Assembly (NCBI GenBank): GCA_000708835.1
Contig: DF237028.1
Span: 124,001 to 188,000, forward strand
DNA: 64,000 nt
From: Klebsormidium nitens
Lineage: Eukaryota; Plantae; Klebsormidiophyceae
Reading direction: 5' to 3'
Position numbers and translations under genes: made by a program. Shown one piece after another: positions 1 to 64,000 of this stretch (position 1 is the first letter of the stretch; every line of letters starts with the position of its first letter). Below the pieces are notes generated by a model. It saw only the letters and a program-made list of their open reading frames with translations, was not told the DNA's origin and did not search any database.

Positions 1-229
1 GTGCTTGAAGTGATGTACGTTCACACCCGCTTTACAGTCGTTGTCTGCTCGCACGGCCAAATTCTACGAACTTTGATCTGACGTGCTAGTGAGTGTTTCA
101 TCAATACTGCAGACAACATCGCTTTATTGGTGCCGCAGGCTGGAAGGCTGCTGGAAAGATGAGTTTTGCATGCGATTGTGCAGCAAGAGGTGTGGATTCC
201 TTGTAACCTGAAGTTGTCATGCGCGCAAA

Positions 230-480
230 CTGAAATAACATGTAGAGTGCTGATTCGATCTCATGCCAGGGGTCATATATGCACTTAATGTATACAGCTC
301 GATCCTTGACATCTAGGTGCGCAAATACTCATTGAACCAGGCAGCGCATGTGTCGTTGATCAATTGATCATATGTGTGCCAGTACATGTGACCCGGCTTC
401 CAAGGCTGGTACATGCAGTTGATCATTTTCTACTAGATCGTTCTTAACTAATCACACAATAAAGCACGACAAGTGCTCTG
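230..480. other. Palindrome-rich intergenic segment downstream of the first minus-strand gene
   Basis: By-eye count of about 26 self-complementary 4-mers in 241-420 (about 11 expected at 1/16 per position). Perfect 14-bp palindrome TGATCAATTGATCA at 357-370. Confidence 0.65.
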
Positions 481-539
481 TTGCCAACATCAAATGTAAG
501 AGCAAGTAAAAGTCCCTCAAGGACGGTGCCAAAGACACG

Positions 540-3384
540 TCAAGCTCTACGAAGATACAGAGCTTCATAAGTTCGCACTAGAGGTTTATGTACATACAAA
601 ATCCTGAAAGCAACCTGCATTTTCAGCATAGACTTGGACAAGATGGGAATCTCAGTAGGTCCTGGCTGTGAACGATATGAAAAGAAACATGCCAACGACT
701 CCGGCTTTGTATGTACAGTTTCTACAAGCAATCCGTTCCCTCTGATACCTTGATGCGATTTGTCGGAAGTTGGAAGATATACACAGGCGAGACCTAGCCA
801 TATTACACACTGCTTTTCTCCATGTTGTTGCTCCTCTCCGTCGTGTGAGCAATTTCGTCGATGGCCTGACTCACGTCCTCCTTCTTCCCAGTGAAGGTGC
901 GCGTTAAGGACTCCACTGTCGGCATCTTCAAGTTAGCAATCTTTTGCATCGTTGGAGTGTCCCGGATGGAAGGCCCGTCCTTCGTCATGTTGATGATGGT
1001 CCCAGGAGTGGCGATCAAGCCATTGACCGTATTGGTGCCCAGCTCCAGAGCACCACCGATAGGCTGCAAGGATCCATGGCCTTGCTGAGGGTTCATCATC
1101 AATAATCAAAGACTCCCAACCCTCAGCATCTTCGACTTGCACATGCTATGATAAGATCGTGCTCAGCTTCGGCAAACAGATTCAGCTACATACAGGCAAA
1201 TGAAGGGACCATTAGAAGAACGATCGGACTCATTGAGCCCCAGATATCGATTCGAAGTCGAGGGAATGGACTTACTTTGCAAAACGCTCCGGCGAGCCCC
1301 TTGGCAAAGCCCTTGGCGATGGCGACTCCAGCAATACCAGGGGAATCCCTTTGATGCGTCCTCGCCGCCTTCATTGGCTCTGTCTGCACAAGGACCAGGA
1401 GAGCGTTGTGATTCTTGAACATAAGACTTGCTTGTCAGGCCTTCCTGGGGGTAATTTGTGCTTGTACATGATGAATGTGGTCCGTGAAATGAGGGGTCAA
1501 AGACGGCCTTCGAGTGGCAGCTGCTCAAGTTCGCAACAAAGAACAGCTATAGACCGTGAAAGTATCAAAGAATCGGTACCAAAACTCCTTCCGTCAACAA
1601 AACAGCATAATGACTCCATTGACACCACAGCTTCATCAGAAACGGAGATTTCTTAAGAGAATACCAACTCAAAAGCAACTGAGTAAGCTCGAGATGAAGT
1701 CCGCTCAAGGGGTTTTCAACGATGTAGCGGAGTCACAATCGAAGTACTCACGACCAGCCCAGCTACCCCATCGTACACCCCGCTCCCAAGGCTCTTCATT
1801 CCATAGAAAAGGCCCTCCCCCACATGCACAGGCTTGTCGTGTGGCTCATCACGCAAGAAGGCCGGCTTCGCAAGCTCGATGCGACCTTCAGGCGTTGACG
1901 ACTGCACGAAATGATTGTGGCCAACGTCAGTGTCTCCAAAAGAATTTTCTCACCACGAAGGAGACTAGAGTAGATGCTTCTGCCCAGAAGACCTGAAACA
2001 AGGCATATATGTGGTCGATACTCCAGTTGCAGGCACCAGAATGCAATGAGAAGCTTTCTAAACAAGCACATGCTGCTTTGGCCTCACCAGAGGAGGACCA
2101 TAGCCCCGGTTCTCCTCCCCAAATAAGGCGTCTGGAGTCTTCCTGAGACCCGTCCCAAGCTGGTGCGTCAGGATGGAAATCCCTTCTGCCGGGCGCTGCA
2201 CGGCCTCCACAAGGCCCGAGCCCAAGCCTTTGAAAAAGCCAGCAGTCCCCCCATGCTTGGCACCTTCTTGTGGGTCATTCTGCAGGAGGAATTGAGGGAT
2301 CTCAGAACCATAAACAATGGAATCCGACGTCAGAAGGCTTGCTTCATACAATCTGTCTCAACAGGCAAACAACTCATTTTCACAGAACCCCAAGGTACAA
2401 TGAAGGCAAAAAATAAATACACCCTACAAGAAGGTAACCGTCCAGCCTCCAAATGCACCAGCTAGAAGCTTACCACAAGGTGTGAGAAACCATCGTACAC
2501 CTTGTTTGCAAAGCCACTGAAACCACCAACAACCGCCTCTCCCACATGCCGAGGCTCCTTAGGGCCTACGCAGAAAACCCAAATCGATTAGTATCAGAAG
2601 TGGAACCATGAACCAATATAGACTAGCTTCGTAGGTTAGCATGTAACTGAGCTCGAGAAGTTGACTCCAAGGTGCAACACAATTGAGCTCCCAGAATCCA
2701 GTACTGCTTCTGAACATCCACATGGATATTCAGCTGGCCTGATGGGACCCAGTGAATAGACTGTCTTGATTTTCTTCAGAAAGCATTGTAAATGCGAACC
2801 TACCAAATATTGATGTCCGCAGGTCGTCTAGATCACCTCTCAGATCGTCAAGGGCCCTCAACAGGTGCACTTGGTCGCCAGCGATAGGGACAAGCTCCGG
2901 CAAGGAGTCTTTGTCCAATCTCACAAGTACAGCACCCGATATTTCATTGGCGAGGAACTTCTCCTTGTACTGAGACAGTCCCTGGCTGTCCAGCCAATCT
3001 CCGACTTCCTGCAGGGGTAAGCCCTTGACTTTGATACCTTGTGCAACACATGGAGAGAGGGATAAAAACCTGTGGTCACCCTTTTTTGCTCCAGGATATA
3101 TTTGCTTTCAACACTTGTTCAAGTTCTATTCTCACATACACTTCTGATTCACCACAGAACCAAAACTGCAGGGTCTGTGCCAAAGGCTGCTCTGAGTTCT
3201 AAGCGGGAGTGCTGGCTACTCAAAGGTTGCAGTCAATTGTACCAGAGACTCGGCGTTGGAAAGCAATCAAAGACTGTATTCTTACGGCAAACTCAGGCCA
3301 GCTCACAAATGAAATCCACCTCACCTCACATGTCCACTCATTTGGATCTTCTGGTCGCAAAGTCATGCCACTTGTGCTCGCCAT
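540..3384 (-). CDS. SAM-domain protein with two VPS13/ATG2 C-terminal-like Gly-rich amphipathic repeats (about 355-375 aa)
   Basis: Exons 3384-3325, 3008-2804, 2565-2474, 2279-2088, 1901-1752, 1383-1276 and 1063-875 join in frame with GT-AG sites. A likely last exon is 665-540; without that splice the ORF stops at 803. The N-terminus WTCEEVGDWLDSQGLSQYKEKFLANEISGAVLVRLDKDSL..IAGDQVHLLRALDDL fits the SAM pattern. Repeats PRHVGEAVVGG..VYDGFSHLVNDPQEGAKHGGTAGFFKGLGSGLVEAVQRP and PVHVGEGLFYG..VYDGVAGLVTEP..KGFAKGLAGAFCKP resemble the VPS13/ATG2 C-terminal helices. Confidence 0.75.
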
Positions 3385-3963
3385 TCGCTGGCAGCACCGA
3401 ATTGAATGACGAAAGCAGTTCGTAACAGAGAAACGGCCCAGAAAAGGCGTGCCCAGCTTGAATGTTTTTCTCAAAGGCTCAACCCGTCATGAACCTCAGG
3501 AGACGCGCGGACCCTGCTGCACCAGACTCTGCTGAACTCGAGTGAACACTGCTTGAATCAGCATAGATCAGCATCTTCAGACTTCAAAGCAGAGTATGCA
3601 GTCTCCCACTGCCAGCCACCAATCAAGTTGCTCTCTGAGTCCACGTGGTTTAGAGTGGTAGCTACCGGCTTTCTCATTAGCCACAGAAGGTATGTACCTC
3701 TTAGGTACATGCGGTGCCGCTTTCATAACGGAGGATGGCATGCCAAGTGCAGTTTGTCGAGTCGAAGTCACAGCGAACTGCAAAGCCTGCTGGCAGTGCC
3801 AGTAATTGTCTGGAGGGGACATGCAGTCAGGGGATGTTGGAGCAGCCGAAGTGTGGTCGCGAGCGCCCATTGGTGGTAGCAATTTTCTGGGGCCCAGCTT
3901 GAGCTGCTATTATTGACCTCTGATTGCCTTTCTCTTGTGAGGGGTTATATAAAGAGCGGAATC

Positions 3964-6900
3964 ATGGGAAATACAGCCGGCGAAAGCATTGGCAAGCCGG
4001 AAGCGCATGCATATACAAAAGCTGAGCAGATGGACCAGGATGAGGCACCATCGCTTCCCTTCTTTGCTAGGAGCTGGCGTCTGGCAAGGAGTTTCACTGG
4101 GGGTGTCTCAAATATTGCGGGGATGGTCTGGAGAAGCGACAGGGACTTTGAGAGAGCTCTGGACAACCTGTCCAAGTAAGCTGAGCTGAGTTGTTGAATT
4201 CAAAACAACAAAATGCTGAGGTGCTGCCTGTTTGGATGCAGGATACCTCCAGTATCTCTGTAGGACCCCTTGAAGTCTTCTGTGAACCTTGTGGTGCTGC
4301 GGGCAGCACGCTGTGTAGTCTTACTAATTCGGGCTTTTCCCTGATTGGAGCACGTCTAGCGATCAGGCTTTGCTGTTTCTGAGGAGTCAATTTTGGGCAA
4401 ACCCTAATGCAGCAAACCCTAATGGTAGAGGCCCTGGGGCAGGCAAGAGGAAGAAAAGGACCATGGTGTCGAACACGACGCGCTTGCCGAATCAGCTTCT
4501 TTCCTGAGCACATCTATCTCCCCTCGCAGGTTTGAGGATGCCTTGAAAAACCGTATTCATAGACGTGGAAGCAACTGGCGGTGGTTTGCTCGCTCAATCA
4601 TGCTGTGGTCAGCTGCCTTGGAGGTAAGGAAAGGCAGCCCTTCTGTTGCAATATTGCAGAGCCAGGATGTTTTGACTGTGAAAATGTCGAGCAGGTCTCA
4701 ATTCACCATGTTGTGCGAAGTCGGTCAGGGGAGGTTTCAGAGGGCGTCCACATGTGCATGTATGTGTAGAAGCGGCCATGCATGCTTGGCAAGCCACAGT
4801 GGCTGCGTAGAACAAGGAGGTCTGTGTGATCGCCTCTGGCTTGGGGTAGGACATGTCTGACTATCTCATTGAGAAGCTGGACGCTAGTTGTTGCCTGAAA
4901 ATCCAATCTCAGGAACAGTTCTGGATGACAGGCAGCTGCCATCCGCTCACTGTGCCCCTTCCCTTTTTCCAGGTTGTTTTTCTAAGCTACGCCATTGTCA
5001 TGACGCACTCAGGGGGCCTGGAATGGCAGAGGCGTGCTTTGATAGTTTTGCCGGTCTTCCTCCTCCCAGCTTGTGCAACCCTGCTGTACAAAGTCCTCGC
5101 AAGGTACTACAGAATGAGTAAGCCCCACGCTTCTTGAGTTGTCAGTCCTGCTGTGGCATGCTTTGAGCAGGTGGAGGACTGCAAACTCATACTCAATCGG
5201 TACAACGTTCTGAAGCTGATCTTATGGACACAATAGGTGAGCTTGCTTTTGATCTCACCAAAAGTTGAATGTTGAATCAAGATGATCGATGTTAGCAGGC
5301 TCCAAGCAGACAGATCCTTCATCCTTCACTGCACCTTGATAACAGCTGGGTGATCAGAAGCGGCGTTTCTTGGAAGGAAGTGACTTGGCGCCCGGGATAC
5401 TGATGCAAAAGGCTTGCTGCAGGGGAGCGCCAGGACAAGCAGGCCCTAGCTGACGTCCAGCAGAAGATGAAGCGGAGACTAGACGAAGTGAAGGACAAGT
5501 CCAACTTCTATCGCACTCTGGAGGTCATCCAGGTGCGCATGCGTTTCCGCTTCGCGCACAGTCGGTGCAAACGAACCAGGGCTTGGATGCTAGAAAGGCG
5601 CCGCAGTTTGTTGTATTGGTACCTAGCTTATTACCTCGTGTGAGAGAGCCTTCTTATGCAACAGTTGGGTGAAGTGCTCTCGGCCAACCAAACCCTTTGG
5701 TTGATCCCAAAGATCTAATAACTTCTTTCGAGGACTTCTTGACTGATGTCTGTGCCTTCGATAGCAAAGGCTGAGCTTCATTTATAAGATTCTCAGTGGT
5801 GGTTATACCATGTCTGCCCGAAACTCAAAGCTTCCATAACGCCACTGAGACCCACCCTACGATTCCCTGCTTTTGCAGAAGTACGACAATGACCCTGTCG
5901 TCAAGGCCGCTGCCGCGACTGTGCTTGGGTCCAAACTTGGGTTGAAGACAGACCTACCGCCCGAAATACAAGCCCATCTTACGCCCACCAAATCCGCTAG
6001 CACCCCTGATCGCTCCCCGTCAAGCGGGCTCAGGAACCGACGATCGTCTGGGGCGCATCCCCCGAGCTCGCTTAACCCAGAGGTTAGCTCCCAGGGTGTC
6101 CCTAGGTCCGCGCAAGGAAGGGTGTCGCAGGAGGGGAACTCTCCTCGACCTAGTTACGGAGCCCCGGGCCCCGGGTTTGAAGGGTTTGGCCCGGCGACGG
6201 CAGGGAACTGGCAGCCGGGGCAGCATCAGACGGGGGGGGTGGTTGGGATGTTGGAAAGAGTCGCTCAGATGCTGGTCGGGGAGGACCCCACGCAGTGCTA
6301 CGCCCTCATCTGCGAGCGGTGCCGGCAGCACAACGGTGAGCGTGACCAAAGGCCCGCCTTCGACCGCTTTTTCTTGAGCGAACCTTGTTTTGGTTGCTCA
6401 AAGTGTCAATTGATCCCCTTAGTATTGACTCTTTTTGAGTATTCAGAAGCTCAATGATAAAGCAAAGGACTTTCGTTGATTCAAACTGCCGAGCTTAGTA
6501 CAGGTTCGTGACTTCTGGAGCCCGAGCGCCTGTTGATTCGTATTGTGCTCACTGTTTCCCGGAATTACTGCATCCACGATGTGCCCCAAAAAGAAAAAAC
6601 ACAAGACTGAGGCGCATAGGCACCGCGTTGCATGGGATACGAGCGTCAGCACGGTCGAATCTTGTTGTTTTTGAGAAGCTCGTACCCGCTGGGAGACAGT
6701 TCGCATACTGCAGCAGCTATCCGCTGAATGTCGCTCATAGCCTTTTTAAGTACGAAGCCACGAGTCTGAAGTGCATTTAGCCAGCGTTGCCTGAAGATGT
6801 CCACCTCTGACCTGACCCAACGATCTGTGTGTGAGCAGGCCTGGCCAAGAAGGAGGACATGGAGGTCCTGATGTACCACTGCAGATTCTGCTCCCACTTG

Positions 6901-7311
6901 AACGGGACAAAGGACGACAACATCGAGCGGAAGTGCCGCTGTTACTTCTGCAGCGAGATCCGGAGAAGGACGGGCGTGGAGCTGGAAGCACCATCGCCTG
7001 ATACCGGAACCCCTAGGAAAGGTGAAAAGTCAAGCGCAGGAGGATTGGAGAGGATCGGCGACGACGGAGAACAACCAACCGAAGAAAAGAATGTCGATGG
7101 AAAACGTGTAACAGTAGGAGGTCGTGGTGACTTGACAGAATTGCGGGGAAGTAAAACAAGCGCTTTGAGCCAAAGTGGGAAGGGGAGCTCTAAGGGGGCG
7201 ATTGATGAAGGGTGGGAGGATGTGAAATCTCGGACAAATCAACCGGTCACTTCAAATGTTTCCCTTCGCCTTTGCAGTGAAGAGTTGCAACATGGAAAGG
7301 CGAAAGGCTGA
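3964..7311 (+). CDS. LNP: Lunapark (ER three-way junction protein)
   Basis: Exons 3964-4175, 4530-4623, 4973-5117, 5423-5532, 5879-6335 and 6839-7311 join in frame. Features: RDFERALDNLSK, two TM segments, coiled coil KRRLDEVKDKSNFYRTLEVIQKYD, AAAATVLGSKLG, and the zinc finger LVGEDPTQCYALICERCRQHNGLAKKED..YHCRFCSHLN. Confidence 0.93.
4399..4422 (+). promoter_or_regulatory. Two telo-box motifs (AAACCCTAA) in Lunapark intron 1
   Basis: Direct repeat GCAAACCCTAATG occurs twice; AAACCCTAA at 4399-4407 and 4414-4422. Function is not shown by the sequence. Confidence 0.35.
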
Positions 7312-7859
7312 TCCAAAAATCTGACGAGAAGTTAAAGAGGATGGAGTGAGTAAACGAGGTGGTCATACATACCTTTCAAACTATACAGCGCCTCTTGTAC
7401 AGTTTACACTGAACGCCACCTGAGATTATATGATATGCAGACTTAGTAAGACATTAGGATTGAAGCAGCAAGACAGTCACGTTCATGCCGCGGCCCACCT
7501 CCGAGAATCACTCCAATATACGGACCTGGGTTGCTTGGTGACACGTGAACTTGAACTCCTGCAAGTGCGTCGAATTCTTGATTTCTTCGACCACCGGAGT
7601 CTGAAATGAACTTATACGCATGCAGCGTGCAACAACCTGCAAGTGCCATGATGCCATGGCGGCCAGCATCTTGACCAAAGTGTATGCCAGAGGCCGTTGA
7701 GTATATATAACTAATCATGATCCGACTATATAGGCCGTGTAGGTACCGCGTCACCTGTACACACCTGTGACTCTCGCCGTCGCCGTCGGCCCATGTGAGA
7801 TCGATGTACTGAATGCGAGAGTTTGTCGGAGGCCGGTCACTCACTCGGACATGCACAGC

Positions 7860-8350
7860 CGGATTTGCGTACGCGTGATCATGTTGCTTTGTTTGTTAGT
7901 AACTGCTAATTGGTACAATTCTAGCTATCGAAACATTTTTTGATCGTGAAGCCCAAACTCCGAATTAAATTGCTTGTTTCTGCGCCATGGGCCCAGGTGC
8001 CTAAGCGTGTATAAAAAGAAGTGACCATCCGACATGCACACATGCATCAGTGCCAGTACGTACTGGGACGGGATCGCCGCTTTCATGTTCTATAGCCGCT
8101 CTTTAAGTTCAATTAAATCTACGTAACATATGGGAATCTTCTGCAATCATGCACTGTCGGAGGCCATGGCCGGCCCTAGGTGCTGATCGAATCCGGCGGG
8201 CCAGGCCATACGTGCCCATATGCAGCAGGCTGTCACTGTACCCACGCCATGCATTCATGTCGATCGGCGTGATTCGACAGGACCAAATGACCATGCAAAG
8301 TGCGCCTTTTTATATGCATTACATTGGAAGTGGCCGCCTGACCGCAAGCG
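7860..8350. other. Palindrome-rich segment in the convergent spacer between Lunapark and the ARM/TPR gene
   Basis: Dense GATC, CATG, GTAC, CTAG, GGCC and TGCA. Perfect 14-bp palindrome CCAGTACGTACTGG at 8053-8066; GGCCATGGCC near 8162. Confidence 0.6.
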
Positions 8351-8776
8351 GTCAACAGCTAGTTCCAAGAAAACCTCGTTCAGTTTTCAAAATCGAAGGT
8401 TTCTTCCAGAACCTACAGCATAGCAGGTCACGATTCACTTGGCGGTTGGTGAATTTGAACCCCGACGAGTCGGTGCACTGATTCTCAAGATTGAAGCAAA
8501 AACTTTGAAAGATATTGCTTAGTCGTGTGGAGATTTTGGGTCCACATAATTGAACGTCACGCCCAAGATCAGCTTGTTTCTTGTACACTTACAAACAGTT
8601 TGGACTAGAGTCCTGCAACAGTCAGTGGATCCGGCAGGCCTTCCTGCAAACAGTCGTGCATCCATGCTTCATGCACGAGGCCGCAGCATCACAGCACACC
8701 ATGGCCTACAGTATACCTCTTTGACTACCAAATAATCATGCAGCCTGCACCAGCGCACTGCGCCCCGTTATCAGCC

Positions 8777-11700
8777 TCACTTTGCAGCCACCCCGATGTT
8801 TTCCTTCCCTAGTTCGCCTTCGCTGAGGGCTTTGACTGCCCGCTCCCTCCTGAGAATACTCTTAAGATGGCCCGGGTCGATCACGAGCGCCTGGTCTACG
8901 TCGTGAAGCGCTTCCACAAAGCGCCCGGCGCGCAGGCAGGCCTCCGCCCGGTTGGACCACAGGATGTGGCGCTGGGGGTACGGCGGAGCATCCTGCACAC
9001 GACAATGAGTAGCGTGTTTTTAAGGGGACAGGTCCTTTGGTCTGCCTTATCAACTTTCGGTAGTGCGGTTGTGTGTTTTCAGTTTTGAAGGCATTTGTCG
9101 ACTTGGATACGATAGGGCTCGCGCCGACAGGACAACTGCTCAAGTCTCCAGCGTCTCCTCTTCCTTCCATGTACGGGCTTGTATGACTCTGCTCCAGATA
9201 ATGCGTGCAACGAGTATGTTCTCTTGGATCCACATGCAGCCAACCCGGAAAGCAAACGAGCTCTCACACTTCTGCTCGACGCCAGGTTACACTGCGGGAC
9301 GCTTATGAAGGCGTACCCAGCTTCCTCCTTGAACGCTCGAAAACCCTTGCCATAACTCTGAGACCAGTAGAATAGACGACGAAACTACGAAGTCAATCCG
9401 TCAGACTTTGTCCTCACCTGGGACGCCGCACTGTGCGCCAGTCGAAGGGCGAGGTTGTAGCACCAGCGCGCATACTCGTGGTCGCCCTTGTTCAGGGCCT
9501 CGTTCCCCCGCTGCTTGGTGGCCTCGATCTGGATACCAAAGTTGCGACTTTCAGAGGAAGCAAAGCAACAAGGCCTCGTTGTCTGGTCGAACACTCGGAC
9601 TAGGCAAATCAGAAAGTTGCAATTGGAAACAGAGCAGGAGCTACCCGTGGAAACGATTGGGACCAAGAAATGTCGAGAGCACACACCAAATGGACCAGCT
9701 TTCAAGACACCTTATGCCTACAAGACCCGTTCCCCTACTGAAAAGCATGTTCCGAGAGCATTTGGCACATGGCTCACGAGCTTCTTCTTCACTTCGACCG
9801 CTGTTCCTCAGTGTACGGGATCCCCTTTGAAGCAAGAGGTTCCGCCTTCCAGTTAACGAAGCAGATTCGCCATTCCGAACGTACGGATCAGAGAAAGCGA
9901 AGCAATACAATACCACGTTCCGACCTTTGCAGATAGAGCACAGAAGCCGACCAACGCCCACCTGTGCCGACACCGCCGATCCGAAGCAGCCGGGCAGCAG
10001 GCTGGCCGTCGTCGCTAGCGCCAGGTTCGCAACTAGAATGAGCAGGCTCGCATACACCGGCGGCGCGTGATGGGCGATCTCCGTAGAGTACCCGAACGTC
10101 ATGCCCGGCTTGCGGCTCGCGGGGGGCATCGGCAGCACCGCGTCGGGCCCCGCGGAGACGTCTAGAGCTTCCAGGGCCTCCTCTGGCTGCACCTTCTTGC
10201 TGGAGGAAGTTTTAGGGGTGCCCTTCTGGGCGGTGCACAGGTGGAAGGTCTCGAGGCGGTCCGTCTCGCAGAGGGCGGAGCGGAGGGACGGAGGCCCCGT
10301 TGTGGAGGCGGGCGAAGCCGCGAGACCGTGGAGGGTCTCGAGGAGGGAGGTCAGGCTGCGGGCGACGGGGCCCTGTAAACGAGGCAGCACATAGCATGAG
10401 AAGAGGAGTAGGCCTCTCGTCTACCGTGTTTGCGAACATCTGCTGTCCTCACGATGTTCAGCGCAATGGACCGCAATGGATCCGCTTCAGAGCTTCCGGA
10501 ACATCTGGAATACCTTATCAACTTCGTAGGCTATCTGAGGCGAGAGACGGCCGGAAATCCTGCAGACCTGCTGCAATCTGGTTTGTAATACTCGCTGTTC
10601 GTGCAAAACTTGCAAGCACGATAACACGAAAAAGCATTGAAGTCGAAGAGGCTGCCCCTCTGCCCCTCACCATAGGAAGCGCATGCCGAGGATGCCCACG
10701 TGAAAGTACCCAAATTTATAATTGCTAATACAGAGTCTCATCCCAGCATGCAACCAGAACCCAATCCAAGCTCGCGCAGAGGAGAAAGGCGCCCGCAGTC
10801 CCGTCAAGAACCCCGCACTATGTCAACCAATGTCATAAGATCACCACGGATTAGGAAGGCGCGATACTTCAGTCGTGGCAGCGCTGCCGCAGATCGGTCA
10901 ACAGAATATAACCCATGTAATATCCGACAAACGCACCTCTGCCGCCACGCGTTCCGCCACCGCCAGGTCATGCGCCACGTTGGCGCATGCGTCCATCAGT
11001 AGCGCGGCCTGTGCCGCGGCAGCCGCAAGCGCCTCCGGGGGGGTGTCCTCAGCACTGGCATACAGCTTCTGTACATGGGCGACCGCCGCGAGGGCAGCGT
11101 TGGCGAGGGGCAGCATGCCCCCCTCCAAAGTGGCGCCGACCGAACCCCCGTAGGGGCCTTGGGCATTCGGGACCTCGCCGTGCATCTGCAGGGGAAGGGT
11201 GATCCTGAGCGAGAATGTTTCTTGTACTAGCACTCATAGAATAACAGCTTTATCGATCTGGACTCTCAAAGAGACTGCTGATGAAGGTAGGATGCCGTTC
11301 CGTGGATCTCGTGTAAACCTAACAGCCTGAAAAAGCCCGATGTGCGGCACGGGTGCTTAGAATGATCATTATTGCAACGGGCGTCAGAAGAGCACGGCAT
11401 AAGACCCAGCGGACTTTCTCGAGATTCTCTGCGCTCAGGTTTCTACAACGCATCAACCAAGCGGAACTATTCTTGTATAAAGTCAAAGATGTTGACTTGG
11501 TGTAAGATCATGCGTCAGCAAAGGCCACAGAATTTTCTCGGAAGTCACAGAGGACTTTCCCAGGCCTTGCACCCACCTGGTCCCAGACGTCCTTGGTCTC
11601 CTTCTCCAGGTCCACCACCACAAAGTCGTCCACTTCTAGTTCTCTCGCCTCCTCCCTGGGCGCCTCCGCCGCCTGCCACAGCGGGAACGGGCGGTAGCCC

Positions 11701-14310
11701 AGGAAGGCGAGGCAGCGCGCCGCTGCCGTCACTGTCTCCGGAAGCTCTGTCTCTTCGACGGGGGAGGGGTTTGTAATGTTGACACTACTTGCTGGACTCC
11801 CGGTTACAATCGCCGGGAGCTTTACTGGAAGCTGGCTATTCACACTATCTACAGGCTGTAAGATATGTACAGTATCTACAGGGTTATGTACAGGGGTGTC
11901 AATGCCCCCCTTGCTGGCGCTGTTATCTACAAGCTCGAATCCGGCGGGGGTGAGCTCTGGGTAAGACTCTCTAGGCTTCCCTGAGGCGCTTGGGCTGCTG
12001 GCCGCGGCCTTGCTGGAGCCCGGGATGCTTAGAAGGTTCGGCAGGAAGCCGCAGGCCATGCTCGACAGCGAGAACCGTCTGGGCGACTTTTTCGCCCCCG
12101 CTTCTCCGGCCTCGGGGGTATGTACAACGGCCAGAGTCGTGGGTTTGGGGCTTGGGTTATAGGGGGTTTGTGTGGGGGTCTCGGCTGCCCGAATGCCTTC
12201 CAATCTGGCGCCGTTTGACACGGCTCGCAGGAGGAGCGGCATGAGATTCGCGCCGTGCTGGCTCAGGAGCTCTGCCTTTGCGGTTCGGTTCTGACAGCTG
12301 GCGCCAAGGATGCGGGCCAAGCAGCCGAGGGCGACGGATCGCGCCAGCTGAGCGAAGAGAGGAATGCAGGCCTGAACGCCGGCGGACTCGCATGGAGCTT
12401 CCGCCATAGCCTGAAATCAAGGAAGATTGTTGCGTGAGCGGTGCGGAATTGTCTCTTACTTGGAAGCCCTGTTCAATGCGTACAACTTGCGTTGTTTTCA
12501 AACGTTCTGGTACTGAGATCACGTGACAGTCCTTCACACATATGACCGCATGTAGATCAATCCTTAAACGACTTGAACAGGGAAAAGCCGGCAGTGCACA
12601 TTCGCTTGTAGTCTCGAGGGGGAACTTTGCTCGAATCGGCCTTGGGGTTATTCTACAGTTCAACGGCTCGTCAGGAGGTTTCGAGACGCCAGGCACTCCT
12701 CGCAAATCACGACATAGCCATCTGACAAGGAATGCTGCCGGCTTCTACTGGCTGGCCAACTGGCCCTCAACGTTGACAATTTTGCAGACACTCACCGGTC
12801 CAAACTGGCGCCGCAGGAATGCAAGTGTGGCTGGCGCGTCCACTCCTGCCAGCTCCTCGTGCACTCCCTCAATCGAGGTTTCCGCCAGCCTGAGCAGTCC
12901 CTCAATCAAGCTCCCCCCCTCTCTCTTTGCCCCACCTTCGGCGGCAAGCACTTTCGGGCGGGGGCCGTGCGATGGCAGACTCTCCTTCTTCCCTCTCTTT
13001 TGAGGGCCAACTGTCCGGGGGCTTAGGACTGCCGGGTTCTCCAGAGCAGCCTTCTTCTTAAGCTGGGGTTGAGAGAAGGTTTGGACGAGCGCCGAAAGGG
13101 TGAGTCCGGGACTATCCCACGCAACTGCCACCGCAATGGAGAGAGCGGAGGCGGCATGGATGCGAATCACCAGGGGGGCCACGTGCAAGAGTTGGGCCAG
13201 AGTGGCGAGGTGGCCCCCTGCTGCAAAGTTGACTGGGTTCTCCCTGCAAGGTCATAGTCTGAGTGTGAGCACAGCACTTCTGAGAGCGTTGTGAAAAATG
13301 TCGAGGAGGCGTCCTTCTTTCTTGGAACTTCCTGGGCCCAGAATGCCAGTGGCCTTGCCACTACACACAACAAGCGCAAAAACTCATGCTCTCAACAGCA
13401 GCGATAAAAGGTTCCGGGGCTTTGATAGAGACCCACATGTCCAACACATGATCCAGACTTGCTGCGTGCAACCTCTAAGCATGAAGCATCGTACTGTGGC
13501 CGACCCGAACCAATCCTGACCTGATGTGGAACAGATACGTCAGTATCTGGGCTGCGCCAGACGCGACAGCCGGCGCCTCTGCCTTCAGCAGTTGGCCCAT
13601 AGCGTCCACCGCCCCCGCCTGCGAAAGGTCCGCTACTAGTTCCTGAGCGGTCAGGGCCTGACCTCCGGGAACCAGCTCAGAAGACTCGTGGCCTGCGAGG
13701 AACTCAAGCGCTCCAGCGAGTCTGCAAGGGAATAAGCTGGGGGTTAAGCGCGGCCGGAAGGACAGCGATAGAAGGGACCAAGTAATAATCGCTGCATCTG
13801 GCCCCACATTTCTGATGCTCCAGTACTTGCAACTTGACTTAAACATTTCAGCTGCAAAAGGAGAGCCCAGGTATTTAAAGTCAGTGGCGTCATTGGAGCA
13901 GTGGCGTCCCAACGGCATAGACCAACGCTAACGTATGTCAAGAATAGCTTTCAACATTGGCTAAACAGTGCATGCTCCAAAGCACAGCCGCTCACGTAGA
14001 GAAGGATGCCCGCTGCTGACAAGGAACAGCCCAATGGTGGCAGCATTGCATCCCAAGTTGTCCAAATTGTTGAGTAGCCCTTTCTAATCCTTTTAAACCA
14101 TCAAAACAGTAGCTCCAAACCACAAACCGGGGCTACTCACGCTGACAGCCAGGCGACAGTCATTCCGTCACTGCCATCCCCCGGCGCCACTTTCCCAGTG
14201 CCCTTCTTGGCATTCTTCGCCCCGCTCGCTTGCACAGGCGGACTTGCAAGCGACAGCATCACAGATCTGAGCTTCTTGCGGCGCCGCTTCTCAGTCTTTT
14301 CTCCCAGGAC
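8777..14310 (-). CDS. ARM-like repeat protein with C-terminal TPR domain (5' end unresolved)
   Basis: In-frame exons at about 14310-14139, 13720-13522, 13360-13279, 13220-12800, 12410-11577, 11186-10948, 10372-9962, 9529-9417 and 8992-8777. C-terminal TPRs: IEATKQRGNEALNKGDHEYARWCYNLAL and HILWSNRAEACLRAGRFVEALHDVDQALVIDPGHLKSILRR. Ala/Leu-rich helical ARM-like segments (LSQAGAVDAMGQLLKAEAPAVASGAAQILTYL, GGHLATLAQLLHVAPLVIRIHAASALS) are interrupted by Pro/Ser-rich linkers. Confidence 0.75.
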
Positions 14311-14705
14311 CTGCGAGAAACAGGAGAGCAGCTCAATCTCAGAAGCTGGTAATATGTGCTCTCAGAATGAAGGGAGCAAAGATGGGCACCCTATGGGCAA
14401 ATGCATTATTGTCTTGGTAAGCCAGCAGCTTGGTTGTGAAACTGACTGCATTGGATACTTCAAGCAGGTAATGAAAGTGCACAATGTGGCCATGCAGACC
14501 CTAAAGACCCAACTAAACAAGCGACTTGGATTTGCATCTGGAATGGTGGGAAATACTTTTCTAGAAGCCCGATTGAGCTGCAGCTTTGCTTCTCATGCAT
14601 TGACCTCTCTAAGTGCGCAAGGCCTTCAGCTTAAAAGTCAAGCTGTTGCGTAACATTTCTGCTTCCCATGGGTCACATTTGTTGGAGCATTTCCCAATGA
14701 CGTTA

Positions 14706-15989
14706 CCTTTTTGGGCAGCCCAGCTCCAAGATATATGGCCCACTTCATTGACATTGTGTCCCCCCAACCAGTTGCCTCATCAGCCATGGTTTCACCGAAT
14801 ATGACCGCACCAAAAAAGTATCCCTTAGTCTCACAACACACAATGTATGGCCAGATCAGGCTATACATGCACCAATGTGGGCAATAGAGGTCACCAATGA
14901 CAAAAAAAGAGGATGAAATGTTGGCCACTGCTCATCTTTGAGATTCAAGACACGTCATTTGGCCCCAGATCTAGCATTATTGATTTACTGCGAGCTCTTT
15001 TTTGGAAAGTGACGTTCGATGACTGCTCATTAAGTGAGTAACCAGTCTATAGGAGGTCTGGGCATGTGAGTTGCTTACCTGAGAAATGGAGGGCATCGCT
15101 AGCTTGCCAGACAGAGATGCAGAGCACTGACATCTTGCGCCATGATCCATACTGTACACCAAGGGCAGACCGATGTCCAGTCTTATTCTGCTCGTCTGCT
15201 CAGCTGAACACCAGATCCTCTCTGTGCTTGACAAATAGGCTGTACAGAACCAAAAGCAGGACTGATTGCAGCCTCCTTGATCAATCTGGGTATTTCTAAG
15301 TGGAGAGCTTTGAAAAGTTCCTTATTATTTCAGGATCAATGTATGTACAAAGTGAGGATCTGATCAACCTATTGACCAGGATCTAAAGAAAGGGGCACAG
15401 CTTGTTTACTTAGTCTACAGGATTTTGGTGCGTCTGGATTATGTTTGCATGGACTCCAGGAAAAGACAATTCTTGGTAAATATGCACCCTCTATCTCTTA
15501 AAAGAACAATGGGGCGATGTCGTAAGGCAAACGGATCTCTCTTTGAGTAGGAGCTTGCTCAAGCCTAAATCTTGGGCCGCTGTGCAGCTCCTTTCGTAGA
15601 TCTGACCGTCAGTCGGAAAGTGTGTAGCCAAGGTCCTGCATTCTCCAGAATGTTTGAGTGGTTTTGACAATGTGATGCATCCGGACTCTGGGATCTCAGT
15701 AGGAGGCGGCCGTTGAGCAGAATCAGGGAATCCAAAACAGAAATGAGCAGCGGTGCTTCTGAATCTTCTCTCCTTTCCAACTTTCAAACAGGTCGGGAAG
15801 TATTGAATCTGATGTGCTGGAGCTGCCCCAAGCCTGTGCGGCACACACTGTGCCTGACTGGGGTGCTCCGTACGTGTGTGCATGCAACCGCCAGCAACGT
15901 TTCTGACTCACAGAGAAGCATGCCTGAGTCGGCACCGTGCTCGTGAATGTGTACATCTGTACACCGAATTTGACGGCTGGGTTCGACAT
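14706..15989 (-). CDS. Putative 5' exons of the ARM/TPR gene
   Basis: Candidate start MSNPAVKFGVQMYTFTSTVPTQACFS is followed by a GTGAGT donor. Candidate exons near 15238-15079 and 14815-14706 end in GTAAGC and GTAACG donors. Phases were not fully reconciled. Confidence 0.3.
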
Positions 15990-16399
15990 GGCAGGAGTGC
16001 GAGCGTCTCGCAGCCGTCGATAGCTTCTGTGGTCCGAGTTTAAATTTCAAACTTGAAGTTGCAGCGGCGGTCGTTGATTGCGAATGATACCGTGCACATG
16101 CTTCTTTGACACTAGCAAGATTTTTCAGGCGAGCGACTATACACAAGACATAAGCTGTGTCAGAGTTCGGCCGGCACGTTCGTAATTCGGCTAGATCGTG
16201 CACCACTCGAGCAAACAGACGGCTCAGATTGGTCAAATCTACCACGTGGAAGGACCGGTCTCTACAAGAAGCATTGGCCCAGACCGGTACCGTACCGCAG
16301 TGTGCATCGCAGGTGCCATTTTGCCGATTGAGGTGCATTTGCCTGCACGGTGCTGCACATGGCTCTCAATCTACCGTACCGTAGTTCCCAGCTTATGAG

Positions 16400-16889
16400 C
16401 AGTGTTTCCCCTGATTATTTTAATTGCTGGCCGCCCGGCCGGCCGGGGCCTGAGTTTGCCGGCCCGTTGGGCCGGGCCGAGGTCGCCATTGCCGGCCCAA
16501 GTCCCGGCAAAATATATGGAATTTCCTCGCGCGCGCACCCCATATATTCGACTTTACAATACTTTCATAAGTCTCTAGCTTATCTACGTGTAAAATTATC
16601 GACCAACTTCCTACCTGTCCTACCGAAGGGATCATTGAGGGATACTGCTGGCCAGAAGTCACCGAGGGAAGGTTTTTTTCGACAAAAACCTTTAAATGTC
16701 CTGAAATCCTGATCGTTTACACACGGAATACGATGACAGGGCCAGCTATGAACTTTCATTGCCGGCCCAAGAGGCCGGCCCGTGCCCGGCAATGCCGGCC
16801 GGATGGGCCGGAGGCCGGCCCCCATTGCCGGCCCGGTTTGACCATTGCCGGCCATTTTACCAGAGAGTGGGCCGGCAGGGGAAACACTG
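16400..16889. mobile_element. Non-autonomous hAT-type DNA transposon (MITE), 490 bp
   Basis: Perfect 14-bp TIRs CAGTGTTTCCCCTG (16400-16413) and CAGGGGAAACACTG (16876-16889). Identical 8-bp TSD CTTATGAG at 16392-16399 and 16890-16897. Clustered subterminal (ATT)GCCGGCC(C) repeats at both ends. No transposase ORF. An 8-bp TSD and CAG-type TIR start are typical of hAT elements. Confidence 0.92.
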
Positions 16890-17498
16890 CTTATGAGTCA
16901 TGATGCTGGTTCGAGTACCATCACATCTCCAAACTTCTCAATTTCATTTAGTCCTACCCACTCAAATTTCCACAGAGAAAAGGCGGAGGCGTTGCCGTGG
17001 CCTCTGCGTAATGTCTAATTGTAGGCTTTGGTAGCCACATAGCTTCTCCACTTCTCCAAAAGTTTTGAAATTGGGGTGATTATCTATCAGGCAAGTCTTG
17101 CCACCACTTATTGCTTGAAGGCATTGCATGATGGCGGTCGCCTGCTTCCAATTATGTCATGTGAATCTTTTGCCTTTGCAAACCCCTCACTTCAGCAATT
17201 TGTGTTTTCAGATGGGCCTTCAAGCTCTTTGGGGTCACCCATGATTATGGAGGCTGTCGTCATAGAGCATTGACAGCTGTCTCTGGATCCATTGATCTGA
17301 CTAAAATCGGACGGAGGAACACCACTTTTCCTTCTGCTTTCAGAGCACCGGCTTTCTGAAATGGACCCCAGTGGTGTTGTATAGCTTGTGGTTTACCGGA
17401 AGGGGCTGCCGCTCTTTGTTTTCAGCGCACTTCAAGTGATTCAAGAGAAGTACTCAAAACTATCAGTTGGCTTTTGCAGGTCTCTATACAAGGTTCTG

Positions 17499-20400
17499 AT
17501 GGCGCGAGGGGCGCTTCTGCAGCTGCTGTCAGCTATAGTGCTGATGGCCGCCTTTGTTTCCGGCCACCAGCTGTGCACAAACCTTGGTGAGATTGATATT
17601 GCCTGATGCGCTATATTGTGGTTCGCTGCATCTCCAGTAAGGTCTGTGTCCACCACCAAAGTGGATACAGCTACACGAAGTGCAATGCCCCCTTCTCCCA
17701 TCTACCCTGCAACACCAGCTGCTTGGTTACTTGGTTCTCAGTTCCTACAGGCAGCTTGCCCCATAGCGCTTTGAAGGGGCCACAAACACGCTCGCTCGTC
17801 ATCTGGACTCGTCACTGCTCACCTAATCTCCGTGACAGTACATCAAAGCAAAGTGAGAACCAGATTGCACCACAAGATCTGATGAGGCACTCCCCTGTTT
17901 AGCAGCTCATGACTGTCATTCTGGCATCTTCTTGCAGAGGGCCCCACCAAGCCCAGCGCCCCGCTGACATTTTGCAGCGCTCCTGCGTATCCCTCCCTGG
18001 GGTGCTGCTCTCCCTCTTCTGACCAGCAGATCCAGGCGTACTTCACGTCCCTCAATGTCACCGACGCACAGTGCTCCGCCGTGTTGCAACAGCTGCTCTG
18101 TGCGGTGAGTTGCCGAGCCACCACTTTGGGATTCAAACATGTGCTTCAGATTTCGGGTGCTCGCTAACCTGACACATGTTGTAGGCTTGAGCTACTCTTT
18201 CAGGATGCACGTCTTGTGGATCTCTGGAGAAGCCCAGGTTATACTAAAGGTGGTGATGTTGAAGATAACAGTAAAGCAGGTTTATTGGCTGATCTTGTAT
18301 GAAAGAGCTCAGATTTTGGTTTTTAGTTTTCCATCACAAGATCACAACATGCTTGCGACTACGATATGTTGCCTGCAGCAATGCGATCCGTGGGCCTCGC
18401 ACCTGCTTGGAGTCGAGCAGAACTCCCCGCGGGTCATCCCGTACCTCTGCAACACCACAAGTGGCAGCACCACCAGCTACTGTGCACAGGTATGCACTTG
18501 ATTCAAAAGTAGACTGCCTGACAGGGTATTTGTAACCCCCGATCACACAACTTCGAAGCGGTTTCCCTTTTCGAGTGCTTTTATACATAAGTCGCTGAAG
18601 GTTTGTTGGAAGGATCAGATGGTCTGTAGGCATTCACTCATCAGGGGTGGGAGGCAAAGGTCCCAACTTGACCGTCCTGCCGCATGTCCCAGCGAGGAGA
18701 GTGTCAGGCAATCTCTTCGTTCACAGGTAAACCAGAGGGTCCCTCTGGACCGTTGTGCCAGTAGACTTGCATACATTGCGTTGAGCTATGGCTTGCCTAT
18801 GAATGGAACCATTTGGCTCCTGTGCAGGTGTACTCAGCTTGTGCCTCAGTCCCCATTGCTAACAGTCCCTTCGCCCAAACTCCGGGAGCGGGCCTCAACG
18901 CCCTCCCTATCGCCTCCTCCACTCCCACCACGCTGTCAGACCTGTTTCCCAGCCAAGCCGCGTTTTGCAACGCCTTCTCAGCAAGCAGCTTCTGCTATGA
19001 TGGCGCCCCGTATGTGCTCCCTCCCCCCAGTCCGGCCAATGCTACGAGTGGCATGTGCGTCGAGAAGATTGGGACGGGCACGTATATCAACATGGCAGCC
19101 ATTCCAGGATCGTCGAATCTGGCGTTGGTGGCCTCGCAGTATGGCAGGGTAAGCCCCGAGGTGCTCTTTGTTCATGTAATATTCAGTCTCCCAATCTCAT
19201 TGCTCGGATTGCACAATCTTGATCACCGTTGCTTCCGAGGGAATCTGGGCTGAACGCGACCATCCAATGAGCTAGTCACCCGGGGTCCTCTTTTGCTTCT
19301 GGAGGGCTTTTGGCCCGGGGATACTTTCTTGAGATTTTGATTCAGATGATTTCACCTGGCTACACCTTGAATCCAATCGACCAGTGCCTTACCATCTCCG
19401 AGGCTCCTGCGCCCTTGTGAATTGAGTTTGACACCCTCACACCGTCTGCAGATCCGCCTGGTCACTCTGCCAGCTGCCGGCAGTGGTCTCAACATGACTG
19501 GCGAGAGCGGGACCCCTTTCCTGGACCTCTCTCAGAAGATCCTGGCAGGCGGGGAGAACGGTCTGATCGGCCTTACGGTGCACCCGAACTACACCACGAA
19601 CGGGAAGTTCTACGTCACTTACACTTGCAACTCGGTGAGGAAAACTTGCACTCTCAGTCGGTGTGGCATTCTTTTGCCAATGTTTCGGCGAGATACCCTG
19701 AATTCGACAGACCCTTTTTCTTGATAAGCTTCAGTGCAGGCGCACCTTGTACTTAAGTTGTTCACGAACAGCCGTTCCCTTTTCCGCTCTCTTCGATTCG
19801 CCCTGCCGCAAGGTTTGCGCCGTATCTTCTGTCCACTGTATGACCTTCTCTAAAATGTGCAAATCGAGTTTCTGCCCTCACGCCCTCCTGCATGCCGTAT
19901 CGGCAAAGGTTTTCACCACTCTTCTGTGTGAAAACTCCTTTTCGTTCATCCTGAGGTTTCAATGGGCGCGAGCAGGATTTATCGTCCGTTTCACACAAGA
20001 GCTGTTTTTGGTTCTTTCCACACTGGAAACGGTTAAAAATGACCTTCTCTTCATGAATTCATAGTTTCGCCGTGTTACAGTCGGGGTCAGACTTAGTTTC
20101 AAACTTTTCACACTGACCCCAAACTCTCAATAATAATTGAATTCATTGTGTAATTTTCGTCCACGCTCCAGGTTCGCCATGTGGATTCTGCATTTTGCAC
20201 TTCGATCCCGCGCCTCTCGTTCGCTCCAATCGATAACTCTGCCTACCACTCACTGCGGTCCTTCCTATCCCCGCAGACCCTCCACCCCGACTGCGCAGCC
20301 CCCTGTGAGTGCGATCCCACGCGCACTGCGTGTGACCCCTCCCAGCTCCCGGTCGGTAGCTGCACGCAATCCACAGTCATTGCCGAATACACCGCGCCCA

Positions 20401-22695
20401 ATCCCTTGACGGGTCCTTCCAACCCCACGGAAACCCGGCGAATCCTTACCCTCTCAAAACCGTATGCAAACAATAACGGCGGGCAGCTGCTGTTCGGCCC
20501 GGACGGGTACCTGTACAGCCCACTTGGAGACGGAGGAGGGTAAGTCCTGCGGCTGTATGGTTGGTGAAATTGCGGTACGGGGTTAACGCTTCGAATGGCT
20601 CCTGTTGTCACTTGCTTTCGTTCTCTCGATGCAAGTCGGGTCGAGGCCTGAGAAGGTCTATGACACGGTCTCCATGCGACGCTCTTACGTTCGTTAAGTA
20701 TCCGTTACGGCCGCGCTGGCTGCTAAGGTTTCGATTATGTCAGTCGCCGTTGCTTTCACCTGTGCAAATCCAATCCCTGTCCGTAGTTCCGGTAAGATCC
20801 TGCTATATTGAATGTAAGAATGCAATTCCGTGGTCGAGCAACCCCTTTTCCCATCCGGGGTTTCCGCACGAGCCAAGTTGGGCCTTGTCAATAAGATGCA
20901 TTGAACCCTTGCTTCTTCATACCTACAGCTCCGGCGATCCCTGGAACTTCGCTCAGACTAGGAACACCGTTCTTGGCAAGGTCATCCGCATTGACGTCAA
21001 CACCACTGCGTCAAACCCGGGTTACGTCATCCCGCCCACTAACCCGTACTATAACCAGACGGGCGCGGCACAGGAGGTGTTTGCGACGGGGTTCAAAAAC
21101 CCGTGGCGGTGCAATTTTGACAGCGCACGGCCGACCTACTTGTTCTGCGGGGACGTAGGCCAGGTATGGGCTGCTTTCGAACAGACTTTTCTTCCTTGGA
21201 AAATGAATCTAATCTCAGAATTTGAGGTGGTCGGAGCATATATATTGACTGGAGACGCTGGTATTTGAAAAGATTTTCCGCATGGTTTGGCTTCATCCAC
21301 GTTTTAGAAAACTTTTGAAGATAAGCGTGTGTCGAGAAGCGTCAACAGACTAGCCGCTTCTTTGCGTTTCGTTATGTTGCATGAGGTCTAACATCGTTCG
21401 GTCGGGAATGCTTTCCAGGACATATCCAGGTCCGTTTTGGAATTGCCGTCTGCTTAGATTTAGCAGCGGGTCGCGCTCCCTCTTCCGTCTCCCGCTCCCT
21501 TTTCCCCCCCTATTTTTCGAATTCTATCAATGCTCTGCTGTCCATCCCTTTTGTGTGGACTCTACTACTTCTTGTCTTGCCTACACAATAAAAGTGTGTT
21601 TGAGAAAGTCTCGCTTTGATTCGTCGTCAACTCTGAACCGGTAGATCCAGGCATCTCGAGTGCGCACCGAGCATCTAGAGTGTCTAAAAGCTTTTTTCAA
21701 TCCGTGCAGACCCGATACGAGGAGGTCAACCTGGTAACCAAGGGCGGCAACTACGGCTGGCGCACTTTCGAGGGCCCGACTCTGTACACGTCCTCGGTGA
21801 CTCCCCCCGGGGGAACGACCCCCCCTTCCGCAATCAGCGTCACTCCGCCCGTCATGTCCTACACTCACGACCTGAACCCCTCCGACAGCGCGTCCATAAC
21901 GGGGGGCTACGTATACCGGGGGGCGAGCGACACGTGTAACTACGGGAGGTGAGGCTGCATTGCGGATTCGAAGAGGAGGAGGCTGGTCTCTCGGGGACAG
22001 GCAGGGCTCTTAGCGGGATATGAGACGCTCGACTGCTCAATCTGAGAGTTCGAAAAGCGCATTCTGACGAGAGACGCCGACAGCACTCCACCACTAGTTT
22101 AGCTGATTGCGTCAAAGGTGCGAATGGCCGCGGTCGGCGGTCGCTTCCATAGATCCGGTTGAAAACCCGGGCAACTGTCACAAACATGTCAGCTTACATA
22201 ACGCTCTCCCATAATCCTGCAAAGATGCTGCGTTGCGTCAAGACGTTGGTGGCCCGCATCAGACGCAGTCCCCCTTCTTGCAGGTACATCTTTGCTGACC
22301 TGTACGGCAAGGGCTTTACTGGGCTCGAGTCCCCAGCCGACAGCGGCAACTTCACCATGGCCCGCATGTCGTTCTTGTGTGCGGGGGCCGCATCGCCAAT
22401 GACTTGCGGGTTGAAGGGCCAAGACCTCACCAACGACTTGCAATACATCTTTTCGTTTGGGGAGGACATCAACCGGGACATGTACCTGCTGACGTTGGCG
22501 GGCGTCTTCCGAGTGACGTCAGGCGACAAGTGCGGGATCACGTCATGCTCACAAAACGTGTTGAACGGCACTGCGCAAGCCGCGCCGGCCCCAGCTCTTG
22601 CTCCTACACCTTTGGGTGGGGGCGGTGCCTCTACAGATCCGCAAGTCATGTCGCTCGTGATTCTGTTCTTATCGTTGATTGCGGTGACACTGTAA
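17499..22695 (+). CDS. HIPL1: HIPL1-like protein (glucose/sorbosone dehydrogenase beta-propeller, secreted, probably GPI-anchored)
   Basis: Exons 17499-17586, 17938-18104, 18379-18489, 18828-19148, 19452-19634, 20277-20539, 20929-21163, 21710-21948 and 22284-22695. Signal peptide MARGALLQLLSAIVLMAAFVSG, then a Cys-rich N-domain. Motifs NNGGQLLFGPDGYLYSPLGDGGG, LGKVIRIDV, GFKNPWRCNFD, GGNYGWRTFEG, SITGGYVYRG and YIFSFGEDINRDMYLLT. Hydrophobic C-terminal tail. Confidence 0.93.
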
Positions 22696-22859
22696 GGCTG
22701 TCACACCTTGAGCGGATAATCTATTGCCTAAGATGAAAAGCTGCGGGTCAAGGATGAGGAACATTGAGTCTCCACGTAGGAAAGTGTCTTCAACAAACGC
22801 TGTTTAGATTAGCATCAATTATGTAGCTGAAACCGTCTGCAGTACATTCTGCAACAGGC

Positions 22860-23700
22860 TTAGTGCACGCCCAGGCCATGCGACATGGCTTTGTTACAGC
22901 ATCGCATTCGTCTACAATTCGACATACTTGACTGCAGACCGCCGCCGCACGTTTTGATTGGCGCAATTAATGATCAAATGATGTGCGGCTGGGCACTTTA
23001 CATAGTATATAAGTGATTCGATTGCATGCTCAACGGTTGGTATGCTTAGCTATTGATCCAGCGGATCGGTTACGCAGTACCTAGGTATCTCATGTGTGCG
23101 CTAACTGGCGGCCATATATAAGCATGGGCCTACTCAATCCGGATTGAATACACATTGAATCTACACGGCCGACGTTTTTCTGACTCATTAAATTGTGCGA
23201 CTAGCTCTACTGTACTATTTAATGTGCATGTTTATGCCGGACGGTGGACCTATCTGCTTTAGTTTTTAGATATTGCATACCGTATGTATACTGAAAAATG
23301 GATAGCCCAGCCTATGTACTGAGAAACATGCAAAGCCCAGCCTATGTGCTATATAATAAATGGCACCGTCGCTGGGTACACATCTGCGTGGTCTATTAGT
23401 ATACCTTTACAATTCTTATCCAAAGTGATTGAAGTCCATGAGTCACGCGTGCAGTTTGTTTGTTATCAAAAAATTGCTCGCAGCTAGTGAGCTGCTAGCG
23501 CGTTGCGGGTCACTCTAGCTGAGCGGCAGCCCCATGTCCTCAGCACCTCTGATTCGATACGTAAGATCTGCAGCCTACTACTCGGATGCTGCGCCGCGCA
23601 GGTTTGCAATTGGGAAGTCGTGCTAAGCCTTGGGCGCCGTGCCCTCGCTAGCTAGTATCCGACGATGGAGCTTACTGGTATTCAGCTTAGGCACTGAATC
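22860..23700. other. Palindrome-rich convergent spacer between HIPL1 and DUF218
   Basis: No ORF of 60 aa or more. Dense CTAG, AGCT, CATG, TATA and GCGC. Perfect 14-bp palindrome TCAATCCGGATTGA at 23134-23147. Direct repeat AGCCCAGCCTATGT twice with 30-bp spacing near 23304-23347. Confidence 0.6.
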
Positions 23701-23731
23701 AGAAGAATCGCGGCAACTCATACTCGTAATC

Positions 23732-26700
23732 TCAATACGAAGCTAGTGCTGGGTCCTTAACTTTGGCCGGGTCCTCCCCAAAGGCGGCCTGATCCGCAAC
23801 GTTGTATGCTTTGTGCTCTATGTGAAGCCAGCGGTGCATCTCAGGGAGGGTCCGAATACGGGGGATCAGATTTTTTTGCAGATTTCGTATACTGCTTGCC
23901 TCTTTTTGTAGTCGAGCCTGGACGCAACGATAAAGAGGAGACTGAATTGAAGGATCTGCCTGGCGGCGCCAAAAACTCAGTGGTTGTTGAGGTAGCTCAA
24001 CATCCGTTTCATCCCATATTCCGGTCGAGTGCAGCTTTCAAGAGCAGACAGAAACGCGCCTTCCACCTTCCAAGCGGGGAAGGTACAGAAGGGGTCCTCA
24101 GAATAGAGGGTAGTACAAAATCAAGCGGAAAGAACATGCACGACATCAGTTTGGAGAAGGCAGTGTTTCAGAAAAAAAAGCCCGAAAGTAGGCTTCTAAG
24201 TCCCTTCCTTTTGTGTTGGCCTGTATCAGAACCGGCAGCGTTTTAATGCATTAAAACGGATCCGATTCTCGGCGTAGTTCCCGACCTTCTGTTGAAAGCG
24301 GTCCAAATGCTCACCTGGATGACGTCAGCATCTATCCCCTCGTCCGACGCCCGCAGGTAGTGCATCGAGAACCCTTGGCTGCCAGGTGTTCTCGCAACCG
24401 CACCCCCGTTCATCCCGCCTACATTTCCCTCATCGCTAGTTTCTCCGTTTCCGTCAAAACTGCTTGCAACTTGACTTGCCTCATGTCCAACCAAACCGCG
24501 CCCACTGGAATCATCCCCATTGTGGGACTCGATTCTGAGTGCGCCAAACTCGCCGGTTCCGTTTGCGGAGGCGGAGGCGGAGGCGGAGTCGTTGTGGAAA
24601 GCCGCCCCGGCGCCCTGAAGGCCGAACATCCACTCGAAGATGAGCCGGGAGCGCTCGAAGTGGAAGGCTGACGTCACCATCATGATGCGTCGCCAGCCGC
24701 GGGGGATGGCGTGTGCCGTCAGGGCAAAGTAGCCTGGACGAAAAGAGGGCAGGTCAGTAACGCAAGTCGTTGACGGAATCAGCGGCTACAGAAATAACGG
24801 CGTGAGCAGGGGCACTCTTGAAGGTCAACAGAGGCCGTCTAAGAGGGTACATTGTATTTCGAGGGGCAAAACATGTCCAAGGTGCTGCATGTGAACATGA
24901 CCTTCCAGACGACACCAGTTGTCGGAACGGCGCTCGAGGGTGCTCTTCAAAGGCTGTCTATGGCGCCCCCTCAGATGCAGAGTACGCGAGGTCTCGTTCT
25001 GAAGTGGAAACTCGAATCAGTGGAAACTCGAATCGAAACAATGGATTGCTGGGACGTTACTGCCCATGCAGCGCAAGTCCTGAGGGCTTTCAGAGAGTGT
25101 GAAGTGTGTCTGCTTACATGCAATCTGGATGAGGAGACATACTGGACAGCCAAGGGCCATAGGAACCACAAAACATTTTGTTTTGACGAACTGGGCTCTG
25201 TCTGCTGAATGGTCAACTTCGCTCACTCAGAGGGTCTGCAAGACGTGTCAAGCGCACATTACACCCCAACATTGCTCGAGAGCTTGACTCGAAGGGAACG
25301 AGGCTGGGAACGAGGTTAATGAGTGCCCTTAACATACAAATCGGGTTTACTGGCTCAAACACCGCAGATCGACAAACTCTCTTTCTGCTGGTCACAAACT
25401 TGACATTGATGATTCCAAACCGCATGTCAAGCATGTCATCAATGCTTGCAGACTTAAGTAACTTGAGGGGCCTGCATTCCAATCTGGAGGCGGCTGGAAC
25501 TTGAAGGTGTTTCTGAACTTTGACATCATGGACTTGACCCGGTTATGGCCAGCACTGTCTTCCCCCCTAGCAGAAGAGTGTCCACTTGGATTGCAGAGCT
25601 CGGCTTTCTTCTTGGCACATACTGAAGGCAATTACTAGACAGTACCTGGGAGTTGTGACTCACCATTTGCAATCGTGTCATATGAAGCCCATTCTTTGAG
25701 GATGTGGTCTGGATGTACCCCGTGCTTCTCCGTCAGGTAGGCTGCACATGATGTCCCTTCGTGGATCACGTACCCGTCTGCAGAGAGGAGATGCGATTCT
25801 GCGTTCTTTTACGAGCGTGTGAAGCATTTGAGATGAAAGAAGATTCCTGGTCAAGCAGTGAGTGCCTTCATGCATCTGCTTAGATCGATGAAGACATTCC
25901 TTTCTTGAGGTCTTCAAAGCTGCAAACATTCCAACTTCCTTTAGGGTGTTCTTGATGCATACTTCCTTGGAGAAGGCAGAGCGGCAGGCTGGCTCAAGGT
26001 TTTCAAAGCTGCCACTTTTCTTTCACTAAACGGCCATTTCAAGCTGCTACTGCCATGGGGGGGGCTATAGCCCCTGCGACACTTGATTCACGTCACCATT
26101 CTACAGCTCCTTGGATCAAGTCCAATGTTTGCCACAGTGTAAGTGTTTAAGTCCTCTTTACAAGCAAACGGGGCATCAGACTTATTGTTACCAATCTGTT
26201 GACTGGTCGCTTGTCAATGATCCGCAAGTTTAAGACAGTGGCATCAAATTGAGTTGAGATGCCAGGCTCATTTGAGCTGGCAATTCTCACCTTTGTTGAG
26301 CACAGGGGGTTTATGTGATGTACCGCCCCCCATGACAATAATGGGGCACCGCTTATCCTGAGCCACGTAAGCCCTGTATGTAGCGTCAAGCCTCCTCTGA
26401 ACCCATAACGGGACACCTCCATTGTTTGTCTGCCCGCCTCCCAAAACAAAGATACAGTCCAGCTGCTCCAATGCCAACAGTTCAGCTTCTGCAGTGGGAC
26501 TGGGCCATTCGATGGCCTGTGTGCTGAAAGGTGGCAATTCAATGGAAGCTGGTGGCGATGCAGAATGAACCCCGTCGGTCCAGTCTCCTGCCTTTGATGT
26601 GCACTGTACTAGCCTGCTGGCGTGATGACATCGCTTGGTGCCACTCCAAGCAACGGGCTCAGGGGCTAAGAACTGGAGCACACACTGCGATTGCAGGACT

Positions 26701-26975
26701 TGTGGCGTAACTTGAAACGTAACAGGCAGTCCTCTAGAGTGACAAATGAAACGCAAGCTCCCCTGCAGAGGTGCATATGTCCTTGCAACATTCTCTGGGC
26801 TCGACCTCGCAGTGCCTTTGAAATCGGCAGGAAGCAATTTGCAGCTAGGTGAATACGGGGCACCAATCTGGCACAATGGAGTCGACCAATTCGTTTGCAA
26901 GGGACACCTCTTCTGCAAAATGGAGGCAGCTCTCATTCTGCACAACGCCAAAGCGTCCTGTGCCACCGCCACCAT
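23732..26975 (-). CDS. DUF218 (YdcF/SanA/ElyC-like) protein with long N-terminal extension, possibly a plastid transit peptide
   Basis: Exons 26975-26291, 25777-25664, 24733-24315 and 23917-23732 join in frame. Motifs DCIFVLGGG, WVQRRLDAT, PIIVMGGGTSHKPP, EGTSCAAYL, ILKEWASYDTIANG, VTSAFHFERSRLIFEWMF and ARLQKE. The start codon is uncertain. Confidence 0.85.
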
Positions 26976-27545
26976 CCTTGAATAAGAGATCTGAAGTTGC
27001 TGGCACCGTGGTAATTGGCACAATGGCTGACTTGCATGAACCTGAAGTCTAGCGATCTGCAGAAATATGTTCGAATTTTTACATTACTTTTGTTACCGGT
27101 AGATTTTCTATGCCTGTGATCGAAATCTGCGTGGAAGCCGGCCCAGCCTGAACCTCTCAGACTCCTTCCGACGCTATCGGCACCCTGAAACCGGAGTATC
27201 GAGCTGGTTGATGACCACGCGCTCTTATGCCCACAGAACGTCCGCTTATATAATGGTCTCACCAGGCTTTCAGGTTCAGCCTGAAAATCATGGTGGCACA
27301 ATGTCGCGTTGAAGTTTCAAAGCATTGAAGTAGACAGCTTCCAACAAACGCTTCCACCTACTTCCACCACTGCCAATGGTCTGTCGTCAAAGGAACAGCA
27401 GAACGAGCGTCTCTAGCTCATGCATCTGACTTTTCCTCCTCCACACTCAGCTGAAAGGGAAGTTACAGCAGCAATTGCGGACGCTGAGGACACCCTGGCT
27501 TCCATCAAGCTTCGCAAGAAGCAATCTGATTCAGCCAGGAGCGGA

Positions 27546-30500
27546 ATGGCTGAGCATGTGGTCACCGAGATTGACGAAGCGGCAGCTGCCAGTGAAGGCC
27601 AGCCTCTTCTTGGCAGGCCTGAGGGTTTGAAGGCAATTGCCACGTCCAATGCAAGCGGCCGACGGTTGGCGTCCTTGGACGTTTTTAGAGGACTCACAAT
27701 TGCGGTGCGTGTTTTCTTTCCAGAAACAAGCATTGCCTTTTTCTTAACTGATGCGCTGCTTCCTTCGGTTGTTGATTGGAGTTGCAGGTGGTCGAGTAGT
27801 GACCTCATTCTATGCTGACCAAGTTCTCGACTAGTAAGTGCCAGCGTTTTACCTGTGGATGTCATGCTTCTTTCTGCCCTTGCTAGTCTTTGGTTGTCGT
27901 AAAAGCTTCTCCCAGCTCCTTTCCTTCACTTCCTTGATACTCTTTTCTACTGAACATGAGACAAACTTCTTCCAGCCTCTTCTTGACCCAAAAATTACCA
28001 CCGGCTGCTCGCGATGCAGGTCATGATCTTGGTGGATGATGCCGGCGGCGTGTACCCTGCCATCAATCACGCCCCCTGGGACGGTATCACGCTGGCTGAT
28101 TACGTGATGCCCTTCTTCTTGTTCATCATCGGCGTCGCTATGGCTATCGTCTTCAAGGTAAGATTTATCTTCTCAAAAACAAGTGTCTTTGGTCAAGCTT
28201 TGAGCAAAGGAACTTGATAAGTCCCTGAGAGAATATCAAGTGGCTCAGAACATCGTCACATTCTGCGGGTGTTGAAACCTGATTCCTGGCCGTTATTGCA
28301 GAGGGTAACCTCCCCCCAAGCGGCCGCCTGGAAGGTGGTGGTGCGCGCGGTCAAGCTGTGCGCACTCGGCGTCGACCTGCAGGGTCTGGCAAGCCGCCCT
28401 CTCCTCCAGTCCATTGCTGTGTCCGCTCACCGCTTCTTGCTGAGCGGTGCGGAGATCTGAGGGGGATTGTGTGGGGCATGGAGGTTGTCAGACGATGCGC
28501 ATGGGCTCGTCACTGTTTGACAATCATGGTTGTCAAAGTGCCTCTTGAGTCGACGACTTTAAGATTGCAAATTGGTCGAATGCCAATCTAGGTCAACGAC
28601 TTTCGAACTTTGGGATTGGTTCAGAAGGCAAGCCCACCTTTTCTGGACCAGCTTGGAGGCTGCACTTTTTCCCCCAGTCCTTGTGATACATGTCGTGATT
28701 TGGATTGTGTTACATAGGCCTGTCGGCAGCTTGTTTATAGGTTCATTTGCCTTCGTGACGAACTTCAAACAGCAATCAATTCTTTGTAGTGTCCATATCT
28801 CGGGTCGAGCTTCTGTCATTCCAAAAACAATATTCGTACAGGTCGTTCTTACGACCTTTTCACATCCCTTGAACGAGCTTGTTCGATCCCTAGCTGGGAG
28901 ACCCTTGAAAGCATGAAAATCTTTCTTGAGCCTACATTGCAAAAGGGAGAGACTGTCTCATCGCATCTTACTTCTGATGTGAAGCTCATGAACAAGATCA
29001 AGAGGCTTCTTTTTGGACAGAGAGATGTATTTTGCGCCAGAACTCGTTGGCATACTTGTAATCCTTCCCTAAACACCGACTTTCCTTTCGTCAGCACCCT
29101 TCTTTCAACACCCCCAGCCTTTCCACGAACTTGACTTCAAGCTCGGCCGCCTCAGCAGCACTTCTTGTTTCTTTGCAACTTATAGTCCATGAAGCTTCCT
29201 CGTCGCTCGCTTCCAATTCACTGGTCAACAGGACGTTTTCCCGTCTTTCTGCAGGGGACTTCGTACCTCAGCTCCCGGAATGTTAGGCATTCGGCATAAA
29301 GTCAACGGAACTCTATTGGGTCTTTGTTTGTCCTTGTGTCCCTGACGGTCCAAGCGTCATAGATCTTCGTCAAAGCCTGATCAACCTCCGTCGTTGATCA
29401 CTCTCCTCTTTCTTTCTCCAGGGGGTTTCTACCGCAGCCGCCCCGGCAGTGTGGCCATCAGCATGGACCTCACACGTCTCCGCTTCACGGGCATCCTCCA
29501 ACGAATTGCCTTTGCTTACATCATCGTCGGTGCATGTGAGATCAGCGTCCCTGCGCCGACGAGCGTACGGCGGGGCGCTGCTTTTCTCTACCAACATTAC
29601 GCATTGCACTGGTGAGTAGGGCCTCCTTACACGAAACATAAATTCACGTCAGTTGGCTTGCTTTCTTCACCGCCAATTGTTTCTCTGTGTTGTAGCTTGT
29701 CTCTTGATTGAGGACGCAAACCAGGTGCTCTATCAGTCTCCTCATGCCAGCACCGCTCCAATCGATGCCCACGAGCCACCTCTTAGATGGCTAGTCAAGT
29801 GGTTAGATTGTGACAGCAGACGCTGGTCTCGCAGGATTGTGTCTGGAGTGTTAGCTGTAATCTACCTCGCCCTCATGTACGGGTTGTACGTGCCGGACTG
29901 GCAATTCGAGGCTTCTGAAACTGGCGAGCTGCGGACGGTAGGCTTCGCTTCCTTCGTCATTTGGTCGCCCACTCGTTTCCTATTACGAGCTGGTTCCGTG
30001 ACACCCCCGAAAGACATGCATGGCTTCCAAAGTCAACTTCTCCTTTGCCGCGGCTGAAGACACGCTCTGTCGGACAAAAAAATGAAAACCAGGTCGAGAA
30101 GTTCTTTGTTTGGCGCGTCGCTCCGAATTTGAAGGTCCCAGAGTCCTGCCCATAATGTACTCTGCACCCTTAATGTCCTCTTCAGACTCTGATGAGGAGT
30201 TCGCGCGTTGCAACTGCAGGTCGTGTGCGGCACCCGGGGCAGCCTGACGCCCCCGTGCAGTGCGGTGGGCTACGTAGACCGGCTCGTGCTAGGCGTCAAG
30301 CACTTGTACCGGTTCCCAGCGTACAAGCGCTCCAAGGTGGGCTCTCTTGCTGACAATCGACAAGGACCTCAGTTTTCAAAACACCCGAAGAAGTCTCTTT
30401 CTTTTCTCTACCATAATAGGGTGAGTCCAATTCCGTTTACAGATGTCACCAGATCGCTCCCTGGAATATGGTGTGGATCACTGGAAACGAAAGGCCCGGG

Positions 30501-33500
30501 GTTTTCCATTCGGCCCTTCATCGAATAAGTCGGGGGCCTGACCTGCAACCTACCGAACGCTTTTGTTGCGATGATCACAAAGAACCTTGGAAAGGAATTT
30601 TGAAATGTGCATCTTGAAGGGAAAGCCGGAAGGAGTCGCGTTGAAACGTATCTTCGAATTCAAAAGTGAGAAGCCACTGCAGCGAGGACCGATGATCGCC
30701 AACAATTGTCACCACTCTGTATCTATAGTCCTCTACCCGACTTCTGTCGCTCAAGCTTTTCACAAGCCAACTGTTTCTTGTGCGACTTGATGCTTCCAAT
30801 GCGTCCGTTTCGACTCGCTGGGCCTACTACTTTGATGGTTTCTACCCACGTAGATTGATGGACTCTCAATCTCGATATGGCGCGACAGTACGTTTCTGCT
30901 TCCTGGCAGGCCTTCGGCCTGACCCGTGGTCCGTCGTTTCTGACAAAGCTTGTTGAAAGGCTCTTTCCAGAGCTTGGATGAGCCGTACATCTGACTCGTA
31001 CGCCTTTCGCGGCTCATTCGGTACACCTGAACCCAAAAACAAGGTACGCCTGAACCCGATAACAACGTTCCTTCACTGAAACAAGATGGTCTACGAACGA
31101 GCAGATTCTTTTGGCGCGCCTCTTGTTCCAAAGTTACAGGCGCGCCTCTTGTTACGAAGTTACAGTTAACAATATCATGAACCGCATCGGAATCTTGCGC
31201 CAAAGTCTTCCGTTTGGCCGCTATGTGTCCGATGCTTCCGTAAAGCCTGAATACGGAAACCGATTCTATTCAGGAGTGCAGTATGGACTCCCCCGGGTCC
31301 GGCCCTCTTCCCCCGGGCGCCCCAGTATGGTGTCAGGCGCCGTTTGATCCTGAAGGCGTTCTCAGCTCCGTTTCCGCGGTACTCAGCTGCTTCATCGGAA
31401 TGCACTTTGGCCACGTGCTGGTGCACTACCAGGTATGCGCGCGAGCAGCTCTCACCATTCCTGTTTTTCATTGGTCCTGAGCTGTTAGCGAGTACTGTCA
31501 ATACTGGAATCTTTGCGTTCTCGAGCTTCTTAGACACAATCGCATGGGTAACAGGCTGCTTTTAGCGAGGTTGAAGCTTGCACCAAAGAACAGAAGAACG
31601 GAAAGAAAGAAGAGCCGGTCTGCCTCGGACAGTCAAATAGCGAGCCGCTCTCGACTACGAGCTGCGACGCTTTTGCCTAACTCCTTTTCTTGAGACACAG
31701 CGCATTATTGGCCGCATCATACCTTTATCGCGGACCCAGCAGTTCCAACCCCGAAAGTCGGAGCAGACCTTACGTTGCACCGCTATACGGGAAGCCGTTG
31801 ACGTGCGTCTTTGCCTTGATTTCCCAACCGCATGCGACTTGAGTTTGTACAGGATCAAATTTGGAATCAGACACCCGCAGTCCGTGTAGACAACGCCGGT
31901 TCGACGGCCCCTGTATCGTTTTCTCTCTAGTTATCTCTTCTTTCGTCCGGAGAAGCCAGGCCGAAAGAGAAAGGTGAAAGGTCGAACCACCCTCTTGTGG
32001 GCTGAACGTGGCGAATGGATTTTGACAGGGCCACGCGGAGCGGATACACCACTGGCTACTGCTCGCGGTCCCGCTGACGCTGGCGGGCGGGCTGCTTCAC
32101 GTGGCAGGTAGGATTTCACGTCGGCCTGACGTCATCTTTCGGTCTCTCAAAGTCCCCCGTCTCCAAGTCAACGCCCTGACGATCACGGAAAGGGAAAGGG
32201 TATGTGGCAGAAAAACGGTGCTGCTGTTGGAAGGCCCTTGCGGTTCCTTGAAACTTCATGCAGAATTTGTAGACTCAAGGAGTCGTTTCGTCGCGGTGAT
32301 GTTAAAGTAGCGAAGCGGTAGGAATCCGTGTTCTTCAGCGTGCCCTTTATATCGAGAGCTCGCAAAGTGCGACCTTTCAATCCAATGACGTTCCAGATAG
32401 GGGCCAGTCTGCAAATCGCCTTGCTTTTGCTTCTCGGAGCCTGTGGTCTTCCTTGCACATCGGCATGTATAATAACCAAAACCAAGTGGATAGACATTCT
32501 CGAGAACGAACATGAATGTTTGTCGTATTTGCGTTTCTTGGCGACAGGTTTTTCATTCAACAAGATGATCTACAGCATCAGCTACGCCCTGTTCACCGGC
32601 GGCGCTGCGGGCCTCGTCTTCACCGCCTTCTATTACGTGGTGAGTTCGGCGTCCGCCTCGACCGCGTTTACTAGCAGCTGGTCGCCCTTTCTGCGGCAGG
32701 ATCCGAGCCTTACTCCTGCCGTTCTTCTTGCATGTACATTACCCTTACATGATCAAGCACAACCCGTACTCACTCCATGTACAGACTTCTAGTCGATCAC
32801 AGTACCACCATAATGAGGCTGTCTAAGGACTTTTGGTTGACTCGCAATACAACCAGAATAGGATTATTTGCGACAGCTTGCGTCACCATGTCGGCTTCTC
32901 GTGCCAGGTGGACGTACTTCGGATCCGCACACCGTTCCGCCTCCTCGAGTGGATGGGCCTCAACGCGCTGCTCGTGTTTGTGCTGGGTGCGTGCGGCATC
33001 CTAGAGACAGGCCTGCGCACACTCTACTGGGTCCGCCCAGAACAGAACCTGGTACGCTCTTTCTCGTCTTCGGGGCTGCTTTCTGCTTCCGGAACTGCAC
33101 ACTCTTCGTGAAAGATATTTCTTTCTTGACTCCTTTTCTGTTAACGTCTAAATCACGGACTTGAAAGGCGGGTAAACTCCGCTCGGAGGACTCGTGTCAG
33201 GCGTCCAACAGCCATAGTGCAACGTTCTCGAGTTCCATAATCCGGAGTGTTTCACTCTTTAGAGAGGGCAACGGCGTTGCTCGTTGATTTCAATCAGCCT
33301 TTTCCATGGCCACTTTTTGCCCGTGCGTGCACTTGTGCGGCTGGTCCCTTGCGTGTGTAGTTGTTTCACCAAGTGTGTCACCGGTTCCCGCATGCCACCA
33401 AGGTTGCCGTGTCCCCAAGGGCGCAAGGAATGCATGAGCTTGAGTCGTGAAAGCTGTCTCAACTGCAAGGTCTAACGGTAAACATGAACTTGTCTTTGTT

Positions 33501-33652
33501 TTGTGCAGATTGATATTGCTCAGCGGCACGTGTTTCAACACTTCATAGGCGACCCAGCCTTTGCATTCTTGATGTACGTGATCACAAAGATAGTCTTCTG
33601 GTGCTTGGTTGCCGGCGTCCTCCATAGACAGCGGTGGTACTGGAAATTTTGA
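27546..33652 (+). CDS. HGSNAT: Heparan-alpha-glucosaminide N-acetyltransferase-like multi-pass membrane protein
   Basis: Eleven exons (27546-27704, 28020-28157, 28302-28383, 29422-29611, 29835-29937, 30220-30336, 31274-31432, 32029-32107, 32548-32639, 32908-33050, 33509-33652). Motifs RLASLDVFRGLTIA, HAPWDGITLADYVMPFFLFIIG, GILQRIA, AVGYVDR, PFDPEGVLSS, FNKMIYSISY and WMGLNALLVFV. Confidence 0.92.
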
Positions 33653-33949
33653 TCGCACTGGAGATGCAACTAAGTTTGCAACTTGCTTTTGTGTACGCGC
33701 GCAAGTCCTATTTCATCCAATTCATCCAAGATTCGTATCGTCTGGTTTACCTCCTGCAATCATCCGTCCAGCTTCTGACATGCATTTCACGATGATTCTA
33801 ATCACCACAGCTTAGAGGCATTAAGTTCCCCCTTGACTTTGCTGCTCAACGTTGAATGAAATGATCTTTGAGCTTGCCCACGCGTGATTGTTTCCCAACT
33901 TGACATAGGTCTAGGAACCCGAGTCTTCCAAGGAGTGAATATCTAAGCC

Positions 33950-34620
33950 AAAGCTACTGGAAGTGTGAAGCTAGATACTATAGTTTCCATGAAATTACTC
34001 ATGCATGATCCGGATGCATAGATTGAAACATCATACCGCTTGACTGTAGTCTGAGCTAGATCAACTTAAAGCTCTTGAATAGCTAGTTGTAGAATTACAA
34101 AAGTTGTTGCATGTGTTGGCTGCAATGATGCCGCCCGGCTAGCTGGGCCACATAATCATGCATGGCTAGGGCGCAACGTGAGCTCATGACAATTGGAAGA
34201 TCGATCAACCGCGCGGAACGCCTAGCTAGAGCTAGCTAGCTAGATACCCGGCCCCGCGCCGGGTGAAATTAGTACGTCGACCAATGCTCTCGGCTTAAGC
34301 GCTGGCCTGTGAGCCAATCTACAGAAGCGGTGACACTGAAATTAGCAGTACACATGATTCAGTAAATAGAATATAAGCAATCTAGCTACTCCCTGGAGTA
34401 GCTACATTCTTGGTCCTTACTAGGTCCTAATAAGCTGTGCGCAAAGGCCGTGTGGAAGAACCGATCGAGCTAGGTACGTGTACCCACGCTGAGACCATGA
34501 TTCGACTCGTATACATACGTAGTGATAGGTGCCTATAAGAAAGTTTAGAAGTTTTGACAGACGGTTGACCACAAAACCCCTGCGTTTCTTCTAAGTGCGC
34601 AACCTCACAGACTTGTGCTA
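33950..34620. other. Palindrome-rich convergent spacer between HGSNAT and the aminotransferase
   Basis: About 38 self-complementary 4-mers by eye in 34081-34260 (about 11 expected). Tandem CTAG run at 34222-34243. Inverted repeat TAGCTACTCC-CT-GGAGTAGCTA at 34383-34404. Confidence 0.7.
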
Positions 34621-34838
34621 ATACCGTGTGACAGTATTCCGTGATCTCTTCAAATCGAAATGCTTTCGAAATCTCAAGTCTCTCCTTCCGACGTATCCCA
34701 AAAAAATGGTGGCTAAACTAGGCTCGACAAACTGCTCCATCGTGAACTTCATTCTCAAGGATAGTCATTGTAACTGAAATCAACCAGTGTCATGATGTTC
34801 GATTGGCACTTTAATGCTTGGAACCCTTCGCTTTGAGC

Positions 34839-38774
<3,936 letters not shown>

Positions 38775-39169
38775 GTTGGGTTGCTGCCCGGGCCCACAGA
38801 GAAGACAAGACAATCCGACAAGCGCAGCAAGCGGAAGAGAATGCTGCTTTCTCCTGCCTTCACTACAGCACTGCCGCACTTGCAGCCTGTTGCGACTTGA
38901 GTCTCGAGTATTCAGTGGAGAAAGCTTCCATGCAAGCTACGGTAGTTCTAATTTCCAACTTCCAAGTCCAGTCGGACTGCTGAGTCAGCTGGCACTTTCC
39001 TCTGGTATCAATCGGTGAGATCAGTCTTCTTCGGCTCGTACGCTCTTCTCACCGAAGAGGAGAGCAGGTAGGTACGTGCCCGATTCTCTCTGATCGCCCA
39101 CCCACGTGCTGCCACATGGCTGCTGCTGGTGCCCAGCATGATTTGGCCGCGGCGCCTGCTCCGACCTGC

Positions 39170-39300
39170 TCGACGAGCCTCGACCAGCTCTGCTCGATCT
39201 GAATCTAGCTCTAGAGTCTAGCCCTGGCCCTGGGCCTGTTGGACCTGGCCCTGGGCCTGCCAGGGCCTTGCCCTAGGACTCGGAGTCTAGATCATGGCCA
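39170..39300. repeat. Degenerate hexamer-periodic GC-rich repeat in the divergent promoter between the aminotransferase and prolidase
   Basis: Run ATCTAG CTCTAG AGTCTAG CCCTGG CCCTGG GCCTG; CCTGGCCCTGGGCCTG occurs twice and contains TGGGCC (site II-like) motifs. Confidence 0.4.
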
Positions 39301-39733
39301 GCCCCCGCTTAACTTCAGGCCACAGATCTTAAATTTCCACTGTTTAACAGCACGTACGAGGGGTGCAAAAAGTCGCTTGGAACGAGAGGAAAAACCTGCA
39401 TTGCGACTTGATGCAAGACATTGAAGACTTTTGCAACGTGTGGTTTGGTTGCAGCAGATGGTTACTCACAACAATGCATTCTGGTCCTGATTCACAAGAA
39501 AATGTGAGTGTCTGCATCAAGAAAATAATACCAAAATAGGACCAAAATAGTGTGTTCGCAGCAATATCTGCATAGCTTATTCCGTTTTGGAGAAAGTTTC
39601 AGCGTGAGCTCGTGCTGAGGACACGTCTGTTGTACCCCTCCAACATCAGGATACCAGGGTCCCTGATCGTGGATGTAAGTTAGAAAGTTCAGAGGTTCTA
39701 CGCCCAATTTGGAAAGTTATCCAGGTGTATAAG

Positions 39734-42700
39734 ATGGTGGTTGAGGAGGGAACCGCACCGCCGGCAAAAGCTATGGAGACAGACAAGAAGTTGATTAAGA
39801 AGCCGGTCAATCAGCCCAGGTTTGAGAAGTACGTCGTGCCTATGTCCTTACACGCAGAGAACCGGGCAAAACTTGTGAAGGCCTTGGGCGAGACATTGAG
39901 TGCTGCAGGGAAGGAGAACGGCGTCGTTCTGTTGCAGGTCAGTCGACTTGGTCAGTCAATGTGGTCAGTCTTCAAAAAGTGCGTTCTTACTGCAGTAAGT
40001 GAAGAAGGCAGTGAATCTACTAAGGCATGAACGAACTCCCAATTTGTGAGATCAACAATGTGGAAGCATACTGCCCATATGTATTTGCAAACAGACTTCT
40101 TGCCAAGAGTGGTCAGCTTCTCCATGTTCTTGTCAAAGCAGACCCCACAGTTGGAGTGTCCTCTGGATTTCAGAGGGTGTCTCAAGATCCCTTGACTTTA
40201 GTATGTAGGCTTGTAGAGAAACAATTCAGAGAATGAGGGGCCCAAGAGGCGCTGTCTCATTCCATCGCGTCTCTTCCTCTGCTGCAGGGCGGAGAACAGC
40301 AGACCAGATATGATACCGATCACGAGCCTCTGTTCCGCCAGGAGAGCTACTTTGCCTACCTCTTCGGAGTCACTGAGGCTGGCTTCTATGGAGCTGTGGT
40401 GAGTGCCTGGAGAAGTGTATCAAGGATACGTCTCTGCTTCTCAGTGCAGCCAATGAATCCCAATACTAGAGTAGATCCCGTCAGTAGTAGTCCATCAATT
40501 CATCACACCCAGGATTTGAATGTTGGCTTCTAGTCTAAGTATCCAATGACTGTGTTCCATTGTTGCGCCAGGACGTTGCAACAGGCAAGAGCATTTTGTT
40601 TGCCCCGCGGCTGCCTTCCGAGTACGCCATCTGGATGGGCAAGATCCAGCCCCCACAGCATTTCAAGGTGCGCCCCGTCTGTCTACTGTACTGGTCCGGA
40701 ACACTGTGAAAATAGGGCCCTCGATATGTTTGAGTGGATTTTTGATCACCCTCTTTGAATCGTTCTTTGAATCGGTCTTTGAGGACCCTCCTTGAATTTT
40801 CCTTTCAGCAGCTCATACTGGAGGAATTGTCTCTAGAATTGCCCATTTTGATATTCGATGAAGTCTATTGTCTCTTGTCCAAACAGGCCCGTTGTCGGTC
40901 AATGACAGGTATGGATACAATCTGGTAACCAGCGTAGTTTGTTTTTCCTACATAGCTGCAGGGCGCCCGCTTTTTGCGCGGAGAATGTTTTAAACGTTTG
41001 AAGATTCTCCGATAACTCTCCTGATCAGTAGACTAGCTTTCTTCCTGTACTGCGTACTAATGTATTATCAAGTGTTGTCATGTGCTGTTGGCTGCTTATG
41101 TGACAGACTTCACTTCAAACTTGATCAGAGTTGACCCGTACTCGTCATCTAGAACGTCTCTAATCTTCCTCAGCAAAAGTCTGCGTTTGATTAGTCAGGT
41201 CCGCAAGCCCAGCCAACCAAAGCCCTGGAAAAGTACTTGGAAGCTAGCCTCACAGCAATCCTGACAGAGGTTTTGACTATACCCTGTGATACAGGACAAA
41301 TACGAGGTCGACGAGGCTAAATACGTTGACGAGCTGTCGGCAACGCTGATGGAACTGGGCGGAGAGGGCGGCGCTCCAACCCTGCTGCTGTTGCACGGGA
41401 AGAACAGCGACAGTGGGAGTTGGGCCGCGCCTGCTGAATTTGAGGTAGGTCTCTGACAGGCAAACTTGATCTAGTGGAAGAGAAGTCAACTTCCAGCCTT
41501 GTGATTCACAATTGCTGACAGTTGGTGGTGATTTCTCTTCTTCCTAGTCAACAGTCATTGGGAGATTCACAACCTGAGACGCCTTCTTTGGTCCATGGCC
41601 CTGTTTTCATCACGGTATTGTTTATGATTGAGAAAGCGAGAAAGCTTTGCGGGACAAACTACGGTCATGTCAAAGCTCTTGGCAATCGAGGCACCCCCTC
41701 TTTCACTCCGGCAGAACACTAGAGCGAGCGCTCCAGGCTTTAATCGGTCTCTCTTTCTGGCAGGGCATTGGAAGCTTCCTGGTCGATAAGACGACGCTGT
41801 TCCCCGTCTTGAGCGAGTGCCGCGTCCGTAAGAGCCAAGCGGAGCTGGACCTGTTGAGATATGTTAATAGAGTCAGCACGGCAGCCCACATCGAGGTAGG
41901 CCCAATTCTCAAATCAGTCATTCTAGTCTTGAGCTGCTTGAACGTGCATCTATCGCTGGTCGATACTGGGCAACTTCTGTGGTGGGTCCTTAAATCGAGG
42001 TTCGAAAGAATCTCGCCCACATCTTCCGTCGTCTTTTCAGTACTGTTATCTTGTCAGAAACTTTCACGTGGTAATGTGACGCTCAGATGATTGCTTGGTC
42101 GTAAGCCCCTAGCTTGCTATGTATAGTTCCGTTTACAACGATTTCAGTTATAACACCACTTATTTTGATTGGCAAAGCAAAAAAGAATCACTTATTTGGA
42201 TCAAGCGTAGCCTGCGCAACAAAAAGAAAACGGACAAATCGACCGCGGTCTACTAGACTTGGTCAACGAATGTTTTCCTTGGTTCACCCCCCCGTTACGC
42301 TGCAGGTGATGCGGCGCGTGAAGCCGGGCATGACGGAGTACCAGCTGGAGAGCCTGTTCCAGCACTTTTGCTACTTCGAGGGGGGGTGCCGCCACTGCTC
42401 CTACACGTGCATCTGCGCAAGCGGGGACAACGCGGCCACGCTGCACTACGGCCACGCGGGCGCGCCCAATGACAAGGCGAGCGCGCGCGTATCGCTCTTC
42501 CATGATGGTCCTTCGCCTTCTTCTCTGGTTTTGTCACGGATTGCAGGCTTTGAGCTTTGTTGTGCTGTTGTCGTTCCTGTCAACAATAGAAATAAGTGGT
42601 CGAACATCTTTTGATTTAGAGTGGACCATCGTGCCAGCTGTCAACTTTGTTTCCGCTTCTTTTCTCGTGTCGGAATAGCGGGTGAAAGAGTCGATCACAT

Positions 42701-45700
42701 GGGGCGGCAGTTTCTAGGTTCCAAAAAGCACCGTCCCGCCAATGAAGGGGCTGCAAAGACAACCTTGCTTGTAGGCGTCGAGTTGTTACAGCAAATCTTT
42801 GGCAGCATGATTTGTGATCACACAAAATTTGGGCCGTCGACTCTCCCTGATGTTATCGGGTTACCTTTGACGGGACTCACCCTCCGGTGTGTGAAAGGTT
42901 CATCTCTCAGGGTCGAAGTGTCTCGCTTGCTCGCGTGGCGTTCCGTTTCAGCCATCTGTCGCCTTAAGGACCGTTTTTCGTCACATGTTCTCCCACTCTC
43001 GGACGGTCGTAAAGCTTCGCTTCTTTCTTCGACTCCATTCCGACTGCCACTTCGGTTGATTAAAACCCTTCTTAGTGCTCAAGGCGTGTCTCTTCGATGT
43101 TGTCAGGCTGTCTCTGATTGTTTTCTCCCAGTCTTGCTTTTGACCGCAAACCTGGTCAGGCTATCTCTGACGGTCCTAGAATATTTCGTCTTTTGTCCGC
43201 AGATCCTTTCGGACGGCGACCTGATCCTGCTGGACATGGGTGCGGAGTACCACTGCTATGCGTCCGACATCACGTGCACCTACCCCGTCAACGGCAAGTT
43301 TACGGAGGGACAGGAGACCGTGTACAATGTGAGCACAGCATGTGGCTTGTTTCGGACTTGAAGATCTTTTCGTCCAATGCGGTCAGAAAAGCTGGCTGAA
43401 GATCAACTCAGATAAAGGCTTTTCTTTCTTTGGCGGAAAGGGTCAATCTTGATCAGGTGCGTTGCGCTTCTTCTGAGGGGATGCGATGCGGGGTCTCGAT
43501 ATTTTTCCCGAAGCTAGAGAACCAGGGCAAGACCTACTCCTCAGGTTGGCGGCTACCCAAACTCTGGGAGGTAGTAAGGGTGGCGTCGGGAAGTGCTTGT
43601 GGAAGAGGATGGGCAAGGAAAGCCAGCTCAAGTCGTCTCATCCAAAGTCCGGCAACTTCTCTTACACGAAGGCCGGCTAATAAGCTAAGTGCAAGCTGTT
43701 ATAGTGATGAGCTTTGTGTTTTAAAACTTTAGCAAGCATGCAGCATGACCCGATAGCGTCGGAAGTCTCCACCTCGGTAGAGGCTTGGGCGCGTTGAGCT
43801 GCCCAGAGGAAACAGTCGTTACAGCCACAATCTGTAGAATCTATTTTAAGAAGGCTTGGATGAGGTGTATAATCGTCTTACGTCTGAGTGTGGTAATAAA
43901 ACACCAGGCGTCTTTAGGAGATACCTCCTGCTGGGGGCAGGAAGTAAGGAACGTCGACTTCTTTTCACCTATTTTCATCAGTCGGTGCCGGACTGTCGAC
44001 GTGTCAAGTCCCTTTCGCCAAATTGCCCTTGTATCGTGCCAATCGCCCCGCCGACCTAGCTCAGAGTCTCTTATCTTGCTTGTGTATCTCTTGGCGGGTT
44101 CTATCCCGAGCATCTTATCGTGCTGACGTAACTCCGGCCGGCACTCCCGTTGAGCGTCTTCTCACACTGATGCCGCATGTGCACAAAGCGTCTGACTTTG
44201 TATCAATGTAACTTCTGACCGGCGCTGCCCAAAGCCTCTTTTTGTACGTGTGTATTTCTCGGCCAACTGTGCTGAAGCGTCTTACCGTGCTGACATGTCT
44301 CCTTACCGACTGCCCAGAGCCTCTTGCTGTGCTGACGTAGTTGCCGACCGGCTCTGCCTGAAGCATCTTACCGCGCTGATGCATCTCGCGTCCAACTCCG
44401 CTTGAAGCGAATTTGTGTGCTGACGTAAGTCCCGGCCGACTGTGTCCAGAGCGTGCTGGCCGCCAGCGAAGCGGTGATGGAGGCCATGAAGCCGGGCGTG
44501 GCGTGGCCCGACCTGCACCGCCTGGCAGAGCGCCGCATCCTGGAAGGCCTCGTCGAGGGGGGTGTCCTCATCGGGTGAGACTCTCCCCAACTGAGCGAGT
44601 TACCTCCCAGCAAGTCGATCACCTCTCAATGAAAGGGGTAACTCTCAACAAGTGGGTGACGTCTTCTTAAGTCGTTTTTATCAATATGTGGGTTACCTCT
44701 TGTTAGTCGATTACCGCCCAACAAGTGGGTAACCTCCCGACAATCCAATCACCTCCCGGAATTGGGTTACCTCCTCTCTTCCATAGACATCCCTGTCTCC
44801 TCCGCCATGCCCGGAGGTTTCTAGCATTTAGAATTCCTTGACCGGATGTTAACAATGACATGGCTCGCAGTTTGTGCTTCGCGCTTTGCAAAGCCACCCA
44901 AGAATTTCCGGAGACCCGTCCGTGTTGCGACCTTCCAACATCTTGGAAGACGACAATAACAGGTTCTCAACACGTCTCTTGTAGTGTTGAGCACCCTTGT
45001 CTGCTCCTGTTTGTGCTGCCTCATCAGCGCCTCACTGCGCGATCACTGTTTCAACCTGAGTTGATTTATCCGTGCTTTTTCTGCAGGTCCGTGGACGAGA
45101 TGCTGGAAGCGGACTTGGGTGCGGTGTTTATGCCACACGGGCTCGGGCACTTCATGGGGCTCGACACGCATGACGTGGGCGGCTACCCAGAGGTACGTCA
45201 TCAGAGGGCCACAGCCCAACACAAGGTCTTAGAGCAGTCCTCAAAGCCTAGAGGAGATCCATGTTTTTCACGCTTCACCGAACCTGGTCGCCTGAATCGC
45301 GAAGGGGAGACTGCGTCAACGAATGATCACCTCGCTTTACGAGCGGGGTCTCTGGACATTGGCCCTAGAAATTAGAGAGCCGGTTAGGCTGTGCTTAAGG
45401 GCTGTCGTTTTGCTACAGAGACACGCTCCGCACATGTTCCTGTGCAAATTTGGATCCTCCGCGTTGGGTTTCAGCCAGAAGACTTGCGCCCCAGTGAACA
45501 ACCACAACTAAAGTGCACATGCGAGGCGTCGTTCGAGCTGCTCTTCCCGTCAGCCTCTGTACGTCTCCGTAAGTAATCAAACCTCGTCGGTTAGCAGATT
45601 TCCCGACGGTTGACGGCGGTATCGATTCAGACTCCGAAGCCGCTTCTGTATCGTTCTGCGCAGGGCGTGAAGCGGTCCGAAAAGCCTGGGCTGCGCAGCC

Positions 45701-47111
45701 TCCGGACAGCACGAACGCTCGAGGAAGGGATGGTAAGGCAACGGGCGCCTCCTGCATTCCTGCTTTGCTGTCCTCTTTCTCAAAGTCTCTTCTGTTTAGC
45801 GTCGCTTCCCGTTCTGGTCGATGCTCTCCCTGGAAGCTTTACGAATCTTAGTGAGCTCAATATTCCGGTTTGACCTGGATGGTTCATCTTTGGTCGAAAG
45901 CTTGCACATTCAGCCTCGATCGAAGACGATAGACAATGCCCTTTCGTCCATTGCCTCTGCTCTAATACTGGGTGCTTGCCGCTTCACATTCCGAGAGCTC
46001 GCTGTGCTCGAGGTGGCACACTGCACACATTGGACATTAAAGGATCAGCTTCAGTGAGAAGACACCAGTCCCAGCAATGTTACCCCCACTCACAGCAGTC
46101 CGCGACTCTGAAACGTGCTTCTGTTTCCCTTTTCACAGCTAAGAAGCTTTCGTATTTGTGCTTCGCTTCGATTCACAGACTTGTTACACGGCAGGTTTCC
46201 TACCGCACGGCACCAGCCGTCGGTTGACAGTAACTGACGATAGCACGAAGAGCGGCCCTCCCTGCAGGATACTGCACGGGTCATTGCAGTGAGGCCGAAT
46301 GCTACTGATAAGTACACCATTACTTGGGTCATCATGGTGGAGCCCGGTTGCTAGTGGAAGTATGATTGACACCAATCTGACACGCGGCATCTGTGCAGGT
46401 CGTCAGCGTGAAACCCAGTTGCTAATGGACGTATTATTCACACCAATGTGACACGTGGACCACGTTGTATCTACGCAGGTCATCACGGTGGAGCCCGGTT
46501 GTTACTTCGTGGAGGCGACCTTGGGCCCCGCGCTGCAAGACCCAGATCGGAGCCGCTTCTTTGTGCTGGAGGAAATCGAGAAACTGAGGGGCTCCGGGGG
46601 GGTCAGAATAGAGGACGATGTGGTGAGGCGTCCCCCCCCCCAAAGTGCCGGCAGTTCAATCCCTTCTTCAGGACCCTGCTTGCCGATGCCCTGGCCACCC
46701 GTTACTGCTGGTGACTGATTAGCGATTTGCAGAAGGAGTGGACATTTCTCCCTAAGGCCTCAACCCAATCCCTCCTTAGCCTTTTACTCTCGTAAAGTCC
46801 TCCAGACCTGTGGCTAAATAATTCAAACTTGCGTTTGAAAATTGACGTCCTCAACCTTGGCTGGAAAGCTTTCGGTTGGATCTCCTGAGCATTGTATACC
46901 TTGATCGTAGCGTCTGCTGAGGTCGGCAGTGCAGGCAGAGCTTAAAGTGACGTTTGTCGCGTTACCAATCATGGATTTCCGTCTACATCGTCTCCATCAG
47001 ATCGTGACTGCGGACGGGTGCGAGAACATGACGGACGTGCCAAGGAAGACGTACGAGATCGAACGGGTCATGGCGGGAGAGTCATGGCCCTTGCCAGTGT
47101 CGCGGGGGTGA
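39734..47111 (+). CDS. PEPD: Xaa-Pro dipeptidase (prolidase, M24B)
   Basis: Twelve exons (39734-39937, 40288-40398, 40572-40667, 41295-41444, 41764-41895, 42306-42476, 43203-43328, 44450-44574, 45087-45192, 45664-45732, 46479-46622, 47001-47111). Motifs [33 protein letters not shown], metal ligands [41 protein letters not shown] and GGVRIEDD. One GC-AG intron. Confidence 0.96.
40752..40797 (+). repeat. 12-bp tandem repeat in a prolidase intron
   Basis: TCTTTGAATCG at 40752 and 40764, with degenerate copies at 40776 and about 40790. Confidence 0.55.
44065..44449 (+). repeat. Degenerate ~44-bp minisatellite (9 units) abutting the 3' splice site of prolidase exon 8
   Basis: Units begin AGC(A/G/C)TCTT at 44065, 44109, 44153, 44187, 44233, 44276, 44318, 44362 and 44406; the exon starts in register at 44450. 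Many units carry GTGCTGAC and CCGGCCGAC. Confidence 0.8.
44593..44778 (+). repeat. Degenerate ~19-bp minisatellite (about 10 units) just downstream of the prolidase exon 8 donor
   Basis: ACCTC-like cores at 44602, 44621, 44640, 44659, 44695, 44713, 44732, 44751 and 44769. AAGTCGATCACC-type and AAGTGGGTTACC-type units roughly alternate. Confidence 0.75.
46280..46505 (+). repeat. Tandem degenerate copies of the intron/exon 11 junction of prolidase
   Basis: The exon 11 start GTCATCACGGTGGAGCCCGGTTG (46479) has upstream copies at 46399, 46328 and 46280. The intronic flank GTAT-ATT-ACACCAAT-TGACACG-GG is duplicated too. Confidence 0.8.
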
Positions 47112-47399
47112 TTTCAAAACATGCTTCGGGTCTCCGTGGAATATGGGTCGGAAACATCCAATTAGCATGCAGCTTATACGGGTAGCCAAGTGTCCGCACT
47201 CCCATTAGGGACTCAAAAGTAGCCGTTGCTTTGTCTGTAAATAACTCACCCGCTAGGCACTTTATTCCACGCAAGATTCAATTTAGGGCGGGTTGGAAAG
47301 GTCCAGCTGGATGCCCGGGTCTGTGAAGGCAGAGACTGGGACGAAGGCCCGAAGAAGGAGGCTCCAATCAAACCGTCAGTAGTTGGTGCGCTTTACCGG

Positions 47400-47900
47400 C
47401 AACAATCTAAAGCTAGGCATGTACATATGTATGAAGCCTTGATCCAATGAGCGCATCGCTAGACATCAGTCACTACCTACTATACAAACAAGCAGGCCAT
47501 CATGATCTCATGGTCACCTAGCTTTGACATACATGTGTGCATTCAATGGCGGCGTTGGCAACATGGATCAAATAGCTCGATCACGTCTGAGGGATCGGGT
47601 AAAATCAATGATATCACACCTATTGAGCTAGTGCCAGCCATGACGTCTGTAGCGCGAAATCGTGAATATAAGTATTGAACGTGGCATGGCCATATGCAAT
47701 TATGTAGCGCAGCTACTCATGGATCCAGATCGACTTGCACGCACGTACAGTACACGCTGCAACGGGCCACACCCTGACGGTATATAACAACTTCAAATTG
47801 AATATACCAGCTCTAGCAAAAAGCGGATTGCAGCTCTGCATACATGTAAGCTAGATCGAAATGTGGTAGTATTGGTGACAACGTTGCTAGTACTAATGAT
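47400..47900. other. Palindrome-rich convergent spacer between prolidase and DUF3067
   Basis: 29 self-complementary 4-mers counted in 47581-47770 (about 12 expected). TACATATGTA at 47422-47431. Confidence 0.65.
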
Positions 47901-48423
47901 CTGTTTTGGACAAAGCGACTTGATCTGCGTAGGAGGCCGCCCCACATGTTGCGAAATTTGCGGCTCAGGTCGACTCAGGCCCAACATCGCATTCTGCAGG
48001 TGCGGTCGTACTGAATTGCTGCGGTTGCACATCATCCTTTCAATTTTGAGCATTAAGTAGCCACTGACACCACACAAACCGACTCAGAATTCTAGATTGG
48101 ACTGACAGCAAGCTCAATAACCTCTGAAGTTTCGGTTACAATAATCTGATGTAGCGCAGCAATCTTTGACCATGGCCCTCAGCTGATGCCATGACGACAC
48201 TCCTTATTGGAGAGCAAAAAGGGGACTCGAGTTTGTTGTCCGACGACCAGAAAGTTACAGTTGACATGTTTGTAAACCTTAACCTACGCAATGTGCTCAA
48301 GCAATCAATGTACATGTACGCCTACATTCTATTGGAGCGTTGAACAGACAGACCTTCCGGACACTACAAGGACACTCTTAAGATTGCTCCATCAAATCGG
48401 CCAAATCGCAATTGACCAGAAAC

Positions 48424-50191
48424 TCAACTTGTGAGCCACTCGTTTCCTCTTGCTCCAAGCAATTCGGGGTCGATCATCAAACTTACCGCCTGCAACAGTA
48501 AGCAACACGTTCTAAGACAATGAGCCACTGGCCACTCCCCCTGTCTCAAAAACCAATGATTGCAATTCGACCGACTCACATGGACAGACTTTTGATGCCC
48601 TTGGCAATGTGCACCTCTTCTCCACATGGTTGGACATCCGCAACAAACCCAAACAAGTATGTATCAGAACAGTCTTGCCCGTTGATAGTTCTTGCACCAA
48701 TTCAGAATGAGCAGATTTTGTAAGGCAGTACGTAGACATACCTTGCCAATCCGAGGTCTTTCGCGAGTGCTCTTCAGCGAATTCTTGACCATTGACACTG
48801 CTCCCCATTCTCGCAGAGTCTCCGCAATGCCATCAAGGCGGTAGATGTACTCGTCCTCAGTCAAGGGGAAGGATCTCTGCAAAGACAACTGTAACTATTA
48901 ACATCTGCTAGGTGCTGCTTTTCTCCGCTGAATGTCAAAGAAACATGAGAAAAACGTTTTCCAGTTGTTGAGGAAAGACACTTGGATCAAGACTTTGACA
49001 AAAGTTTGAATTGAAAGGTCTGAAATCAGAAGTCTGATGTCAAGCATCTCGTGCCTTAGGTCCTGTGCTTACATGTTTGCCAAAGGGAAACAAAAATTGC
49101 CTGCCCTTACCTGCTCTTGATACTTCCACATGATGTTGAGCGCTAACAGCTTCCGACCCATGAAATCCTGCATTGAAAAGGTGAAAACTCAGTTAACCAT
49201 GACAGTACTGCCTTCCTGACAGATATTTGAAAGTACATGTGCTTCCTACCGGGTCACACTTGCAAAATCTGTCGTTTGTGAATATCAATTGGTGGTGAGA
49301 GCTCTGAACATGTTGAAGCAACAATTGTTGTTGAAAACTGTTAACAACCAGATGAGAAGTAAGAGAGGCCCACCTTTTGAATGAAGATGGCATCATAAGA
49401 CTTGCCATACTTCTCCCGAATGAGGTTTGCGAGGTCCGCACCCCGGAAGCTCTGGCTATCATCCTCCAGCATTGCATTTAATCGGTTCCGGAGGTCTTGG
49501 GTGCTACTCTGCACAGGCAAGTTCACCCGATGAGTGCCTGGAACCACAGTTGCTCAGCCACAGAGAAGACAAGAAGCACAACACTTTTGCTGCAAAGAGA
49601 TATACAGTACAGAAACTTGGTGAGGCCCAAGCACTCCTGGTCCTGACGCCTTGTGATTAAAGATACTTAGATATGTTCTCTTGGAGGATTTCCGTAAAGG
49701 TAGGACACTGTCAATGCAGCCAGCTTGCATGCAACAAACCCTGAAAGCAACAACAAAAGAAAGCCAGAAACAACTGCTAAAAGAAACAAGATGAACTATC
49801 TTGCTTAAAAACTAGTCTAAGCAGAGAACCTCTCTTGGACTTGCCCCCCAAAGGATGCCAGATCTTGTCGGTCCCTTACCTGCCCCATATCCCCTTCCTC
49901 ACCATCGTCTTCTGGCCCCAACCCTACAGGGGCAGCCGCAGATCTAACCTTCATGTTCGTCCTTCTGCAGGGCGCCTGCCTCACATTAGGCTGCCAACTC
50001 GTCCCTAGCAACTTCTCGCTGCTGTAGCTGCTGCAGGCAAAGCTGCTGGAAAGCTCTCTGAAGTCGTCCTTACAGAATGGACTTGGGCAAACATAGCCTC
50101 GGAAGCAGGAGGACTTGCCAGCCTGAGCGTTGGGAACCAACTGCAGTGCCCGTGCTGCTGAACCGCGCAGAGCTACTGCTTGAGAAGGCAT
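48424..50191 (-). CDS. DUF3067 family protein (cyanobacterial Alr2454-like), predicted chloroplast-targeted
   Basis: Exons 50191-49880, 49508-49374, 49167-49111, 48876-48742 and 48489-48424. The mature region FRGADLANLIREKYGKSYDAIF..MGRKLLALNIMWKYQEQRSFPLTEDEYIYRLDGIAETLREWG..TRERPRIGKAVSLMID matches my recollection of the family consensus. Ser/Arg/Ala-rich N-terminus. Confidence 0.85.
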
Positions 50192-51126
50192 GCTTGAAAC
50201 CTTGTGACCGTGGGACCCACAAGGTATGCGATGTCGACTGAGATGCTCCCCGACAACCGTGAAGAAGTCTAGGCCAAAGAGTAGTGTCAAATAGGATCAC
50301 ATCCGCTTGCAATCCGAGTGCCTGAAAAAGACAGCTGAAAAATGACTGATGCTTCAGTCCAGCACCTTTCAGTGGCCCCCTCTTAGCTTGATGGAAGGCA
50401 ACTGGTCGGCAGTCAAGTTCACCTGCTCCAAAACCTGTGTTCAACGAGCCGGAGCTCCACACAGCCGAATCTTGCCGCCAGCCCCCCCTCCTGCACTCAG
50501 CCAGGAACTAAAAGCAGCAGCTCTCCTGCTGTTGTGGGCACCCTGAAGGCTGAGTGAAACCTGGTGAAAGACGCAATGCTCAGCATTGACGCACGGTGTG
50601 CTGAAGGACACGTCACGGGAGGTGGCCTTCGAACTAGAGCGAGACGTCAGCGGCAAATTAAACGCATGTGCTTTCCATGCATTCAAGTTGATCGAGTTTG
50701 CCAATCCCTGGGCCTCAGTTCTGACCGGTTGTTAAACTTCTGTGTATTGGATTTCGAACCGTTCGATGCGATCGGCTGGGACACTCCGACGTCATCGACG
50801 ACAGAAATTTAGAGACATTATTTGGAGGGCAGCTTCAAGTTCAAGTTCTGAGGACTTATATAGGACTTCTTGGAAGTTCGATTGGCAGATTGCATATGCA
50901 TATATGTATGGCGTCAGCTGAATGCAAGCTTGCCGCAACTTCCATTGCCAACTTGAGGGAGAGACGCTGGAGCGAGCCTGGAGGGCCTTGATCTGCGCTT
51001 TCAGTTTCCCTATTCTCTGTTGCCGGCCTCTTTGTTAGAGTTCCTGCAGCTGGGTTGGAAGCTTTGATTCGCAGGGCGTGGGCGCAGTAAGATTGTATGT
51101 AGAACTGCAGGGGCCGGGATCTCGCC

Positions 51127-54100
51127 ATGTCTCGATTTACCGAGAAGAACCCTTTCGATGACGAGACTGATGCGAATCCATTTGCGGTGGGTGACGGTTA
51201 TGTCAAAATTGTTCATCCACTCTGAGGGCCTTGTCCAAATAAAATGCATCCCAGTGCTTCTGGCGCAGCAATACTTGCTTTTAGGTTTTCCTCTTGAGTG
51301 GAATTGACCGTGTCAGGCGCATGTCTTGCAGGATCCTGCAATCAAGTCCCATTCTCCTGGAGCAGGAGCGTATGGCGGCGGAGCTTACTCAGGAGGAGGC
51401 ACCTTTTATCAGGAGGTATGCAACCTCTCCTTATCAATGGGGAGTCAGGTTTTGGCTCACACCATCTCAGAAGGTAGATCTCAATGTAGGTGAAGGACCT
51501 GACGCTTTGTGTCTGGTGGATCTGATGTGCACCTACTGCTGTGCATTGCTTTGTGACCTATATTGAGCAGTCCTGATGTTGTCGGCTTTGATGCAGCCTT
51601 CAGTGGCTCCCGCAAAGCCTACTCCTCTGCCACCGGAGCGAGCTTCCGTGACGTCCTTCGCAAGCGACAGTGCAACTGTTGACATTCCTCTTGGAGAAGT
51701 AAGCAACCGCAGTGAGCTTTCTGTTCTGGTTCCATCCCCCAATTGTCAATGCTGGTTGCATAGCTCCATCATGTGTTCAATAGGATGAGCGTTCTCCTCG
51801 GGTTTGCCGCCAGGCTTCTTGCATTGCTTTAGCTTCATCATCTTCTGTTTTGGATTGCTTGCAGCCAGGCTACAAGAAGAAGGAGAAGGAGCTGAAGGCC
51901 AAGGAGAAAGAGCTGCAGAAGAAGGAAGCTGTGAGATTCTTGTTGGGCCTTCTTGGACAAAGCTGTCGAAACTTGGAGCTGAGCACAATCACCTTTGAGG
52001 ATTTGTGAATCATGATATGGAGCAGATGTCAATCGACGAACCCTAACATCTGGATCACTCAAGTACTCTATCCTTTTGATGATATAGTGATTGGATTGTC
52101 ACCAATCAGGACTACGCTTGCCTGAAAAATTGGTCCTTTTCTCTTGTGCGAGCCTCAGTCAGGTATTACCCGCAATTCATCCTGAGTATTGGGCAAGTTT
52201 GGTCTGAGGAAAGGAGGAAGAAGTTCGTTCTGGATAGTTGAGCAACAATGAGCTTTAAGACGGTTGCACTGCTTCCGTCAAACCAGTCTGCTCTGCCTCT
52301 GCAGGAGCTGAAAAAGCGCGAGGAAGATGCCCGCCGCGGTGAGTGCAGCTGAAGCGATAGGCAGATTATGCATCTCAGTGGTGATTTGCTTGCATCTTTC
52401 TTGTAAGCAGCAATGGGACAGTATGTGCAGCCAGGAGAATTGTGGGTGTGATGAACTTGAGCAGATCAATGCAAGAAGGTGGTGCACTTGTCTAGGTCCT
52501 TCATCTACAACTTCTCAGATTGGCATGGTTGTTTTCTGCAGCTGGCGTCATCATTGACACAAAGAACTGGCCCTTCTTCTTCCCCATTTTGCATCATGAC
52601 ATTTCTGCTGACATTCCTGAAGCTCAGCAATGGACGCAAAGGCTGGCATACTACACGTACCTTGGTAAGACAAAATCATTGGAGACGGAGAAGCATGAAG
52701 TTTGGGGAAAGAGAAGAGTGCATCTTACTATCTAGCTTCTTGTGCATTATTTGGTAACAATGGTGGCCTTTGAGCAAAGGGACCAAATGAAGGCAAAAAG
52801 TCCACTTAAGCCAGAACACTTGCCCCTGGAACTTGTCGTATTCTGAGGAGACAGCTTCAGCAGGTGGAATACGATTCTGCGATCAGGCAAGACAGCTTGA
52901 GAGCACCTCCCATTATCTGTCAAGCTGACTCCGGATTTGCTTGGGCCCCACAGCCTTTGTTTAAATCCTGACGAATAATGTTTCACTGATTGTTGCAACT
53001 GCAGGCTTGATGTTGTGCTTCCTGTGGAATACGGTCTGTGTCTCAGCAGGCTGGGCAAAGGGTGTCATAAGTGGCGGGAGTGGTAAGTCACTGATGCAGC
53101 ACCGAGTATCCCATACTACTTCTGTGACTTGATTTCGGAGCTCCTTACATCTATCTGTTTACTGCTTGGAAGGATTTCGTAGAGGTGGCAACTGTTCACT
53201 GGATTCTTACCGCGTGCAAGGCTACTTTTCAAGCTTTTGGTTCAGACCTGACAGTGCTTTCTTTGCAGCCTTTGTTTGCTGGCTGGCGGCAATCCTCTAC
53301 GCCGTTGCTGGCATCGTCCTCGCTTGGCCGCTCTGGTACAAGAGGTTGTACAACGCTATGAGGTAGGTCATGTTGGCATGCTTCTGTGGTGAATCCAGTT
53401 CTCCTTGACTGCTGACACAGGTCTCGACGCGCCTTGAAGAAGGTCCTGGCAATTGTGGAGATTTGAGCTTGTCAGAGGCGAAGATGTTCATGCTCTTTCT
53501 TAAGTTGACTGAAGTGTTAGCTTCACATGTTCATTGCCAGTCATTGCAATTCTCACTTGCGACACTGTTTGCTGGTTGCAGGAGGGATCGTGCGATGACT
53601 TTCGCATGGTTCTTCTTGATGTACCTGGTGAGTCAGAGGCGGTCAGACCCGTCATCCCATTCAACTTGGGACAGCGACTGAGATTGCAAACCTTAGCATA
53701 AATCACACAACTTGCGCCGCAGGTCATCAAAAAAATCTAGAATGCACGTCGTAAGCTCACTTTCGCATCGTATCTCCGAACATATCAGTTTGCTGCTTCA
53801 AAGTTTGCTGCTACAAGTCTAAAGCTTTTGGATTGTGCTTGCAGTAACGGGCGGGTGGAATCCAGTGATTTGCGAGGTCTTGCATAGACCTTCTGTAAAG
53901 TGAATCAGGACAGACTTTATCTAACATTGTTAGTGCATGATTTGGCCCACGTTAGATTTTGCTCACGTATGTGGCCATCATGCGTGTTCTCGTATATCTG
54001 CAGGTGCATATTGCTTGGTGCATCTTTGCTGCCATCGCTCCCCCTATTTTCATCAAAGGAAGCTCCCTCACGTAAGTTTCCTTAGCTTTTCGATAGGTAG

Positions 54101-55407
54101 GTATAAGTGAGGTGTCAGTTTCATCGGATTAGCAAATATGCCGCGCTTTTGGTTACTTGTTCCAAGCTGAAATATCGTGGTCTGAAGGTGGCACGCCACT
54201 CAAGTAAAAGTACTCTACTTCCTCGCTTTGTCCCTTCCGAGACTGACAACGGGAAACTTTCGTCTTGATGCATTGTCTTACTGTGGTTGGTTAGTGATCA
54301 AGTAAGTTTCTTGGTAATTGATTTTGTTTTTGATTGCTCCTGTGCAGCGGTTTCCTGTCCTTCATCAAGGCTCTTGATGCCGACACGGTTGTAGGGGTAA
54401 GCCGTCGGACCTTGAAAGCTTAGAGCTAGGGATGACGTTTCTAACAAAATATGGGGTCTGCTTGCTTTTGCACGTGTCTTTACGCCGATCGTATCATGTT
54501 ATCGCCGTACATTTCCGCTAGTTGCTTGCGAAGTACCCTATTCGATCAAAGGGTTTTCGCACATTCTCAAGCTGCTAGACTAGCCAGTGTCTGGAAACTT
54601 GTTGGTGACGTCATGAGCGCAGCCGCAAGTTCGGAGATTTCATCTTCATTGGCTCCCATTGTAAAATCGTCTTTAGATCCGTCCCTAGCTTGATCTTCGA
54701 CATGCAAGCTCTCGCGGCAGATGACGCCGTGACTCAGATACACTGGATTCAAAACGACCAAGAACTATCTGACTCGTTACGTGTGCAGATTATGTACCTC
54801 GTTGGTTGCATCCTGTGGGTTCTCGAGGCGTTACTTAGCATATTCGTCCTCCAGGTAAGGATCCGTGCACAAACTTGCGAGTCTTTCACTTATGGCGACC
54901 TTACGATCAAGTTGCGTGTCGGTACAATGCTTCAAAGGACGGCCTGTACATAAGCAGCCTGAGCGATTGACGGAAAGATTCGCTAGTCATTACTTTGCTC
55001 GGCACGCACTTGTATCTGTCGCAGATTTGGATTTGCCATGCGGCAAATCTCGCACGGTTTTTGGGAGGTCTTATAGTTGACCTGATCTGCAAGTCGTTCT
55101 TGTTTCAGCTTTCCTTCGTTTCCGTTGTATGTTCTTCTGTAATAGCAGTGACAGCAGTCTCATCCTGCAGATTTTGATTCGTAATGCGAAATTGAATTTG
55201 GTCTAACGTTTGCCTTGCCACGCACCTTGTGACGGCGCAATCTGGCCGTTCCCTGAGGTCACTACACCTCCGAACATTTTGCGTATTTCAAGAAAACTAA
55301 GATTTCCGACTTTTCTGCAGCGCGTCTACTCGTACTTCCGTGGATCAGGAAAGGCGACGGAAGTGAAACGCCAGGGAGCTCGTGCGGTTGTCCAGGCTGC
55401 TGTGTAG
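51127..55407 (+). CDS. SCAMP: Secretory carrier membrane protein
   Basis: Thirteen short exons from ATG 51127 to TAG 55407. N-terminal NPF repeats (KNPFDDETDANPFA), coiled coil KEKELKAKEKELQKKEAELKKRE, KNWPFFFPILHHDI, four TM segments with the E-peptide LWYKRLYNAMRRD, and C-terminal VYSYFRGSGK. Confidence 0.95.
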
Positions 55408-55699
55408 TATTCTGATGCCACTCCTCTTCTCTAAAAACTGTCTCTCTGCATGGCTTCCTCTGGTTAGAAAAGTGAGCTCATGCCGCAGATTCTAAGATTT
55501 GCACTCTGTTGCAGACCTCCGTGTAGGAGATTGTAAGGCTTTGGATTATCTGTCCTTTCGAGTTTCGAAGCCTTTGCTCGTAGTGAGTGCATCTAATAAG
55601 TGTGTCTCAAAAGCTGGCCCGTGATACTCCAGTGGTGAGTTGTCGATTATTTCGAGGCCGGGCATCATGGTCGAGTGCATACAAACGCATAAAGCATCA

Positions 55700-55960
55700 A
55701 GAGCGCCGATTCTGGTTGCAATTTACAACTTCAGGGTTTAACTAGCCATGCACCAGCGTTAGTAACCAGCTTGATCAACCCCGGCGCCACAAACTCCCAT
55801 GCATGGCTTAATTACTCAAGTCCTAAGTTAAATGTAGGATGTACGTTTATTATGCGATATGGCGCGATTACAATTGCAAATGCTGACTATAGGATTTCCC
55901 AGAAGTCGCATTGCACGCGTTGAATTCTTGATTGCTTAGTAGCTGCTACTGTTGAAACCT
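55700..55960. other. Palindrome-rich convergent spacer between SCAMP and GT90
   Basis: About 24 self-complementary 4-mers by eye in 55741-55920. CCATGCATGG at 55797-55806; AGTAGC-T-GCTACT at 55938-55950. Confidence 0.55.
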
Positions 55961-56221
55961 GCGAAGACGGTCACTCTTAAAAGTTCAGTCTGTCATCATA
56001 CACAACTTACAATACTAGCGTGCAGTATATTTTGTATGCATTCCATCCTCCTTCTGATCTGGCCTTGCATACTGGCAGTCAAGCCAACCTTCTTATTACA
56101 CACAAACATTGCCTACGAATGATATATGTAGACAACCTACCACGTCAACCTTAGTGTGAGGTAAAGTTTTGTTTTGGCCGTAAACTTTCCCCATTGCATG
56201 CGGGGTCCCAGTTTTGTTGCT

Positions 56222-59200
56222 TTAACCACCTTTGCCTGGAGCCGACCTCTTCTTCAACCGCACGTCAAAGCCCTCTGAACCTGACTCAACAACCTGGTCT
56301 TCAACTGTGCCAGTGGCCTGCTCCAGCCGGCTGTTTCCTGTACCAGGCAAATCGTCAAAGGTTAAGGGCTTCACTGTTAGTTCAATGTCAACAGACCTGG
56401 CTTCCACTTCCGTCGTGCCGTCTCCTCGCCCCAGCTCGCCCAGAATCTTGTCACCAAGCAGCTTGCCACCCTGTTCCCCTAAAGACCCACCACTAGACTC
56501 CGTCGCTTGCGCAGCCCCCCTCAGCTCCTCCCTCTCCCCCTTGAGCCCCTCCCTACCACTCCTCCCGCGACCTTCTTTCTCGCGTTCCCGAGCGAGCACC
56601 TTCTCCCTTTCTTGTGCTGCCTTCTCCGTTTCCTCTCTCGCCCGCGCATCCTCCCTCTCCCGTTCCTCCGCCACCCTCCTGTCCTCCTCCTCGCGCACCG
56701 CCAGCTCCTCAAACTCCCGCAACAGCCCCGCCGGTATGCTCCCTACCGTGTCCCGCGGATCCAGCGACGGCCGTTCCGGCTGCCCCCAGTCAACCACGCA
56801 GGGGGGCCGCTCTGCGCGGTCCTCCACCAGCAACTGTGCGCGGACCTGATCAGCCGGAAGTAGCACACTGGTTAGTGCGGGCCGGGAGTCACCGTAAGTG
56901 GTACTCAATTCATCAGGTCATGGCCTGTGAGGAAGCGTGGATTCAATCCCTCGCAAGCGCAACGGGGTCAACCGATGAACCGATCAGTAGTGATATTTGC
57001 TTGTGACTCGAGGACGTTGCCGCCTGCCAGGGGCAGCTTTGCGCTGCGCCGCACTCCGAACCGATTGCCAGGCACAAAAGTGCCCCGTATTCATACTATA
57101 CTGATGAGCGTTGTGTTCTCAGTCTGCTCATCCCAGGAAGTGAGCACTCACCTTCTTGGGAGGGATCCCCGGGCGGAGGACCTCCGGGAAGTAGCGGAGT
57201 CCCCGGGGAAGGTCGCTTTCGGAGTTTCGCTCGTCGAACGCGTCCTTGAGCCACGTCTTGGTGGTCACCTTGAGCGCATACTGACTCGGTTGGACCCTGC
57301 AGAAAAGAGCGCAGGAGTTCGTCACTTCAGCAAACACAAGTAAACGTTCTCGTGTCCGAAGCAGATGTCCTACATGCTAGATGTCAGACCTGCTCCGTTG
57401 CTGAAGCGGTCCCTTCACGGCACTTATGTGAAGCAAGTCGTCGCAAAATCAGGCATTGCCGCTGAGAGCACGTGAAGTTTAGAGAAACAGAATCAAGAAC
57501 GAGGATATCCAGCCCCCAATAACAAACCATGAGTTTGGGAACCCCAATATTTCAGGTACTCACCCTGAAGGGCTGCAGACTAGCATCGCAGGAGCCTACA
57601 CCCTAGAATACCAAAGCCTCACAGCTCTGAAACCCTTAGCCCCTGGAAATCTGGAGCGGCTCACTTGAATGTCTGCAGGCTGGCATACTCCCGCAACACG
57701 TGCAGCATGTAGTCATACACGAGCGGCATGTTGACCTCGCGCATCAGGAACTCGGTCCCCGCGCGCCCAATCTGCTTCGCGACCCGCGGGTGCGCGCGCC
57801 CCCAGTCGACCGTCTTGCGAATGTTGGCGCATAAATTGGGGGCTTTTGCGACCGGTAGGAAGTTGACGCCCGGCTTGAGGCCCCGGTACCAGAACTCGAA
57901 CCACTCGGATTCGACCATGAGGGTGGTTGCGTCGCACGCCAGGATGTACTTGCCGCTGGCGGACCAAGCCCAGCCCTCCATGTACAGCTTGAATCTGTGG
58001 CAAGGGGGTTGGGAGTCAAGCAACGAAATACTGCTGTGGTTTTCTCTTTCTTTGAGGGTCAAAGCTTGTGGTAAGACGAAGTATCCGGAAGTCCAGTATT
58101 TTGGAGCGCTCGAGACATTGAAGGCTTAAAAAGGGAGCGGAGATGGTTTGGCAGCAGGGATCCATGATTCGTCTTTATGGGGCGCAAGATAAGGTTGCTG
58201 AAGGTGCAAACCTCCTTCCACCTCAAAACTGTGCGGCCTGAAGATTTCAACTGGATACTTCATTATGAAAGTCGATTGGGTTTGGACAAAGCTGTCAAGA
58301 TCAAACGGCCGTGATTTCGTGGTCCTGAACATCCTTCTCCCAAAGACTCCCCTAAATGCCCAAAGTCGAGACTAGCATCCTCCGGCACAGCAGGGCCGCC
58401 GTGTTTTCCAAACTACCTACGTCAACGCCTACTCGCAATGAGGGAGAACCAACTGGACTTTCTTCAGACACCCAATCCTCCAGCACCTCGCCATCTCAGT
58501 AACATGCAAGACCAAGTTGAGAATGTAATGAAGAAACGGGAAACAGGCGCTCACTTGTGCTGGCACTGATTCTCCAGCAGCTTGTTGTCCACCAGTCCCT
58601 CGCCCCAATCAACGTGCCGCAACTCGACCCCCCACCTGCAGACAATGTAGCAGATTGGTGTCAAGCTTCAGTGCCTTGGGCCTTTCGATCGATCACTCTC
58701 ATATCCTTCTGGGGTTTCTGCTGTAATGGCTGAGTCAGATGTAGAACCTGAGGGAGAGAGCTTCGTATATAGACCACGAAAGCAGCTCAGCAAGAGCACG
58801 ATTGTACAAACAAGTCAAAGTGACCTGTTGGGAGCAAAAATAGAGTCAACGAGAGCATGCTGCTTCACTGCGCCAGCAAAAGAAACGAGCCAGCATAAAT
58901 CCACAGAAGCTAAGCAGTATGACACGTCGACATAGAGAGGCTAATGCATCATAATCGAGACACGGAGAGGAACGGGATAGAGACACGCCCAGAACGAGAA
59001 GCCCACAAAGAGCAGCTCTTCGTGGATTACTCAGATTCAAACGCCAGGGGAACTTGTTGACGATCATAACAGCCAGGGGAACATCGGATGACAAACATAA
59101 CGCCGGAACATCTGTAGCGGCGCACCTGAGCTTCTCGTTGTCTTCGCACTTCCAGAGCTCCTGGCGCGCAAGGCACTGCTCGGAGCCGCCCTGCCAGAAG

Positions 59201-62200
59201 GCGTGCCCGGGCCGCTTCTCCCAGTCGGTCTTGTTGGTCTGCACGATCGCGTCTAGCTGCAGCTGCCACGGGGGGATTTCCAGCTCCGCCCTGCCAAAAA
59301 GGCAAAATCGGTTCGGGGATTTGTTCGGTCTAGAGTCAGTTTTGGGTAAGGGTTCAGCCTGCGAAAGATTCATCGGGGTAGTCCCAGCGTCGAAAGGCTG
59401 CCAGTGATTGCTGCTGCAAGGCGGGGCTATGCTTCGAACATTTTGAGGGGTTGTTAAAAAATGTAAGAGACTGGCGGTGTATCGGAACCAAAAATAGCAC
59501 GAGAAAAGTTGTCTGAGACCGACCAGTCGGACTGCCGCTTCAAAGCAACACAGTATGATGCTCGCACAAAACGATACGAAAACGGACTGACCAACTAATG
59601 CTCGATAAGATCAGACGAATGCAAGCAGAGTAACAAACCAATTGCGCGCTTCTCCAATACCCTATCAATCCATTTAGCACGAGGAGAAACTTCCGTCTAG
59701 CACCACGGAGAAAAAATGCATCCTCTGAGAGCCTTCATCGAATTTCAAGACGAAATCGACCCAATGCGTCAGACCATGAACGGCGTGCCAAACTCCACAC
59801 GTCAAGAGGCCGACACACGCCAAGAAGAGTTGCGCAACAGAGGAAGGGATGACTAACCAGCCCCAGAAGGACCAGTCGGGCCACGTGATGTCCCAATGAT
59901 TGGGCGTGCCGCAGTACTTGAGCAGCGGGGGCGGGTCCATGTCCATCTCCCACTGGTACTTGTCAACCAACGGATGGTCGAACGTTTCCACCATTACGTC
60001 AACATCGGGCACCTGGCAAGCAGATAACCAGGAATGTTAACCCGCAGAACAATCATGGCATACACAGTCCGATATCACGGTTGGAAATACACAGAGGAGC
60101 TCGTAGCAAATAAGTACCAAGAGACAGACCGGAGGTGAAGGCACAGACCGAGAGAAGGGGTCAAATGGGCTGGTTACTGTCGTTCTGAAACCGGGCCGCT
60201 CAGGAAGAAAGGTCCAGAGTAGCATCTTCTTGTCACAAGTTCGCTCGATTTGCCGTGTCTGCCATAAAGACGTCCAAACAAGGCCCGCCAGACTGGTCTG
60301 CATCTAGGCGACCTCAGAAATGGGGGCAGCTGCTAGAAACAAGCGTGCTTGTCCGAAGCTGACGACCTTAAGCGGGGAATCTGCTCCCTTCATTTGCACC
60401 GTCGATCTGCAAATCCTGCAGACCCCTTAAGCGCCGGCATCTAAAAACACACAAAGAGTGCGCTACAAACTCGATAGACAAATTTGCTGGCATACAAGTG
60501 TACCCGGTCGGCTCACCTGGCCCGGGTACCGCTCGAGCAGCTGCAGGATGCCCCACACGGAGTAGTAGAAGCGCAGGTACTCCATGTACTTGTACTGCAT
60601 CATCTGCCAGTTGCGCTCCACGTACAGTTCTCCATCCACAATCTGGAACCGGAAGTGAGCCAGCGGCCTGCGTACAATCGGTTGAGTTAGACGTACGTTG
60701 AGTAGCGTCAATACCTCGGGCTTGAACAAACCATCAAAAGCTCAACATAAAATGAAGACGCTCTGCATCCGTACTCACCCTGAATCCTCAAACCAAGTTC
60801 TCCGGTCCCGAGACAGTAATCTAACTTCACATAGGCTCTACTTCAACTTCACAACAGTTTGTATCTGCGAAAGTGCACCCCCAATATGACAAGGCCTGTT
60901 GCTTGTAACTTTCTGCAGCCGAAAGTTGTGAAGAATGAAGCAAGCGAGGACTCGCGTGACATGATTCAGCCCCTATAAGCTGGCACCGCTGGTCAAGACC
61001 GAACTCTGAGAAAGCTCGCAAGAGGATCTCGACTTAGCTTAGTGAGGTCAGAAAAAAAACACTGAAACTCGAAACACTGTGCACGATTTGTTCTGTCCAG
61101 GCTGGTTGGCGAACATGAGGGAGGCATCATCAAAAGGGCTCTCAGTTTGTCAGAAATTTTCAGAACTTTAGAGTCCTCGGCATTTGAGTTGTATTTGGGA
61201 CAGTAAGGGCAGAACTCGAGGGGAAAGCCTCAACGCTGACAAATCAAGTTGACACCAGACCTTTCGAAACATGGCGTCACAATCACAATGACAAAATTGA
61301 CAGTACGTCTGCTTCAAATGGATGCAGGCGCAGGCCCAAGAGTGCCGGACAGTCTGAGGTAGATGATATAGGTGCGGGGGAAAGCACCACATGGGAAACA
61401 GAATGGCCTATAGAAGTTCGCAGGGCTTGCTGAACCACATGATTCCTGTGAAGAACGCAATATATAGACATTCTTTGAAACCCATATGTTGCTGACATAA
61501 AAGAAGCTCATATGCACACGAAGCTAAGATGTCATTTACATATCGTTCCGTACATATTAAAAACGACATATATTTTATTGTTCGTTTATACCAGGATCAC
61601 AAGGAGGCAAGCATTGAGTACATAGATGCCCTCCGAAAGTAAGAAGCGCATCCATCTCTTCAAAGTATCTTCAGCTCAACAAAGATCTAGTGACATCCAG
61701 AAGCAATGCCCATGTCACAGTCAGCCGCAGCCTTTGATACTGCAAGCCTAGTAGACCAGATAGAGAATCTGCCCCTTACTCACCACGCATTGAACAGGGC
61801 GGCTGGGGTGATGCCCTGCCGATCGCTCCACGGCTGAAAGTCCTCTCTGATGATGTTGTACCAGTCGGGACACTTTTGGACATCTGACCGCCGGCCCCCC
61901 CGGAGCATCTGCTCCTGCGAGCTCTCGATAATCTGCCGCATCCGCTGCCGGATGCTTTGGCCCGGCGCCGAGAAGTTTGTCGCGACGTACGGGATTTGCG
62001 CGGGCTCGTATGCCGTCATGACCAAGTGCACGCCCTCCCATCGGTAGAGCTCAAAGTACAACAGCAGCAGCTGGGGGTCCAGGTGGAGAACGTCAGACCG
62101 GGGCTGCCTTTCTCTTGAGTCAAGATCTTCTGCTTCAAATGAGTCAAGATCTTCTGCCTCAAAGTTGGAAACTTCTACTGAGTCGAATCGTTTGCTTTGA

Positions 62201-62828
62201 AGTAGGACATTTCTACTTAGTCAAGGTCTTCTGCTTTCAAGTAGGAAATATCTACTCCAAAGCAGTGCAACAAGTACATAGAAACTCAACTCTGACACGA
62301 TCCGAGTATGATACAGCTCAAGAAGGTTCATGATCAATTGAGACTGACCAATCGGTGGAGCAGTGAAATAGGAATAGGGGCCTAGCCCACTGCTGGCGAA
62401 AAGTTAGGGGCTCTACACTGAAGTTCTTCTCAAAAGTCGACTCCCTGCCACAGAATCTTGACTACTGGGCCTCTTGATAACGCACCACATCAGTCATGGA
62501 CAGCATGAACTTCTGCAAATGCGAGAGGGGCTTCCATGGAGATTCCTTTGAAAGCCAGGGGTTTTGCGAGTATCTCAGCTATCAGCTTTTTCAGAAGAAG
62601 GAAAGAAGTCAAGGCCTGTTCGTAGCCAGCATCAAGAGCAGATCAGCAGGTGGTATGTATTAAAGAAGAGAAGGTGGACACACGATTCAGGATGCACTTC
62701 GGGCTCAAGGCTCCTTTCAATTCAAGCCGAATTGGGGCAGCACAAAGGTGTGGAAACTAGCATACCAGGATAAGAGCAGCCACCGACGCTGCAAATGTTT
62801 CCTTCCGCATGTCACCAAAGACTCCCAT
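56222..62828 (-). CDS. Glycosyltransferase family 90 (CAP10/rumi-POGLUT-like, plant DUF821 type) with long charged C-terminal extension
   Basis: In-frame exons encode QKCPDWYNIIREDFQPW, AHFRFQIVDGELYVE, WGILQLLERYPGQVPDVDVM, PPPLLKYCG..DITWPDWSFWGWAELEIPPW, AFWQG..ARQELWKC, QCQHKFKLYMEGWAWSASGKYILACD and VYDYMLHVLREYASLQ. Probable signal-anchor exon MGVFGDMRKETFAASVAALIL at 62828-62766. Exon structure between 62766 and about 62100 is unresolved. Confidence 0.88.
62116..62257. repeat. Degenerate 24/39-bp tandem repeat at a GT90 intron/exon boundary
   Basis: TGAGTCAAGATCTTCTGC(T/C)TCAAA occurs at 62116 and 62140; longer degenerate units continue to 62257. Confidence 0.75.
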
Positions 62829-63640
62829 TGCTTTCAATGACTGCCTTCGCCAACCGACATGGCCGTCAATACCTCAAACACTAAGCAAATAGTACTCTCC
62901 CTCTCCTTACACTTGAGCAAAGCACTTTCGTGGCTTTTCGCCCGGTCACAAGCACCACTGGCAAAAGGGTGCTGCTTCAAAAGTGGTCGACGCGCATTGT
63001 GTCACAGATCTCTAGCCACAGGAACTTGATTCTGCCATTGCTTCAAAGGCGCTGAGCTGCTCAGCAGCTGCTGCCTCTAAGAGAGTGAAGACAATAACTG
63101 AGCAAGCTTGTGAGAGCAAGCTTGTGACAGTGTACTAACTGCAGTGTTCAGCCCATGCATCAGGTGGATCCCTGCAGATCCCCCCAGAAGAGAGACGAAG
63201 TCGAGCTCACCCCCCTGAAATAAAGGTGCTTATGTCGACGGCTAAAAGATCATCATAAACCTTGATCGACGGTTCAAAAGAGACAGTTGGGGTTGTTGAA
63301 TGTGGTGCGAGAGAGAGTGCTCATCAGCGGGCAGCCACTGGGGCAACTAGGGCTGTCGCCACAGCTGCATGCATGGCGTGATCACACTGACATTGTGACG
63401 AGGGGACATGGCTGCGTTGGAAAGGTGCCACTGCTAATGAAGGCGTGAACGCCGCCAGAAAGCTTATCTATGCAGGGCTCTGTTGCCCCTTCCTCCGCGG
63501 TTCGGACAGTGTTTAGGGACGGTCCTATGGGTTTGTAAATGGAAGCTAACTGAACGGGGTAGGGCCCAGCGATGCGGGGCTGTTTTCCCTCACCCATCAA
63601 TGTAAGACTTTAACGGGAAAGATTGTCATCTGAGTGCAGG

Positions 63641-63820
63641 ATGTCCGATGCCTTGTTTGGTATCATTCGGGAGTTCGAGGGCGCGCTGGAGGGACAGATG
63701 AGGCGGCAGCGCGAGGAGAACATCCAGCGCAAGCGCGAGTTTGAGAAACGGTTTCTGGAAAAGGAGTTGGAGCTTGCAGAGAGGGAGAACTCCTGGAAGA
63801 AGGATTTGCAGAGAAGAGAG
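63641..63820 (+). CDS. First coding exon of a coiled-coil protein; the gene continues beyond the window
   Basis: ATG follows a CAG acceptor. Charged heptad-rich MSDALFGIIREFEGALEGQMRRQREENIQRKREFEKRFLEKELELAERENSWKKDLQRRE, then a GTGCGC donor at 63821. Confidence 0.65.
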
Positions 63821-64000
63821 GTGCGCCTGCCTTGGTATTTATGACGAGGGAGGGTCTCGAAGAGGTTAATTCACCTGCTTTGGGACCGCTTATAGTACAC
63901 CTCGCCAATTCATGTGGTCTGTCGGTTTGATGAGAGCCTCATCTTCTTGGATGCTTTCTTGGGTTGCTGAGCTTGGGATGTTGGAATCCTTGGTTGTTGC

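Follow-up and report, generated by a model that had tools for sequence, protein, structure and literature searches.

A small streptophyte-algal protein joins a SAM domain to two repeats with sequence homology to the ATG2_C helices of VPS13 and ATG2

Current models of how VPS13 and ATG2 locate and deform acceptor membranes give a central place to the amphipathic ATG2_C helices. These helices insert into lipids and are mobile and disordered off the membrane, and ATG2_C of VPS13A and VPS13C attaches to lipid droplets or to membranes that have packing defects (PMC13430412; bioRxiv 10.64898/2026.01.07.698282). VPS13C needs the motif to bind liposomes, and the motif by itself suffices for binding to vesicles that have such defects (PMC13430412). 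Levine described ATG_C as two antiparallel helix pairs of ~75 aa each, and the C-terminal region of ATG2A is its lipid-droplet and autophagosome targeting region (PMC7613979). ATG2_C is hard to study: it forms the terminus of 1,900–3,800-residue proteins (ATG2A, VPS13C), its helices do not show in the VPS13A and VPS13C cryo-EM maps, and an isolated VPS13C fragment aggregates (PMC13430412). Beyond bridge-like lipid-transfer proteins, ATG_C has a single published precedent, the fungal sterol glucosyltransferases with an ATG_C-like region (Levine 2022, PMC7613979, citing Grille 2010). Here we describe a protein of the alga Klebsormidium nitens that represents a natural stand-alone version of the VPS13/ATG2 C-terminal hairpin module, joined to a SAM domain. 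The initial annotation did not recognise this architecture, and we likewise found no link between SAM and ATG2_C, or description of the two together, in the literature searched; the combination is previously undescribed there, while ATG_C outside bridges already has the fungal precedent.

The window analysed is a 64,000-nucleotide stretch of contig DF237028.1. Spliced RNA contigs from four runs in four studies define a seven-exon gene on its minus strand, with the ATG at 3384 and the stop at 805–803; the same contigs delimit six introns, each GT..AG. The predicted product has 355 aa, or 344 aa when an in-frame alternative donor at 2837 is used. The features are as follows.

Divergent promoter region, 3519..3963, no strand assigned: between the SAM-repeat gene and the plus-strand Lunapark-side gene
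Exon 1, 3325..~3518, minus strand: 5' UTR, ATG 3384 and first 20 codons (MASTSG..EWTCE); joint 3008|3325 in four runs
Exon 2, 2804..3008, minus strand: SAM domain, 68 codons plus 1 base; joint 2565|2804 in four runs
Exon 2 alternative donor, 2837, minus strand: in-frame; joint 2565|2837 in three runs
Exon 3, 2474..2565, minus strand: repeat 1 helix 1 (PKEPRHVGEAVVGGFSGFANKVYDGFSHLV), with a phase-0 intron at its end
Exon 4, 2088..2279, minus strand: repeat 1 helix 2 (NDPQEGAKHGGTAGFFKGLGSGLVEAVQRPAEG..TPDALFG) and start of the linker; defined by RNA joints
Exon 5, 1752..1901, minus strand: conserved linker (IELAKPAFLRDE) and repeat 2 helix 1 (HVGEGLFYGMKSLGSGVYDGVAGLV)
Exon 6, 1276..1383, minus strand: repeat 2 loop and helix 2 (TEPMKAA..GIAGVAIAKGFAKGLAGAFCK), with a phase-0 intron at its end
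Exon 7, ~483-526..1063, minus strand: end of repeat 2 (PIGGALELGTNTVNGLIATP), conserved motif DGPSIRDTPTMQKIANLKMP, C-terminal helix, stop 805–803 and 3' UTR

That the SAM and repeat exons belong to one transcript, as the initial annotation assumed, was borne out by the joint 2565|2804, present in all four runs, and in orthologous transcripts SAM and repeats likewise lie within one ORF. Use of the donor at 2837 drops 11 aa (GDLDDLRTSIF) and gives a junction, ..DDLR-G-PKEPRH, that resembles the orthologues. The 5' end likely lies at ~3518, to judge from contigs terminating at 3518 and an adapter loose end at 3517; the 5' UTR in exon 1 carries a three-codon uORF (3490–3479), and the exon 1 motif RPxxPxEWTCE is kept across the aligned orthologues. 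At the other end of the gene, the joint 1063|1276 was present in four runs and contigs run out at 483–526. The RNA joints rule out a SAM exon acceptor at 3037 (the actual start is 3008) and a last-exon acceptor at 1084 (actual start 1063), and an in-frame candidate exon at 1992..1954 is unused.

Lunapark had been placed 580 bp upstream. A plus-strand gene does begin at that distance, with its ATG at 3964 and RNA contigs that are spliced on the plus strand and start at 3760–3790; a Lunapark zinc ribbon (PF10058, 1.5e-9) lies at 5873–6343 on the same strand, downstream of this ATG, its assignment to the gene being putative. One X5 contig is continuous from 3324 to 4175. With this Lunapark-type neighbour beginning 580 bp off on the opposite strand, there is no room for a lipid channel. 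No Lunapark-like sequence was present at the Chara and Closterium loci examined, so the head-to-head arrangement is not conserved within those flanks.

Searches of the window protein were run exon by exon, and structure was predicted for the orthologue P0091, with which the window exons align collinearly. The proposed N-terminal SAM domain is confirmed by matches of exon 2 to Pfam SAM_1 (1.6e-12, 48.1 bits, cut-off 23) and SAM_2 (8e-11, 42.3 bits, cut-off 20.5), both over the gathering score, and by the SAM-type fold of the orthologue model. Its closest solved structures by sequence are the SAMs of SHANK2/3 and ANKS1A. In the AlphaFold2 model of P0091 the SAM region has a pLDDT above 90, and the best Foldseek matches are the SAMs of Shank2/3, SAMD1, DGK-delta, PHC3 and Scm, with TM values of 0.8–0.9 for the SAM part when normalised to the target. 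In this Foldseek search against the PDB the SAM part alone was matched, with no match for the repeats.

The C-terminal part consists of two ~80-aa Gly-rich repeats, R1 and R2. Their first-half exons are 43% identical (E = 5e-7), and the whole repeats in the Chara orthologue are 41% identical (E = 4e-18). The suggested match to VPS13 and ATG2 was recovered with a profile built from 42 units, which finds human VPS13A (2e-21), VPS13C (6e-21) and ATG2A (5e-8), with two units in each; all of these matches fall within the ATG2_C amphipathic-helix regions, and that in VPS13A sits inside the ATG2_C motif at residues 2866–3029 (motif boundaries from bioRxiv 10.64898/2026.01.07.698282). R1 and R2 resemble the last ATG2_C unit of VPS13 rather than the whole region, since the profile scores 60–70 bits against that unit and ~12 bits against the upstream one. 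Exon 4 alone matches VPS13C 3539–3586 and VPS13A in the PDB (phmmer, 7e-6) and full-length fungal VPS13s in a 1.8-billion-protein library, where it has 90 matches at E ≤ 1e-3; exons 5, 6 and 7 singly gave nothing meaningful with phmmer against the PDB, leaving exon 4 and the unit profile as the informative queries. An ESM Atlas feature search named ATG2 and VPS13_C fragments at 0.78–0.83, which we treat as leads only. No repeat exon or orthologue matched Pfam ATG_C (PF09333), even at E ≤ 1 to 10, a result that says little because the same Pfam copy leaves the ATG2_C region of true VPS13s unmatched as well; since Pfam has no model matching the unit, the family assignment rests on our own profile. 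On these sequence comparisons, homology of the repeats to ATG2_C is established. The chorein_N and RBG beta-groove are absent: the ORF has 355 codons, Pfam finds SAM alone and the P0091 model is all-helical. The window protein is outside the VPS13/ATG2 bridge-like lipid-transfer family.

The symmetrical phase-0 introns previously noted in the two repeats, after ..FSHLV at the end of exon 3 (2474|2279) and after ..VAGLV at the end of exon 5 (1752|1383), do occupy the same alignment column. This intron is also present in the Chara and Closterium orthologues and in two chytrid VPS13 genes, where it lies in the last ATG2_C unit, and a second intron position, in phase 2, is common to the same sets; the R2-specific phase-0 intron ..CK|P at the end of exon 6 occurs in Chara and Closterium too. 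Introns held in common with chytrid VPS13 genes imply a unit copied as DNA, and from gene structure we regard its derivation from a VPS13-type gene as demonstrated. Because chytrid VPS13 genes carry the R1/R2 intron, it predates the SAM-repeat gene. The initial annotation had read the shared intron as support for an internal duplication. The likeness of the repeats and the common intron both stand, but a duplication within Klebsormidium does not: the intron is older than the gene, and the separation of R1 and R2 precedes the split between Klebsormidium, Chara and Closterium in a tree of units, whose deep branching is without resolution. When a VPS13 gene of a plant or alga was sought to compare introns, the 120 matches listed were all fungal, and the B-box gene of Tieghemostelium and the DnaJ gene of Diacronema are intronless and thus uninformative on introns.

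The AlphaFold2 model of P0091 agrees with the helical repeats envisaged at the outset, predicting two helical hairpins after the SAM domain (108–141 and 143–183 for R1, 209–242 and 247–297 for R2, pLDDT 70–88), in accordance with the two antiparallel helix pairs described for ATG_C. Disorder is predicted for the linker between the hairpins (pLDDT 41–55), which varies in length and is much expanded in Closterium. With a pTM of just 0.44, fixed packing between the hairpins is unsupported, and structural comparison with ATG2_C is impossible because its helices are invisible in the solved VPS13 structures. Across the family, the median maximum hydrophobic moment is 0.53 and z exceeds 1 in 41 of the 42 units, which contain 19.5% Gly. 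Of the two repeats in the window, the first is clearly amphipathic (shuffle fractions 0.002 and 0.04; the moment of exon 3, 0.53, was reached by 1 of 500 shuffles) and the second only weakly so, its moments of 0.40 and 0.33 not rising above shuffles.

Full-length collinear orthologues were detected in Chara, Mesotaenium and Closterium. SAM-plus-repeat orthologues were found solely in streptophyte algae and one environmental clade, in which the one gene examined (P0104) is called as a single intronless ORF amid compact genes; a non-exhaustive search found no land-plant orthologue. In databases these orthologues are named 'hypothetical' or 'unnamed'. They share a C-terminal motif, DGPSIxDTPTxQ+hANL, that could hold the real function of the protein. 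Elsewhere the unit accompanies a B-box in dictyostelids and Ceratiomyxa, a sterol glucosyltransferase, with or without PX, in Ancoracysta, and DnaJ plus DnaJ-X in Lankesteria and Diacronema. Of 14 two-unit proteins that lack SAM and are mostly of B-box or UGT type, 13 have a unit 1 that prefers the R1 model and a unit 2 that prefers the R2 model. Reuse of the unit on such varied domains fits an autonomous targeting device.

From these comparisons we infer membrane or droplet binding, SAM oligomerisation and a corresponding cellular role for the window protein. The protein, which lacks a lipid-transfer groove, would be soluble and peripheral to membranes. Its C-terminal two thirds are two ATG2_C-type units, each predicted to fold as an antiparallel pair of amphipathic helices rich in Gly, and the corresponding element of VPS13 and ATG2 inserts into the monolayers of lipid droplets and into bilayers with packing defects. 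The SAM domain most probably self-associates or binds another SAM protein, and several weak membrane-binding hairpins could then act jointly through avidity. The reading that we favour, with a little more confidence than doubt, is thus an oligomerising protein that acts through avidity as a sensor, coat or adaptor, either at lipid droplets or at membranes that are stressed or curved or have packing defects. Alternatively, the hairpins could be mainly a protein-binding surface. The protein would then regulate the docking of VPS13 or ATG2 or compete with it, either by occupying VPS13/ATG2 sites on receptors or membranes or by binding the cap at the C-terminus of the bridge, and its SAM domain would bring in other factors. 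The closeness of the unit to the last VPS13 unit (60–70 versus ~12 bits) and its copying out of a VPS13-type gene would suit such competition, and the conserved C-terminal linear motif suggests a protein partner. However, the cited work describes the ATG2_C helices as lipid-inserting and does not present them as a protein interface (PMC13430412; bioRxiv 10.64898/2026.01.07.698282), and the unit also occurs on enzymes and on chaperones, for which competition would be an implausible role; we consider this explanation unlikely.

We give still less credence to packing of the two hairpins into one closed, soluble bundle of four helices, which would not sense membranes but would carry or buffer a lipid or other hydrophobic ligand in the manner of apolipoproteins or perilipins. 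Long paired helices of moderate model confidence would be compatible with such a bundle, as would the Gly content of 19.5%, small residues allowing helix-on-helix packing, and a weak resemblance of the profile to alpha-synuclein that falls short of significance (E about 0.02), but the disordered, length-variable linker (pLDDT 41–55) and the low pTM (0.44), which leaves fixed inter-hairpin packing unsupported, argue against it. The locus might also have been an artefact, either a VPS13 fragment or pseudogene, a mis-joined model or Gly-rich composition alone, given repeats without a Pfam match and no annotated protein of this genome among the protein search results. This reading is refuted by abundant, fully spliced, open RNA contigs in four studies, orthologues that align collinearly in four or more lineages of streptophyte algae, profile E-values of 1e-21 and identical intron positions and phases, and we find it scarcely credible. 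Returning to the favoured sensor, coat or adaptor, a fuller version, which we advance tentatively and would sooner expect to fail than to hold, is of a bridge-independent streptophyte-algal protein in which a polymerising SAM arrays VPS13-derived hairpins into a coat or sensor, at lipid droplets or at curved or damaged membranes, that may gate VPS13/ATG2 docking, the unit being a mobile targeting domain.

If true, the ~80-aa unit would be an unrecognised mobile eukaryotic targeting domain that spread, introns included, out of a VPS13 gene to be reused on SAM, B-box, sterol-glucosyltransferase and J-domain proteins. Many such proteins are labelled 'hypothetical' because the unit has no matching model in the Pfam copy searched. 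The shared introns offer a rare, clean example of a domain copied as DNA from a giant gene, and the small natural module proteins (SAM, B-box, glucosyltransferase, DnaJ) offer a tractable test of the module alone.

Among known systems, the SAMs of Shank2/3, SAMD1, DGK-delta, Polyhomeotic/PHC3 and Scm form head-to-tail polymers; polymerising SAMs associate with one another by way of their mid-loop and end-helix surfaces. The SAMs of SHANK2/3, SAMD1, DGK-delta, PHC3 and Scm are the best sequence and structural matches of the window SAM, at just 25–30% identity. This kinship is a lead, hinting that the window SAM may polymerise, a property not readable from sequence similarity. The B-box plus two-unit protein of Amoebozoa (Tieghemostelium lacteum DLAC_08349) is of the same size class and has a small N-terminal interaction domain, but carries a B-box zinc finger in place of SAM and is encoded by an intronless gene; the tree leaves orthology of the B-box and SAM two-unit cassettes without resolution. 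The sterol glucosyltransferase type, represented by an Ancoracysta twista protein with GT28/UGT, B-box and two units and by a relative that bears PX, has an enzyme as partner domain, whereas the partner in the window protein is a SAM without a catalytic part. ATG2A has two tandem units, at 1742–1815 and 1844–1917, found by the same profile; unlike those of the window protein, they are far more divergent (21 and 12 bits) and sit on an RBG bridge. The last ATG2_C unit of VPS13A and VPS13C, before the C-terminal PH, is a ~80-aa unit with a consensus common to the window repeats (HxGEGxxxGxxxLGxGxxDGxTGLVxxPxxGAxxxGxxGFxKGxGxGxxGxxxKPxxGxxDLxxxxxEGLxNTP), and in chytrid VPS13 genes two intron positions and their phases are identical to those of the window. 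In VPS13 this unit closes a 3000–4000-aa RBG lipid bridge with VAB and PH domains on its flanks, whereas in the window protein two units follow a SAM domain and there is no other domain.

RNA contigs from four public runs, one from each of four studies, were placed on positions 1-5000 of the window. The contigs are spliced and therefore derive from RNA, and in the four runs they define a minus-strand gene (hereafter the SAM gene) with six GT..AG introns and the following exons:

~3518..3325, minus strand, exon 1 (E1)
3008..2804, minus strand, exon 2 (E2)
2565..2474, minus strand, exon 3 (E3)
2279..2088, minus strand, exon 4 (E4)
1901..1752, minus strand, exon 5 (E5)
1383..1276, minus strand, exon 6 (E6)
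1063..~500, minus strand, exon 7 (E7)

The 5' end of the gene likely lies at 3517-3518, where an adapter-tailed contig ends (3517) along with other contigs (3518). The first start codon of the long ORF is ATG 3384 and its stop is at 805-803, giving 355 residues (20+68+1+30+64+50+36+86); the sole ORF upstream of this ATG is a 3-codon uORF in the 5' UTR (3490-3479, minus; ATG ACG GGT TGA). By-eye readings in which the SAM exon started elsewhere than 3008, or the last exon elsewhere than 1063, were ruled out by the RNA, which also lacks the in-frame candidate exon 1992..1954. E3 to E7 are all carried on one contig, E3 is linked to E2 by a separate joint (short side of 28 letters in every run), and E2 to E1 by another contig. 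Thus, the SAM domain and the repeats share one mRNA, as the initial annotation had assumed, and this is corroborated by orthologous transcripts that encode both in a single ORF. Contigs at 1354-1781, 2538-2832 and 2981-3282 extend through introns at low depth (roughly 1-12% of that of the spliced contigs), and are probably unspliced pre-mRNA.

Two in-frame donors are used at E2 (2804-2837, minus). The proximal donor, 2837, was seen in three of the four runs, with the short form absent from one; it takes out 11 residues in frame and produces the junction found in all aligned orthologues. The distal donor, 2804, inserts GDLDDLRTSIF, which resembles a small duplication of the LDDLR just before it. 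Depth was greater for long-form than short-form contigs in all four runs.

Domain content was assessed by searching the exons one by one and using an orthologue (P0091) in place of the whole protein. In Pfam, translated E2 exceeds the gathering scores of SAM_1 (1.6e-12) and SAM_2 (8e-11), and no model matches the repeat exons or the repeats of orthologues. The proposed kinship of these repeats with VPS13/ATG2 was nonetheless upheld: when the PDB sequence set was searched with E4 alone, human VPS13C (residues 3539-3586) and a C-terminal construct of VPS13A were matched at 7e-6. E4 also had 90 matches at E<=1e-3 among 1.84 billion representatives searched exhaustively with HMMER. These include full-length fungal VPS13s, in which no Pfam model covers the matched site, located immediately N-terminal of the Pfam VPS13_C (PH) domain. 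When 42 units from diverse proteins were combined into a profile, it found two tandem units in each of VPS13A (2.2e-21), VPS13C (6e-21) and ATG2A (5.2e-8). The region matched is the ATG2_C motif, an antiparallel helix pair repeated twice over about 150 aa (PMC7613979), which in VPS13A spans residues 2866-3029 (bioRxiv 10.64898/2026.01.07.698282). The profile also gave weak, non-significant scores (E 0.02-0.9) against the lipid-binding repeat region of alpha-synuclein, probably reflecting the common composition of Gly/Ala/Lys-rich amphipathic helices.

The initial annotation had argued that a nearby Lunapark gene leaves no room for a lipid-transfer channel. RNA contigs show that a neighbouring gene is spliced on the plus strand from ATG 3964, and a Lunapark zinc ribbon lies downstream of this start on the same strand. 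Since the SAM gene mRNA begins near 3518 and this opposite-strand gene runs from ATG 3964, the protein comprises the SAM domain and two ATG2_C units, nothing more, and the channel is indeed lacking. The two genes lie head to head (3324-4175), with likely transcript starts ~250 bp apart (3518 and 3760-3790). One unstranded contig from a single run (X5) spans both first exons without a break, and the gap is also covered by low-depth contigs in other runs.

Intron positions bear on the origin of the repeats, the alignment around them being unambiguous. A phase-0 intron between h-L-V and x-x-P, noted from the sequence at the same position in both repeats, was borne out by RNA; it also occurs in both repeats of the Chara and Closterium genes and in VPS13 genes of two chytrids, Synchytrium endobioticum and Obelidium mucronatum, where it lies in the last ATG2_C unit. 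A phase-2 intron in the Gly codon of G-h-x-G, ahead of (A/V)-h-x-K-P, interrupts each repeat of Chara and Closterium as well as the two chytrid VPS13 genes, and is lost from both repeats of the window gene. A third, phase-0 intron between CK and P is restricted to repeat 2 and common to all three algae. The latter two introns bound a 13-nt microexon in repeat 2 of Chara and Closterium:

L001:36472-36484, Chara braunii locus, microexon x+VICK, flanking introns of about 11 kb and 6 kb
L002:9302-9314, Closterium sp. Yama58-4 locus, microexon x+AICK

On the simplest reading of these shared positions, a VPS13-type last unit would have been copied and duplicated as genomic DNA, introns included. In agreement with such copying, the last VPS13 unit gives both repeats far higher scores than the upstream unit does, and in a tree of 54 units, whose deeper nodes lack resolution, repeats 1 and 2 form separate, strongly supported streptophyte clades. 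The two repeats of one protein are never sisters, and the duplication is therefore older than the Klebsormidium/Chara/Zygnematophyceae split. In Closterium sp. Yama58-4 (L002:7374-8998), the end of the exon coding for SAAVPAAAVMRGLAKGLAG is repeated ~15 times with a 109-nt period within the next intron, as a tandem array of exon-end copies.

The nearest relatives of the window gene are in streptophyte algae. Collinear orthologues with a SAM domain and two units were found for Mesotaenium endlicherianum, three Closterium strains, several further transcriptomes and Chara braunii (CBR_g40196), and SAM plus two-unit proteins also form a divergent environmental clade, one member of which (P0104) was called as a single intronless ORF. 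Orthologues share the linker motif IExAKPxFL and the C-terminal motif DGPSIxDTPTxQ+hANL+hP. The annotated Chara model (P0006) lacks the SAM exon and opens with 46 residues that have no relation to the orthologues. Nothing resembling a SAM exon was found in the 5 kb upstream; either the gene has very long introns and its start was mis-annotated, or the loss is real. No land plant orthologue surfaced in our searches, which is not proof of absence.

An AlphaFold2 model of P0091 (alignment A5; mean pLDDT 73, pTM 0.44) contains a confident SAM domain (pLDDT >90) and two long helical hairpins (108-141/143-183 and 209-242/247-297; pLDDT 70-88), with a disordered linker between them and short C-terminal helices. 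Foldseek matched the SAM part only and none of the hairpins, the best matches being SAM domains of Shank2/3, SAMD1, DGK-delta, PHC3 and Scm, known as polymer-forming. Amphipathicity is clear across the family (median maximum moment 0.53; z >1 in 41 of 42 units); in the window gene, repeat 1 is clearly amphipathic and repeat 2 weakly so.

Units of this type also occur with a B-box (two units; the Amoebozoa Tieghemostelium and Ceratiomyxa), with a GT28/UGT sterol-glucosyltransferase and B-box (two units; Ancoracysta, and a PX-bearing relative), singly before DnaJ and DnaJ-X (Lankesteria, Diacronema), or as arrays of 2 to 5 units and nothing else. DnaJ proteins account for 12 of the E4 matches (P0046, P0052, P0026, P0054, P0063, P0067 and others), 10 of them also with DnaJ-X; those inspected, from Lankesteria, Diacronema and others, carry one unit N-terminal to the J domain and could be membrane-targeted Hsp70 co-chaperones.

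Based on homology and on this joining to very different partner domains, the ATG2_C unit probably acts on its own to target membranes or lipid droplets, and the SAM domain would add oligomerisation and hence avidity. In VPS13C, the motif is required for liposome binding, suffices for binding vesicles with packing defects and is mobile when off the membrane (PMC13430412), and simulations and flotation assays indicate that the motif of VPS13A becomes embedded in the bilayer and deforms it (bioRxiv 10.64898/2026.01.07.698282). Our search of the accessible literature found nothing linking SAM with ATG2_C, and a survey of Archaeplastida VPS13 applied a lower length limit of 2400 aa that would have left out the SAM gene. 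On these grounds, SAM plus two ATG2_C units appears to be a new architecture of an already known module.
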